DNA from: Rhizodiscina lignyota
Lineage: Eukaryota
Direction: 5' to 3'
Assembly: GCA_010015805.1 (NCBI GenBank)
Contig: ML978124.1
Coordinates: 930,001-994,000 of the forward strand
Length of the DNA stretch: 64,000 bases
Of this stretch, positions 1 through 64,000 are shown one piece after another (the first letter of the stretch is position 1; each line of letters opens with the position of its first letter). The position numbers and the translations under genes were made by a program. The notes beneath the pieces are model-generated. The model was not told where the DNA came from and searched no databases. It saw nothing but the letters and a program-made list of their open reading frames with translations.

Positions 1-382
1 CTACTTGCGATGCACTACGCAGAGACGAAGAGCAATAGCATGACGTTGGCGCACAAAAGTCCCACGAGCGGAGCACCCTGCGTTGGACCGATTTTATCCA
101 GGTCGCAACTCCAGCTCTGACGTTTATCACAATTCGACGTCTTTTCCTAAGCGGACCTAGGCACGAGATGAGCTGATGTTGCCAGAGTCACGAGCGCGCA
201 AGGAGGGTGCCTAGATTGGCGTATAATAAGGCGAATCGAGAAGTGCCAGCCTTCTGGATCGGCGTCCGTGCGCAGCACTTAAAGAGGGGACGAGAGAACC
301 ACGAGAGTAGCAAACTTCCTCCTACAACCCCCTTGAAGAGCATGTGCCCTTCCTCTCTATACTTTCCTGCTCCGCGACCCCT

Positions 383-2721
383 ATGACGACTCTAATCACC
401 TCTCTCCTCAACCCTGTCGTCCGCAGATTCGCCTCCAACCCGCCCGGCGAGCAAGGTTCTGCAGCTCAGAGCGAAGAGTCGCAATCACATGTCAGAAGCG
501 TCGCAGGCGACGGCGACTTCGCTGTCGGAGCCCTGTCCGCCCACAACGACAGCGATGCTGGTGTACAGCTACCGGATAGCGAGCCGCACAATGTTCAATT
601 ACTGGAGAATAGGCTCAGCGAAGTAGAACCACATGGCGCCGTTGACCAGGCTGCTCCACGAGCAATCCCTCTAAATCCACGTGCGATTACTATACTTGGT
701 GGAGACGCTTCTGGAGTGCCGGTGGAACATGCGCATGCAGCGCTGTTTACTCAGTCACACGACATTTCCTCCGACCCTCAAATATTCGACCATGACCTCG
801 CTGTCGAACAGACCTCTTTCATTCCCTCGAGCGACCTCCACGACCCCATTAGTACGGCGCAGGACGATCGAAGCGCCACCTCTCCACCTTCTGGCGCTAT
901 TCCAATACAAGGAAGAGAAAGGCCAATATCTGCTGGAAGAGCAATGGCATTAGCTGGATCAGAAAGGCCAGCGTCGCTCCCGGCTGACGATGGCATGAGT
1001 GCTCTTCGAAAGAAGATCCACGAGATAAGAGACATGGCTGCATCCAGCGAGGAGAAGGCACGCCGTCTACACTTCATCATGACAGAGAGCTACATCGCAA
1101 ATCACCCCCACCTTGCTCGAGCCCAATCGCCAGCCAGCATTTTCTCAGGAGACAGACCGTTCACGCCTAGATCTCCCACTCCCTTCGATACTCCAGTGCT
1201 TCCTCACTCGCCCGACTCGATGCGCGAGCCTATCGATCCAGCAAACCCCTTCAATGTCACCGAGGCCGACAAGCAGCCCTGCTTTCGCCCACCTCGCTCC
1301 CGCCGTCCTTCCATCGATTACGATGACTATCCTCCGAATAGCGATGGCAATGAGGTACCTGAGCCGGAGGAACCGCAGCTGGGTTGCCGTCACTACAAAC
1401 GCAATGTCAAAATACAATGCTACGATTGTAGGCGATGGTATCCCTGCCGACACTGCCATGATGAAAAGGAGATGGATCATAGTTTGCAACGCAGAAAGAC
1501 CGAGAACATGCTCTGCATGCTATGCCAGACGCCGCAGAGCGCAGGTGAATACTGCAAAGTCTGTGAGCATAGGTCAGCGTACTATTATTGCGATATCTGC
1601 AAGTTGTGGGACGATGATGCAAGTAAGAGAATCTACCATTGTGCAGATTGCGGCATTTGCAGAAGAGGTGAGGGAATCGGAAAAGATTTCGTACACTGCA
1701 AGGTAAGATTCCATCTCTTCAAGACCATGAATATGCGCTCCGGGACTAATAAAGTCAGAAATGCAACATATGCATAGCGATTGCTTCTGCAGCTTCGCAT
1801 CGGTGCATCGAACGCGCGGCGGAGTGCGATTGTCCTATCTGCGGCGACTACATGTTTACTTCATCTTCCTCAATCGTAGCCATGCCCTGTGGACACTACC
1901 TCCACAAGACATGCTACACTCAATACATGGAGACTGCGTACAAATGCCCTATTTGCAAGAAGTCTGCAGTCAATATGGAGCTGCAATGGCGCAAGCTCGA
2001 GCACGCGATTGACACCCAACCGATGCCTGAGCAGTTCCGCAATACTCGAGTCGTGGTTCAGTGCAATGACTGCAGCGCAAAGAGCAGTGTGAAATACCAC
2101 TGGCTCGGAAACAAATGCGGGGCATGTGACAGCTACAACACAAATGAAGTGCAGATTCTCGGGCCAGCGTCGGAGAACGGAAACGCTGGCATCAATGCTC
2201 TGCTCGACCGTGCAGCAGATGCAAGAGCGAGCGTTGCTCCTAGTGGTACCTTTCGGACGCGCTTCGCTCCACCAGTGGTTAGAGCGCGCACACATCCTGC
2301 CTCCCCTCACACAGCCAATACTGGAGCACGAAGTCCGGGCTCGTACTTTCTCAGCGTGCAAGATTCGACCGTTGATACATCCGAGCGACGCGGCTCATTC
2401 GCGCAGAATATTCCGTTCTCGCCCCTCGAAATGTTCCATCGCGTCTCGCGCTCTCTCTCGCCTATCCGCCACTATTTGAACGGCTCGGACTCTGATGATG
2501 CCGATGGCGGCGATTATGCGGGCGATAGTGATGAGGATATTGAGTTTTGGGGTTCGGATGGGAGGTTCTTGTCGGGTGAAGGGGAGAGTGATGACGATTC
2601 CGATGAGGACACTGAAGAGGACGATGACGGGGATGACGAGGAGGAGACTGGTGATGAGAGAAGGGAGGAGCATGCTAGGAGGGAGCTGGATGAACTGGAT
2701 GAGCTCATCGGACATAGGTAG
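383..2721 (+). CDS. CHY zinc-finger / RING-H2 / zinc-ribbon E3 ligase (Pirh2/RCHY1-like)
   Basis: CHY motif GCRHYKRNVKIQCYDCRRWYPCRHCHDE. Intron 1703-1758 (GTAAGA...ACTAAT...TCAG) joins in frame to KCNICI...CPICGDYMF...PCGHYLHKTC...CPIC (RING) and CNDC...GNKCGACDSYNT (zinc ribbon), followed by an acidic tail. First in-frame ATG is at 383. Confidence 0.9.
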
Positions 2722-3035
2722 TTCGCAATGAAGCAGAAGATAGAGAAGCGTGTGGATACTCAAGTGGCATTGAACGGCGCCGCATAGCGAGGAGCTTCAA
2801 AGGATGGAGACGGAAAAAAGTCTCGACTCAGGTTACCATATGAGTTATGATCGGAAATTGATATCCATATTACTATTTCCCCTGTCTAAGTGTAAATGCG
2901 CCGTGTCTCATCGCCTGACTACATTGCTTGCACATTGCAGGCACTGTACCCTCCGACATTATCCAAGCCATCAAAACGCTCAAACCCGGCTCTCGAACGC
3001 CTTGCAATGCATACCAGTCTCAACAATGAAGAGTA

Positions 3036-5633
3036 TCATGACCAAGCATCACCCCATCCCTCATCCTCTTCTTCCTCCTTCGGCTCCTCAGGCGGCTTCT
3101 TCACCTCGGCCGCCTTCTTCGCTGCCGCCGACGCTGCCGCGCCAGCAGCACCTCCAATAACGCTCTTCTTTGCGCCTATACTCGCTGTTGTCTTTGGCTT
3201 CGCGGTTGTGGTTGGCTTCGCCAGACCCTTCGGCAGCGGCTTCTTGCTTGCGCTCTTCGCGGCCGCTTGAGCATTCAGCCAGCCCGCAAAGTCGGGCTCG
3301 CCGCTGTCGTTGAAAGCCGCAGATGATGTTGTCTTGGTTGTTGCAAGTTTGGCCGCGGGTTCGCCCCACGGATCGTCTTCGGCCTCGTCGCCCCATGCGG
3401 CGCCGAAGTCTTCTGCTTCGGCCTCCTCGTCTGCTGAGAATGGATTGCTGCTGGTGCTAGGTCTCGACGATAAAGCCAAACCGCTCGGTACAGAGGGAGT
3501 TGCAGATGGCGTGAGTGTGCGCCCGAGTGGAGGACGTATATCTGTACTTGGGCGCGGAGGCACAGACGCAGACCGTTGCTCGCCTACTTGTGCGGCAGCG
3601 CCGTTCGTTACAGGTTGAATTTGGCCGCTAGCGGTGGCAAGTTTGTTCGTGAAGCTCGAGATTGCCCAGCCTGCCCAGCCGCCCGCATCTCCAGCTGGCG
3701 TGCCCATTCTTGGTGCATTTGCGTTGACGTTGGCGCCCGGGACATTGGTGTTCGGTGGTGGTAGCAAGGTCTCAGGTAAGGTGGTTTGATATTTTCGAAT
3801 GCGCTGCATATAGATTTCGAAGGTCTTGTTGGCTTGATCGCGGACGAGCCTTTCTTTGTCGACGAGGGAAGGGCAAATGGCGGGGAGCATTTTGGTTGCG
3901 CAATCGTCCTCAGAGAACAAGTCGGCGGTGGCAGCGAGGGCCATTAGACCTGCATTACGAGCATGAACGAAGGGATCGCGGAGGGAGCGGGCGAAGGCGG
4001 CGGTGAGGACTTTGGTACGTGTCTAGGATGTGTCTGTGAGCTTTTATTGCCGTCCAGGGTATAAGAGGAAATTGCTTACGGAATTTCCAAGATTGCGAGC
4101 TATCTTGCCTAAACATATGGTAGTGTTTGTTCTTATGCCCGGCTGCTCGTCGTTGGCAGTCTTTGCCAAGTGACGAAGGAGTTCGCCATTGACTGTGCGA
4201 TCGGACAGTTTGGGCACAACCGTCAGGATGGCTCTGACAGTCTGTTCGCGGACGACTGGCATGATATCGGCGAAGCCAGTGACCATTTGCGGAAAGATTT
4301 TGTCGTTTACTATCTTGTTGGGAAGGTGATCAATCATCAGAGGTAAGTTGTCGAGCAAGCATACTCGTATCGCTCGATCCGGGAGTGTAAAGAGGCGCAC
4401 AATGACAGGCGTTATTTGAGATTCATATTCCTCGTCCGTAAGTCTTTGTCCGATTTTCATGACGATGCCGAAGACCTTAGGGCCGCCACCACCGAACTCG
4501 ACGGATTTGAGGAGCTCAGGTAGGACTTTCATTTTCAGAAAGTCCTCGGGGAAGTCATCGCCAATATCATCTAGTTGGGCTAGAAACTCTTCTCTCTCTG
4601 TCTCGCTCTTAATACCTAAGCTTTCAATTCCTTCGGTGAGTGTGATTAAGGGCGTCTGAAAGAAACCTCCAACTCTTTGACCTTGCTCGAGGAACTGGGC
4701 GATACCTCTTCGCACTTTTGGATTTCCGTTGACTAGGTTCTTATAGCTCGCTTGCATACTCGGAGGGACACCTTTCGTTTGCCCTGCCTGATCAGGGCCC
4801 ATGAATGAGCCGTTGAAGACTTCAAAGACGAATATGCCGTAATCGTATGCATCGACTGCATGTAAGGGGTTGCGTTTGATCACCTCCCACCCAGATTTCG
4901 CGACTTCTGGAGGACAGTATCGGCCAGAGTCAGGCACAAGCGAACCGTGAGTGTAGATGATGGCATCGTCTTCGTTCATCGAACTCAAGACATCGAATCC
5001 TCCGAGCTTCCACTCGCCGCTTTCGCTCGTGAATACCGATGAGACCCGCAAGGCTCCATGGACGGACTTTGCATCGTTGTTGATGAACTTCATGGTTTTC
5101 TTTGGAAGGCATCAGCCCAGCGCCTGGTTGTACGAATGGATAGGAGTACGCACTGCGATACTGAATAGACCCCATTTGATCGTCTCCTCCGACAACGTCT
5201 TCCTCCGAACATGCCATGATAGCGGGACGAGGCGCTCTGTCGCTATGTATATGTATGTGTCTGTCTATAACATCTCAGCGTGCATGCCAGCAGTGCCTTG
5301 ACTCGGCCAACAATACCTCCACTGTATCAATTACTCGAATAACGCCTGGATGCCGTAGCGTTCGGAGCTTTCGCAGAGCATTGCGGGCGAGAGGAAGTCG
5401 GGACTTGTTCGCGACACAGTCAAAGGAGAATATGCTGCATTTCGAGCCATCTTCCTATATACAACATGTTAGTTATAGGCACAATGCTGGAGTAATTGTT
5501 CGGACAATACCCGTTTTGTGCCATTATAGAGCGTCCAAATTGACTGATCGATGTCGACACGGTCTCCGAAGCTGAAGCCGAAGGCTGGGCCCTTCGAAAT
5601 TGCGGACGCGACCGCAGATTTCAAGAAATCCAT
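3036..5633 (-). CDS. CEX1: SCY1-like pseudokinase with HEAT repeats (Cex1/SCYL1 family)
   Basis: Starts MDFLKSAVASAISKG at 5633. Introns at 5455-5510, ~5265-5316, ~5100-5153 and ~4023-4079. Kinase-like fold lacking catalytic motifs (VHGALRVSSVFTSESGEWKLGGF), HEAT region (ANDEQPGIRTNTTICLGKIA) and C-terminal GWGDAW. Confidence 0.88.
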
Positions 5634-6081
5634 GAGTAGAGAATTATTCCATCACAGCGCTCTCCAAGAAAAGCCACGCTTCTGCAGCGAGAGCGGGATG
5701 TGAGCGCGAGGAGACGCGAGCCCCACACTAACCTGTTTTGGGGCTAGCGTGCCAAGCTGTCCTTTTCTGGCGGGTGCCTGAGCTCTATACTTCTAGTGCA
5801 ACTCAAGCTTCAACTGTAACACCTTCTCTTCATCCCACAACTTTTCAATTTCCTCCTCCAAACTTTTCTGGTGCTTGTGTCCCGCTGAGCGAGCACACAC
5901 AATTCAGCGACGCGCAGCAGTGCGCGTAATTTTACAGTCGTTCTGACAAACAGTTGAGCGAGCTGTACGCGTTACTAAGTCGGCGCCGCTCACGAACACT
6001 TCCACCTTCACTTTATCCCAACCTCAACCTTTCTTCTGACACTTCACACATCCCAGGCGCCTACTTGGTGCATGGCCCTCG

Positions 6082-6089
6082 TATATAAA
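6082..6089 (+). promoter_or_regulatory. Putative TATA box upstream of the SET_assoc/PHD gene
   Basis: TATATAAA followed by a CT-rich tract, about 120 nt upstream of ATG 6204. Confidence 0.4.
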
Positions 6090-6203
6090 TCGGCTTCATC
6101 AAGGTGTGCAAAATCTTTTCTCTTCTCTCCCATCCGAACAGAGCTACAATGATGCCTTACCTCTTAGACCGTCAAACACGACTTTCGTTCGACTGTCTTC
6201 CTA

Positions 6204-9200
6204 ATGGGCAACACACAGTCTAAAGAGCCGTCGGAGGATCTCGACACTTCTCTGAATGGGGATGCCATCTTTGAGAATGTAAGTGGTGTTTTCTTTCTCA
6301 CATGCCTTTCTAGACGATTCACTCGTTTGCTCCGCGGCTCGCCAATGATTAAACACTGGTAAAAGGGCTTATCGCACAAAAAGTATCTGTTGTGGTTCTC
6401 AAAAATCAGTCTGGCTCTTGGGGTGTGCTAGAAACCCCGTGGATGCGACCCCGCCGAGGGTTCGCAGGCTCTTGTTACAGAGCCACCCGCCTACCTCATC
6501 GGCGTCGTGGTTTAAAACAAGCGTACATCATACAATGCCCTACACTGGAGCTTCGAGCAGCCTCTCACCAGCTCGGAGCCAATGGCAGGGGCATACAGGC
6601 AGCGATTTTCCACTGTGTACAATCTTCGTGCCTGGTGGTTGCTCTACTGGTGTGTTTCTTCGCAAACCAAGTCGGGCTGATTGGAGAGAACCTGGAGATA
6701 TGCGAAATGAAGTTTATATAAACTGAAAAGACCTGAGGCACATTAGCCGCGGAGTTTGATTTCACATATGATTTGGCAGCATGACAGCTTAGAGATACAG
6801 ATTGCTAACACCGATTATTCCCTTACAGATCAATGAGCTCCGAGAAGACGCACTTAGACAGGTCTCTGCGGAAGATCCCGGAAGAGACGATGTCGGAACA
6901 GAGATGGATCCCTTAGTGCAAGTCACGAGACACCCAGTCTCCAATCCGTCGAGCACAAGGCCAAGATCAATATCACCACCGCCAACAAAGAGGCGACGCC
7001 TCGGAGCTACAGACTCATATTCGCCGTCGCTAAATCATTCCGCATCGTGGACACCAGACACACACCAATCTGAAGCTGAGGCTTATCGACCTGGTCCAGA
7101 TAAGGTCCGATTTACTGGAGAGCCTCATCGAGGCAGAGTCCATTCTGCCCAAAGTGGCTACACTCAAGATTTACCAACTTCGAGGCGAGGTTCAAGCATC
7201 TCCATAGACGAGAAGCTACCTCTTTCAAGCCCGCCAATCAGGAGCCAATCGAATGGCGGCTACCAAGATCGGCGTCAGGGCACAAACGTGATACATTCAA
7301 ACACGTTCAGCGATCCTCTCAGTGCCCTTGATCGCCACGACCAAGGTAATAACCCTGGTTTCGACTTCTCAAAAGTTCCGAGAGGACCATGGCGCGACAC
7401 TGTAACATTTGATGATCTCACAGACCCTCACATATTTATCACCTCGGAGACCGTCCCTGTCCTTTCCTCGACTGTGAAGCACCTCCGGGCCCTCTTCAAA
7501 AGACAATCGGTGATACCGAAACAGATCAAACTCGACCAAGACGGGTACTATGTGTTTTTCGAAAACAGCACGCAAGGTGTAGATGATTTGAGGAGATGTT
7601 TGGACAACTTTGATAGGAGATTGTTGTTCAATCAGTACGAGATGAGGATGAGATACATGCGAGGACGTCCCAAAACCACCTATCACCCCGGTCTCGATAA
7701 CTCTCCGTACAAAGTTCAATCGAACCCACCACCGGCTACCAAAGATGATCCTTTGCGTAGAGTTTCAGACAGAACCCCACAAATGAGCCCGATAGATTCA
7801 AACAGCAACTCGGTAGGAGCAGGTTTTACCGCTGGCGATCGGTCAAGGCCTGAACCAAATCCTCGTGGGAGATTAGCCAGCTCGTTCAAGCGAATTCCGG
7901 ATACAGGTTCGGATACAGTCTTAGAAGCGACCACAAGCACTATTCAGCAACCTACGACTGCTACAACTCTGGATCAGGAATACGATGTCGATTACAGAAG
8001 GGAGCTACACAACGGCGAAGTACTGCACTTGCCCTCTCAGAATTCCAACCAGGATCTGCCAGACAGAGTACCTGCCAGCATACCGGATGAGACATCGCGA
8101 CTAAAATCCGAAGCTATCAGGCGCCTGTCCATCCCTGATCATATCGGAGTTGAAGAAGGCCAGTCTTCTCCGAGATCTCTCACTCCTTCTGATATATCTT
8201 CGGCAACGGCACGCAAATACGAAAAGGAGTGCCACCGCTGCAAGCAGCCAGACCAGGCACATAATGCTTTCGTGAAGTGTGTGACATGCGTGCGGAGATT
8301 CCATGACGCATGTCGTGTACCTCCGCCTGGACCGAGTGACACTTTGACCACCTGGCAATGCAACCACTGCAAGAAGAAAGGCCGAGAGGTTCCCGTCGTG
8401 CAAGATAAGCGAGTACCTGAAAGCTCGAAAGCGACGCAACCACCTTCTGCACCGTCTTTGACTTTGCCTGAGCGGCTAGCATGGGATCAGTCTGAGGCCG
8501 AAGTGATGAATCTTGGTGAAGGAGAGGCTGAAACAACTGCAGGAGCGGAAGCGGAATTTACGGATGATCAAAGCGCAGCAATGAGTATCTCTGATGGTGT
8601 GTCTAAACAAATTGCGATTCCCAACCCTGTCCCTACAGATCTTACCCCAGCTCCAGCAACAGAGATGAGCGATGCACCCGTGGAGCCGCAAAAGAGCAAT
8701 CCGAAAGAAGTGGACACCGAATTAGGTGAAAACATTTCAAACGTAAACCCTGTTCCTACAGATCTTACACCAGCTCCAGCGACAGAGATGAGCGATGCAC
8801 CTATGAGCTTAGCTACTACACCGGCAACTCCCATGCTACCGGAGCCCATGCCACCGGAGCCGGAGCCATTCACTGATAACGAGATGGCCGACCCGAGGAA
8901 ACGTGGCAGAGCGAAGAAAACAAATATTCCAGTCGTGTCAACACGTAATTTGAATGCAACCCTTGATGGCGCCTCCAGTAGGGAATACGACTTGAGCAGT
9001 CCTTCCATCGATGATGCTACCCTCTTGGTGAATGCATCTTTCGCCATTGCCCAAAAAGAGCTTCCGTCCAGTTCTGGTAGAGGCACATCGAGTTCTCCCA
9101 CAAAGACGTCTACCCTCGGACAGTGCTCGAGTTGTGGAAAGAAGATGTTTCTGTGTAAGGCCGGAACTATTTGCGCTGCTTGCAAGAAGCGACAGGAAGA

Positions 9201-11914
9201 TATTGAAATGCAGGCGAAGATTCAGTCGGAAAAGGCAATAGTTGAGGCAGCCCCATCGATGAATCATCCGCTGCCGCAACAAATCCAGAGTGCGGGCTCA
9301 ACACCGCGTGATTTGCAGCAAGACAAGGGAAACCAGCCTCAGTTTGCTCTTCCTCAGAAACCTGCGGCAGTTTCAGAGACCCCGATGCTGGATTCGCTGG
9401 CGAAAGATGCTCAGAATGCGACTTCAATACTGAATGACGTGCTACAAGACAAGGGCAAGGAAAAACAGTCTCATCAGCCGACCCCCCTTCTCGAGCCTGC
9501 GCAGCGAATACCCAAGCGGATAACAAAGCGAGCTCCCTCGCAGACATCACGATCTACTGTGAAGCTTTCAGAAGCTTCAAAGTACTCAGGAGCTTCGAAG
9601 CCTTCAGAAGCTCCGAGGCCGTCAGAAGTTCTGGAGTCATCAGGAGCTCCGAAGCCGCTGGAAGCCCCAAAGCCTTCAAAAGCTCCGAGGCCGCCAGAAA
9701 CCTCGAAGCCTTCAGAAGCCCCAAAACCTTCGGAAGCCACAAAGCCTCTTGTCGGGTCAGTACTTTCCAAACCTCATCTTGAGCCTGCCGCAGAGATTGT
9801 TGAACCTCCTCCTCGTGATGTGAATCAGCGACAAAACTTCCAAAGTGAAACATTAGAGACTCCCATTGTCGAGACCAGCATGGACTCAACTACAGATCAC
9901 GTACTCTCTCAAACTACTGGCATTATTCCGAGCGGATCTCAGTCATTCAAGCCAACCATTTCCAAGGAAGTGACAGCAGCTGTACCCATCTCAGAGTCTC
10001 ATTCATCGAATGAAGTAGCGAACAGTCCATCAACTACTGTACCAGCTCCAAAGGATCCTATCACACGGTCACCACTGGCGCTTCGTCTAACCAGGAATCC
10101 CGAGGATGTCTTCCAAGGCCGAGTTTCGGGACCTATCCATCAAGCGCTCGCGGCTATGGCAGATAGTGAACTAACGATTGCCTTTCGGATATTAAATGAT
10201 ACACCTGAGGCAAGAGACAACATTCAAACATTCCGGAACTGCTTAGATGCTTTCGCCAGAGCGCAAACAGCCGATGATGAAGCTGACGCTACGCAAGCCG
10301 GTATGCGCACGGCTGAACCGCAGAATCGCGGCAGCAACGCCTCAAACGCCTTGGTAACCGATTCAGATGTGTCCAACTCCAGGCGACCAAAAGAAATTAA
10401 TCACAGGCCCAATCTAAGTGGCCAGGAATCAACACGCTCAACACAGTCTGCGATCAACCAATCAAACGAGTCTGAGAAGATCACCGCCCAAGCCAATGAT
10501 GGCAATGTTGCACAGTCACAGTATGTGGATTCAGACGAAGCCCCAAACCAACGCTTGCCCCGGCACTTTTCTCTCTCACAAGTCTGTGCACTCGCACTTC
10601 TTAGCACTCCAAGCCGAAGACTATCGCATCCCCAAATTTGCAATTGGATTTCCTCACAAAACTTGTTCAAATATAGATCAAGTGACCCTACAAAGTGGAA
10701 GACTAGCATGAGCGCTATTTTAAGCGGGAATGTGAATTTTGAGCGAACCCCTGCGATGCCCGGCGACGACGGTTACGCATTCTATACGTTTGTGAAGGGT
10801 AAGGCGAAGGACTTCAAACACCTCAATCCTAAGGAGGGCCAGGTGGAGGAGGGAGCAACAGCAAGCCAGTCACTTCTTGGCAGCCCTGTGTCAAAGAAGA
10901 CGACCTTAAAATCACCAAAAGAAGCTTCGACAGAACAGAACCACAGGGGTCGAACATCAGAGCTCCGTCGGGATGCAGTAGATTCCAGTTCATCGCCTGT
11001 TCGCCATCGGATCAAGCCCACGCGCAAAACCACCGCTCAAACTACGTCGAGTCGAGTTGAAACACAATTGTTGGAGCGTTCGTCCGATGCAGAAGTCGAA
11101 CAACAGCGCGGTCAAAAGAGACTTCGACGATTCAGTCCTCGTCATGACGATGATGTCGACATGGAGGAAGCGCCGAATTCGGCCGAGCGTGCCTCCAGGC
11201 CAACCGGCAGACAGAATGTCGCATCTCACTACGATGGCTATCCTACAATTGATGAAATGATTGCTCGTCATGTCCCAGTCGAGGACCATCTCTGGAACCT
11301 GTCCGACTCTGATGATGCCTTCAATCCTTTTGAGGAACGCCCTTCCTCTGAAGACGGCGATGACGAGTTGCTCGCGCTTATCGACTCCAATGATGAGAAG
11401 GCTGAGTTCGAGGACAAAGATCTGTTCGCTGTTCGGCCGGAACTTCATCCCGATGTGGTGTTACTCGACTTCGAAGCTAGGAGACAAGAAATCGAAGCGC
11501 GTCCCACTCGCAAGCAGTTGAATGGCCATTTCGATCCTGTGCCTCGAGCCGATGTCCAAGAGAAATACGGAGTGCTGCCTCACCGCGTCCGTGGCAAACA
11601 AAAAGAGATCGAGCTTCCGGTGTTGGAAGACGATGATCTGGGCAACTTGGGAGGCGATGAGGCTGCCCGTCCGCGGAGTGAGCGCTGGAAGGTCGTGAAT
11701 ACGATTGAGGATGCGTTTGAACTGCCTGATGATATGATCAAGTTCACGTACGAAGGGCAGCTGGCCTGGAGAGATGGAACTAGAGTATGAGTGCTCTCTC
11801 TGACTATATTTGACTTCTACTGACCATCTATAACAGGTGAACGGAGAGTTGCCGAGGCCAAAGACTGTGTACAAAGTTGGTCGGGTTGAGGAGTCGCGTA
11901 CACGGTCGAAGTGA
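6204..11914 (+). CDS. Large chromatin-type protein: Set1-associated RRM-like (SET_assoc) domain, PHD finger and forkhead/winged-helix-like domain; no SET domain
   Basis: Exon 1 (6204-6278, MGNTQSKEP...FEN) joins in phase 0 across intron 6279-6828 (GTAAGT...GCTAAC...TACAG) to the 1662-aa ORF. Last intron 11785-11836, stop at 11912-11914. PHIFITSETVPVLSSTVKHL...DQDGYYVFFE...LLFNQYEMRM resembles SET_assoc; CHRC...CVTCVRRFHDAC...WQCNHC is a PHD finger; SLSQVCALAL...LSHPQICNWI...WKTSMSAILS...FER resembles a forkhead domain. Confidence 0.75.
6341..6739 (+). ncRNA. Intron-encoded box C/D (possibly composite C/D-H/ACA) scaRNA-like guide RNA; predicted targets U5 Um41 and U2 Um47
   Basis: Terminal stem GCC/GGC plus a perfect 10-bp outer stem CTCCGCGGCT (6330-6339) / AGCCGCGGAG (6745-6754). 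C box ATGATTA 6345-6351; guide CTGGTAAAAGG 6356-6366; D' CTTA 6368-6371; C' ATGAAGT 6707-6713; guide TAAACTGAAAAGA 6719-6731; D box CTGA 6733-6736. Confidence 0.8.
8623..8802 (+). repeat. Intragenic duplication of ~57 nt (NPVPTDLTPAPATEMSDAP twice)
   Basis: Copies at 8623-8679 and 8746-8802 differ only at synonymous positions. Confidence 0.9.
9562..9747 (+). repeat. Degenerate 18-nt coding tandem repeat (EAPKPS-like hexapeptide, ~10 copies)
   Basis: Recurrent AAGCCTTCAGAAGC(T/C)CC units encoding SEASKYSGASKPSEAPRPSE...PSEAPKPSEATKP. Confidence 0.8.
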
Positions 11915-12222
11915 ACCGTGAGTTTCGGGTTATATGCACGATTAGCACGATAATAATTATACCCCTTGCTAAGAGAGTGCTTTCTGCCAAAGCTTTGCGG
12001 TCTAGCTTGTATACAGATAAATACAAGTACATATTTCGGCTTTTAAACACATTGGCGGCCAGGTATCTTGGCGCCCTTGAGCATACGGAGTAGTGATGCA
12101 CCAAAACCACCGCCTTCACGCGTTCGTTGGAGAGTGCAGTTCCCGTACGATGTGAAATAAATATTCATTAATGCTACCTATACAAGGATGCCGCCATATA
12201 GTACTACGGACGACGTTGAACC

Positions 12223-14903
12223 TCAACCAAACCTCAAGTTCTTTGAAGGATCCCACCGTCCGTCTACTGGTCCATTTTCCTTGCTTGCATTCTGCTTCGG
12301 TGGCGTCGACAAGCCACTGAACCTAATCCCCATCTCCGGGTTCCACATATTTGCTACAGGTGTTTGCGGAAGTCTGTTGGGCTGTGGAGCCGCAATAGGC
12401 TCTTGACTCGGCGCGGGTTCGTTGTAAGGCGGGTTATGCATCATTGACTGCCGCTGCTGCTGGAGATGGTTCTGCGTGGGATTGATATTGAGATTTGATA
12501 AGTGAGACGTGGTGGCGATTTCTCTGTTGACCGTATTAGCGAATGTAGCGCCCCCCATACACCGCTTGCAGGAGTAAACTTACTGTTCTAGTTGGCTTGC
12601 TTCTGCTCGCCTAGTGTATGCGAAATTCCTGCAATCGTCTCTAAACTTTCCCACAATCTTAGCAAGGTCGTTGTAGAACTTCCTCCCCGCATCCAAGTTG
12701 CTGATGATCTCTTTGTACTTGAAGAACGCATTCTCCAAGCTCTGCAAAGCCCTCTCCCGCTCTTTCGTGCTCGAGTCGCCCTTTCTGGCCGATGCAAAAG
12801 CCGTATTCGCATCCTCTAGTCGCGTTGAAATGGAACTTTGTTCATCGTCCTCCTCCGCAACCATGCTCTTATCGGAGTCGTATGTTCCCAGCCGTCGATC
12901 AAACAGATCCTCGAACTGCACAGCTTCAATCTTCTGCATTGGGTACTCGCGTTCAAGGCGAGAGGCTTCCTTGAGCAGCTCAGGGTTGACATCATCCTGC
13001 TTCGCCTTCGCTCTCAACGCCTCGATCTTCCTTCTCCTTCGGCTCTCCAGCCTGCTAACCTCATTTAAGCAGCCCCTTAGTTTGCTCGCTTCTTTCTCCA
13101 CCGCTGGTGACATAGTAGCCCGTCTTGCACTCGGCACAAAGTGCTCCAACTCCTTGTCATTGCCGCTCAGGAGTCTTATAAGCTTCTCGTTCTCTCTCAG
13201 CTTCTTCTGCACCGTGTCATCGCTGTTTCCTGCGACTTTCAAATACCCCTCAATCTCTCCAATCTGCGCGTATAACTTAGGTACGGCATCTTGTGGCGTT
13301 GGCCTATTCCATCGATCTGTGCCATATTTTCGTCTGTATCTTTCGTCTTCGGCAGCCTCGGACTGCAGCAGGTTGACACCTTCCTGATATATGGCTCGAT
13401 CTGATTCCTTCAGCTTGTTTGTCTCGTCGATGGAACGATGAAGCCGGTTGATCCCATCTTGCTGCCGAACCTCCTCGGCATGGGAGACAAGCCCAGGTGG
13501 AAGGCCAAGCGGCTTTTCGAGAGCTTGAAGGGATCCTGGAAGATTCAGCGACTTGAGCAGTTCGTGGAGCTTGGAAGTCATATTCTCGAGCTCATCGATC
13601 GTCTGGTTGACAAGGCGGTCACGCCGGTCGACGTAGATACTCGCAGCAACGTGCACGGAATACGGTACCAGCTTTGAGAACAATGGCCGGCCCAGTTCCC
13701 CATGGTCCCCTAACATAGAAGTCGCCTCTGACACTTCCTTTGGCACTTTCGCAGAGACCATTGTGGCACGATCGATTTTCTTGAGTTCTGGTTTCGCTGG
13801 CACTGGTAGGAGGTAGATCATATCGTTGTCCTTCTCTGCTCTCTTCAGATCCTCCGAGACCCGCTCTCGTAGGCCATTCAGATCTCCCAAAACCATCTTG
13901 TTCACGTATCTCGCCTCTTTTAGCGCCACGTTAATGCAAGTTAGACTATCCCTGAGCCTTGCCACTTCTTCCCCGTACTTCTTCTTTTCCAAACAATCAC
14001 AGGCCGCGCGATACTGTGCTGCCGCAGCGAAATGATGGTGCTTCGCGTTCATGTGGTGCATCCACTCGCTGCTGATGGCGTCGCTTTTGACACCGAAGTC
14101 TCCAGCATCTGAGTACAGGTCTGAAACTTTTGCGGCCAGCTTCGAGATGGAAGCGTCCTTCAAGCCGTCCTTGACCGCCTTTTGCCAAAAGCACTCCTGT
14201 CCTTGCGCAAGCATCAAATGTTCAAGGCTCTCCAGAGTCGCGGCATCCATGTCGTCGGGTGGTGTTGTACGCATATCGGGGATGATGTCAGTCTTCAGGA
14301 ACGACAAGACTCCAGCAGCAAGGCAGAAGTAGTTGCATGCAATCTTGAGGCCTTCGGGGGAGCCGCGATTGGAGGAGAAGGCAAGTTGAGAATACATCGC
14401 TGCCAGATTATAGAGGATATTGGCGAGCTCAAATCGAAGGTTGTCTTGTGAGGCTGCTAAGGGTTAGTAAGTGGAAGAGGTGCAGATGTGGTGGCCTTAC
14501 TGAGCTGCTGTGTATTGTATCCCAGAGCAGCATACCATGGAAAATCGACGCCAATCTGTTATTCCGTGAGCCACAGTCTCCTCGAGAAATAGAACAGTAT
14601 GCTCCTACGTCTATTGGGAACTTCCCACTCATCCACATCAACTGCGCAGCATAGCACTGTAGCTTCTTTATACCCGAAGGATGCGGCTCCTGCGCATGTA
14701 TTGCTCCATTCCTAAGTTCCTCTATCGTATTCAGGTCGCTCGCGAACATGTCAGGGTGCTGGTCGTATTTCGTCGAGATGTACTGTTTGATGGCATCGGC
14801 CATACGGACTGGCACTGAGCGCCGGAAAGGCAGGAAAAGTATGTTTCTAGGAACAAATTAGTATCTATACGCCTTTGGGCTTCTGCCATGCTTACGAAGT
14901 CAT
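12223..14903 (-). CDS. RIM20: pH-response regulator PalA/Rim20 (BRO1 plus ALIX V domain)
   Basis: MTS|NILFLPFRRS start; KYDQHPDMF, GKFPID, LMLAQGQECFWQKA, LKRAEKDNDMIYL, GRKFYNDL; C-terminal MWNPEMGIRF / GRWDPSKNLRFG. Introns at ~14848-14895, ~14552-14608, ~14456-14500 and ~12524-12583. Confidence 0.92.
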
Positions 14904-15194
14904 TTTTGGGCGCTTTGTTTACTTTGCGCCGTTTATGGTAACGGTGAGGAAAGTCGGCTTGAGAGTTGGAAGCAATGTTAATGTGGGGGGCGACTCAAGG
15001 TGACGTCGCTCAAGAATCCTCTCAAAGTTCATGTCGTCAACCTTAAAAGCCCTCTCTCACCACACATCATTCGCGGCGTGTCATGGATACGCGTGTACTA
15101 CCTCCGCAGTTTATACACTCGTGGTATTAAGTCTCTGGACCCAATTGGGTCGATATCCTCGCACGATTAAAAGCTCCAGACGTCCGTCTCCACC

Positions 15195-15644
15195 ATGTCC
15201 TCAAAGTCACCCGAGGAACGGGTCAAACAGACGGCTGCATACTATGTCAAAGCATGGGGCGGTAAGTGATACATCCATTCTGCTCACTTCAGTTTCATCT
15301 AATCAGTATGCGCAGAAAATCCTCTTCCGGCGACGGTCCTCGCAACCCTCATCACGGCGCAGCATATGCGCCCTTTCCGACTGCTTCCCATGCTCTTCCC
15401 TCCCGTCCTACTCTTCTCCTCGTATATGAACATTGCCGGGTACAAAGTTGATAGTGCGGGAACTACGGCTGCGTGGAGCGCGATATACTGGCTACTTGCG
15501 GGCCGACGGAAACAGGGCATATACAGCAAGTTCGGAACCAGAGGTCTCATCAGGGGCGCAACGTTAGGATTGTGTGCTGCCAATGTAGTAGGGGGAGGAT
15601 GGGCTTGGATGATGGGCAGAAGGAAAGAGGAGGACGCGAATTGA
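15195..15644 (+). CDS. Small membrane protein, AIM19-like family
   Basis: MSSKSPEERVKQTAAYYVKAWG, intron ~15262-15315, then ENPLPATVLATLITAQHMRP...PPVLLFSSYMNIAGYKVDSAGTTAAWS...KFGTRGLIRGA. Confidence 0.7.
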
Positions 15645-15775
15645 TCATGAGAGAAGATGGGAGGACCTTGTCTGCATGGACGGACTTCTGTATTATAGAG
15701 CCTTCACTGTACAGTGGCTGGCGCGACATAGCACATGCAAATATTTGGCATATCATGGGGAATGCATGCTTCCCA

Positions 15776-18552
15776 TCATCTATTCAGACTCAGCAGACCC
15801 TCCACATATCGCCGTGCATCTACACCAATCCCCTCGGCCAGTCTGGCCGGGCCCCAACCCGCCTGGGAACCCCCAGTTCGTAATGAAGACGTACCTCCAC
15901 CAAGACCAAGAGTCCACATGCCGCTCGTGCTCCTCGCCCCAGATTTCGACCCACTCGAAGACGTTACATCGCGAGCCTGGCGGATGAGGATGGCTTCTCG
16001 ATGCGAAGCTGGCATCTTCGGCGCTGGCTCGAGAGATTCTTCTGGAACCGGCGGCGCGGGCATGTGCGCCTCTCCACTTAGTAGAGTCACGCTGCTTGCG
16101 CTCGACGTTACAGGTTGCAGTGAGGAGGACTCAGCTCCACCACCTTCAATAGTCGAGATACCACTGTTGGAAGCTGCATATGTAGCATTGACCCTCATCC
16201 ACACAACCCACCACCCGCGACTCGTCTTAGCGGTACGCTCAAGCTCTCCCGCTGCATCTGCTTGATGAGTTGCCGCAACTGTCGTGAGGATCTGTGAGTG
16301 AACGTTGAGTGCTTCGACCCGAGTCCATGGTGGACCTGTTCCTGAAAGAGCCAGGCCTTCGGCGCCCAGTGTGCCTGGCTGCGGAATGTTTGGGATGCTG
16401 GTATGAAGCGTCATGCTATTAGGGTCAAAGATTAGGTCAAAGATGGGCTGCTGTTCCACATCCTTTGAAGAGGCTGGCTTCGGGGCTGGCATGGTGGTTA
16501 GACTGTGGGAGGATGCAGCAGCTATGCGTGCCGCGACTCTCGTTGGATCCGTACTATTACTCAAGGGTCGATGAAGTGGTCCAAAGAAGGTGTGGAGGTT
16601 GCGGTAGAATGATGGCATGGCAAGAGAGTCCGTCCGTGGGTGGAATAAGAAAGTGTAGATGAAAGGGCGATGCTTCAACCACTGTTAGCCACTTGCATGC
16701 CGTAAGACATTCTATGAACAAATGAACATACCACATAGACGATAACTCTCAGCCTCGTGTAACTTGGTTTGCCATCTTGCGCGACCTTCTCTAAGGTGTC
16801 TGGTTCGTTGATATAGCTCCGTGCAGGAGGTGAAGGTCTGGTTAACTCGACGTGGAGAGTCCTAATTAGGGTCCTGCTATTCCACTCACTGCCTCCAATT
16901 GCGCTTTCGGCCTCTGACGGCGGGTCATCGTCTTCGAGCTCATCATCCAAACCACCCCTTAGGCCAACGATGAAATGGCCAGTATTCTCGGCATTGACCT
17001 GCGCCGTGATTCGATCCTCTAGACGTCTTCCTTCAGGCTCTGGGTCCAAGAACTGCATCAATCGCTCTGGCTCTGGCTCTGGCTCGGCCGCTGGAGCTTC
17101 ACGCCGCTGTGCGTTAGAAGCGGCCGGTGTACCGGATGGCTCTCTTGGCACTTGAGGTCTTTTGCTGCTGCCGGGTCCCCAAGCAGAGCCATATCCCAGT
17201 GTGAGATATTTCGTCCATCCATCTTCCGCTCCCGGCGACCTGCTTCTCTCAGCTTCCTGCTGTCTTCCACGCTCCAGCTCCGCCGTCTGCTCAGCCTCTG
17301 CAGCCGCAGATGCCCTATCCAAACTCTGCTCAACTGCGCTCAATATTGGTGGTGGAATTGTGGGGTACTCTCTCGTGCTTGCCTTCCGTCCCGGCCGTCC
17401 TCTAGATGCTGCTTTGGGATGCCCGTTGGGATGCTCCTTTTTCCGCCTCTTTCTTCGCTCCGACCCAGGGCTGTCCTTGACACCATATGCCTGTTCACCG
17501 TAGGTGAATATCTGCTGCGCCCAATCCGCAATGTTGCATAGCGATAGCCTCGAGACGGCACCAATTCCAGAGAAGACAACTCCGTCGGCAGGGCCCGCAG
17601 AGACACCCATGCCCATCCACGGCTCAGGTTCTTCTGCAACTACCGTCTTCGCCCTCTTCTCGTGTGTTGGTGACTTGGCTCGCAGCTGCTCCGGTGATGG
17701 CTCTCCAAACCTCGACACCACCATATCCACCAGTCCCTCAGTTTGATCGGCGAAGTGCTCAAAGACCTCCCTCTCTCCACTTCCCCACTCCTCTTCACCA
17801 ACTCCAACCCCCAGCTCGCCTCCGGCAGAAAGCTTGATGCCATGATATATCTCCACTGCCGGATTGCCATGCAGCAAAACGTCCCAATTGTTCGCGAAGC
17901 GCGTCCAATACCTCTCCAGTGCTCCGGAGAACTTCGCCCGCTGTAGCTTCGCGTACAGATCCGTGAGCGAGGGTCCGTGATGCAAGCAGAATATCCTGTG
18001 CGCGCGTAAAACCTGCCCGATGAGCAGCATCGGCGGACTGACCTCCCTCGCCGAGTACTCGACCGCAAGCTGCTGCTCCGCGTGTGCGCCCGACGCACTC
18101 TTCCCAGCCGGACTCGGCGCGCCAGGGATGCGCGTAAGGTCAATCGACTGTGCAAGAATCAGCAACCACCATTCTCATGCGCTCAGGCCATCGACACGAC
18201 ATACAGCAAGCACCCACCAGCCCTCCTCCACCTCCCGCAGCACGATGCGGCTCTTCTCCGTCTCCACGCTGTCCATGGCCTCGCCGTCGCTGAAGCTGCG
18301 CGCAAAGTCGACCATGCCCTGCGCCAGGCCAATCTGCCTCAGCTTCTCGTTCTCCTCCTCCCTCTGCAGCTGCTCGTGCTCCGCCTCCTCGCCATGCTGG
18401 CCGGCGTCTTTCCGGCGCGCGCGCGCCGCGCGGGACCAGTAGAAGACGACTTGGTCGCGGAAGGTCTCGTCGGTGGTGCCGAGGGAGGGGTTGTAGATTG
18501 CGAGGAAGGAGAGCTGGGCTGGGACGGCCTTGGAGGGTGCTTCGGAGGACAT
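15776..18552 (-). CDS. CCZ1: Vacuolar fusion protein Ccz1 (Mon1-Ccz1 GEF subunit, longin domains)
   Basis: PAQLSFLAIYNPSLGTTDETFRDQVVFY, ENEKLRQIGLAQGMVDFARSFS, GGELGVGVGEEEWGSGEREV, GIGVDARRYVEGLLSLNR. Introns at ~18148-18204 and ~16673-16730. Confidence 0.9.
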
Positions 18553-19857
18553 TGACGCCGCGACGTCATGGAAGAGGCATGGTTATATTTGGGTCTTGGA
18601 GGGAAGAGGAAGCGAGGAGAGCGAGGGCCTCGAGATAATTGGAAAACTGGTTTCACTAAGTAGTTGGGTAGAGGTGTCTAAATATATTCCTCGTAGAAAA
18701 GACATCATGATGATCATCGTCGACGTCTTGAATAGCATCTCATGCAGGAGGATCGGGACTAGACCTAATTCATGCACCATGGTTTCGCAGATCTGCTTTC
18801 AACAACATACTCACCCTTTTACATGTTTTCCCTGAGAGAGATTTGCTTTATCTTCATTTAGAAAAATCCGCTGGCGATTAATTCAAGACAATGTGCATTC
18901 GTGTGAGGCTTTCGCATTGAAGCCGTATGTTATTAGGACGTCACAGAGAGAACCATTTTTCAGGTAGACGATATTAAGCTGATACAGCATCTGACTTGGG
19001 CAGTCGTACTGAGACGCCGAGAAAGAGGCCAGGTTGTAGACATTACCACATTTTTTCCAAGTCGGCGGCGCGTTGAAGAGGCTTCGAGCCAAGTCGAACG
19101 CAACGCTCCACGACGGTCCGGCGGACGTGCGCCCCTCATCATACGACTTCACAACACAAGATGAGACACGGTACACAAAATATTTAGGAGTATGCCTTCA
19201 TTCTGATCCTACTCAGACACATTTCAAATCCTTCGCCGTTAAAACAAGTCGCTATATCACAAGAAATATATCCGCCCTGCCGTCAGTAGCTCAAGCTCAC
19301 GCCGTAGCCAAAGAGCAAGCAGATTCACCGTCGGAAAAGGGGGGGAATAAAAGAATCTTGTAACCCCAGTCTATCATTCCCAGTGCCGCGATGACAAGAA
19401 AAAGAAACAAGAAAGTGTGGTGCAGCATTAACGAAGCATAGTCAGAGTCCCTCCATGCATTGCGTGTATGCTTTGTTTGCCCGTAGGTATCTCCCTTTTT
19501 TGTGTGAACTACAGGCAAGAAAACTATTTTTGCATCGGCTTATAAACCGTTCCCAAAAACGCCTTCTCTTGAAGGAAAGTGAGATCTCTCCCTAAATCGA
19601 AAAGAGGTTCTCCCCAAGAGACCCAAAAAGTCCAATGTAACTATAAGAATATTTTGGTCGCGATGATTCGTGGATATCGAGTCAAGAGAGTTGGGAGTCT
19701 TCTGTACAGAGAAGGGTGTCGATGATTACAAACACATGAGAAAGTCGGTTCATCCCCTCGTCTCCATCGTGGCGTAGAAGAAACGTAAGTGTGTGAAAGG
19801 TGAAAGGCGTCGATGGCAGGTCGGTTTCTCATGATGTCGTGAAAAAGGGGTGATTCA

Positions 19858-22800
19858 TCAGTTGGAGTGAGCAGTCTTTAGGATCTCTTCCTCGCCACTC
19901 AAGCTACGGCTCCGTATTTTCTTCATGGTGCCGTTACTTTCGCTCCGGCCAGCCTTTGCGATGCCAGTGGCTTTCCGTGCCCGATGTCGGCCTATCTCGC
20001 CAACATTGACGCTCTCGCTCCTGCTGACGCCCGCCACTCTCTCTCTGCCCTTGGGTCGTGTCATCTCGATGAAGCTGTCGTCTGAATCGTCGTCGCCTGA
20101 CTCGACTGCTGCATCTCCATCACCATCACCGGCGTAGCCATCGTCGTCCTCGTGATGAGATTCGTTGTGTGGTTGTTGGGAATTCGGCTGTGGGTAAATC
20201 GTACTGCTGTCAGAAGGCGGATCCATCGATGATTCTTTCTTCCCGGACGCAAAATCGAGGATAAGCTCATCATCCTCATCAGGCATGATAGACGAGTCGG
20301 CAGAAACAACCGACGGGATAGAAGGATTTGACGTTGATTGCGAAAGTCCAGAAGTAAAGTGATCCTCGGAAGAAGATGACGTTACCAGTCTATTCGGTGG
20401 CAGTGGTGGAAAATGAACAGGGTGTTGCACAGTCTGGGAATCATACGTCGCAGATCGTGGCCGAGCTGCAGCTTCTTCTCGCTGCCTTCTGTAGAAGATC
20501 TCATCATCAGGACTCGGCGGGCACGCTCCCTGACCTAAGAAGCTCCGTGCGCGATTCTGGGATGAGGAAGGCGGTCTGTCCTGTTGCTGCTGTTCTTCCA
20601 CCATGCGTCTTCGGAATGATTCTTCGCGTGCCCTGTCAAATTCTTCTGCGGAACTTGACGAGGGTAGATGATAAGCAAGAGACTCTGGAGGATCTTTGGA
20701 TGCTGTTACCGGACGAAGGCGTGCAGAAGAAACCGAAGATATCGAAGACTGCCTTGAGACACCTTTTTGACGGTGGTATGGGACGTCAGGGGATGTTACT
20801 GACGCTGCGCGAGAGGAAATGGGGGAAGGGTTAGCGCTGCTTGACCTCGACTGTGGCAGATCGGGTTGTTTTAGCAGCCCGGAAGCGATAGTGTTGCTGA
20901 ATGCTAAGCTGGGCTCTGCATGTGGGTCGTCGCTGGTGTCCGTCAAGCGGTCGATCGACCTCCTATCGACTGATGCATCCCTTCCACCTCCTTCTCGATC
21001 TGCCGTGCCACGATCGCGGCTGCGGCCAAAGCTCTTCATAAGTCTTTTGCCTGTGCCACCAAATATGCCGCCAAGGCTGCTGCCACCCGGCGAATCAAGT
21101 GTCTTCGGGGTACTCGGTAAGGCAGGGAATGTCATGTTACCCATGCCGAGATTTCCCAAGCCCAAGCTTTTTGTGATATCCTTCTGACGGAGAGTCTTGC
21201 CACTTGAGGTTGATCCGGAGTTGGTGGAGTTGGCTCGCTCAGAGAGTACTGGCCGTGAGGAGCGGCTAATGTCGCCCCGTCGACCACTCTCATAGTCCAA
21301 ATGCTCCGACTGACCTGGAGCTTTATGGAAACTTGGAAAGTAGTGGTTGCCTTCACGAAGCTCAGGCGATGCGGTTTCGCTTTGTGCAAGCGGATGCTCG
21401 ACTTCTCTCGAGGCTCGTAATGCCGAGAAGATTGAATCGTCGGGTTTTACGCTCACCCTTCGACCATCCTGACTTATGGTGCTGCTAGACGAAGCAGTAG
21501 AAGACAGATTGGAGGCATTCGGGTCGGTTGCAGAACTCTTTGCACGAGCTCTAGTAGATGATGACCGTCCAAGGCCAAGAGAATTGCCAACTTTCCGCAG
21601 CGTTGACACAGTTCTTTCCACCCACGTAAGCTCCACGACAGCGTCGGCGACATCCTTCTGCGAGACTTCGATCTTTGTGGCGGATTCCCTTCCAGGGTCT
21701 GTTTCTTGCAGCCAGACATACGGGTTTCGAATCCCAGTAAGTACCCAAGGATGATGCTTTACTTCGGTCAAATTGATGCGCTTCCTCGGGTCTTTAATGA
21801 ACAGCCGCTTCAGGAGGTCGAAGAGATCATCGTCTACGTCTTCGTACTCGAGGTCAAATGGGCCTCGCTTTTCTCTACCGTGCGGTGAGAACATGCGTCC
21901 TCGGGAGTTTGGCCGTGATGCAGAGCCATTTTCGACGGCTTTTAGGCGTAGACGAGGGATGTGCACCCTGTCCTCAGCGATCTTGGCCATGAGAGCGAAA
22001 GGATTATGATCGTAAAACGGAACGCGACCATATATCAGACAGTACAGCGTCACTCCCAGTGCCCATACATCGATCTGCTGCGTAACGGGAGGGGTTGGCT
22101 CGTCGCTATCCGTTTGGCATAACTCTGGGGCGTAGAAAGCAGGAGTACCAACAGTCTTTGCCAATTCGATTGCCTCGTCGAGATCGGCAGCTTCCGATTC
22201 GGACTCGTCAGCGTTGGCGGATGCCCCTCGCTCCCTGCCTAAGTAAGAGACTCCGAAATCAGATATCTTGACACGACGGTCCCTTGTCTGAAGAAGATTG
22301 GCAGGCTTGATATCGCGATGGATGACACCCTGGTAGTGTAGATATTCCAATCCAAGAACCGTGTCCCTGAAGAAATCGCGAGCTTGGTTGATAGTCAGGA
22401 GAGGCACGTGGTTGAAATTCTCCGGAACATGTGTGTGACGAGGGTCATCGAGTATGCGGGAGCCCATACTTTCGGCTATGCTTGGAGTCCTGCCACGAGC
22501 GAGGTCATCATACGCGCCATACATGGTGCCCTCTAGACCAGTTGCTGTCACGGTTTCGAGGTCATCGACGCAAGGGAATGGATCAAGTTGCTCTTTCATC
22601 ATCTCCGTCGCATCCGTCAACCCTGTAATTGTGGCAAAATCTGTGGTCTGAATGTCTTCTGGCGTTGTTGGAACTGGCTCCGGCGGTGGTACTTGCATAG
22701 GGTCAATGCTGCCGTTCAGATGCACTATGCTTCGATGGCTTCCTGATGTTGTTGAAGAGATGTGTGAAAGGGCATCAAAATTCGTGTCATCCATATCACT

Positions 22801-24341
22801 TTCTTCGCCAAAATGCTCAAAGCTCCAAGATTCCGATGTCGGACTAGTCATGAGACCTCTCAGCTCTCGTCTCAACTCCCGACGGCGGGCCTTTTCTCGT
22901 TTCTGTCTGGCTTCGTCGAGGATTGATTGCTCTTCCGCAGCAGTAGCCTCAGTCTCTGGTATTCCATTCATCTCTCGAAGGTGGCGACGGTACTCGATGA
23001 GAGCGATCTCTGGTTTGGCGGCGGTGCGCCAGGATACCTCGCCAAGCTCCACAAATTCCAGGACAATGTAGACTTTCTTTCGGTCTGGGTCATCGATGAC
23101 TTCCAATAAGCTCACGATGTTTGGGTGGCGAGCCTTCTTCAGAATGGCGATCTCTCTCTTGATCTTGTCAGCATGGCTGGTACTCTTGCCTAATCGCTTC
23201 CGCTTCTTGGAGTACCGCTCCACGATCTTAATGGCAACATATGCGCCGCCAGGGAGTATACGACCGAGCTTGACTTTGCCATGGACGCCTCGGCCAAGTT
23301 CGTCGACTATCTCGTACTGATTGATGATCTTGCGACCGGAGATTGGATCGACATCAATGTCAGCAACGTGAGTTCTGCAGACTGGTTAACGAAAAGGCTG
23401 AAGGGTGCCCCTCAAAATGATTGAGTTTGGAAGAAGGCTTACTCTTTAGGAACATGACGTTGAGTGTAGTGAAGGAAGGGACTCGAATATGAGCCAGCGG
23501 AATCATCAACGACAGATCTTGGTCGACTGGGCGAACCGACCGGTGTAAATAAGCCCGGACTGCCTGAAGGAGAGTTCCCTGCAGTTCTTGAGCCTGATGG
23601 CGTGGATGCTGCGTTGTCAGGCTGGCCTGCGGAGCCGTCGACATAAGAGAGGTAAGGAGAGGGATTTGAGCTCCGAGTTCGGAGAGTGTGCGGTGGATGA
23701 CGAGGTCGATGTTGCTGCGTATGCAACGCCGCGTACGATTGATCTGGATACATTGGGAAGGGCCGTTGCAAGGTTACAATCTCAGTGTATCTCGAGCCAT
23801 GATCTGAAGGTCTGATGGTCGCATTGCTTGCATTGCTCGCAGTGCTCGCAGTCGAGGCACTTGAGAGGGTGTGATGAGGCATTGGACGCTCGAGAAGATG
23901 CTTGGATTTGCGTGATGTTTCTGCGTGGGAATGCGATGCGATGCTCGTGAGATCAAGGTGTGAGATGGATCCGTCGTTTGAGGCAGTTGGGTCTAAAATG
24001 GAGCCCACTGCCGTTGAGGTGGTGAGGCGAGTTGCTGGTACAGCGTGTGCAGAGACTGGCAAGAAAGACCCAATAGCAGCGTCACTATTTGGATGCCCTG
24101 CGAGCGCGTGGTTGGCCGTTGGAGCTTGCGAGCGTGAGAGGATATTGTCGTCCGAAGCAGGCCTGGGCAACTCGAATGCGGGGTGAGGAGTCGAGGATTC
24201 GGATTCCGTGCCATCTTCTGATGATTCCTCGTTCAATGACCACTCGTGCTGGTAGCATAGTGCCGATGCAGGCGAGTTGCGACCGTTGTGAGCGTTGACC
24301 TCTGTTGAGGTGCTCGCATCGGCGGGGACGCTGTCCCCCAT
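19858..24341 (-). CDS. CAMKK-family Ser/Thr kinase (Sak1/Tos3/Ssp1-like Snf1/AMPK upstream kinase)
   Basis: Intron 23375-23442 joins to KETH...GRKIINQYEIVDELGRGVHGKVKLG; REIAILKKARHPNIV, IHRDIKPANLL, ISDFGVS, LAKTVGTPAFYAPE, IDVWALGVTLYC. Large kinase insert and long Ser-rich tail. Confidence 0.9.
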
Positions 24342-24986
24342 CCTCGAAGCGTCCTGATCTCTTCTGCGGGCAACCTCTTCTAGAGCTCTTCAAAATTGCG
24401 TGAGTCGATCCAATCCACCGTGACCGCCATATAGTGCAGCGTGTCGAGGAATTGTTCAGGAGAGTGGTGTGGGCGGGCGGATCATGTTGCTGTTGGGGCG
24501 AGATGGGCGGCGAGGGCAAAGGGATGCTGCTTCGCAGCTGATAAGCGGGAGGTGGTGTCGACGGTCACAAGATTGTGGTCCAAGGCGTTCTTGAATATGA
24601 GATGGAGGAGCATTGGACGCAGGGACGATTGCGTGCGGAGCGTGCGAGAGGGTCGAGGCTAGCGGACGATGATGGTGTGGTGACTTGGATTTGGGTGTCG
24701 ATGATGTATCGCCGTTGGGGTGGTCGACCGGGCCGCCGCCAGACTCCGCCGGCAGTCAATGCAGAGCAGAGCGAACGCGAGGCACGGGGTTTTGGTTGCT
24801 GCTTGCTCTTGGGGCGTTGCGAGTCGAGGCTGTGGTGGAGGGAGTGAGGTGAATTGGACGCGCGATAGCGGGCGGATGGGAAGGCGGCGACACAAGGTTT
24901 TGGGCGCTTCAAGAGGGAAGGCGTGTGCAGGCAGCTTAGAGTTAGGCGCAGAGGGGCAAGCAGAAAATGGTGGGCTGTTGGCCCCG

Positions 24987-25000
24987 ACACACACACACAC
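24987..25000. repeat. (AC)7 microsatellite
   Basis: ACACACACACACAC in the kinase/GPI10 divergent intergenic region. Confidence 0.8.
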
Positions 25001-26782
25001 TACACATGCGAAGAAGGACCCAGCAAAGATCATCATCATCGCTCCTCGCTCGCCGGCCACCTCTTCCGCAGCAATAAGATTCAATTCAGCACGGCCCGGC
25101 GCGCGAGATTTGGCGGACATCAGGCAGAACAGTTCGCTCGGCGTGCTGATGCCCTCGCTGCCCCCTTCTCATCCTCATCCTGCCCACATCCTGTCTGCTG
25201 GGCGCTGCAGCATGCTATCCCCAACGCGGCCTAAGCTCTTCAACGAAGCGTCGCCGTCGGAGCGTCCAGCAACGGCCGACGAGCTAGAGGAAGAGGCGTG
25301 CCTTAGCCCGCTTGCACATTCCCATGCCTGGTCGAAACGGCTTCATCGTGCTCTCTGCCCTTCGTCAGCACCATAACCACACACCCGTCGCGCCGGTAGC
25401 TCTGCGCAGCAGGGAGAGCCTGAGGAGCAGCGCTGCTAACTGCTGCGCAGGTCCCGCTCGTCTGGTCGTCATTCCCTTTCCTCTCCCTCTTGCAGCTGCC
25501 CGCGATCCCCATTGCCATCGCAGACAGGCGTGCGGGCCAGGATGCTGCGCGATTTCGCACAGCCGCGATCACCGCGGCCGAGAGAGGTGACGAGACTATT
25601 CTCGCGCCTCCTTTCTCCCCCGCAAATTAGCTGGGGCCGGCGAAGGAATTGTACATCGAGCACCGTGACACCAACCCCAGATTTCAGCAGGCGGCTTGGC
25701 CAGCTCGAATCACAAGCGCTCGCCCAAACTGCCGCCACTAGCACCAAGCACCACACTGACTCGCCCGTCCACTTTTCGATGATGCTCTCTTGATATCGCG
25801 GCATGGCCAGCTCCGAAACGGAGCAGTTGACTTTTCCCACCTCGCAGCCAGCCCCGCTAAAGATTGCGCTTCTGTCGTCTCCTCTACACATCCGCATCCT
25901 CCCCATTGCATCTCGCAGAGCGCAGAGCGTTCGCTTGGCGAGAGCACATGAAAGAAACGGGCGGCCAGGGTCTCTGCCTTTGTGATCGGTCACATTATTT
26001 TCCCTCAGCTTTCTGTGGAGGCGGCAAGGCTTTGGCTGGACCGCATCCTCGTCGGCCTGCTCGTTATAGTGCCAGCGTGGCCCGAGCGCGCCTGCAGATC
26101 AGGGCTGATCAAAGCGGTCGTCGTTCAACGTACACGCGCGAATGAGCTGGCTTCCGCTTCCGCTGCGTGCGTCGCTGTGAAGCAGTTCGGCCAGAAGAAG
26201 CGGCTCCTCGAACTTGGTGAGATTGTAGCGTGAACTCCGCAACGGCGTGCAATTGAGACAACGCATCTCGACTGGGAGCATGTGAAAGCCCGCTCGACAT
26301 TGTAGCCCCTCCACCGTCCACGTTCGGCAATGCAGCATACGTTGCTTTTGCTCGGAAAGCCGCTGCGAACCCACAATTCCGATGTCGTACAGTGTTTGCA
26401 ATTGCTGCGCATGCCTTGCTGCCAGGGCGTGTTTGTAAGGTGGCTCGCCCTGACTGACAAAACGTCCTGACTGCGACGAGCGGCCTGCATCTGCACCCCA
26501 CAGTCTAGCCTCCAATTGGCGCTGCAGATCGCTCGACCTCGCACACCCTCTCCTCCTCCAAACTCTCTAAACAATTGATCGCCCCCTACCCAGCGCGCCA
26601 TTTCTATTCCCGTTACTCCATCGCACGCCGAAAGTGCTGCAGAGCGTCGACTCTGAGCGTTCAGCCCACCTGCACGCCCCTGGCCAAAGAAATCACTCGC
26701 AGCGACGCCAAACCCTTTGCGCCTCAACAACACCGTCGCCCATCCATGTCGAGACTAGGACAATCTCGCACCGCGATGATTC

Positions 26783-29256
26783 ATGTCTGAAGCAGCCCCC
26801 GTGCCACCAGCTCTCGGTCGAGCTGGACCTCCCGAAACGAGCGCTGCCAGCATCTCGGCATGGCCCGCAGCCCGCGTATTCGGCGTCCTGCTCGCCTTCC
26901 GTATTGCCAACGCCCTGGCTGTCCGCACTTTCTTCCAGCCCGACGAGTATTTTCAATCGCTTGAGCCTGCGTGGCAGCTCGCGTTCGGCCGCGAAAGCGG
27001 TGCGTGGATCACTTGGGTAGGAGTCTCCGTCCCACACCTTTCCCACCGCAGGCTAGATGTGGCGAAAATGCACCCTGACTGCCTCCAACCGCACAGGAAT
27101 GGAAAAGCGAGCTTCGCTCCTCACTCCACCCGCTTCTTTTTGCGGCCGTCTACCGCGCTGCTTCAGCGTCCGCCAGCCTATTCCGTCTCGACACGGCGAG
27201 CCGAGCGGATTTGTTGATTGCTCTTCCCAAAGCGTGCCAGGCCCTCTTTGCGGCGGCCTTGGATTACTTCACGTGGAGATTAGCTGAGCTCATCTATCGA
27301 CCCAATGATCGAGCTGCATGGGCAAGTGTATGCCTGGCCCATCAGATTTCGCGCTCCCCTGATCTTCCCTCTCATCGTGCGTCTACGCGAGTTTGCATTT
27401 TTCCGGCTGATATCATTCCATCATTTCCACAGCTTGCTTTGACGGTCCTCAGCCCCTGGCAGTGGTTCTGCTCCACACGCACCTTATCCAATTCCCTCGA
27501 GACGACTCTGACTGCAGCAGCGCTCTGTTTCTGGCCCTGGGAACGGGTGCAGTCGGGCCTGCAGCACACGCATCACGACCAGCGAAGTCAATCTTTACAT
27601 GGGGAATCTTCCGACCGTTCCCGACGTCGCTCGTCCACACATTCCCATGTGCATGGGAATTATTGGTAAGGTTTCCTTTATCGTCACCTATCAAACTGCT
27701 GCTCCTGCGTCTGCAATTGTCGTTAGTGCGGTTGTTCCCGCCTGGCTCCCGCTGCGGCTCCAACAGAGGAGCACCACGTAACTGACTTTTTACCCGCAGT
27801 TGGTCCCTTCGCCTTTCGCTTCTTTTGGCTGCGACTGCATCCGTGTTGAGACCTACAAACGTCCTGATATGGGCATGTGTGGGACTGCACGCGACGGTTA
27901 ATGCTCGAGCGTGGGGAGCCAGGGTTTTCCTGTTCCGTGAAGCCCTGATCTGCGGGTGAGTCTTTTCTCTCTTTCGTCTATGCGAGCACACGACACTGGC
28001 TATTTTCTTTCCCAACAAAAAAGGCCCGATCACATTCTTACAAGCAATAATAATATTTTTTCGCATCGATTCCGTGCGTGGCTAGCACGTGGGCCCGAAA
28101 TGCTGACTTCTCCCCATATTCTAGATTTCTTATTCTCGGAGTCTCTTCCATCGCAGACAGGGTCTACTACAGGGCGTGGACCGTCCCACCCGCCCGCTTC
28201 CTTTATTTCAACCTCGCACAGTCACTTGCCGTCTTCTATGGTCGCAATCGCCCGGATTACTACCTGACGGAGGCCTTTCCTCTATTGCTCACTACAGCCT
28301 TACCGTTCGCGGTGGCCGGAGTGTGGCACGCGCTTCGTCTGAGCTCTTCACGCGTCAGCCCTACGCCCAGGGACCATGCCAAGGCGCAGGAAGATGACGA
28401 CAAGGTGTCCGAGGCATCTGAAACAGAGAACATGCTCTCTGGCGGTGAAGGCACCTGTGGTGGTGTGTTGCGGCTCTTCGCGTGCACGGTGATCTTCGTC
28501 ACGCTGACCATGAGCCTCATCGCTCACAAAGAGGTCCGCTTCCTGTACCCCCTTCTGCCGATCCTGCACGTCCTGGCCGCTGCACCGCTCGCATCCTTCT
28601 TTCCGCGGCACCCCACGCCTTCTCGGAAAGTGCTCCTTGCTGCTCTTGTGACTGTCAACATCGCGGTAGCGGTGTACACCACCCAATTCCATCAGCGAGG
28701 CGTGATCGACGTCCTCCACCACCTGCGCCACACACAGGAATCTAGGCTCACTGCAGCAAATGCGAACCCCGTGCCGGTGCCGGACAGCTCAAATGTCGCA
28801 ATGGGGAACTCAAATATGACTGTGGGGTTCCTGATGCCCTGCCACTCCACACCTTGGCGCTCGCATCTTGTGCACCCATCTATAGACGCGTGGGCGCTGA
28901 CCTGCGAGCCGCCTCTCGACGTTCCCCTTTCGGAGCGTGCGTCTTATCTTGATGAGGCAGACCAGTTCTATGCTGATCCAGTCAATTGGCTGAGACGGCA
29001 CATGAGACATCATCATCCGTCCACTAAGACGGAGGATAGCAATCGCCGTGAGCAGTCCGAGCAATCGTCAGGAAATACAAATGGTGAACGGGTATGGCCT
29101 GATCGATTGGTCTTTTTTGAGCAATTGGATCTGACTGCGATGATTGGAGGGGTCGACGGTGTGGAGTACAGGGAATGCTGGAGGGGGTTTAACACCCACT
29201 GGCATGACGATTGGCGGCGGCAGGGAGACGTCGTGGTTTGGTGTAGAACGTCTTAG
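26783..29256 (+). CDS. GPI10: GPI mannosyltransferase 3 (PIG-B/Gpi10, GT22)
   Basis: [31 protein letters not shown]...[72 protein letters not shown]. Introns at ~27016-27096, ~27328-27431, ~27666-27799 and ~27956-28123. Confidence 0.93.
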
Positions 29257-30405
29257 GTTGTTGGGGATTCGGGCATGGTCTCCGACTCTCCGCAAGCCAA
29301 GGATGATAGAACGCTTGAGCGCTCGAGCGGTCGCAACACTTCGAGAGAAGGTCAATGTTGCTCTTCGGAACACCCGAGAGCATTTGCGGAAGTTCCATTA
29401 TCCATGACTCGGAGGGCGTTTAATTATAGTGCGCTGATTGGGTTGCAACTATATGAGGCGGGAGAGTATTGCTCCTTAAGGCAAATGCTAATGTATATCG
29501 AGGATTGATTATACATGACTCGGAGTGTGTTTAATCATAGCGCACGGCTTGACGTTAGCGTTTTCTTGCGAACGCATCTCTCTGCTCGAGGTTTGCGACA
29601 GCATCCCTGAAGGCCTGCTCGTACATTATCCGGAGTGCTCTAAACCTAGGTCTCGACATCCATGGCAGCACTTAACGGAGAGCTATTCTCCCTCTTCGAG
29701 GCAGACGACTGCGTGTCTCAAAGATGGGTTACACATACTTCAGAGAGTGGTACCCCTAACCCTCGGCACTGGTAGAGATCCCTCTATGCGAGCAAGTCTT
29801 GCTCTTTAAGACTAACGAGAGCATCTACGGAAGCTTGATTTAATGTGTTTGGGACGGTACTTGTTCAAATTGCACACAGGTTTGATATATCGTGCGTGCA
29901 CTCCACGAATACTCGCCATATCTCTCACCCTGATGCCGCGCTCGATTTGCTCCGGGTACTGACGTGCCATTCTGACTCGGTGTTGTGTTTCGGGGACGAT
30001 ACCTCCCATTCAGAGCTTCTCCTCCTCGACACATTCCACCAGGCACTCTGTCCAACGCCACGTTGGACCCGCACAAGACTTTGACACGATACCGCCTGGC
30101 GGATAGTGAGACGCATATTCTTCCAATCAAGGTGGATTTTCCTGTTCCTGGGGGTGGAGGCTGAGAGAGGAATCCTGAAGGCGGTCAGCGGGGAGGTTTT
30201 ATACTCCGTCTTAGCGCGCTATCAACATGCTTTACTGGAGGCCTTCACAAGAGTCGCATTGCAGGCCAGTTTCTTTCGAAATATGGTAGAGTACGGCCGT
30301 TCTCTCCAGCCCAATTACTTCATTTCGTTGCCGAGTAGGGTCATACCTTTCGTCTCCTAGTCTTACAGAATCAGTATGCCCTTATTCTCTCGTGCAAGCA
30401 CCCCT

Positions 30406-31695
30406 CTACAAGATGACCTTGCTCGCTACACTCAGTAGCCACGCCGCATCCTTCCATCCCCCTTCACCACCATCTCCCTCCCCCTCGCTTTTCGGCGCGG
30501 GCGGGGGGACCTCCACCTTCGGTGTGACCGCCTTCCTCTCACTCTCCTCCCTCCGCTTCCTCGGCGCCTCCTCCTCGGCGTTCCCATCAGTATCCTCCCC
30601 ATCCTCCTCCACATTGAACAGCGGCCAGCCCATCAGCCGATCCACCAAACCGCCGAAGCCAAACCCCCTGTCTGCCGCCAACCGCTTCACCTCCTCCTCC
30701 GCGAGCTGCTCGGAGATGTACTGCTCTTCCTCCTCGACGTCCTTCTGGTCCACGAAGTCCGGCTCCACAGCGATGTCTTGCCCTTCCGCCACTGCGTCAT
30801 CGAAGTAGCCCTCGTGGCTCTGGCCCTGGACCGCTGCGCCTGGTGTTTGTGAGCCGAGTGATGTGAAGCCCATGCCTGCCACGTCCGCTCGACTCCCCAC
30901 TCTGCTGCCGCGCCGACTGTTCCGCGCACTCGCCGTGCGGCTCCCAAAGCGGCTGCCGAAGCCGCCGTGGCGGGGCGTGACGGGGCTGTACTCGTCGTCC
31001 GCGGTGCCGGTGTAGCTGTGGCGGTTTGATGACGGTCCAAGCGTGTCGTCTTCTCCGTCATGGACGAGAGAGGTGGACGATGCGCGGGACACGAGCCATG
31101 ACTGGCCCTTCGTCTCGATTGCTGCGGTTGTGATGGTGATGCCGGCGCGGTGCAGCCACTCATCCGCGGAGGTGGTTATTGCGGATGGATTCATTGCCGC
31201 CTTGGTGGCTGCGTTGGCGCCTGGAGTACGCAGGGCGGACGCTGTGAGGCCCGGGTTGTGGCCTGGCGGGTGGAGGACGGTGGTGCTCTTTGCCTTGTTC
31301 TGGATTGGGCCTGGCGCTGAGGTTGCGAGCGCGGCATCGTGGATGTAGGTGGGATTCGCAGCACGCTTCCGTGTGCGGTTGGAGCGCGAATGACGCAGCC
31401 CTGCTGCTCCGCTGGGGCTGGCTCCGCGGCTGAGGATGGAAGGAGTTGTGGGCGCGGATTTGCCTTGGATATAGGAGGATCGAGGGAGGTGCAATTGGAG
31501 ATTCAGCTGACGCTGTGATGGCGGCTCGTTCGAGGCCCAGTTCGAGTCGTCGAGGGCAGAGCCATCGTCATCATCGAGGGGAAAGCGCGAGGAGAGCGGG
31601 GCAAGGGAGAGGTGGGTGAGGTTTGGGAAGGAGCGCCGAGAATGGCGCGCGGTGAGTTGAGGAGAGGAGCGAGAAGCGGGGACGGACACGTCCAT
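30406..31695 (-). CDS. Conserved fungal protein of unknown function (DUF3984-like)
   Basis: 429-aa single-exon ORF with blocks HLSLAPLSSRFP, SSYIQGKSAPTTPSILS, ETKGQSWLVSRASSTSL, GGWKDAAWLLSVASKVIL. Family assignment is from memory. Confidence 0.75.
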   Translation of the reverse strand: MDVSVPASRSSPQLTARHSRRSFPNLTHLSLAPLSSRFPLDDDDGSALDDSNWASNEPPSQRQLNLQLHLPRSSYIQGKSAPTTPSILSRGASPSGAAGLRHSRSNRTRKRAANPTYIHDAALATSAPGPIQNKAKSTTVLHPPGHNPGLTASALRTPGANAATKAAMNPSAITTSADEWLHRAGITITTAAIETKGQSWLVSRASSTSLVHDGEDDTLGPSSNRHSYTGTADDEYSPVTPRHGGFGSRFGSRTASARNSRRGSRVGSRADVAGMGFTSLGSQTPGAAVQGQSHEGYFDDAVAEGQDIAVEPDFVDQKDVEEEEQYISEQLAEEEVKRLAADRGFGFGGLVDRLMGWPLFNVEEDGEDTDGNAEEEAPRKRREESERKAVTPKVEVPPPAPKSEGEGDGGEGGWKDAAWLLSVASKVIL

Positions 31696-33119
31696 TTCCT
31701 ATGGAGTAGCTCAAATAATTTGAATCTAAGAGAGGTGGAATTAATGTTACAGTATGTACGCGAACGAAGAGACAGACAAACCTGGGGAAGCACTATTCTT
31801 GTTGGGATATTTTCACATGGATGCACCCCTCATGCGCACTGCTTCGCTGCACATACGCTGATGTGCTGTGCTGGAGACACGCCAAGGCCGAGGTGGCGCC
31901 AGATTGTCGGGACTCGGAAGCTCCAACCTGACCTCACCCTCACTTCCCGTGCAGTGCCTTCTCTTTGTCCTCAGTCAGCCGCACCCGATGGGAGCGGAAA
32001 TAAGCAATGGCCCGCCGTGCATTCCGATGACTTTCAGATTACTTTCAGATGACTCCCAGATGCTCAGATCGAGCGGGATCGGGAGGGGTTGCGCGGGCGG
32101 GAGCACTTCCCTGGGCGGACCGCACCGATGTCACTCTCGTGACTGGGCGAAGAGATTGAAACATCCCACGCCACGCTGCGCGTCTTTGTGCGCAGAAAAA
32201 GCAACTCCAGGGCGCGCATCCCGCTGCCTTCCGTAATCTCAATTTCCAGGCACCGCACACGCACTCAACCCCTTCCCCAGATTTTCCTGCAACACCCAGT
32301 CCCCCAAGCACCATGCTGCAGAGCCACCTACGTGAGCCTCCGCGGTGATGGCACGCGACCAGACGAGCAACACGCAAACGCCCACTCACCTCTACCTCGA
32401 TTGCAATCGAAGCGCTCCAAGCGCTGTCTGAGCGTGTGCCCTCCACCTCAACCAGCCAAGTACGCGCACCCTCGCCTCGATTAATATCGCTCCCCACGCG
32501 GGTCCAGCAGCACGCCTTTCCTCGCCAGTCAACTCCCAAGTGCAAATCCATCGCTGCCCTCGCTCTTGCACATCCTGTGCATCGACACGCGCCAACACAG
32601 CGCCCTGCTCACTCTCACGCATCTTCGCCTGCATCCGAGATCATCCCTCACACGCGCACTTTCCTAACCTGAGAGCGCCTCACACGCCCACTCTCGCTCC
32701 CCACCCTCAGGATGGCCTTATAGTGGTGACCCCCGCTCACCTGGGCTGCTGCGTACGTTTTCCCTCCCATTCCAGCATCAATTATATTTCAACGGCGCCA
32801 ATGTTCATCACCATCCATCACCAATCACCCAAACCAACACAGTTGATTGAAAATGTCACTCACTATGGAGCTAGCTTCCCGGTGCTGTGATTTCTGGTTT
32901 TCTCCTCTTCCTTCAAAAGCTGTCCCCTCCAGCTTCTTCCCATCAATTCCGTCAAAGTCGAGGAATAGCGAGACTCGCTCCTTCTGGTTCCCAGACAGCG
33001 CCATCGACATCCAGCCACTCTCCCACTGCTGCAGCGTCCGCCAATTCCATCGGTCCATCTCCCTCTACTTCATCCAAGTTATCACCATTTTCTTGGACCT
33101 TGGGTCCTTCGCCTACAAG

Positions 33120-34372
33120 ATGCAGCGCGCCAACTCGCAGCTGGTCCTCGCGGAGCATCTTGCAAATCGTGACAAGGAAGAGATGGATCACATCATCTAC
33201 TCTTCCAGTCCGAGCGAGAGTAAGTTTTCCCGATTCTTGGTAGTGTGGTGACATCGTCTGATATTTTTCTTAGCAAGCTCCGTCTACAGCTCAGATGACA
33301 GTGCCAACGCCATCTTCGAGATACACGACCGGTACTTCCGGGGCACACAGCCCTACCCAAACCCCGTCTCCATTTCGGCGCGCATACAACCGGACAATTT
33401 TGGAATCATCACTCCAAAATTGGTCTTCCGCAGCTCGTATCCATTCGAGGACAACTTCAAGTATCTGGAAGTGCTAGAGCTGCGCACTATCATGTGAGTT
33501 ACTGCACCCCCTTCACCAATACGATTCCACAATCACTTGACCGCACCATCGTGCCCCCCCACGCTTTCCTGCATTCTATCGCATTCCCTGTTGTGAAACC
33601 CAACCTTAAAGCTTGTGCGTTCGTTTGCTGACAAGGCCCGCCCCGCAGTACCCTTGTAGATGAGCCTATTCCGGTCGCCTACCGCACCTGGATGAAGCGG
33701 AACGGCATCAAGCACATCACCGCACTTGTGACACCGAACAAGGAGCATAAGCGCAAGCGCACCGACGTCCAACAAATCGCACACGTTCTGGGCCTGATGA
33801 TGGATCCGAAGAACCAGCCGCTGCTCGTGCACTGCAACAAAGGAAAGGTGAGTCCCGTCATTCTTACCAAATCCTGTTCATGTGCTCCAGGACATACCCT
33901 GTTTCCCATACCTTCCGACTGCATTCCCCATCCCCCCTTGCGCTTCAGCCTTATCATTTCCCCTCAGCCCTATGCCATGAACTGCTGCACCATTTCCATT
34001 TTCCCACCGTTGCCGCTTACTCACCTCCATCATCCATGGGTCTAATCATGTTTGCTGACCTTGCTTTCTGCCGAACAGCACCGCTCTGGATGCGTGGCTG
34101 CAGCGTTCCGCAAGTGCAGCGGTCAGCCAATCCAGTCGATCATCGATGAGTACGTACAGTTCGCCGGCGACAAGGCCCGTGCCCTCGACATCGCCTTCAT
34201 CAATGCCTTCGATGAGCGCGCCTTCCGCTATGGCCTCCACGCCGACTCGGGTTTCCGTGCCGACTCCGTCATGGGAACTGCCATACCCCTGACTGGCAGC
34301 GTTCCGGCGGAGACCCTGCCGGTCATCGACCCGCTCGCGTCTTCTCCCGTCGTTACGAAGACGGCTGTTTGA
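33120..34372 (+). CDS. Siw14/Oca-family atypical dual-specificity (inositol pyrophosphate) phosphatase
   Basis: Spliced exons give PDNFGII...FRSSYP...FKYLEVLELRTII|TLVDEP...DPKNQPLLVHCNKGK|HRSGCV...EYVQFAGDKARALDIAFINAFD, i.e. the HCxxGxHR loop. Introns at ~33220-33273, ~33494-33648 and 33848-34078. Start codon uncertain because in-frame ATGs also occur near 32853-32865. Confidence 0.85.
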
Positions 34373-35409
34373 AGCGAGAGTTTGCCGAGGCGGAGGCTAG
34401 GCAGCACTGAGTGTTCTCGTCTGCAGCATCAAGCATCTAACTATGGCATCGGCGGTTCGTTTGGGAAACATCTTCTCGGAGTCATTGCTCAGCATGGTCA
34501 GGATGGGCCATGGTAATCTTCTTGTCTCTGCATAAGCAAACTGCATTGGGACGGCGAGCGTTGGATCTTCATCACACACATTCATTCTATGGGTCTCCTT
34601 TTTTGGGAATGGTTTTCATCACACTGCATAGCATGGGCGTCTTTGTTCTCTCACGGTCAAATCAAATGGGTCACATGGGAAACGATACCATAGAAAAACG
34701 GCATGAATGCCCGAGGGAGTGGTGTCTTTGTCAACTTTTGGATAATGGGAACTTGGGTATGCCGTATTGTTGGCGTCATCGTCTGCAGCAATGTACGAGA
34801 CGCCTGTAACACTAGAAGCGTAGATTCCTCTCCTAATACTAGTCTACGCTGTAACACTAAATGTAAAACCTGTCATGTGCAAACACTACGCGCCTCATTG
34901 TGTTGGCATTGTGTTGTCTTCTAAAGGCGTACGTGTTTGACTGTGTTCAACTTGGATGCCGTGTCTCCTGCTCTGTTATGTGTTTCTCGGAGACAGTTCG
35001 AGGAGGAGAACATGCTCATCGGACTCAGCGATATTACAGGGCGAGGTTTCTACACAACACACAGAGTGTTCACGGTGAGACCGAGTCTGTAAGTACTTCG
35101 CATTGGCCAACTAGACATGAAATTCATCGTACGCAAATCCATTGGGTATCTGCTTTGAAGACGGCACTTTATGAAACAATTTAATGATGCTTTTGTAAAG
35201 TGGTGCTTGGGGGGTTCTCTTTGTCCTTCCTCTTGCGCGCCTTCAATTTCAGCGTCGTTCTCCGAGCAATCGTTCGTCGTCTCCAAGGCATGTCTCACTC
35301 GAGTCCTGCTCGAGTATTGCACGAGCCCGGCATAGCCGTAGGCAAATTGTAGGGATCGTTTGTGCAGAGATGCGCTCATCGCATGCACTCATGCTGCAGC
35401 ATAAACGTC

Positions 35410-36663
35410 TCAACTCACAACAGCCTCGCCCTTCTCGTCCACCAGATGCTCATCCACCTTCATCGGCCCCTCCCCAACACCCGTCAGAATCACCCGGTTC
35501 ACCCCCGCTGTCAACGTCTCCACCACCGACGCCAGCGCCTTGTCCTCCTTCAACCCAGCCATCTCCTCAGCCGCCTCAACCGCCCTTCCCCTCTCCCCAT
35601 CCCACCCCGCCGCGCCGCCCAACAAGCCCTTGAACGTCCCCGCAACCTCCCTCCCACTCCCCTCCTCGTAATACACCACGCAATTCGGTCCCGCGTCGAA
35701 CGTGTACGCCGCCACCCTCCGCCCCGCCTTCTCGTTGATCCACTCGACCATCCGCACCGCCGCGCGGCTCACATCGTTCATGTAGAAGATCGGCGGCGTC
35801 GTATCAAGACAGCACGCGTGGAAGTTGTTCGAGTCGCGCATCGTGATCTCGGCGAATTTGTCGAAGTCCTTCTTCTCCACCGCCTCCTTCATCTGCCCCA
35901 TCACGCGCGGGACGACGTCTTTCACGCGGTGCTGGAACAGGGCGGAGGTCGTGCACGTCTGCTGCATCCCGCTCGTGCTGCTGACGCCCTTCTTCGCCGC
36001 AGACACCACGAGGATTAAGGCGCGCATGCCCGGCCAGTGCGACGGCGGCGCGACCTGCACGGCCAGGCTGTCAGAGCCGTCGGCCTTCTCGCCCCCCTCC
36101 CATGCGACGTAGCCGCCGAATAAGCTGCGGCATGCGGAGCCGCTGCCCTGGCGCGCAATACGGCTGAGCTCTGTTGGGGAGTGCGGTAGCTGGTACAGCT
36201 GCGCGATCGCGTATACGAGCGCTGCGAAGCCGGCTGCGCTGCTCGCGAGGCCTGCGGCGGTGGGGAAGTTGTTGGCCGTGACGACTTTCAGGGGGTGCTG
36301 GGAGAGTTTGGGGAGGGTGGCGTCTGAGGACTCGAGCTCTGCGCGCATGGAGCGCAGGAGCTTGAGGCATGTTAGTGTGCGGTTGTTGAGCTCTTCGGAC
36401 TGTCCGTTCAAGATGAGAGTGTCGGGGGGTGGGTAGGTCGATGAGCAGGAGGCGGTTGTGTGGGTGCGCAGGTCGGATTGCGAGAGGGTGACGGAGAGGG
36501 ATGAGTTTGTGGGGAGGTTGAGCTTGGGGTCGCGCTTGCCCCAGTATCTGTGGACGTTAGTTGGTATGTAGGCGAGATTTATGGGAATAAGATATTACTT
36601 TACGACTGCGATGTTGACTGGCGCAGTGACGCTGGCGCAATATATTGATTTGTCTTCTGCCAT
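35410..36663 (-). CDS. MVD1: Diphosphomevalonate decarboxylase
   Basis: ASVTAPVNIAVVK|YWGKRDPKLNLPTNSSLSVTL, NNFPTAAGLASSAAG, ARQGSGSACRSLFGG, AYTFDAGPN. Intron at ~36548-36598. Confidence 0.97.
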
Positions 36664-36929
36664 TGCGTACAATCAAAGAGATATATAAAGCAATGTAAGA
36701 CGCGAGAAGCTGTAGGAGTGTTTTAAGAAGAGAAGATTTTATGAACCTCGAAATTCTTTCATCTGATTGTTGTCGCAATTGAGATGTCGTCCAGGCGGTG
36801 AATCTGGAAAATCTTAAAAAGGCAGGGGACCCCCGTGCGGGAGCAGCCGCCGCTAGCTGTCACGAACAAAAAGTGAAGCTTTGAAGGACTTCAATATTCA
36901 GCACTGGACAAATCTGCACGCACTCACTC

Positions 36930-37796
36930 ATGTCGTGGTTCTGGAAATCCCCGTCACCACCATCCGAAACGAGCTCAAGCACAACAACGGAGGCGGCGAA
37001 ATGCCCCGTCGACCACAAAGCGCGCGCCGCATGGCTCGAGCAAGCTAGATCCGAACCTCCGCCATCCCATCCTCCCATATCAAGCACCACACAAGGCTGC
37101 GACTCCTCCCAAATAGACCAATCGCCCTCTCCTCATCCTTCTCTCGCCGCCGCGCCACTCCCCCTCGGCACGACCCGCGAAGTTTCCACAATCCCGCGCG
37201 CTTCTACCATCCCATCCATCACCCCATCATCCACCACCCCATCTCCACCCGCACCCACCCAATGCCCCGCGAATAGCGAGTCCGACACCCCGGCCGACGC
37301 CGCGACCGGAAACTGGATCTACCCCTCAGAGCGCATGTTCTTCGACGCCATGAAGCGCAAGAACTTCGACCCGCGCGCCGCCGACATGCGCTCCATCGTG
37401 CCGATCCACAACGCCGTCAACGAGCGCGCGTGGGCCGAGATCAAGGCGTGGGAGCGCGACCAGGGCGGCGAGTCGTGCGGCGGGCCGAAGCTGGTTTCGT
37501 TCAAAGGATTGGGCTCGCCCGAGGGCGACAGCGATGGCGTCTTGGGCGCGCTGTTTGCGCAGAATCTGACGCCGCGGGCGAGGTGGAATGTGCTGATGGG
37601 CGCGAGGGCGCCGTTCGATCGGCATGACTGGGTGGTGGATCGGTGTGGGACGAAGGTGGAGTATGTGATTGATTTCTATGCGGGGAAGAACGAGGGGAGG
37701 GAGGGGAAGGCGCTGAATTTCTATTTGGATGTCAGGCCGAAGCTGAATTCGTGGGAGGGGGCGAGGATGAGGGCGTCGAGAGTGGTTGGGCTGTAG
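36930..37796 (+). CDS. CYT2: Holocytochrome c-type synthase, cytochrome c1 heme lyase type
   Basis: CPVDH heme motif, REVSTIPRA, GNWIYPSERMFFDAMKRK, IVPIHNAVNERAW, PFDRHDWVVDRCG, YVIDFY, FYLDVRP. Confidence 0.88.
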   Translation: MSWFWKSPSPPSETSSSTTTEAAKCPVDHKARAAWLEQARSEPPPSHPPISSTTQGCDSSQIDQSPSPHPSLAAAPLPLGTTREVSTIPRASTIPSITPSSTTPSPPAPTQCPANSESDTPADAATGNWIYPSERMFFDAMKRKNFDPRAADMRSIVPIHNAVNERAWAEIKAWERDQGGESCGGPKLVSFKGLGSPEGDSDGVLGALFAQNLTPRARWNVLMGARAPFDRHDWVVDRCGTKVEYVIDFYAGKNEGREGKALNFYLDVRPKLNSWEGARMRASRVVGL

Positions 37797-38846
37797 AGAG
37801 CGTAAGGAGACTCGGAACTGGTTTCGAGCTCATGGGCAGGATCAGCAGAACTGGCCGACTCTAGCTATGCAAGAGGGAGAATACACTGAGCCTGACTACG
37901 AGCTACACCTTCTGAAGGACAAGCCGGATAGATCTGAATGGGTTCGCGGTCGATCGGAGTCTGGTCAAGCTACCTCCGCCAACACAGTCAACTGCAGAAT
38001 ACTGGATGCAAGGTAGAGTGTAATTGTTTCGACTGAACGGAATTGCCAGTTTAAGATTGGCTGTAAAGAGGTCGGCCATGTACATCATTTGTGACAATAG
38101 CTTTGTATGATATCCACTCCAAACGAAACACATCTTGATCGCAAATAGGAGCCGAACCGGCTTCAATATAGAGGCTAAATGAATGGACACTACGGACTCT
38201 ACATGAAGCTATGTACGAGGAGGAAGCGGTGTGGAATCGTAAATTGTTACTTCTCGATGGTCAAACGGATAGGAATAGGTTCGTGATTGAGCAGAGTTTA
38301 GGTGAGTCACTATAGTCAATAGTCATTTGTAGATGGTTTAAACATAGGGTTAAGTGTATTTGTTTCGATATAGAGGAGTCCCTGTGGCTTACATTTACCT
38401 ATAGTTACCTAACCTGCACCTTTTATACACTTGGACAAGCTGTAACGCCAAAGGTCAGCAAGAGTATGTCTGAGAGCTTAATTCCAATCTGGAGTGTCTG
38501 GAGTAATGTTGTACCATTGAAAATCTTATACATCTTCTTCGTTATGGCGCCTATGCACCATAGCTATTCAGTGTCTTGAAAACTTTGGCCAACTTATTTC
38601 TCACCTTAAAGGCACGAAAGTTCGGGGCAAAGCAACCTAAGCTTGGGTGCCTAGCTACCTAAGCCTAGGTGCGGAGCTGGTTGAAATTTTGCCCCGCTTT
38701 TGGACCGAATGCCCCTCGTCACGCGTTCCAAAAGAGGTAAGTACGCGCCGCGTCTCTTTTGCGGCTCTCATCGCCTCAACGTCAACGTCAACGATCTCAT
38801 CCATCACGTCCACATTCGCGTCTTTTACGCGCCATTCATTCCCACA

Positions 38847-39632
38847 ATGCTCGCGACATACCCATCATCGTCGCCAGTCACGTACTACGATAGTTACCAG
38901 CACTACATCCCGTCGCGCTCGTCTCCGCTGTCGCCGCGCTCCGCAAATGCGCGTACCTACCCGCCGCAATACGTCCATCCATCCTGCGACGAGAACGGTA
39001 CGATGCCAAAGATCCCACCAAGTTCACCATCGAAAACGCGAAAACGCTCAGAGTTGCCCTTCTCAAAGCGGCCGATAAAAGCGAACCCGATGCTCCAGCG
39101 ACAGAAAGCACCTGAGGCGCGAGAGCAGAGACGGAAGATGTTCCTGCAGAAAGTGTCGCGCGACAGAGATGATCAGAGGTTCTCGGAGAGAGGAGAGCAG
39201 TTGCTGAGACTCGACTTTAAGTCTGAACGGCGGCGTTGGGAGGACGAGAAGGCGAGAAGCGCGCCGAACTTCTTCACGGACGCGTTGGAGGAGGAAGATG
39301 AGGGTCCGGTGTTGAGTCAAACCTCCACGACATTCCCGCGGATATCTCAGGTCAGCGACATGAGTATGGGCGAGAGCAGCGTAGATGAACAACAAGAGGC
39401 AGAGCTACTTAGAAGACAAGAGGACGAAGAGATGGACGAATTGCTTGCTCGGATGGATGGAGAGAAGACACAGCATTCTTCTCGGTACGGCAGCGATGAT
39501 GAAGAATACGAGGACATCTTCATGGGGCTGGTTGGCCAGGAACAGCCAAGAATAGGTGGCCGCAATAATGTGCAAGAAGAGCATGATTTTGTCATGGTCC
39601 CCAAGGGAGAAGAGATGGACATGTCAGATTAA
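38847..39632 (+). CDS. Conserved hypothetical protein (basic REQRRKMFLQKV helix and acidic C-terminus; loosely like the RPA-interacting protein N-terminus)
   Basis: Open frame with SSPLSPRSANA, REQRRKMFLQKVSRDRDDQRFSERGEQLLRLDF and YGSDDEEYEDIFM blocks. ATG in CACAATG context. Confidence 0.7.
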   Translation: MLATYPSSSPVTYYDSYQHYIPSRSSPLSPRSANARTYPPQYVHPSCDENGTMPKIPPSSPSKTRKRSELPFSKRPIKANPMLQRQKAPEAREQRRKMFLQKVSRDRDDQRFSERGEQLLRLDFKSERRRWEDEKARSAPNFFTDALEEEDEGPVLSQTSTTFPRISQVSDMSMGESSVDEQQEAELLRRQEDEEMDELLARMDGEKTQHSSRYGSDDEEYEDIFMGLVGQEQPRIGGRNNVQEEHDFVMVPKGEEMDMSD

Positions 39633-39828
39633 GGACTCGTCATGATTCTGTAATTCGTACATACGGTGGAAGCTACAGGCGGCGTTTCATACATCGAATG
39701 GGTCGCAAGATATGGATATGGCGTCTGAGTGACTTATGGCGTTCTGTGGGGGACTATACCGTTTCACAAGCTACGCGCAAGTAATGCGTAGATCGGAAAT
39801 CGGATCTTGTTCCAAAACGAAAATGGTA

Positions 39829-40911
39829 TCATTGTGTAGGACAACCAGCATCCAATTCTCCCAACGCCTCTTGTGCAGCGCTCATGTCTCCAACCAAATC
39901 CGCAGGCGGGGATCCTGCAGCTTGCATCTGCTCTCGAAATCAGTGCATGTTCATCGTGGCAACTTTCCTCACTCCTCACCTTTTGCATCCGCTCTACTAT
40001 ATATTCACGATCCTTTGTGTTGCTATCACTGTAGGTCTTCTCCTCAAAGCGCGCGACAATCTCCCTGACCAATGTCTGCTGCTCGTCATACCTTTGCAAG
40101 TCGTCTTTCGGTGTCTTCTCCCGGTTCTTCTCCATCCATGCCGGGAACTTGTCGTCCAGCTCTTTCATCGGCTCGTAGAGGATCTCCTTGTTCGTCAACT
40201 GTTCCATCATGCCCATGAGCATCTTGCTGAAATCCTCATCGCCACCCTCCCCACCAAACCCGCCCTTCTCCATCTCTTTCAGCATCTGCGCGAGCATATC
40301 GTCTTCCGAAGAACTAGCCGCGGCATTAGTGGCAGTTTCGGAGGATGTCTGCATGCGCTCCATGGTACGGCGTATGGCGTCTTGAAAGTTTTCGTCGGGC
40401 TTGCCGTCTTTCTTGCTCTCTCCTGGCGCGGCAGACGTGCTACCCTCTATGCCCGCTGTAGCGCCTGACGCGGCAGCGGCTGCCAGTGTAGGGTCGACCT
40501 GGTCTGCTGCCTCTGCAGCTGCACCCCCTAGTTCCTTGACAAGCTTCTCGAACTCTTTCTGCATCTCTGGCGAATTGTTGAGTTCACCGAGGAGGTCGGC
40601 CATGCCATCTTGGAGTTGGCGGGCAAAGTCATCTTCAGGAGATGCGCCGGTGGCAGGATCACTCGAGGAGGGTATGGTGCCAGATGTCGTCGGCGGCCGT
40701 CCCGGTCCTGACGCTGCTGGCGTCGGCTCTTTCGTGTCTAGCTTGAGGGCGGAGAATTCGTCTAGGACATCTGTTTCTGACTGTCAGTTCTACATACGTC
40801 ACTTGACATGAGTAAACAGAAGAGGGGGAGCGGACCGTCGAGCTCGTCCAAATCGTCCTCCTCGGGGTCAGGCGCGGTGTCAACATGGTCTGCCTTCTTC
40901 TCTTCCGCCAT
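39829..40911 (-). CDS. PEX19: Peroxisomal membrane protein chaperone/receptor Pex19
   Basis: PDPEEDDLDELD|DVLDEF, MMEQLTNKEILYEPMKELDDKFP, MQK|MQAAGSPPADLVG, C-terminal CaaX CPTQ*. Introns at ~40771-40835 and ~39928-39979. Confidence 0.95.
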
Positions 40912-41351
40912 ATTGGTCTGAATATGCGAATATAAAAGAGCGACTGCACATAGGAGTAGGATATAGGTAGAGGATGGGATTGCGAAAACTCCGCCAAACC
41001 AGATGAGCCGCCGAGCAAATAGAGGGGCGCGTCATGCGAGTGTTTGGGGGCCCTTGCACCGAGGCTAGCGGGGCACTCAGCCGGAGCGTGTGCAGATTCC
41101 AGGCGCCTTCCGCTGCCCGGCGATCCCTGCAGGCCCAGCTATCAGATGCTGCGTGAGGCGCTGGAGAGCCTTTGACATCAACTTCACTCGCGCCGCGCTC
41201 GCCTCCAAGCACTCTACAACACGTTCATTCGCTGCGTAGCGCATCCCATCGCGGTCGCGTGACCTTGTTTATTCAGCCTTAAGTACTTCCGCCACACTTC
41301 CTCCTCTCTCCTTCAACAAACCTCGAGTACCGCCAAACACTCTCATTCAAG

Positions 41352-41946
41352 ATGTCGATGCTCTGTCAAGCAAGGCTGCAGGAGGAGAGGTGAGTGATAA
41401 CACACATCGCAACAAGGAAACAACGTAACAGTCTTATCAGGAAGCAGTGGCGCAAAGACCATCCTTTCGGCTTCTTCGCAAAGCCCGTTCGCAATTCGCA
41501 GGGCGTGCTGGATCTGAAGAAGTGGGAATGCGGCGTCCCCGGCAAAGACAAGACTCTCTGGGAAGGCGGCCTCTTCAAACTCGAAGTAACATTCCCCGAT
41601 GGTAAGGCTCTCCGCAAATGCGATCTTCATCTCGTCCCACGCGACTAATAGCTCATTGGCGCCAACAGAGTACCCAACAAAGCCTCCGAAGTGCAAGTTC
41701 GTGCCGCCCCTCTTCCACCCGAACGTCTACCCCTCCGGTACCGTGTGCCTCTCAATCCTCAACGAGGAGGAAGGCTGGAAGCCGGCCATCACGATCAAGG
41801 AGATATTGATAGGTATCCAGAGCCTGCTGAACGAGCCGAACCCGGAGTCGCCTGCGCAGGCTGAGGCGTACAATCTGTTCAAGAAGGATCGCTCGGCGTA
41901 CGAGCGCAAGGTGAAGCACATTGTCAGGGAGAATCCTGCACCATGA
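41352..41946 (+). CDS. UBC9: SUMO-conjugating enzyme E2
   Basis: [28 protein letters not shown]...WECGVPGK...WEGGLFKL...[34 protein letters not shown]. Introns at ~41390-41440 and ~41602-41668. Confidence 0.97.
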
Positions 41947-42592
41947 GCTCGGAATTGAAAAGGCATAATGAAAAACCGAGTCCCTGGGGTGGGCGAATTG
42001 GCTCATGACACGGTGTTTCGGAGTGTGGGGAGGGTGGCATTTAGGACTGCGAAGAGGGCAGGCTGAGAACAGTGGAGTTCGATTGTCATGGGGAGGCGTT
42101 ATGATTTGGCATATGCGGGGCATCAAACGAATGATGATACGGATATGAGTGAATGGCTTCTGCATGGCGATTTGGAGTTTACACAGAAGACTTAGCTCCG
42201 GTGTGCAATTTCGTCGACCATGGCTTGCCTGTGAAGGCAGCGCTGCCGGTTCTCTCGATTCTGTCTATGATACACTAGATGGCGCCATCATGATTGCACG
42301 AAGCTCTTCAAACTTCCAAAACTTCCACACCGGTTTCACTACACAACGGGCGGTTGCCGCACCGTACCAATTCGTTGCTGTGCAAGGTTCACGTCCGCAC
42401 ATTTGTCTTGAATTTTTCTTTTGCAATGGCCGACTCTTGTTTTCCTTCAGAGGCGATCGGAAGCCCAGACTCCACTAAAAGTACAATGCCTCTCTTAACC
42501 TTTGCTTCAACACCATTTTGTTTTGAAATTCAAGAGTCCACTATTCCGAAAACCGGCACCATCGAATGTCTCCAAGCTTCAGCGCTGCTCCT

Positions 42593-42736
42593 TCAGTACG
42601 GTGCATAACCGCGGCCGCGACCACGATAGCCTCCACGGTAGCCGCCGCCTCGTGGAGGGTACGGCGGCGCTCCATAGCCCCCGCGATAACCACCTCCTCC
42701 TCTGCCACCTCGCATTGGTGGTCCACCGCCACCACG

Positions 42737-42769
<33 letters not shown>

Positions 42770-43635
42770 AGCACCACCACCGCGGCCACCTCTCGCCATT
42801 CCTGGAAGATTCGTACGTTTCGGGACAACCTGCGGGGTGATTAGATTGGGGAATAAGTAGGGGTATAAGGACAGCTAACCTTGAGGGCGCGGCCTCGGAA
42901 GGTGCTCTCGTTGAGGACCAGCGCCTGAGCAACAAGACTCGGCTCTGTGAACTCCACGTACGCGTACCTGCGTCAACACGCTCATATTAGCGTCTGTTCG
43001 GGCCACCTCTTGACTTTTGCCAGGTAGCGAGAAGAATCATATGTGTGTAACAGATAGCAAAACATGGTCACGGTAGCAGCGGTGATTGGGCTCGTTGAAG
43101 TTCGTTCCGAACCAACTCTTGAAACATTTCACACAATGTGGCGCGCGCTCTTGGATGGAAATTGTGCGTGCATCTTTCAATGTACTGACCCCTTGGGATG
43201 TCCCGTGAACTTGTCCAGCAGGATGGTGACCCTGTTGATGCTGCCGCACGTGCGGAAGTGGTTCTGGATCTCCTCCGGCGACGCGCCGTAGTCGACGTTG
43301 CCCACGAACACGCTGCGCGCATCGATATCTTCCTTGTTCTCGCGGAGGTCGTGGGTCTGCTGGTCCAGCTCGGTCTGCATCTCGCGCAGCTTCGCCGCCT
43401 CAGCCTCCATCTCGGATACGCGCTTCTTCATCGCGGCGATTTCTTCCTGTTGATAGTAAAACGGGTTCCTGTTAGCGAGGATGCTTGGTGTTCCTTACAG
43501 CCTAGCCTTGCGAAACGAGCGAGGCCCAGTAGGCGCGTTGGCGATTGTTCGTACCTCATCGCGATCATCCTCAACGGGTTCTGCATTGCCACCCGCAGCA
43601 GGCACGGGTTCAGGGTGAGTATCGATATCCGACAT
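42593..43635 (-). CDS. PAB2: Nuclear poly(A)-binding protein (PABPN1/Pab2)
   Basis: [24 protein letters not shown] coiled coil, [43 protein letters not shown] tail ending [10 protein letters not shown]. Three introns at ~43447-43555, ~42968-43189 and ~42836-42879. Confidence 0.93.
42737..42763. repeat. (GCC)9 trinucleotide tract, poly-Gly in the Pab2 RGG tail
   Basis: Perfect GCC repeats; the minus strand reads GGC = Gly. Confidence 0.9.
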
Positions 43636-44108
43636 CGCGTCTGTCTGAGCTCTTGTCACCTCCTCGATTCAAGGTGCAGCGAATCCTGGTGTCCGCAGTC
43701 GACAAAATTGAAGTTCAAGAAGTTGTGTGTAGTTGCTGAAGAAAAAAGAGGGGGGAAACATGAAACGGAAAAGTAGGGTGGCTCCGCGGCTGCGCGTTAT
43801 GTGTTAATGATGGCGGACGCGAGTGAAGCTCTTGTGAAAGAGCTTAGCCTTGGTGAAGAAGAGCCGCATGGCGTATTTTCCGGAGTTTCTCCGGCGAAGC
43901 GCTAAGGGTCCGAGCACGTGGCTCTCGAGGAGTCGTCGTCACCTGCACCTGCAGTTCCCCTGCCAAGTTCCAAGTTCCAATATCGGATTGCTACAAAAGC
44001 AAAGGCACTCGTCCATAGTTTGTTTGAGCGATTGAACCTTTTCAGTCCCCACTCGATGTTATATATCTCTGCTTTGATGTCCTCCTGCTTCTCCTAAGCC
44101 CAAAAACC

Positions 44109-44879
44109 ATGTCCGAACAGCAACCACTTCTCGAGTCGGCGCATCATGAGCTCAAACCTCCAAAGACATTCTCCCACTGGCTGAATCCTGCCACCAAATA
44201 CGTTGGCGGAACTCGCCATCAAGTCCAGAGATTTCTCACCTCGAAATATGGCCATTACTCTGTTCTAGTTCTCGTCACCCTAGACGTCTCTTGCATCTTT
44301 GCCGGTACTGCTCGACTCCTCTCATTTGTTACTCTCAATTGGTCGCGAAGAAATCCACAGATTAGTTACTTGAAACATGAATTGAGCGTTCGTCTTCTGC
44401 AGATTTCGTGATAAACCTCCATACTTGCTCCAGCAAGCATATCGGCAAAGGCTTCGAGGACGCCCTCAATGTCCTCGGCATCGTCAGTCTTGTCTTCTCG
44501 TGCCTCTTCATGGTAGAATTGCTGGCCTCGATATGGGCATTTGGCAAGGAGTAAGTTTGTCTCGCACAATGCTGATATACCTCATGTACTTGTCGCTGCC
44601 ATTCTGATTCGTTGCAGTTATCTTCGCTCTTGGTTCCACATTTTCGATGCTGTTGTCATTATAGTCGGCTTTGTCGTCGACGTTCTGCTCCACGGCGTGC
44701 TCGAGGAAATCGCCTCGCTGGTCGTGGTGCTGCGTCTGTGGCGTGTGTTCAAGATTATTGAAGAGCTCTCGGCTGGAGCGCAAGAGCAGATGGAGGGCTT
44801 GGAGGAACGCGTCGAAGTACTTGAGGATGAGAAGAGGAACTTGGAGATGAGGATAAGGGAGTTGGAGAGGCGTTCTTGA
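44109..44879 (+). CDS. Voltage-gated proton channel Hv1
   Basis: S1 LVTLDVSCIFAD with the selectivity Asp, S2 FSCLFMVEL, S3 HIFDAVVI, S4 VVLRLWRVFKII (RxWRxxK), C-terminal coiled coil and no pore domain. Introns at ~44305-44402 and ~44551-44617. Confidence 0.88.
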
Positions 44880-45648
44880 GTGTGGCAATACCTAGCTGCC
44901 GGATAAGTTGTAACGCCAAAGGGCAAGTACCTCTTGCTCTTCAAGGCAATCGGGACTATCTCTGAAAGCCTCGTTCTACGCTCCTTGGAATGTACAGAAC
45001 AACAGCACCCTGTTGAATGACTTGTACTCTTAATGGCAGTGGATGCAATGCACCATGACGGGCCAGTGTCTTGAACGCCGTGGCCAACATTTTCGGTACC
45101 CTCGAGGCTGGGAAGGCACTGATGTGTGGAGATCTAATGCAATTGGTGTTGCTTTTCTGTGGAGTATTTCAACTGTAATACTTGTGCCTTACACATACCT
45201 ATTTCTTCCCCGATTTCAGATACCAATCTCATCCACATGAGATCTTAAATTTGGAAGTCTTTGAAGACCACAACTCCATTTGCTCCAGTATATATCACCT
45301 TTCGAAGTCCTCTCTATTCGGGCGAAGGTGCACTAGCAATCAAGCATCCCATTGATTCAGTACGGGATCTAGTCGAAAGAATTAGGCAAAAACTTGAAAT
45401 TTTGGGTATCTGCGGTGCATCCTGTTCCAAGGCGATCCCGCCATGTATACAAAGATAGCTCAACAATCCCAGTTACCTCTACTCAGGCCAAGATACATCA
45501 TCAGTCGAGCATCACATTGATTCAGAGTAGGATCTAATCAAAAGACTTGGGCACTCTTTTTGAATTTCGGGCATCTGCGTCTACGACTATATGCCCACTT
45601 CTGCTCCCTCCTCCCCCATACCTCATGCTGCTCACACAAACGTTCCTC

Positions 45649-46610
45649 TCATACTCTTCCACCGCTCCACCTGATCTGACCTATCAAGGCCTCAGCCTTG
45701 TTCAGCAGCTCCTCCCGAGCCTGCCTACCAATCGCAAGGGCATGCCTCAAAGATGCCTCATCCATCGCCGTGATCTCGTCCTCACTCTTCTCGACCAGTA
45801 CCACGATCTCCATGTTCTCGTCTTCTCGCCATGGGCTCAGCAGTCTTGTCAGATCTCCCCCACTGGCCGACACGAATCCTGGCGGCGGGGCCATGATGCT
45901 CGTCCTGGACTTTGTCGCCTTCATCTTGCTGGCTAACTCTCGATGCTCTTTGATGAGATGGCGGAGCATCTTGTTCATCCTTCCCAGCGCGTTCTGCAGG
46001 CGAGTCGCGTCCATGCGGCCCCAGTCCTCGTCGGGGACGCATCGCTGGCGCCGAGGTGGGTTCTCCAGATACTCGAAGACGGCGTCGATGGTCGCGACGT
46101 CCGGGGTGTTCTTCACCAAGACGGCCGGCTCGAGCTCGTCGGGTGGAAGCCGCGGGGGTCCGCTTTGGTTCGTCGCCATGGTCGTCATAGTCGGCGCGAC
46201 GGACACATCGTCGGCGGCATCGTAGTCGTCGAACCGCGCGGGTTTAGGAGCTGGTGGCGGAGTGCTCTTCGGTTCGACCGGCGTGTCGAGCAGTGAGGTG
46301 CCTGGCGGCAATTGCGTCGGCTGGGGCTCCGGTTCAGGCTTCCAGTCGGACCAGTCTTCGCCCCAGAAAGTGTCGTAAGAGATTTCGGGCTGCCAGTTTG
46401 ACTGACCTGGACTAGTGTTAGGAGTCTTTCACTTTCTGTAAAGCTCTCGATGGGATTGTATGTTGTGCAGAAGATGTGACAAAATGAAAAAGTAGCAGCA
46501 AATTACTTACCGCCTTGTGGTCCTACGTCGCAAGGTACGTCGATGAGAGGCGCGTCGGGATTGGGAGCGCCGGCAAATTTGATATGCTTGTATGTAATTT
46601 GTCGCGCCAT
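45649..46610 (-). CDS. Hypothetical protein
   Basis: MARQITYKHIKFAGAPNPDAPLIDVP...G, intron ~46407-46510 (GTAAGT...CTAAC...CAG) in frame with the 220-aa ORF. No family recognised. Confidence 0.65.
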
Positions 46611-47120
46611 TGCTGATTTAATTGACGAGAATTAGAATGGAAGAGGCGAGTTCTTGTTTGAGGATAGGGGAGGTGTTTTGAGAGTGTGGATTGAAGGAGA
46701 GAAATATCTGAAGAGGGAGAGAGGATGCCTTAATATACGTTGTGCACCATATATGATTTGGCGTAACACTCATGATGAAGTTGGTGTTGGTCGACGGAAG
46801 GTGGTTGAAATAACCTTCAGACGGGATGAATGCTCAACGTCTGATGCGGCAGGAGCGTGTTAGTGTCACTTGCCTCAAGGTCTGGAGCAACAATTCGATA
46901 AAGATCGGCAGAAAACAATGGCCAAGATTTCCCAGCTTGATTGCATTGATGGTTGAAAAGGAATTAGAACGATAGTAAGAATAGAGCCATAATCTCATCC
47001 ACTTGAGCACTTCAAGCCTGAGAATACTCCGCCTGACTTCCAGAATGACCGAATACTCCAGCAAGACAAACGCTCGCAGTCTGAACGCTTGAATCAATTC
47101 CACGCTTCTCCATTCTGTAT

Positions 47121-47808
47121 TTACGCAGCTTTCCTTTGGCCCCCGAAGATATCCTCTAGCAGTCCATTCCAGACCTGCTTGATGGCTCCGGGTTCCTGAT
47201 CCTTCGATGCGCCATTACTCATGCCAGTCGCAGCGGCTACGCGCTCTGCCATCGCAGCAATGTCGACTGCGCTATTGTCGTGAACCTCGGAGAAGGCACG
47301 TGGAGAGGAGATATGGGTGCTGTCCGCAGCAGCGGTGATGATCTCTGGACGCATGACCTGCATAAATTCAGTCAACATACATGCTCACCCCATCGGTTCG
47401 ATTGGTCAAACATACAGGTACTTCATCCTCCGCAGCGTACGCAGGCTGAGTATTGTACAATCCCGAAGGCAGCAAGGGAATGCGCGCAATTGGCGCAGCC
47501 TCGACATCCGGATCGAAGTCGGGGAAGTACGCAAAGTCGATCGTACTTGTATCGCCAACGGCCTTGAGATTCCTGCTGGTGTTGAAATGGCGAACAGTGG
47601 TATTCGAGTTGGACTCAGCAGCGATGGCAAAGTCGGCCTGCTTCTGTGCAGCTTCAAGGTCGCGCTTGACCTGGGCCGCAGCAGGGCGCTCGCTGGTCAG
47701 GAGAGGAGAGGGGAAAGTCGCTGGACCAGTCATATGGAGAGAGCGTTTGTTGCTGGCAGCGGCCAGCCTGTTCAGCTGGCGAAGCGATGTAGCTCTTGAG
47801 GCGGCCAT
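47121..47808 (-). CDS. Conserved fungal hypothetical protein, probable mitochondrial presequence
   Basis: Arg/Ala/Ser-rich N-terminus (MAASRATSLRQLNRLAAASNKRSLHMTG), RHFNTSRNLKAVGDTSTIDFAYFP, intron near 47358-47420, then VMRPEI...VWNGLLEDIFG. Confidence 0.75.
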
Positions 47809-49537
47809 TGCGATTGTGTATACAGTGCGGTATGCTACGGTCGGATGGTGAGGAAGCGGTAGGGGGAACTGAAATACAAGCGAGAGCAAAGATGCGGTGA
47901 AGGTTAGGCTATATCGGAGCTATCGGAGGATGAGGAATTGCAGTAGGTACACGTATTGTATGCAGAGTGCAAGAACGATATGCGGAGGGATTATGCAGTG
48001 TCAGTTTAGGGTTCGTCCGGCTTGAGGGGAAGCTCTCGACAGGATAGCTCCAGCTCTAGATCCAGCACAATTTCAACAGCACACTCGGACTCGAGGAAGC
48101 ATGAGGAGGGCGACGCTTTTTAATTCCATCGCCACGGAATCGACAAGCCACTGCATAAGGCTGGGCAATGCGTTGCGATTGTCCGAAGCTCACCCCAGGT
48201 GGTGCGATTCAGCACCTCCGACGTCCGTACCAACGCGGTGCACGGCCCAACTCTCAACGAGTTACGACGGGGATGATTGCGGGCCGCTGACAAGCTCTCC
48301 AATGAGGACAAGCAAATCAAGATGTTTCGCAAGCGACCAGCGACACTCCCTGGCCATTTCCCCGCAATTCCTACCCACGCCGGCAGCGTTGGGCGAGGCT
48401 CGATTCAGGAGTTGAAGGGAGCGAGCGATGTCAACGTCTCAGTTGCGACGAGCGTTGAAGACAGAGGTAACGCATGTGCACGCGGCATTCAGGGCGCTCG
48501 TAGCGTCAAAGCGTTCGTTCGCGTAAGGTGGCACTGTGGCATAATGCCGTTGCCAATCTTGGAGTCTCGGCTCTCCGCGTTGCATGGCGCTTCAAAGGCG
48601 GTGAGTTCGATAAGACTCCGATTCTGGAAGAGCTCTTATCACGATAGGCGTCGTAGACGAGCCATATTATTTCGTATAGAGATAATGATTAGTGGGTATA
48701 TGTTATTGTTTGTAGCAATTACATATCTCGACGGAAATGTTGGACTGTGGCACCTGGTGTTGCTTGTCTCAGACCATGACCTTGGTCTTGTACCTGTCGA
48801 TCCGTGCTTCAGGAATTTGACCCATGCGGAATCCAAAATCATCGAGCATGTAAACAAGATATCTTCGTGGCGAGCCCCAATTGGTTCCTCCTCACCAGTA
48901 GTAGCAGCAGAAGCAATGCAGCCGCCTTTCATTGAATAGGCAGAGGTTCGAACGCTGTGTAAGTATGGAAAAGGGGTGGCGCTAACCCCCCACCACCCAT
49001 TGTGATGCACATCACCGCCGCCGACGACATCTCATCCAATCGATCGATTGTCTCTAGTCGTCCAAACTACCAGCCACTGCTCCGTGGCTCTTGTCCTTCG
49101 TTTCAAGTTCTTACTTCTGTTAATACCTTTCTTTCTGTTCATAATCTCTAAATTGTATACAATATCCCAAATGGCTTGCTTCTAATCGCCGGAGGCCGAG
49201 TCCTTTGTCCGAAAGTTTGCTCTCGACAAAGCACGGCATTGCCGCAATTAGAAGCCTGGCGTAGAGCTACACCACACGTTCGCTCCGCTTTGTTGCTTCT
49301 GATTAACATCAATGGGGCAGTAATACCTCTGTTGTGTCGCCAACACCTGGCACCTTCGAGTTCCGCGGCAAAAGACGCGTTCCCTCGTTCGGATCCAACT
49401 GCTACGGATCTTGTCGTAATTTGGAAAGAAACCGAGCACAAGCTAATACTTCGCCAAAGAGTGGGTACTTGGTCTCTAGACACACTTCAATAAAACACTT
49501 CTAACTGGTTATTAGAGCAGCACGCTCTCTTCCACCA

Positions 49538-52123
49538 ATGATGCACCAATTGTTTTGGAGCTGTACGGTAGCGTTGCTACTCTCTCCAGCCGCTGCGTTC
49601 TATCCGTATACGAATCGCTTCCCAATCCACCGAGTTGCAGTCCAGCGAGACAACAAGTACAATGTCGTCAGCGCCGCAAAGCCTTCCCAACCGGATAGTG
49701 CTGGTGTCAATGAAGATGGAACCGACTTTACATACTTCGCGAGCATGTCTTTTGGGGAGGGCAAGCAGAGTTTCAATATGCTGGTTGACTCTGGAGCCTC
49801 GAACACTTGGGTCATGAGCTCCGAATGCACATTAGACGTGTGCACGGCGCACAATACATTTGGAACTGAAGACTCGAGTACGCTGAAGGTTACTGGGAAG
49901 GCCTTTGGGATAACATACGGTACTGGCAGCGTTGAAGGTGTCATCGGAAGTGATACTGCACACTTTGCAGGCCTTAGTGTTCCCCTTACATTCGGCCTTG
50001 GTCAGAATGTTTCCACCGAGTTCATGAGCTACCCTATGGACGGCATTGTGGGTTTAGGCCGCGGTGACTCGACTGAGCCTGCCATAGACGCGCCCACTTT
50101 CATGGATGCACTGAAGTCTTCAGGAGCTATCAAGACAAAACTTTACGGCCTCAATCTCTGGCGTGCATCCGATGGTGGCACCAACAACGGCGAAATTACT
50201 TTCGGCTTTCCAGACTCGAGCAAGTACAGCGGATCGCTCTCCTATGTTACCACCATGACCAACAGCGACGGTTTCTGGGAAATCCCCATTGGCGAAGCTT
50301 CCGTCAATGGTAAATCTTTGGGGATTAGCCAACGTTCGGCGCTCATCGACTCTGGCACGTCTTTTATCCTCATGCCGTCTGATGATGCGCAGAAGCTCCA
50401 TAGCCAGATTCAAGGCTCATACCAGGATGGCGAGAGATACTCCATTCCTTGCGATTGGAAAGGAACTGTATCCATTACGTTCAATGGCGTCACTTACGAC
50501 ATCTCCTACAAAGACGTCGTGTACACTAGCACGAATGACCAATGCATAAGCAACATTGTTGGACGCCAAACCTTTGGTCCTACCCAATGGCTTGTTGGAG
50601 ACGTCTTCCTGAAGAATGTCTACTCTGTCTTCGATTTCGATGGAAACCGCATGGGCTTCGGGAAGAAGAGTGTTTCGTCTGAGTCTGCTAATAGCAGCCC
50701 TACGACAAGCTTGGCTTCATCGTCGGCACCTGCAAAGACTTCCTCCGCATCAGGTACGCTCAAAAGCTCTTCATCTAAACCAGAGACCGCAGCACACCCT
50801 CCAATCACTACAAAACGGGTGTCTTATACCCCTGTCCACCACGTCACAACAAGATCCAGCTCAATCGCCAAAGCAGACCCAAAGCCAAGCACAGCCTCAC
50901 CAACACAACCCTCTAACAAGATCAATTCTCATGCTTACACCGTCCAAACAGGTACATTGAACAATTCTTCTACTATCCTGATGTTTATGGACTTTCGCCA
51001 TTCGATTTCTACTGTCTCTTCGAATCTTCAGTCTCCTGGTCTCGTATCTCAAAGTCCACTCTCAAGTTCTTTGTCTATTCCTACATATAAGAGGCGCATG
51101 TTTCCAATTTTCGCCTCTGCGGAGCCAGTAGATGGAAATGCGCAGCTCCAAGGAGAGGAAAACGTGGATAAAAGTCTCTCGGCTTACCTGACTGGCTCTC
51201 CCCCCGACGCTGCTACAACAGGAGCTTCGAGCGCAGCTAAACCTGCCTCTCATGGAGCTTCACAGTCAACAACGAGTATAGTGCAGCAAAGCGCATCCAT
51301 CACGCCAGCCGCTTACGGATCTGTAACTCAGTCCGCCACGAGCACAACCTCTGCTCCTCCGGCCTATGGAGATGGAGAAGAAGATGAAGACGACGACGAA
51401 GACGATGAAGACTGTGATGAGATCACCGTTGTCTCAACGACAATCACGGGCACGCGGACGACAACAGCGACAACAAGCATTACGGAGCGTTGCTCCAACT
51501 GCAGCTTAACATCTCCTACTACAGGTTCAACAATATCGTCCGATGCTCCATCGTCTCCCTTGACTACATCCTCGGATGCTCCACCATCGATGCCTCAATA
51601 TCACTTTTCGACAAGTTCACCTGGATTTTCGGACTCCTACTCTTCTGGCTCGCTGACACCGTATCCGGAGGAATCATTTTCTGTGGCATCGTCCACTTCT
51701 CCTTGCACGAACTCTGAGTGCTTTTCTACAATGTCTAACCATCTCGACTATCTCGTACCGTCTTCAGATTCCATCTCATCAGACTCTACAGTTCCTCAAG
51801 ATTCAGCCTCAACAACGTACACATCCGACGACTCAACTGACTCATCTTACCCGACAGGCTCCACCGCACTTCAAACAGCAGACATTACAGGCTCCGGCTC
51901 CGGGCCCGTGGGCGCCGAGAGCACGCCTACGAGCGGTTCTCCGTCTGATACCGGGGTCGCACCTCCGGCTGCCGATTCTACCGGTGACTCGAGTTCTGGC
52001 GACACGCCGAGTGGGACGCAGACGGGGCCCGAGACGATTGGGTCAAGCGACGCTGTAAGGTTTGTGGGCAGCGCGATGGCGGGATTGGTTGGGGTGCTGG
52101 CGGTGGCGGTGCTACTGCTTTGA
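49538..52123 (+). CDS. Secreted GPI-anchored A1 aspartic protease (CtsD/yapsin-like) with a long Ser/Thr stalk
   Basis: Signal peptide; two catalytic DSG motifs (LVDSGASNTWV, LIDSGTSF); YGTGSV flap; DGIVGLG; LVGDVFLKNVYSVFDF; Ser/Thr-rich tail; hydrophobic C-terminal GPI signal. Confidence 0.9.
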   Translation: MMHQLFWSCTVALLLSPAAAFYPYTNRFPIHRVAVQRDNKYNVVSAAKPSQPDSAGVNEDGTDFTYFASMSFGEGKQSFNMLVDSGASNTWVMSSECTLDVCTAHNTFGTEDSSTLKVTGKAFGITYGTGSVEGVIGSDTAHFAGLSVPLTFGLGQNVSTEFMSYPMDGIVGLGRGDSTEPAIDAPTFMDALKSSGAIKTKLYGLNLWRASDGGTNNGEITFGFPDSSKYSGSLSYVTTMTNSDGFWEIPIGEASVNGKSLGISQRSALIDSGTSFILMPSDDAQKLHSQIQGSYQDGERYSIPCDWKGTVSITFNGVTYDISYKDVVYTSTNDQCISNIVGRQTFGPTQWLVGDVFLKNVYSVFDFDGNRMGFGKKSVSSESANSSPTTSLASSSAPAKTSSASGTLKSSSSKPETAAHPPITTKRVSYTPVHHVTTRSSSIAKADPKPSTASPTQPSNKINSHAYTVQTGTLNNSSTILMFMDFRHSISTVSSNLQSPGLVSQSPLSSSLSIPTYKRRMFPIFASAEPVDGNAQLQGEENVDKSLSAYLTGSPPDAATTGASSAAKPASHGASQSTTSIVQQSASITPAAYGSVTQSATSTTSAPPAYGDGEEDEDDDEDDEDCDEITVVSTTITGTRTTTATTSITERCSNCSLTSPTTGSTISSDAPSSPLTTSSDAPPSMPQYHFSTSSPGFSDSYSSGSLTPYPEESFSVASSTSPCTNSECFSTMSNHLDYLVPSSDSISSDSTVPQDSASTTYTSDDSTDSSYPTGSTALQTADITGSGSGPVGAESTPTSGSPSDTGVAPPAADSTGDSSSGDTPSGTQTGPETIGSSDAVRFVGSAMAGLVGVLAVAVLLL

Positions 52124-53592
52124 GAGTTTTTTTTTCTTGCGTTGCATTCAAATGAGCATTCACGGTGTCATCGGAGCATAGCAAGGCGTTAGGAATAGGA
52201 CGTTCAGATGTTCTGTAGGATTAGAAAAGTGATGGGTGGATGAAGACAGGCATATGCATCAGAAGTGCGCACATCTAGTGGCTACGCTTAATGATAATGG
52301 GCTGCTACTTCTGCTGAGTTGTTTCTATCTATATCGAGTGCTCGATTATCATTGTGCCCGATTCAGGCTTCCAGGCTTCGGATCTTTTCGAGACTACGAA
52401 AAAGCTGGCTTCCGGCGAGCGGACAGTCTAAAGGTGTCTTCAGTCACTACTTGACGATAAAGCCTCGCATCATCTTCGCATGGAGTATACATGAGAGTTT
52501 ATGCGCGTATATGACATAGCTTCAGCAATGGACAGAAGTATACTTTGTATTTCAAGCCTTGTGTTAAAGGAGTTTCTCTTCTGCTGTGTAAGCCCTAGCG
52601 CACCGCCACACAGTGAAGTCACATAATGACATGGAAAGTATTGCAACGGTCCTTGTACTATGAATTCAAGATAGCTCGCACAAATTTCTCATGTAGATGG
52701 CGTCAGGGAATCGTAGAGTGCCGGTCACAGAGGCGCACTTGAAAGAATTCCTCTCCTGTGAAGCTCTGAACTACCGGAGAGAACTTGGGGTATCGAAAAA
52801 GCGGAAACCGTCGGAGAAGCAGGAAATGCTTACAGTACTTCGTGAGGGCAACTGCGTCTGGAATGGGGTGGAGGATCGGCATTCTAGTCTCAATTTGTCA
52901 CTGGATCAGAAGGCGAGTCTAGAATGATACGAGTGGGCACGAGTGGGATACTGAGCTCTGATGCTGGCTCTGGGCTTGACGTACATATCGACAACGTGGA
53001 TGGCATTAGGGTAACCAGAAGTTTTGGACATCACCGCTAAAATCGATCCAAGCGTCTGCATTTCGGTAACGCCTATGAAAGGGTAAAGTGGACACGAGTA
53101 GTGAAAAAAGCTATTACACCGGGGTTTGATGCTACGACTACCGCAACGACCGTCGAACCGTGGGAAGAAAGAGAAAGAAAAGGGGCATCAGAAGCACAGT
53201 AGAGAAAAATCGGTTGTGAGAGTTGTTTTCGTAGGATGCTGCCTGTTCTTTGCCACTTTGAGAAACTAGAAAGCTGGATTAAAACTCGCTCCTCCTGAAG
53301 TCCGGCTTCCGGCTAACTCAAAATTTCCCTGTGCAGCAGGCAATGGACAAAAAAGAGGCAGTTTGCAAAACGATCTAACTGACAGACAGCCGGCCAGATG
53401 ATTGTGTCGGATTTATCCCCCAGCGAAGCTACTTCTACCCACAAGCGTCAATCCCGAATCCAAAAACAGTTTGATCGCATCCGGATGAGAAGGAGTTGTG
53501 TATGTCCGGTCTTCGCAGGAGGTTGAGGGTATGCATGAGGTGATATCTAGCGAAACGTGGTGGTCGTGATGAGGAAAGGATGGTGAGGTGCT

Positions 53593-54640
53593 CTACAGGA
53601 CCAAGCACTTGCTTCTGCGAGTTATTCGATGAGCGTTGGTTCGATAAGAATATTCATAGGGATCTTACTTCTTCTTGCCACCACGGCCTCCTCCAGACTT
53701 CTTGTTCATCAACGCGGCACGAGTCGCGTGCTCGAACACCTCGCGGACACCCTCACCGGTCTTGGCAGAGCACTCAATGTACTTGACAGCACCAATACGC
53801 TTCTTGACTTCCTCACCCTGCAATTATTGTATCAGAATCATGATGTTAACCAGTTTCGGAGATAAGGAATCATACCTGCTCCATGGTGACTGGCTTCTGT
53901 GAAGTCTTGTGAAGCTCCTCAATCGTCTTCTGATCGAACCGCAGATCCTTCTTGCAGCCAACGAGTATGATGGGGAGACCGGAGCAGAAGTGCAGAACCT
54001 CAGAGATCCACTGTTCCAGCTTCTGAGTTAGTAACACGGTGATCACTATAAAATAATTTACTGGTGGTGGAGACCGACCTTCTCTTGTACGTTATCGAGG
54101 GAGTCCGGAGAGTCTATCGCGAAGCAGATGAGAATGACGTGCGAATCAGGGTAGGAGAGTGGACGCAGGCGATCGTAATCTTCCTGGCCAGCCGTATCCC
54201 AGAGAGCCAGCTCGACGTGTTTGCCGTCGACCTCGACATCGGCAACGTAGTTCTCGAAGACGGTGGGGACGTAGACCTGTTGATCGCTGCAGTGTCAGAA
54301 GATTGCCATTCCCATGGAGATCACTTATGTGCGAGTGAAAGCTGATTAGAGGTGGAGATCTGAGGAGGTGTGTTGATAGGGCTGACGCAAGTCACGCCAG
54401 TTCGCGGTTTGTAGGAGCTCGGAAAAGGGTTATTTACCTCTGGGAAGGTGCCCTTGGAGAAGACGCTGTGCGTAAGAAGTCAGCTCTGCGAAAAGTTGGG
54501 GCGGCACGTGTGCTGCTGGCTCAGGCGCGAATAGCGTCACGGTTGAGGCAGAGGATGCGGGAGTTGACGTACATAAGGAGACAGGTCTTGCCGCAGGCAC
54601 CGTCGCCAACAATGACAAGCTTGCGTCGAAGTTCCGCCAT
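53593..54640 (-). CDS. RHO1: Rho1 GTPase
   Basis: [77 protein letters not shown]...|WISEV...|...[15 protein letters not shown]...KKK|SKCLVL*. Five introns; missed by the ORF track. Confidence 0.97.
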
Positions 54641-57600
54641 GGTTGTCGGCGGTGGTGAGAAGGTGTAGGGAAGGAGAGCGGTGTTGTGTGGAGAGGTTGC
54701 TGCAGGTGGTGGTTATGGGGGAGCGAGGTGTTGCTTTTCTGCAGGCAGTGGTTGTTGTGGAAAGAGCGCGCGATCGGCTGCGGCTACGAGCGAAGCTCAG
54801 CCCACGGACAGCGAGCGAGCTCGAGCGAGACGTGTGAACGTGAATGTGGCGGCCCGACCGACGCCAGCCAAGTTTCTTTAGGGTTAAGTACCGGTGCTCT
54901 GCGTGCGTGCGCGCTGCTGCTCTGGATCGGAAGAAGAAGAAAAGCAGGTTCTCCGTTTGTTGCTTGGAAACGGCGGCTTTTCATCGCACAAGCCACAGGC
55001 CAAGACTCTGCCTTCAACAACCTTGAGGGCCTAAGGCACATATCACACCTCACTCAGGCGCCTGTCTTGCTAAGCAGCCTCTTCGCCTCTGCTGCCTCCG
55101 CTGCTAGCTTCCTTACTATCTCCACGCTCTCCGGGAGTCCTGCCTGCGCTGCCTGCGCCGCCTGCAGAATGCTGGGCACGCGCCATTGCAAGACCATGTC
55201 CACGCTCATCAATTGCTCATTCTTTGTCCCTCATGAAACACCTTCATTTGCGGCAAACTGCCAAAGCCCCTTCGCCACATCCTCTTCCCAAACCTAGCAA
55301 GATCAGGGACGCCTCTGCGATCTCCTGCAGACGCATGGTTGGCACTTCGTCATGGCTGTGGCTATGCACCTCAGGGGCTTTTTACCGTTTTACGAGTGAT
55401 ACGACGCTTAGACGCACGTACCACACTCTGTTCCCGGAAGTCTCACTTCTCTCAAACCGGCATATGTTCACCTCTGTTCTTGCGAACATGAGTTCGTGGT
55501 TCGTGAGGATGTTCGATATGTTGAGAGGGCGATTCGCCTCAGGTGCTCCACTTCTTCACTAGGTCTAGGATAATGCCGATCATTGATTCTGCAAGTATTT
55601 GCATCTTAAGATCTCCACAGTAAAACCGGTCGAGTTTGTTATTTGGTTCTAATCCTGGACATCGGACTTTATTGAATATTTACATTATGTGGCATCCTGA
55701 TTCAAATCCGGGTACGACCGTCTCTCCTCCAGATTCCACGGAGTAGAGACCGTCGGTAAAGTCATTGGGCAGTGGCTTTTGAATCTCGCTCTGAATCTCC
55801 TATTTCTAACCTGTCTCAATGTTGCTCGGTTTCACCTCGTGCAACCATTGCCCAGAGAATCATGGCGTCGTTAGACTAGTGCAGATGTTGGGACAGTGTC
55901 TTTATTCTCTTCCTAACAGTAGCGCCGAGCTCATTCGTTTAACCCAAGTTCTTTCCTCCGTCCAAGCATTCACCTTTCCGAAAATTCCGCCCTCCAGGCA
56001 ATGACCATGAGAAAAACAACCATAACCGCCTTGTACAGTACCAATTCTCCCGCCTGCTTCAAATGGTACTACCGATGACAATCCTCAACTTCACGGAGCG
56101 GGACATCATCTTCCAACTAGTTAGCCTGTTCTTGCAGTGGGAGGCCCACGTTAGGACCAGCAACGAGGGCTTACACTGTATGGGCATGACATGATTGTGT
56201 ATCCAGAACGGCTGAGGGAGATCACCAGAATCCTCGATCGTGGAAAAGTGGACGTTTAAGCTCAGGAGGATTAACTTCATCTCGACGATGATGTTCACTG
56301 TCATTTCGATAAACCGTCGAGCCCCTTCTCGGCACACGAATCCGGGACCGGAAGGATCTAGAGGCGGGAGATTACGAGTGTGAGGGACTTTCAAAACTCA
56401 GTTCAGTGAATATCGTCTCTGGGTAAAAGCTTACGCAACAGTCAAAAAGCTTGAATGGAGACATTCTTTTGAGGTTTCGTATTAAGTGATAGAGGTTTAG
56501 TTGAAAGAGGTTTTGGACTATGGCAGAAATATATAGATGCCTCTAGCTAATCAGTACTTCATTTATGAAGTCCCCGGGATCGAGACCGCTCCGCGGCAAC
56601 GAAGGACAACCTACATGTCGAGAAGGAATTCTCCGAAGAAGACACTGATGACACCGATGTCTTAGGATCCCGAATCGCTGGATTTGGCACCGCACACAAC
56701 GCTCGCTTCCTCATTTCATTCGTGGATGAGTTTATGTGGCAAGAAGAGATTCGAATTCAGGAAGTCAATGCTCGAAGGCTCAGCAAGAAGGGTGTGTTCT
56801 TCCCATACCTCACTCGCGAACTTCATTCGAAAGATCTAGCTGGGGCAAATCGAAATAAACGTCGTCGAAACGAAATGACCAGGATCACGAGCTACTCCAT
56901 GTATTGTCTAGGTGGAACAAGGAGCGCCGAGTGATAGAGTAGCCACATCCGCGAAGGAGTTCAAGGCTGCAATCAATGATGGAGCGGGCTTGATGCCGTG
57001 AATTTGATAAATTGAGCAGAGGAATCTCTCACAAAGCAGGCTCAAAGTAGCAATTGCCAGGGAGTGTTCGATGACTGTAGCGCATGATGGCATTTTGTAA
57101 TGATAATTCAAAGTCTCTCCGGCCGTTCAATTCAGCTGAAGAATGGGCGTAAATAAATTGAAGCAGAACTAGACACTCAGGTGCAACGACCAGAAGGATA
57201 GCGGAGAGTAGAGAACATGTCTTATTGGCTGCTTCCATAGCTATTCCTTCGCTGTCCCTCGCGTGTCTGAAGCTTAGTTCTAAGAGAATGCGCTTTACTG
57301 TTCTGCAGCCACTATGCAAGTCTACGAACACAATAAAATAATAAAAAATATTATAATTATAATATTCTCATTTAAATTATTTAACATCAATACTGAAGTA
57401 GTGGATCCCCAGTCCGGCGCAGCTGCGTGATATATGGTGCGGTGAGTTTCGGAAGCTTCTGACCTTCACAATGGGTTGTGAGATGATCACCCTCCGCCTC
57501 ACACGGGTGCCTTGGTCCCTGCTAGGCCCCCAAATTTGGGTTGTTAGGCACCCAGAGTTAGGGTCCCTGGCTTGGGCTTGATCCGTTGAATGTCTTCCCC

Positions 57601-57770
57601 TGCACAGGGATTCCATTTTCATGCTCGTCCGACTTCAACATCAGACAAACAGACTGTCAAAATCCCAGAAGGACCTCATCTGACAGTCTTTTTCCACGAT
57701 AGTATCTGTCCTGCTAGATACGTCGATACTGCTCTCTAAACTTCCTATTTCTTTACCACCAGTGTCTACT

Positions 57771-58346
57771 ATGACGTCGTCTGACGCTCCATTTCCTCCG
57801 TCTTCAGCATCAGGCACCTTCATAGCTTCAAGCCGCGTCAAAATCAATGCACCTGCATCTCTAGTCTTCGACATACTCACCGATCCCTCCACATGGCCAG
57901 ACTGGAACCTATTTGTCCCCCGCGCTGTCTCACTCCCATCGGAAGAGCCTGCGACCAAGATGAAGCAAGGTGACAAGATTCGCTTCTTGGTTAGTCTTCC
58001 TACGACCGCAGGCCCGAATCCAAAGCGATCGGACACTCGCACTGATGAGCTTGTCGAGTTGATTTCTGTCCCATCTGATGAGGACACGCTGAAGATCTAT
58101 CGGGCGAACTGGAGCATGATTCAGACTGTCACGCTGCCGAGCTTCATGCTCAGATGCCTAAGATGCAATGAAATCGAGGTGCTTGGGGAAGATGAGTGCG
58201 AGTATAGGAGTTGGGAAACGTTTAATGGGCTTGCGGCTTGGGGCTTAAGATTCGCGGCTGCAGGGACATTGGAAAGAGGTTTCAATGAATGGGGAGAAGG
58301 GCTTAAAAAGGCAGTTGAAGATCGCTGGAAGGCTCAGAAGGGCTAA
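57771..58346 (+). CDS. SRPBCC/START-fold (polyketide cyclase 2-like) protein
   Basis: SRVKINAPASLVFDILTDPSTWPDWN N-terminus, YRSWETFNG, C-terminal helix FNEWGEGLKKAVE. Confidence 0.8.
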   Translation: MTSSDAPFPPSSASGTFIASSRVKINAPASLVFDILTDPSTWPDWNLFVPRAVSLPSEEPATKMKQGDKIRFLVSLPTTAGPNPKRSDTRTDELVELISVPSDEDTLKIYRANWSMIQTVTLPSFMLRCLRCNEIEVLGEDECEYRSWETFNGLAAWGLRFAAAGTLERGFNEWGEGLKKAVEDRWKAQKG

Positions 58347-58546
58347 TAGTCTTTTTCCCTATTGGAGTTCAACATGTTTTCAGCGATCACTGGCATCGTA
58401 TATAGTCACGTGGTTGATAGTATATCGAAAGCGAGCGGGCCTCCTTAGCCGAAGTTCTGCCATTGCCAAGCCACGCACACTAAATTCGCCAACTTCAACT
58501 ACAATTCAAGCCCAACCTCACCAAACAAACCTCAAATACCGACACG

Positions 58547-59078
58547 ATGACAAAACGAACCAAGAGTGAGCTCACTTACCAATACACCCTAATGTCAGTT
58601 TCATGGACTAACGAGTAATTCAGAGGTCGGAGTCACCGGTAAATACGGTACCAGGTACGGCGTTGCGAATATTCCCTCCACAACCTTTCGGACCACGATC
58701 CGCGAACAAATCAATCGCAATCAGTCGTTGCATTAAGAGGGATGCGTAACTAACCACAAATAACAGATACGGTGCTTCCCTGCGTAAGCAGGTGAAGAAG
58801 ATGGAAATCACACAGCACGCTCGGTACACCTGCTCCTTCTGCGGCAAGAACACTGTGAAGCGTCATTCGGTCGGCATCTGGACTTGCAGGTCCTGCAAAA
58901 AGACGGTCGCTGGAGGTGCTTGGACAGTATCGTAAGTATTCGGACGCATTTAGATTGATTCAAGAGCATCGGAACTGTTATTTGGAGAACCTCTTGCTCA
59001 CGACTTGCCCTCAGGACACCTGCTGCAGCAGCGACACGGTCAACAATTCGTCGTTTGAGGGAAATTGCGGAGGTTTAG
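58547..59078 (+). CDS. RPL43: 60S ribosomal protein eL43 (L37a)
   Basis: [92 protein letters not shown]. Three introns. Confidence 0.97.
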
Positions 59079-60126
59079 GGTCATCTCGTGCATGGCTGGA
59101 GCATTCGATTTCGATATTTTCTTTTGCATTTTCCGATCGCCTTCGCCTGGGGACCTCCCGATGCGAGCGACACGTCAACTGTCGGTAGACTCGATGCGAT
59201 TCGGATTCCGACAGCATAAAGCCGTTTCTCGCATGGCTAGATACTCTCAATGAATGATACATGGGTTTCATGACAAGACAAGAGAGTGGAGCGGCCTGAC
59301 TTGGACCGGATCTATCCTCCTCTCACTCGTCCCTCAGCTAGCTCGGGCCACTTTGTCCACTTCTCTGCTTTTGATTCGTGAAATAATATGCCGCACTCTT
59401 TTTGTTCACTCTTATATGCAACGGATTTCTCAAGGCAGCTATCCAAAAGGGAGTACCTGACTTGCGAAATAAATTCGATCCCGCCCACCGCGACATCATA
59501 TGACGTTCTGGGTTCTGACCGAGGTGCTTCGGGGATTCAGCTGTACCTGTGCTTGGTCTGACACACCTCAAAATGTCCATGTGAGTATTATGCGAGGAAG
59601 GTGCCAATAATAGGGGCGGAATCCAGCATCCGTCTGAAGTGCCACAAATACGGACTCCTACAAGACATTTTGATCGATTACTGTAAAGGCTATCTATCAA
59701 GGCATTTATTGGAATCTGTTCAGCTCCTCACTGTGGGTTTCTTTCCTTTTTCAAGCTGACGTCGTTCTGCAGAAGCGGCTCGAAAGAGAAACGGACAGTA
59801 ACTTTCAGAAAAATCATATTGGTGGAGTGAAAGGACGAGCGAATTCCGCACATTACGCGTTAATCAGCAGCCAGCCTCCATTCACTGCTCGCACTATAAT
59901 TTCTGTCGGAATTTCCCTTCGTTTCAAGGCAGAGCATTCGCCGCTGCACAACGCGTGTCACTTTGGGTTTAGCCAAACACGTGACTTCCACATTACGCTA
60001 AATAGCGAGCGGCCAGCATCCCCGCTACTCTTTCCTTCAGCATCGCCTTCACCTCGAGCAACCCGAAACCTATGACTTTACCATTCTCCCTCGCCACCAA
60101 GTTCTTTTCTCTTTCAGAGCCTCCCA

Positions 60127-62172
60127 ATGGCAGACACTTGTATTGTCTGTCTTGGTGATCTATCTTTGGACGATAATACTGCGAACAACGCTCCTATCGC
60201 CGCTGCCAATCATGTCTCGTCTCGAGTCGCTGGCGATGGCCTTCCTGGCAAAGTCGACGCAGACGCGGGCAGTGCGCTTCAAGCCGAGCTGGTAGCTCAC
60301 CTGTTGCCTTGCGGACATAACTTGCACGATGAATGTCTCAAACCTTGGGTTGAGCGCGCAAACAGCTGCCCTATTTGCAGGGCAAGTTTCAATGAGGTGC
60401 AGCTTAGCGCCTACATTGGAGGTATGTTTACTTGAGCTAATCCACTATGGTCATTTAATGTTTGCTAATAACATGTCGTTTCTACAGGCCCGGTCATCGA
60501 TTCCTACGCCGTTCAAGATAAGCAACAAGAGGCCGAAATCGATACTTCCATGATCGTCGAAGAAGAGCTGTTCGAAGGCCATATTGAACCCTGCATGGTC
60601 TGCCAGGTCTTCGGAGAGGAGTCACAATTGCTGCTTTGTGATGGTTGCAGCCAGTCTTGCCATGTGGCCTGCGCTGGACTGGATGAGATACCTGCTGGAA
60701 TGTGGTTTTGCTATGACTGCATGGGCGATAGTCGAATCCTTCAAGACGCATCACGAAGGACGAGTACACCAAGATCGCGTCGACGACGCGGTAGGCAACA
60801 ACCACGCGATGGTGCTCAGACTCTCGAGTGGACTCGCGTCTGGCGCGAAGTACATCAACGTATCGATTTCGACCTGGAATTTCCCTTCGATGATGACGAG
60901 GATGCGTCTATGCGAGAAATGCAACGTCTCCTCAGCCGAGAGCGTAGGGAACGAAGGGGAGTCGGTTCAGTTTGGGAGAGGCGCCGCGAAACCGCCGAGC
61001 GACAAGGTGCTGGTGCTCGCTTTCGAGCTGCTGCTGCGTCCATACTGGGAGGTACACCCAACCAGCCAACACGTCCTACACGATCAGAGCCCGAGTCTCA
61101 GGAAGAAATCAGGGCCTGGAATGCCTTCGACAAGGAGATGCAGCTGCGTAATGGGGAGCCGTCGCCGACCAATAACCGCAGAAAGCGCACGGCGTCAGGC
61201 TCGCCTCAGGAACCACAGTCAGGAGCGGAGCGGCCACTCAAACGACCCAGAACTCGAAGGGCTCAGGACCTGGCTGGCGCATCATCATCTCATGCTAACG
61301 GCGAATCGTCAACGGCAGCTCGAGGGTCTGATTCCGAAACACTGGCCCCACGTCCACGTCGAGAGGAAGCTGACGCCGCCATTGGCAGACCAAGTTTCCT
61401 ACAGTCCTTGCTCAAGGAAGTCGAGACACAACCCGTTGCTCTGTCCCCCGACGCCAGCTCTCCACCTCAATACTCTGAGGGGCTACCATTTCACCAAGAT
61501 CGTTCAATCTCACCGCGTCCTTCGTCACCAGAGCTATCACCAGCATCATCGTCTGGAAATGCCACCCCTCGCTCGATGACGCCACCGCCTTTGCAGTCCC
61601 CTCGACCTACCTCGCCGGCTCCTCTTACGTCTATCATCTCGCCTATATTTCCGCCTGCACCCGATTTCTCTCCATACTCCCCCCTCGAAGAAGATTCAGT
61701 CGAGCGTGCCCGAGCAAGGCAGCGAAAACCTCCATCCGATCCTTCGAGAAAAGAGAGCTCGCCTGCACCTCGGCAGCGTTCGTCAGATCACTCCCCAACG
61801 CGTCCTGCCCTTTCGTATTCCACCAAGACCGAGATTCAACGCATGGTGCGCGTCGTACTACGCCCACTCTACCAAGACCAGAAGATCAACAAAGATGAGT
61901 ACACAGACATCAACCGGGACGTTAGCAGGATGTTGTACGATAAGGTTGCCGCGCATACAGATGGGTTGGAGAACGAAGATGTTAGGAAGGAGTGGCAGAC
62001 GACGGCGCAGGATGAGGTAGATAAAGCTGTTGCTGCTCTGAAGCTGGAGAATGGCAATATCACGCGTGATGGGAATGAGGAGCACATTGTTGCTGTGAAG
62101 CAGGAAGATGTCAAGGAGGAAGATGTCAAGCAAGAAGATGTGAAGCAAGAAGCTGTCGCCCAGGAAGCATGA
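60127..62172 (+). CDS. RING plus PHD finger protein with C-terminal SRI-like domain (Asr1/PHRF1-like)
   Basis: CIVC...[15 protein letters not shown]...SCPICR (RING-H2), intron ~60422-60487, CMVC...LLCDGC...HVAC...WFCYDC (PHD), and [16 protein letters not shown]...[18 protein letters not shown]. Confidence 0.88.
62095..62151 (+). repeat. 15-nt tandem repeat, four copies, encoding VK(Q/E)ED
   Basis: GTGAAGCAGGAAGAT GTCAAGGAGGAAGAT GTCAAGCAAGAAGAT GTGAAGCAAGAA. Confidence 0.9.
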
Positions 62173-62928
62173 GCCTGAGGCGAAGTTGAATTGATGATAG
62201 CGAACGTCTGAACGATGGATTCATTACGAGACATGAGTTGTCTACTGGAGGTAGCATTTCCTGCGAATTCGAGCATCTGGGCGGGTCTTTTTCATTTGCA
62301 CACACTGGCTGGTTGGATGAACTGTTTTCTTGTTCGATTTAGCGCGGCGTCTTTCGGGCACTCGGATGTAGATACCCACTGCAGCGTTGGACTGGACAGG
62401 GAGATCATGGCGCCTAATCTAGATAGGCCTCCTACCTCACTGAATGAATGCAAGGAATGAAGCATTTCCCCTTATAGACACTTGTGCAGATTCTTACGTT
62501 ACCGAACGTCACACGGCGGATCAGGTGAACATCCAGATCATGGCTGAGACACCTATTTAGATTCCAAGGTCAATGAGCGCCACATTCTTTCCAAGTTGGC
62601 TTGTGTGCATGAGGACAATGATGCCCTTTGGGTTCGTCGGCTTGACACAGTCGATCTTTGCGAAGGTAATCGTTGGGCGTGAAGATCTGGCCACTAATAA
62701 GCACAACTACGCGGCAAGTAGTGCCATTGCAGGCTCGTGCTGCAATTTTGAACTATAGTATTTTAAGTATTAGTACCTCCGTATGCGATTTAATTAAGCA
62801 TTTTATTTACTACGAGAAGATCGAATAGTGTCATAACTAGAGTATATGCTAAAATACAACGCCTAGTACTAAGCTTCTATCTTCTAAGGACTAGGTACGA
62901 CCGCTCTAGGAAAAGCTGAAGGGCAAGC

Positions 62929-64000
62929 TCAAGGAGTGCACCAACTTAACATCTCCATCTTCTTTTCTAGACGTTCCACCCTATCCAAAAGGGCAGTGAA
63001 ATCTTCTCTGCGTCTCAGCCGCCCATTCAGAAACTTGAGATGAGGATGCAAATGTTTTGTATCTTTTGCTGTCGCTATGACGACCTCGCGAGAAACCTCA
63101 ATCCAATATTGGTCATAGCTAAGGACCATCAAATACAGCACATAGCAAAGCGCGAGGATCCATTCTGCTATGGCTGAGATCGATACTAAGGTATAGCATT
63201 GCGTGCCTTCGAAAGGCGTTTCCTTCGAGCCGATACAGCGGTACGATCCAATAAGAAATAAGAAACCAGTTGCTAAGAGCGGATCAGTAGCTGGAATTTC
63301 GGCATTCGAGCGCTGTTTTCAAGACTTACGAAGGGCTACAAAGCCAATTGTCTTTCTGCACTTTCGGACTAACGCCAGGTGAGGCTCCCTGCATCGACGC
63401 CCCATGCGGTATGACAGCCAGTAGTCTGAAGATTTGGCTAGAGATAAAGTCCAGACGTGGACTGACGTTAGAACTACATGCCGTGTCGGGTACAACTCGA
63501 TAGGTGTACGGCTGACGGCAACAAGAAAGCAGCAGGACACAGTCCCAAAGGCCATCTTGGAGTAACGGAAATAGATGCCGGGCTGAACATTGCGGCCAGC
63601 AATGCCATCCATAACGAACCCGGTAATAACAAATCCTGCGACGAATACCGGAAGCGTTGTGAAGGCAACTTCTTTCGTCGCACCGATCGAAGAAATATAG
63701 GGCCATAGCGCGTACGAGCCGCCGCCACCGATCCGAGGCTGTTTGCCGTCGACGTGGGCACGGGTCAAGTAACAGAGGAGGAAATAGGCGATCATGCTAA
63801 ACCAGATCAGACTGCCTAGAAAGAATGGAGCTGCTCGAAGAAGGTATCGTGTACGAGTAGACGAGATCAAGCCAAGCGATCCGTCGGAACTTGATGTATA
63901 CGTCCGAATTGGATGCTTTTCGGTTTGCGCAGTGGCGGGGCCGTCAACCAATGTTTCATCGCTGGCAGACGGCGTTATTCGACCGTGAAGCACATTGAAG
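62929..64000 (-). CDS. Frag1/DRAM/Sfk1-family multi-pass membrane protein (5' end outside the window)
   Basis: WPYISSIGA motif and about six hydrophobic helices. Intron ~63273-63329 (GTAAGT...CTGAT...TAG) leads into ...SAIAEWILALCYVLYLMVLSYD and on to the stop at 62929. Confidence 0.75.

Follow-up and report, generated by a model that had tools for sequence, protein, structure and literature searches.

An intron in the window (the whole stretch of 64,000 nucleotides of Rhizodiscina lignyota DNA that was analyzed) holds a real, conserved and previously undescribed element, which probably encodes a dual-guide box C/D RNA of ~400-425 nt with the U5 and U2 snRNAs as its predicted targets. The host intron lies on the plus strand at 6279..6828. 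It opens with the 5' splice site GTAAGT, has a branch point GCTAAC at 6804-6809 and closes with the 3' splice site CAG at 6826-6828. Removal of the intron fuses a 25-codon exon in frame to a long open reading frame, and the resulting gene product is a protein of 1679 aa with SET_assoc, PHD and Forkhead matches. Upstream of the host gene, in divergent orientation, is a SCY1-like gene. A 550-nt intron with these limits had been proposed in the preliminary description of this DNA, and the splice sites, the branch point and the in-frame junction confirm it. A read-based contig from DNA run X1 showed 0 differences from positions 6250-6850; X1 is possibly the source of the assembly, and this agreement excludes a copying error only.

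Every motif listed in the preliminary description was recovered by direct reading of the letters (Table 1). The D box lies near the 3' end and the terminal stem unites both ends of the element, as in box C/D RNAs. Nested helices P1 to P4 draw D' and C' together, and P1 directly flanks these two boxes in 7/7 sequences, giving the joined D'/C' pair of a box C/D RNA. The fold of 6330-6754 had a z score of -5.0 relative to 100 shuffles. The 11-mer of antisense element 1 is expected 0.02 times in the 64-kb window and was found once, at this site; the 13-mer of antisense element 2, with at most one mismatch, is expected 0.04 times and was likewise found once, at this site. No equivalent of the outer 10-bp stem was seen by eye in the printed homologues, and this stem is confined to the present lineage.

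Table 1. Parts of the intronic element, in positions of the window
Feature	Position	Strand	Remarks
Outer stem, 5' strand	6330..6339	+	CTCCGCGGCT; perfect 10 bp with 6745-6754
Terminal stem, 5' strand	6341..6343	+	GCC; adjoins C box; partner GGC 6737-6739
C box	6345..6351	+	AUGAUUA; U replaces the consensus G that pairs with the D-box C
Antisense element 1	6356..6366	+	DNA CTGGTAAAAGG, RNA CUGGUAAAAGG; complementary to CCUUUUACCAG
D' box	6368..6371	+	CUUA; one G between antisense element 1 and D'
P1-P4, 5' strands	6372..6411	+	P1 TCGCA 6372-6376; P2 TATCT 6384-6388; P3 GGTTCTC 6394-6400; P4 AATCAGTC 6404-6411
First internal hairpin	6469..6523	+	CUCUUGUU ... AACAAGCG; from the fold; followed by H-box-like ACAUCA 6525-6530
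ACA hairpin	6535..6597	+	Lower stem 6535-6541/6588-6594; upper stem 6550-6558/6571-6579; ACA 6595-6597
ACA-hairpin internal loop	6542-6549/6580-6587	+	ACACUGGA/CAAUGGCA; two-sided, conserved
P1-P4, 3' strands	6675..6705	+	P4 GGCTGATT 6675-6682 (helix includes one G-U pair); P3 GAGAACC 6686-6692; P2 AGATA 6696-6700; P1 TGCGA 6701-6705
C' box	6707..6713	+	AUGAAGU; family consensus nUGA[A/C]Gn
Antisense element 2	6719..6731	+	DNA TAAACTGAAAAGA, RNA UAAACUGAAAAGA; complementary to UCUUUUCAGUUUA
D box and terminal stem, 3' strand	6733..6739	+	CUGA 6733-6736, GGC 6737-6739; one C separates antisense element 2 from D
Outer stem, 3' strand	6745..6754	+	AGCCGCGGAG; partner of 6330-6339

Homologous loci were sought in metagenomes with a pattern limited to C box, U5 antisense and D', so that conservation of the U5 antisense is built into the search. 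The scan yielded 62 loci, 12 of which have the long form of the RNA (L005, L014, L036, L008, L018, L026, L027, L056, L061, L030, L031 and L054); L039, L065 and L017 typify a short form. All 11 of the uncut long-form loci carry ACUGAAAAGA-[C/U]-CUGA, which is absent from the search pattern, 360-670 nt downstream on the same strand; outside this set, the 11-mer occurs in L044 alone, on the opposite strand. In a viral collection, the guide pattern gave four chance matches, none of them with the second element (0/4), and the U2-type motif gave 0 matches.

Together with the window, the homologues make up four lineages (the window and three further), and covariation is reported here as pair counts. 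Global MAFFT alignments misregister the interior; the strands of helices were assigned by hand and then checked by script. The terminal stem, P1, P3 and both stems of the ACA hairpin are paired in 7/7 distinct sequences although their letters differ, and the terminal stem occurs as GCC/GGC, CGGUUUC/GAUACCG, GAGCC/GGCU[U/C] and AAUGGCUGC/GCAGCCAUU. Both antisense elements are invariant across the lineages and in register with D' and D (11 nt and 10-13 nt, respectively), with fixed spacers of 4 nt between the C box and antisense element 1 and of 1 nt between each antisense element and the D' or D box that follows it. Outside the boxes, antisense elements and covarying stems, the sequences diverge to 47% mean column identity, and the flanking intron sequence of the window is unalignable with that of the homologues. 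The distance from the D box to the branch-point motif is nonetheless 62-68 nt in all six sequences with sufficient flank (L026 is cut). The SCY1-like gene is also upstream and divergent in L005, L014 and L036 (63-78% amino acid identity) and in L018, L056 and L061 (50-64%). No host-protein homology was found in the 2-kb flanks of the homologous loci; synteny therefore rests on the SCY1-like neighbor. Collectively, in these metagenomic orthologues the comparison that the preliminary description had called for found the boxes, the antisense elements and the 1-nt spacing kept and the stems covarying.

Antisense element 1 is complementary to a sequence that we take to be U5 loop 1 of the yeast type. 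With U5 loop 1 as the target, a count of five nucleotides upstream from D' leads to the second U of CCUUUU; with a yeast-type U2, the same count from D leads to the fourth U of UCUUUU. From antisense element 2, the expected complement in U2 is predicted to be UCUUUUCAGUU(UA). These target sequences are general yeast-type ones, or were derived from SCARNA6 and the guide design of one paper, rather than drawn from the U2 and U5 of this organism, and the most likely sites predicted from them are U5 Um41 and U2 Um47 in human numbering. In a review table, human U5 Um41 is assigned to scaRNA5/6 and U2 Um47 to scaRNA28, and the methods section of one paper places UUUUCA at the expected position of a yeast-type U2. 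The preliminary description had named U5 U41 and U2 U47 by the same count from the D boxes; the register agrees, and the review table has both as human 2'-O-methylation sites. The further suggestion in that description that the pairing with U5 might extend to GUG found no support, as the four nucleotides 5' of CUGG vary between all lineages.

From these features we infer that the RNA is expressed and would be freed after splicing, when exonucleases trim the intron back to the terminal stem and kink-turn, a route suggested by that stem and by the distance of 62-68 nt to the branch point. The RNA would assemble a two-site RNP with Snu13, Nop56, Nop58 and the methyltransferase Nop1/fibrillarin. 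Upstream of D', the guide element would pair with U5 loop 1 and bring U41 (human numbering; second U of CCUUUU) into the active site, and its counterpart upstream of D would pair with the U2 segment immediately 3' of the branch-point-recognition sequence, positioning U47 (human numbering; fourth U of UCUUUU). The conserved stem joins D' and C', and the large insertion beyond it presents a potentially active ACA hairpin at H/ACA spacing.

The boxes and stems of the plain C/D architecture in the preliminary description stood, but that description had overlooked both the degenerate state of the C and D' boxes and an H/ACA-like interior. The insertion beyond the P stems is ~330 nt long and forms a long imperfect rod ending in two hairpins, a pair shared by the window and group B. 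The ACA hairpin has a two-sided loop in 8/8 sequences, and its upper stem and the ACA are always exactly 15 nt apart (divided 8+7 or 7+8 between loop and stem), within the 14-16 nt from the upper-stem base that characterize H/ACA RNAs. A kink-turn reading of this internal loop, with GA beside the upper stem on one strand and GG after a 4-nt bulge on the other, was considered and rejected. The ACA is invariant within a variable context, the lower and upper stems covary, and the upper stem of group C accommodates an insertion of 293 nt. The loop strands vary only between U and C (A[U/C]GGA and CAA[U/C]GGC), the pattern predicted for pairing with G residues of a target.

These observations extend the dual-guide interpretation to one in which a functional H/ACA domain, like that of U85, U87 and U88, occupies the interior and binds Cbf5-Nop10-Nhp2-Gar1, and in which the internal loop is a pseudouridylation pocket. 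Over 6440-6640, Rfam gave a single match at E<=10, to an H/ACA family, SNORA79; the alignment runs without a break through both hairpins and the ACAUCA between them to the ACA, but is below significance (15.4 bits versus a gathering score of 55; E = 2.6), and L026 gave no H/ACA match. The H box is not conserved: ANANNA is matched by ACAUCA (window) and ACAUAA (group C), but none was seen by eye in groups A and B. The first hairpin of the window folds without a pocket. The RNA continues for ~100-140 nt from the ACA to its end or D box, rather than ending 3 nt beyond the ACA; in vertebrate composite scaRNAs, the ACA of the H/ACA domain is internal as well. A covariance model of the group B ACA hairpin matched the window only weakly, at E = 0.024, with antisense self-matches scoring similarly, and missed groups A and C. 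When paired by hand, the pocket fitted U5 loop 1 poorly, with a U-U mismatch at the center of the duplex and no more than 2-5 bp on its other side, and did not fit the U2 segment implied by the guides, and no target was found for it among these. We regard a composite C/D-H/ACA nature as plausible, and stop somewhat short of calling a working H/ACA domain probable.

The degenerate boxes raise a different reading, in which the family is real but the window copy is decaying or inactive and is retained only as intron structure. The C box contains UGAUGA in 15/15 metagenome homologues, as compared with AUGAUUA in the window, and D' is CUGA in 14/15, as compared with CUUA; the window letters match those of the read-based contig. 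The window C box deviates from RUGAUGA by one letter, at the stem-II G, and the U in its place removes the stem-II G-C pair, so that RNP assembly could be weaker here. However, both antisense elements, C', D, the stems, the ACA hairpin and the branch-point distance are intact in an intron whose flanks are unalignable, and the lineage-specific outer stem could offset a weaker kink-turn. D' boxes are frequently degenerate in functional snoRNAs. We therefore consider decay of this copy unlikely.

That this is a genuine box C/D RNA whose real targets are rRNA or another RNA, with coincidental matches to U5 and U2, appears more improbable still. Such a reading has precedent in N. crassa CD29 and CD11, which have mixed rRNA and snRNA targets. 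Against it, both elements of the present RNA are invariant, each is in register with a human snRNA site that the review gives as 2'-O-methylated, and antisense element 1 is common to the SCARNA6 consensus. Chance arrangement of motifs in a long intron, for which one might cite box motifs that are short and, in the window copy, imperfect, deserves next to no credence: the expected counts of the two antisense elements are 0.02 and 0.04 per window, and conservation of the element in 12 loci and three further lineages, with synteny, refutes it.

The dual-guide RNA that we favor has no family in Rfam. The preliminary description had proposed this search, and no family was recognized in the window; RF00478 (SCARNA6) had no match in the window itself, which is thus not a member at the gathering score. 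The nearest relative was SCARNA6 on the homologous loci, at 20.5, 17.8 and 16.1 bits versus a gathering score of 68; this was the sole meaningful sub-threshold match on the same strand of the homologues, and it shares the module of C box, antisense and D'. No fungal guide for U5 Um41 or U2 Um47 was found in the text of papers on N. crassa, A. fumigatus, T. rubrum and the fungal snoRNAome. The snRNA sites reported are U5-Am62, U2-Gm183, U2-Am31 and U6 for N. crassa and U5-Cm103, U2-Um43, U2-Am155 and U1-Cm45 for T. rubrum. For A. fumigatus, no guides were reported for U1, U5 or U6, and the paper on the fungal snoRNAome makes no mention of U5 snRNA in its main text. A text search of the literature for the guide and target letters returned primers only. 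One current C/D predictor drops RNAs of >164 nt, and the length of the present RNA would account for the lack of a described fungal guide.

In animals, guide RNAs are known to direct methylation of U5 loop 1 and of the U2 region adjacent to the branch-point-recognition sequence. If confirmed, the fungal RNA would offer a genetically tractable handle in filamentous fungi, where deletion of a single intron would remove two snRNA modifications, and very long, domain-bearing C/D RNAs would not be restricted to animals. If it is also composite, both the combination of C/D and H/ACA in one RNA and the use of a guide to modify U5 loop 1 would be older than the split between fungi and animals, and the conserved pocket would specify a pseudouridine in spliceosomal or ribosomal RNA.

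Among fungi, N. crassa CD29, A. fumigatus Afu-191 (SCARNA9-like, U2-Am31/32) and S. pombe mgU6-47 are also C/D guides for snRNA methylation but they are 92-101 nt long, address other sites and are without an internal structured domain. CD29 provides a Pezizomycotina precedent for an snRNA guide: it is intronic and has two guides, and its U2-Am31 site was mapped by primer extension. The localization signals of scaRNAs, a CAB box or UG repeat, were not found in the present RNA, in which the longest UG/GU run is 4-6 nt and UGAG lies outside the ACA-hairpin loops.

Of the vertebrate RNAs, SCARNA28 (mgU2-47) has the predicted U2 Um47 site in common with the fungal RNA, and both are intron-encoded. 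SCARNA28 is a separate short RNA, however, whereas the predicted fungal U2 guide shares its RNA with a U5 guide. SCARNA10 (U85), like the fungal RNA, carries in one molecule an H/ACA or H/ACA-like hairpin and a guide directing methylation to loop 1 of U5. The review table lists Cm45 and Psi46 for U85; the methylated nucleotide thus differs, and no U5 target was found for the fungal hairpin.

The closest likeness is to SCARNA5 and SCARNA6 (U87/U88). It is doubtful that the fungal RNA is a full counterpart of the animal composite scaRNAs, joining a C/D module homologous to that of U87/U88, the function of SCARNA28 and a functional H/ACA hairpin. In the fungal RNA the interior is larger than in U87/U88, the H box is not conserved, the hairpin loops are without UGAG, and the D element is predicted to address U2 rather than U4. 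The SCARNA6 consensus (UGAUGAa-UaGUAAAAGG-U-CUGA) has an a where the fungal antisense has G, which fits ACC, not ACU, in U5. The fungal 5' module otherwise resembles this consensus, with its C box, (G)UAAAAGG, 1 nt and CUGA. U87/U88 also have, like the fungal RNA, an insertion between D' and C', which in vertebrates is reportedly an H/ACA domain. The predicted fungal site in U5, Um41, is the one that the review table assigns to U87/U88.

A long intronic C/D-type element was confirmed in the window, and every feature listed in the preliminary description was found where it had been placed. The host intron, likewise reported as 550 nt long, carried splice and branch motifs, and its removal placed a 25-codon first exon in frame with a 1653-codon ORF whose product had family matches to SET_assoc, Forkhead, and PHD. 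The predicted host protein (1679 aa) is mostly low-complexity, and its N terminus, MGNTQSK, could be a myristoylation signal. Each antisense element occurred once in the 64 kb (expected, 0.02 for the first and 0.04 for the second), and the fold of the RNA was more stable than 100 of 100 shuffles (z = -5.0). A contig built from reads of the only run found to contain the stretch showed 0 differences from the assembly over 6250-6850, this run being possibly the assembly's own source.

Positions of the RNA element, its host gene, and related loci (window coordinates unless a metagenome locus is named)
Feature	Position	Strand	Remark
Outer stem, perfect 10 bp	6330-6339 / 6745-6754	+	read from sequence
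GCC/GGC pair adjoining boxes		+	read from sequence
C box AUGAUUA	6345-6351	+	
Antisense element 1, CUGGUAAAAGG	6356-6366	+	1 nt before D'
D' box CUUA	6368-6371	+	
Helices bringing together D' and C'		+	four, nested
(A/C)UGG sites	6392-6397, 6544-6549, 6581-6586		
Preceding hairpin	6469-6523	+	hinge to ACA hairpin reads ACAUCA
ACA hairpin	6535-6594	+	within ~330-nt interior
C' box AUGAAGU	6707-6713	+	
Antisense element 2, UAAACUGAAAAGA	6719-6731	+	1 nt before D
D box CUGA	6733-6736	+	
Host intron, 550 nt	6279-6828	+	GTAAGT start, GCTAAC branch motif 6804-6809, CAG acceptor
Host gene	6204-6278 + 6829-11790	+	
SCY1-like gene	4044-5111	-	
Short-form RNA, L039	1146-1244	+	
Short-form RNA, L065	~708-810	+	
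Short-form RNA, L017	~1041 in reversed frame	-	
Group C region with insertion, L030/L031/L054	2233-2566	+	293-nt insertion in upper stem of ACA hairpin
Weak SNORD94 match, L039	1366-1426	-	

Metagenome contigs were scanned for a pattern of a C box (TGATKA), 2-8 nt, CTGGTAAAAGG, 0-3 nt, and CTKA, which returned 62 loci; the identical pattern returned 4 loci in a viral collection, all of which lacked the second antisense element and look like chance matches. The long form was present in 12 of the 62 metagenome loci, in three groups: A (L005, L014, and L036, the last ending 183 nt past the match), B (L008, L018 = L056 = L061, L026, and L027), and C (L030, L031, and L054). Since the query demanded the first antisense element, its conservation was not counted as evidence; the second element, D box, C' box, stems, and intervening sequence lay outside the query and thus provide independent evidence. 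In all 11 long-form loci with enough sequence, ACUGAAAAGA followed by 1 nt and CUGA was located 360-670 nt downstream, on the strand of the first element. At another three loci (L039, L065, and L017), the same C box-U5 antisense-D' module was present within a short RNA (~100-150 nt) with its own terminal stem and D box, a second guide that was different or absent, and neither the U2 element nor the conserved interior hairpin followed by ACA (ACA hairpin). Because these short forms carry the same module, the U5 loop-1 guide occurs in at least two architectures. On the opposite strand of L039, ~120 nt from its short RNA, a weak SNORD94 match (22.6 bits, E = 0.035, below gathering) may represent another C/D RNA. 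On inspection by eye, the other 47 of the 62 loci look unrelated and resemble coding sequence of bacterial or phage type.

For the comparison of helices, strands were assigned by hand, and pairing and order were then checked by script. The conservation that the preliminary description had sought in orthologous introns was seen in the metagenome homologues: boxes, guides, and spacing were kept, and stems paired with different letters. The terminal stem reads GCC/GGC in the window, CGGUUUC/GAUACCG (6/7 pairs) in group A, ACC/GGU and GAGCC/GGCU[U/C] in group B, and AAUGGCUGC/GCAGCCAUU in group C. Among the nested helices, P1, directly adjoining D' and C', reads UCGCA/UGCGA, CUGCA/UGCAG, or [C/U]UUGUCA/UG[A/G]CAGG, and P3 reads GGUUCUC/GAGAACC, GGUUCUCG/CGGGAGCC, GGUCC/GAACC (4/5 pairs), or UGGUUCUU/GAGAACUA. 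The spacers were invariable, with 4 nt from the C box to the antisense element and 1 nt from either antisense element to its own box. The U2 element contained an invariant ACUGAAAAGA, preceded mostly by A-A. Because the 4 nt 5' of CUGG differed per lineage (AACA, CAGA, UCAC, and CUUU), the U5 duplex is 11 bp long (12 in homologues if a G-U pair is counted), and the possible extension of pairing to GUG was not borne out. Outside boxes, guides, and stems, mean column identity was 47%.

In the window, a SCY1-like gene precedes the RNA locus on the opposite strand. The gene is found upstream at the group A loci L005, L014, and L036 as well, with 63-78% amino-acid identity, and, within group B, at L018/L056/L061, with 50-64%. 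It is of the pseudokinase type and is arranged divergently to the host gene. Given this synteny and these identities, at least the window, group A, and L018/L056/L061 are orthologous and fairly diverged. A branch-point motif lay 62-68 nt past the D box in 6/6 long-form sequences with sufficient flank (L026 is cut). A 5' splice site was found by script 66-108 nt ahead of the C box in 4 sequences, and GTAAAT was seen by eye at about -68 in L018 and L026; none was seen before the C box in L030. In group B, the upstream exon appears non-coding, and the intron there may lie in the 5' UTR. Such a constant branch-point distance is seen in intron-processed C/D RNAs; on this, Hirose and Steitz 2001 and Vincenti et al. 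are cited in the N. crassa paper. Collectively, these comparisons support a family, conserved and so far undescribed, of long box C/D RNAs that lie in introns of filamentous ascomycete-type genomes and are predicted to carry two guides.

The interior had been described as a connector between D' and C'. Its helices do join the two boxes, but it also holds the ACA hairpin. This hairpin consists of a 7-8-bp lower stem, an internal loop conserved on both strands (5' ..A[U/C]GGA; 3' CAA[U/C]GGC(A/G)), a covarying upper stem, and an invariant ACA immediately 3' of the lower stem. The distance from upper stem to ACA was 15 nt in 8/8 sequences, split 8+7 or 7+8. Pseudouridylation hairpins of the H/ACA type have this geometry. 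Together with the invariant ACA and the covarying upper stem, this spacing argues for an H/ACA domain, a reading that we hold tentatively and rate somewhat below even. Against it, groups A and B lacked a visible H box, L026 had no H/ACA match, the ACA is internal to the RNA, and a search for a target of the pocket found none. Also against it, a hairpin model from group B alone recovered the window's hairpin no better than at E = 0.024, and antisense self-matches scored alike. At E<=10, Rfam gave a single match over 6440-6640, to the H/ACA model SNORA79 (15.4 bits, E = 2.6, not significant), whose alignment runs from one end to the other through hairpin, hinge, second hairpin, and ACA. The group C insertion lies within the upper stem and holds a miniature loop-motif repeat, AUGGAGCU ... 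CAAUGGGG. ACA, which suggests a putative internal duplication. The tetranucleotide (A/C)UGG is present three times at conserved positions, in the window and in homologues alike: before P3 and on either loop strand of the ACA hairpin. In groups B and C, the first hairpin has it as well (CAUGGAG). This recurrence could stem from early duplications or from a motif bound by a protein.

In the window, the C box has U where a G would pair with the D-box C, and the D' box is CUUA. The scan pattern also allowed such variants in both boxes, yet among the metagenome homologues the C box was UGAUGA in 15/15 and the D' box CUGA in 14/15. With both boxes off consensus, this copy might be inactive, but since all other elements are intact we consider inactivity quite improbable. 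The 10-bp outer stem, by eye confined to the window's lineage, may compensate for the weakened boxes.

The predicted dual-guide RNA had no match in Rfam 15 at gathering scores across the whole window, and the existing family for which the preliminary description had left room did not appear; a lax scan of 6200-6900 gave only an antisense SNORA21 match (E = 0.1). Fungal C/D guides for snRNA in the N. crassa paper include CD29 (U2-Am31, verified), CD24 (U5-Am62), CD26 (U2-Gm183), CD11 (U6), and the cited S. pombe mgU6-47. In A. fumigatus, Afu-191 guides U2-Am32, and that study found no guide for U1, U5, or U6; a T. rubrum list contains U5-Cm103, U2-Um43, U2-Am155, and U1-Cm45. The term "U5 snRNA" does not occur in the main text of the fungal snoRNAome paper. 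The literature searched contained no fungal guide for either the loop-1 U of U5 or the U2 site; supplementary tables might list one. The size of the RNA explains how the family would be overlooked: SnoBIRD discards C/D RNAs of >164 nt, and cDNA screens recovered RNAs of ~70-130 nt.

The dual U5/U2 guide reading of the preliminary description is supported, with registers that agree with the human Um41 and Um47 sites on target letters other than the genome's own. In box C/D RNAs, methylation falls on the nucleotide that pairs with the fifth guide nucleotide 5' of D or D'. By this rule, the first element is predicted to select the second U of CCUUUU, and the second element the fourth U of UCUUUU. 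Yeast-type U5 has ACC where vertebrate U5 has ACU. For yeast-type U2, UUUUCA after GUAUCUGU-NN follows from a guide design in the methods of Deryusheva and Gall 2017, and a review table assigns human U5 Um41 to scaRNA5/6 and U2 Um47 to scaRNA28. The Rfam consensus of SCARNA6 (U88), the vertebrate U5-Um41 guide, reads UGAUGAa-UaGUAAAAGG-U-CUGA, sharing both the module and its register with the fungal RNA. SCARNA6 gave the only same-strand sub-threshold matches to homologues (20.5, 17.8, and 16.1 bits; gathering score, 68), the best being to short-form L039. If the interior were an H/ACA domain, the RNA would share the layout of vertebrate U85/U87/U88, which Darzacq and colleagues are said to have described in 2002 as C box, U5 guide, D', H/ACA, C', guide, and D.

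Follow-up and report, generated by a model that had tools for sequence, protein, structure and literature searches.

Two of the 20 H/ACA snoRNAs described from N. crassa are intronic and six of the 20 are orphans (PMC2780460), and a conserved intronic H/ACA snoRNA was reported by Gao et al. 2021 (PMC8216456). According to the values given in PMC5824354, 90% of fungal H/ACA snoRNAs are 148-266 nt long, with a minimum of 115 nt, and G occupies position 2 in about 80% of fungal H boxes. The same source states that box C of fungi hardly ever departs from RUGAUGA. Long introns of yeast provide a second point of reference. A zipper stem, as defined in PMC12350175, joins a segment proximal to the 5' splice site with a segment proximal to the branch point and leaves a total linker of 42-85 nt, and such stems are described as widespread in long yeast introns (PMC12350175; PMC2536676).

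The DNA analysed here is a stretch of 64,000 nt (the window) from Rhizodiscina lignyota, a Dothideomycete fungus. It contains a forkhead/PHD gene, and we consider it moderately probable that an orphan box H/ACA snoRNA, about 133 nt in length (6468-6600), is encoded by intron 1 of this gene, a zipper-like structured intron. The 5' end of the candidate could lie further upstream, for instance at 6443. The junctions of intron 1 are confirmed by public protein P0001 (NA57DRAFT_74134, 100% identical), in which AIFEN is followed directly by INELRE across the junction. Intron 2 of the host gene is about 52 nt long, as against 550 nt for intron 1. Searches for homologues of the host protein returned no close homologue and matched only the protein itself. 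With regard to a repeat or transposon origin, no second copy was found within the window, and the two open frames inside intron 1 had no Pfam match. The features of the intron are listed in Table 1.

Table 1. Features of intron 1 and of the candidate RNA, in coordinates of the window
Feature	Coordinates	Strand	Description
Intron 1 of the host gene	6279..6828	+	550 nt; GTAAGT...TGCTAAC at 6803-6809...CAG
Outer stem, 5' strand CUCCGCGGCU	6330..6339	+	pairs with 6745-6754; probability 0.97
C-box-like AUGAUUA	6345..6351	+	judged a chance motif
Long-range helix, left arm	6394..6450	+	pair probability 0.95-1.0 in the intron ensemble
Compact 5' hairpin	6468..6524	+	nearly fully paired, without a guide pocket
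Hinge ACAUCAUACA	6525..6534	+	overlapping ANANNA pair: ACAUCA 6525-6530, AUACAA 6530-6535
3' hairpin	6535..6594	+	predicted fold and whole-intron ensemble
ACA box and 3-nt tail GGC	6595..6600	+	ACA at 6595-6597, abutting the 3' hairpin
Long-range helix, right arm	6636..6692	+	harbours CUGA 6677-6680, the supposed D box, which pairs with 6406-6409
Outer stem, 3' strand AGCCGCGGAG	6745..6754	+	10 nt, 100% complementary to 6330-6339

The 3' hairpin is robust in the predicted folds, and its stems have pair probabilities of 0.97-0.98 in the whole-intron ensemble. In the predicted fold, the lower stem (6535-6541/6588-6594) and the upper stem (6550-6558/6571-6579), which carries the terminal loop AGCCUCUCACCA, are separated by an internal loop of 8-9 nt per strand. 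The 5' strand of this loop is ACACUGGA (6542-6549) and the 3' strand is CAAUGGCA (6580-6587). In a guide pocket, the target position lies 14-16 nt upstream of an H or ACA box, and the distance from the upper stem to the ACA is 15 nt. The hairpin, pocket and ACA that an earlier interpretation of these letters (the sequence-only reading) had proposed fold in the way it claimed, with a spacing of 15 nt where about 14 nt had been given. The two strands of the pocket are partly self-complementary, and their unpaired probabilities drop to 0.26-0.65 at several positions of the intron ensemble; the pocket may be able to close. In the same ensemble, the unpaired probabilities of the ACA are 0.97 for A6595, 0.42 for C6596 and 0.33 for A6597.

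A geometric scan of the two strands of the window (128 kb) found the combination of such a hairpin with an ACA at 2 sites. The other site lies in a tandem-repeat coding stretch, has no H box and was judged to be a repeat artefact. Across 40 dinucleotide shuffles, the mean count for the same geometry was 0.325 in 128 kb, equivalent to about 0.0014 for one strand of the intron, at thresholds that were chosen post hoc, when the hairpin was already known. Looser thresholds gave 14 to 75 matches per 128 kb.

Upstream of the 3' hairpin, the unpaired probabilities of the hinge are 0.54-1.0 in the intron ensemble, and the ANANNA motifs thus lie in a single-stranded hinge. Position 2 of both H-box candidates is C or U, not G. 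The compact 5' hairpin directly adjoins these candidates. Both the MFE and the centroid of the isolated 133-nt RNA contain it, as do the MFE structures of the whole intron and of 6411-6600. The intron ensemble gives it a probability of only 0.35-0.38, as against 0.60 for a competing local GGCUCU/AGAGCC hairpin. The best hairpin ending at 6524 is 82 nt long, starts at 6443 and has an energy of -27.9 kcal/mol; a hairpin as stable as this one ends at just 8 (5.3%) of 150 random positions.

When folded in isolation, the RNA 6468-6600 adopts the hairpin-hinge-hairpin-tail arrangement in both MFE and centroid, and this arrangement is kept in the MFE of the whole intron. The energy of the sense strand is -46.5 kcal/mol compared to -35.5 +/- 3.2 kcal/mol for its shuffles (z -3.42), none of the 200 shuffles being as good. 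The folding is strand-asymmetric: for the antisense strand z is -0.40, and 58 of 200 shuffles are as good. With its 133 nt, the candidate is shorter than the 148-266 nt range of fungal H/ACA snoRNAs and longer than the 115-nt minimum.

All motifs listed in the sequence-only reading are present, either where it had placed them or at most 1 nt away: TGGCTCT at 6412 and AGAGCCA at 6479, GGGGT at 6420 and ACCCC at 6434 and 6448, TGCGACCC at 6444 and GGGTTCGCA at 6458, ACATCA at 6525 and ATACAA at 6530, ATGCCC at 6535 and GGGCAT at 6589, TACACT at 6541 and AATGGCAG at 6581, GCTTCGAGC at 6550 and GCTCGGAGC at 6571, and ACA at 6595. The 5' domain that it had drawn as closed by TGGCTCT and AGAGCCA is not favored in the predictions. 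The probability of the UGGCUCU/AGAGCCA closure is 0.00 in the intron ensemble, and imposing it on the isolated 6411-6600 RNA costs 8.1 kcal/mol (-63.8 versus -71.9 kcal/mol). AGAGCC has a nearer partner because GGCTCT occurs twice (6413 and 6467). Furthermore, a domain closed in this way ends 39 nt ahead of the H-box candidates. To propose an H/ACA-like unit here was reasonable, and the unit is retained as our best explanation; its boundaries had to be redrawn, the hairpin 6468-6524 taking the place of the three-way junction 6412-6485. Alternative 5' hairpins that do carry a pocket, such as 6403-6513 with the H box AAAACA, were obtained with loose thresholds only, cost 8.1 kcal/mol and were rejected.

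The hairpin-hinge-hairpin unit is enclosed by a long-range helix, 6394-6450/6636-6692. This helix has 47 bp, 41 of them Watson-Crick and 6 G-U, and no A-C mismatch is read in its pair list. A run of 13 contiguous bp is present at 6404-6416/6670-6682, and elsewhere the helix is bulged every few bp. The energy gained on cofolding its two arms is -35.4 kcal/mol, compared to -5.5 +/- 2.8 kcal/mol for 100 shuffles (z -10.5, 0 of 100 as good). The gain for the antisense strand is only -18.7 kcal/mol, which makes the sense strand better by 17 kcal/mol. The long-range helix is in turn nested within the 10-bp outer stem, whose linkers, by our own count, are 51 and 48 nt, or 99 nt in total, slightly more than the 42-85 nt of the yeast zipper definition.

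Searches for targets and relatives of the candidate gave the following results. Proxy SSU, 5.8S and LSU rRNAs, taken from fungal/plant contaminant contigs in bacterial assemblies, were scanned with the pocket in four variants and with four C/D guide regions, and no pocket variant scored better than shuffled guides, 0.45-0.69 of which reach the observed score. By this measure, bipartite complementarity of the pocket to sequences flanking a uridine was not found in these proxy rRNAs. In metagenome contigs, a strict two-guide DNA pattern designed for orthologues had 0 matches, and a 19-mer had 2 unrelated matches, with no similarity past the 19 bases and no hairpin. The Rfam search of the whole window at gathering thresholds had 0 matches, and thus no snRNA gene. 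The only Rfam match on the candidate stretch was SNORA79, a full-length H/ACA model, at 6469-6600 on the + strand; with 15.4 bits and an E of 2.3 it is not significant and was treated as noise. The same was done with a match to SNORA21 on the minus strand at 6239-6369 (E 0.11).

The pairing described above can also be read as that of a structured intron and nothing else. The tip hairpin, the ANANNA and the ACA would then be coincidental, and no stable small RNA would be produced. Such a reading is consistent with the long helix being far outside its shuffles, with the probabilities of 0.95-1.0 predicted for the outer stem and the long helix, and with the lack of a target, orthologue or family match for a snoRNA in the searches made. 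It also agrees with the wide occurrence of zipper stems in long yeast introns described in PMC12350175 and PMC2536676. An adjacent ACA, moreover, costs only about 1/64 in a sequence that has been selected for its hairpin. However, a rod that serves pairing alone gives no obvious reason for a 9/9-nt loop exactly 15 nt from an ACA, or for a single-stranded ANANNA hinge ahead of the 3' hairpin. The 133-nt tip taken alone has a z of -3.4 and the canonical shape, and the linkers of the outer stem add up to more than the 85-nt limit given for yeast zippers (PMC12350175). Taken together, these points make it rather unlikely, in our opinion, that the intron is structured and encodes no small RNA. A further possibility concerns the 47-bp duplex itself, which might be a substrate of an RNase III/Dicer-type enzyme, so that the enclosed domain is released independently of splicing or small RNAs are made; alternatively, 6394-6692 as a whole might be a stable structured ncRNA of no assigned class. 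In yeast, some snoRNA precursors have RNase III entry sites on their flanks, and the sense-strand helix is long, mostly Watson-Crick and uninterrupted over 13 bp. The bulges that interrupt it every few bp and the absence of an Rfam family match speak against this possibility, which we hold to be improbable. It is, in addition, compatible with an H/ACA snoRNA at the tip of the helix and does not replace it.

The sequence-only reading had gone further and placed the H/ACA domain inside a C/D RNA, with a composite architecture of the U85/U87 type. In such an RNA, a C box at 6345-6351 and a D box at 6677-6680 or 6733-6736 would enclose the H/ACA domain as in U85, U87, U88 and U89. AUGAUUA and CUGA are indeed both present, the C box retains its first GA, and the boxes could be joined by CCAA/UUGG (D at 6677) or by GCC/GGC together with the 10-bp extended stem (D at 6733). 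The intron, however, contains no TGATGA and only one TGATTA, at 6346; AUGAUUA, the only C-like box in it, has U instead of G at position 6 and departs from RUGAUGA. All of the D box at 6677-6680 is taken up by base pairs of the 47-bp helix (unpaired probability 0.0 in the intron ensemble), and the probabilities of the terminal stems are 0.00 for CCAA/UUGG and 0.05 for GCC/GGC. A D box available for a kink-turn with box C and closed off by a terminal stem is thus absent from the thermodynamic prediction, a fold that could be remodelled by proteins. Comparable C/D frames number 89 in 128 kb, or 0.38 expected per 550 nt of one strand, which is chance frequency. No antisense element in the form of a perfect complement of at least 10 nt was found between 6340-6690 and the proxy rRNAs, and the best gapless duplexes formed with these rRNAs at three D candidates and in the region following the C box were within the shuffled range. 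The CAB box, of consensus UGAG, is absent throughout 6468-6600, where the hairpin loops are UACCUCAUC and AGCCUCUCACCA. The length of the composite, 340-390 nt, is outside the range of fungal C/D RNAs, although one fungal C/D family, Nc_CD_53, is described as being as long as 200-300 nt (PMC5824354). The C-like and D-like boxes were judged to be chance motifs, and a composite at this locus is very improbable. We would give just as little credence to a fungal composite with a degenerate C box in which the 47-bp helix acts as a switch that hides and exposes the D box. To our knowledge, composite scaRNAs are known only from animals. If the composite were true, it would extend scaRNA-like guide RNAs with mixed domains beyond animals for the first time. 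Finding a U85-like RNA in a fungus would have been truly unexpected; such an RNA is not supported here.

If intron 1 encodes an H/ACA snoRNA, as we favor, its formation can be envisaged as follows. While the intron is being synthesized, Cbf5, Nop10, Gar1 and Nhp2 would assemble on the two hairpins, the H box in the hinge and the ACA. The unit would be displayed at the tip of a rod made up of the 47-bp helix and the outer 10-bp stem, and this rod would be part of the precursor and not of the mature RNA. After splicing and debranching, exonucleases would trim the intron to the core protected by the proteins. A uridine of the substrate, 15 nt ahead of the ACA, would then be held for conversion to pseudouridine in the loop between the two stems of the 3' hairpin. 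Expression, protein binding and processing of the candidate, as well as any effect on splicing, are inferred by us from the intron and its predicted folds. If real, the candidate would add an orphan intronic H/ACA snoRNA to the Dothideomycetes, in which the H/ACA repertoire is poorly mapped, and would provide a clear case of a snoRNA displayed on the end of a very long helix within an intron. Such an arrangement might serve to examine how the assembly of snoRNPs is coordinated with the splicing of long fungal introns.

The above interpretation can be compared with three known systems. The intronic H/ACA snoRNAs of Pezizomycotina (for instance N. crassa ACA1 and ACA9, and that of Gao et al. 2021) lie, like the candidate, in sense orientation within a spliceosomal intron. 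The hairpin-hinge-hairpin-ACA arrangement, the ANANNA in the hinge and the internal loop 15 nt from the ACA are common to both, and the orphan status of the candidate is common there as well (6 of 20 in N. crassa). Unlike them, the candidate is known from sequence and predicted fold, with no Rfam or sequence similarity to a described family found; it is short at 133 nt, lacks a pocket in its 5' hairpin, and is surrounded by a 47-bp helix. The vertebrate RNAs U85, U87, U88 and U89 are intronic and have an H/ACA-like unit between C-like and D-like motifs, as does this locus. Here, however, the C box deviates from the consensus, the D box is hidden in a helix, the frame occurs at chance frequency, there is no CAB box, and no target was found in the proxy rRNAs. 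The zipper stems of S. cerevisiae (such as those of RPS17B and RPL7B) resemble intron 1 in pairing a segment following the 5' splice site with one preceding the branch point, and also in that the intron is much longer than its neighbor. The pairing in intron 1 is far larger, with nested helices over about 425 nt and a 47-bp core, and its linker sum of 99 nt exceeds 85 nt. In contrast to the yeast introns, it encloses a snoRNA-like unit, and its role as a zipper is putative.

The window is fungal. Downstream of the candidate H/ACA unit runs a long open frame whose product is 100% identical to NA57DRAFT_74134, a hypothetical protein of Rhizodiscina lignyota (Dothideomycetes, Aulographales) with SET_assoc, PHD and Forkhead domains; its first residues are a possible N-myristoylation signal. 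A word-based search of 5.8 billion proteins found no close homologue. Across the junction of the first two exons the public protein reads MGNTQSKEPSEDLDTSLNGDAIFEN immediately followed by INELRE, and the positions of these exons place the candidate inside intron 1. Intron 2 is about 52 nt long, so that intron 1 is roughly ten times longer, and fungal snoRNAs usually reside in very long introns. No further copies of any portion of intron 1 were found within the window.

Features of the host gene, its first intron and the candidate H/ACA unit (window coordinates)
Feature	Position	Description
Host gene	6204-11914	1702-aa product, begins MGN
Exon 1	6204-6278	from public protein sequence
Intron 1	6279-6828	550 nt; GTAAGT start, TGCTAAC at 6803-6809, CAG end
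Exon 2	from 6829	from public protein sequence
Outer stem	6330-6339 with 6745-6754	perfect 10 bp, outside the 47-bp helix; probability 0.97
133-nt unit	6468-6600	hairpin, 10-nt hinge, hairpin, ACA, 3 nt
3' hairpin lower stem	6535-6541 with 6588-6594	predicted fold
3' hairpin upper stem	6550-6558 with 6571-6579	predicted fold
3' hairpin internal loop		ACACUGGA opposite CAAUGGCA; predicted fold
ACA	6595-6597	directly after the 3' hairpin, 15 nt past the upper stem

All motifs listed by the sequence-only reading are present where it placed them, and its 3' hairpin is borne out by the predicted fold, in which the stems, the internal loop and the ACA were recovered. Both stems reach pair probabilities of 0.97-0.98 when the partition function is computed over the entire intron. 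A geometric scan of both strands of the window (128 kb) required 6 bp or more in the lower stem, 5 nt or more in each loop strand, 8 bp or more in the upper stem and an ACA at 14-16 nt. It returned two places, compared with 0.325 per 128 kb expected by chance (40 dinucleotide shuffles of the window). As these thresholds were picked after the hairpin had been seen, looser settings giving 14, 29 and 75 matches, the true significance of the geometry is weaker than the raw ratio; for a 550-nt target it is still clear. The second match, at 9560-9614 of the minus strand, lies within a tandem-repeat coding stretch. The antisense of the host-gene coding repeats (SEAPKPSEAP type) forms very stable hairpins at 9540-9760, and the H/ACA-like match there, which has no H box, was judged a repeat artefact.

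The 5' half had been read as a domain closed by UGGCUCU (6412-6418) and AGAGCCA (6479-6485). This closure has a probability of 0.00 in the intron ensemble, a fold of the isolated 6411-6600 RNA that is constrained to include it is 8.1 kcal/mol less stable (-63.8 vs -71.9), and the domain would end 39 nt short of the H-box candidates. GGCUCU occurs twice, at 6413 and 6467, and the favoured local fold is a compact hairpin, 6468-6524, which ends directly at ACAUCA (6525-6530) and has no guide pocket. Its probability in the full-intron ensemble is just 0.35-0.38, owing to competition from a local GGCUCU/AGAGCC hairpin (0.60). Of 150 random positions, only 5.3% are the end of a hairpin that matches the stability of the best hairpin ending at 6524 (82 nt, from 6443), which makes the stability of the 5' hairpin a modest signal. 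Hairpins with a canonical pocket appeared here only at loose thresholds and at a cost of about 8 kcal/mol. The MFE of the whole 133-nt unit is -46.5 kcal/mol vs -35.5 +/- 3.2 in shuffles (z -3.42; none of 200 as good), and its antisense gives z -0.40.

Around the unit, 6394-6450 pairs with 6636-6692 in a long-range helix of 47 bp (41 Watson-Crick, 6 G-U), whose probability is 0.95-1.0 in the intron ensemble. The cofolding gain is -35.4 kcal/mol vs -5.5 +/- 2.8 in 100 shuffles (z -10.5); the antisense version gains just -18.7 kcal/mol. The six G-U pairs, together with the absence of any A-C mismatch among the pairs as read, indicate that the sense strand pairs as RNA. A decayed DNA inverted repeat would not yield this combination. 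The helix and the outer stem make one rod of most of the 550-nt intron.

Proxy rRNAs were obtained by scanning contigs of bacterial assemblies for the ITS4 primer site and mapping the contaminating eukaryotic rDNA with Rfam. The set comprises fungal SSU, 5.8S and the 5' two-thirds of LSU, plant SSU, 5.8S and LSU, and the 3' part of one further eukaryotic LSU. Eukaryotic rDNA is carried by at least 62 such contigs (L001-L062); by their LSU 5' ends, those of two Collinsella assemblies look plant-like and those of several Streptomyces, Nocardia and Pseudonocardia assemblies fungal, and contig G001:C45 (L063) looks unlike rRNA at its far end, suggesting a chimeric contig. For none of four variants of the pocket did a bipartite match flanking a uridine in these rRNAs, which are proxies for those of R. 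lignyota, score above shuffled guides, a share of 0.45-0.69 of which reached the best observed score. Judged against the proxies, the candidate would, as far as seen, be an orphan; this status is common, being that of 6 of 20 Neurospora crassa H/ACA snoRNAs (PMC2780460). Among metagenome contigs, none matched when both pocket strands and the ACA were strictly required, and a 19-mer running from the 3' pocket strand through the lower stem to the ACA occurred in two, which share those 19 bases only. The SNORA21 model gave a weak full-length match on the minus strand at 6239-6369 (20.5 bits, E 0.11), antisense across the exon 1/intron 1 boundary; far under the gathering score of 80, it was treated as noise.

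The sequence-only reading had nested the H/ACA domain within a C/D RNA. UGAUGA is absent from intron 1, where the sole C-box candidate is AUGAUUA (6345-6351) and CUGA occurs at 6677, 6723 and 6733; in the fungal snoRNA catalogue box C is RUGAUGA almost perfectly, and 90% of C/D snoRNAs are 80-135 nt long (PMC5824354). Frames of equal quality (a C box that keeps UGA and has one mismatch or none, CUGA, 4 bp or more of stem, boxes 60-400 nt apart) number 89 in 128 kb, hence 0.38 are expected on one strand of any 550 nt. More weight attaches to the predicted pairing: Watson-Crick pairs with 6406-6409 occupy the CUGA at 6677-6680 (unpaired probability 0.0), and in the intron ensemble the probability of the CCAA/UUGG terminal stem of the frame is 0.00. 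If D is instead placed at 6733, the adjacent stem is only 3 bp (probability 0.05). No perfect complementarity of at least 10 nt was found between 6340-6690 and the proxy rRNAs, and ungapped scans for guides, covering the stretches 5' of the three D candidates and 3' of the C box, scored within the shuffled range. UGAG, the Cajal-body box consensus, is in neither hairpin loop of the candidate. With a chance-level frame, a non-consensus C box and a buried D box, and with the rRNA complementarity, guide and UGAG results likewise negative, the composite was rejected as the main explanation and is highly improbable. In the right half of the rod, within 6703-6727, a 14-nt perfect palindrome, AGUUUAUAUAAACU (6711-6724), lies between AAUGAAG and CUGA; this looks like a C'/D pair that lacks a guide and is probably due to chance.

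We lean, on the predicted folds, towards an orphan H/ACA snoRNA of about 133 nt (6468-6600, the 5' end perhaps longer) encoded in intron 1, which would be displayed at the tip of the zipper-like rod. This leaning, slightly better than even, comes from the long intron and the rare, strand-specific, canonical geometry, weighed against the lack of a target in the proxy rRNAs. On the same balance it is rather unlikely that the intron is structured only and its H/ACA appearance coincidental. That the 47-bp duplex serves some other RNA, as an RNase III substrate, a small-RNA precursor or a longer stable RNA, seems improbable.

Newly found intronic H/ACA snoRNAs have precedent in Pezizomycotina (PMC8216456), and the putative snoRNA would at most be another representative of an established RNA class. 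The real surprise of the locus is the long-range helix around it. The structure of intron 1 is like the zipper stems of long yeast introns, whose definition permits linkers of at most 85 nt in total (PMC12350175), against 99 nt counted for the outer stem; the R. lignyota rod is far larger than the yeast stems described.
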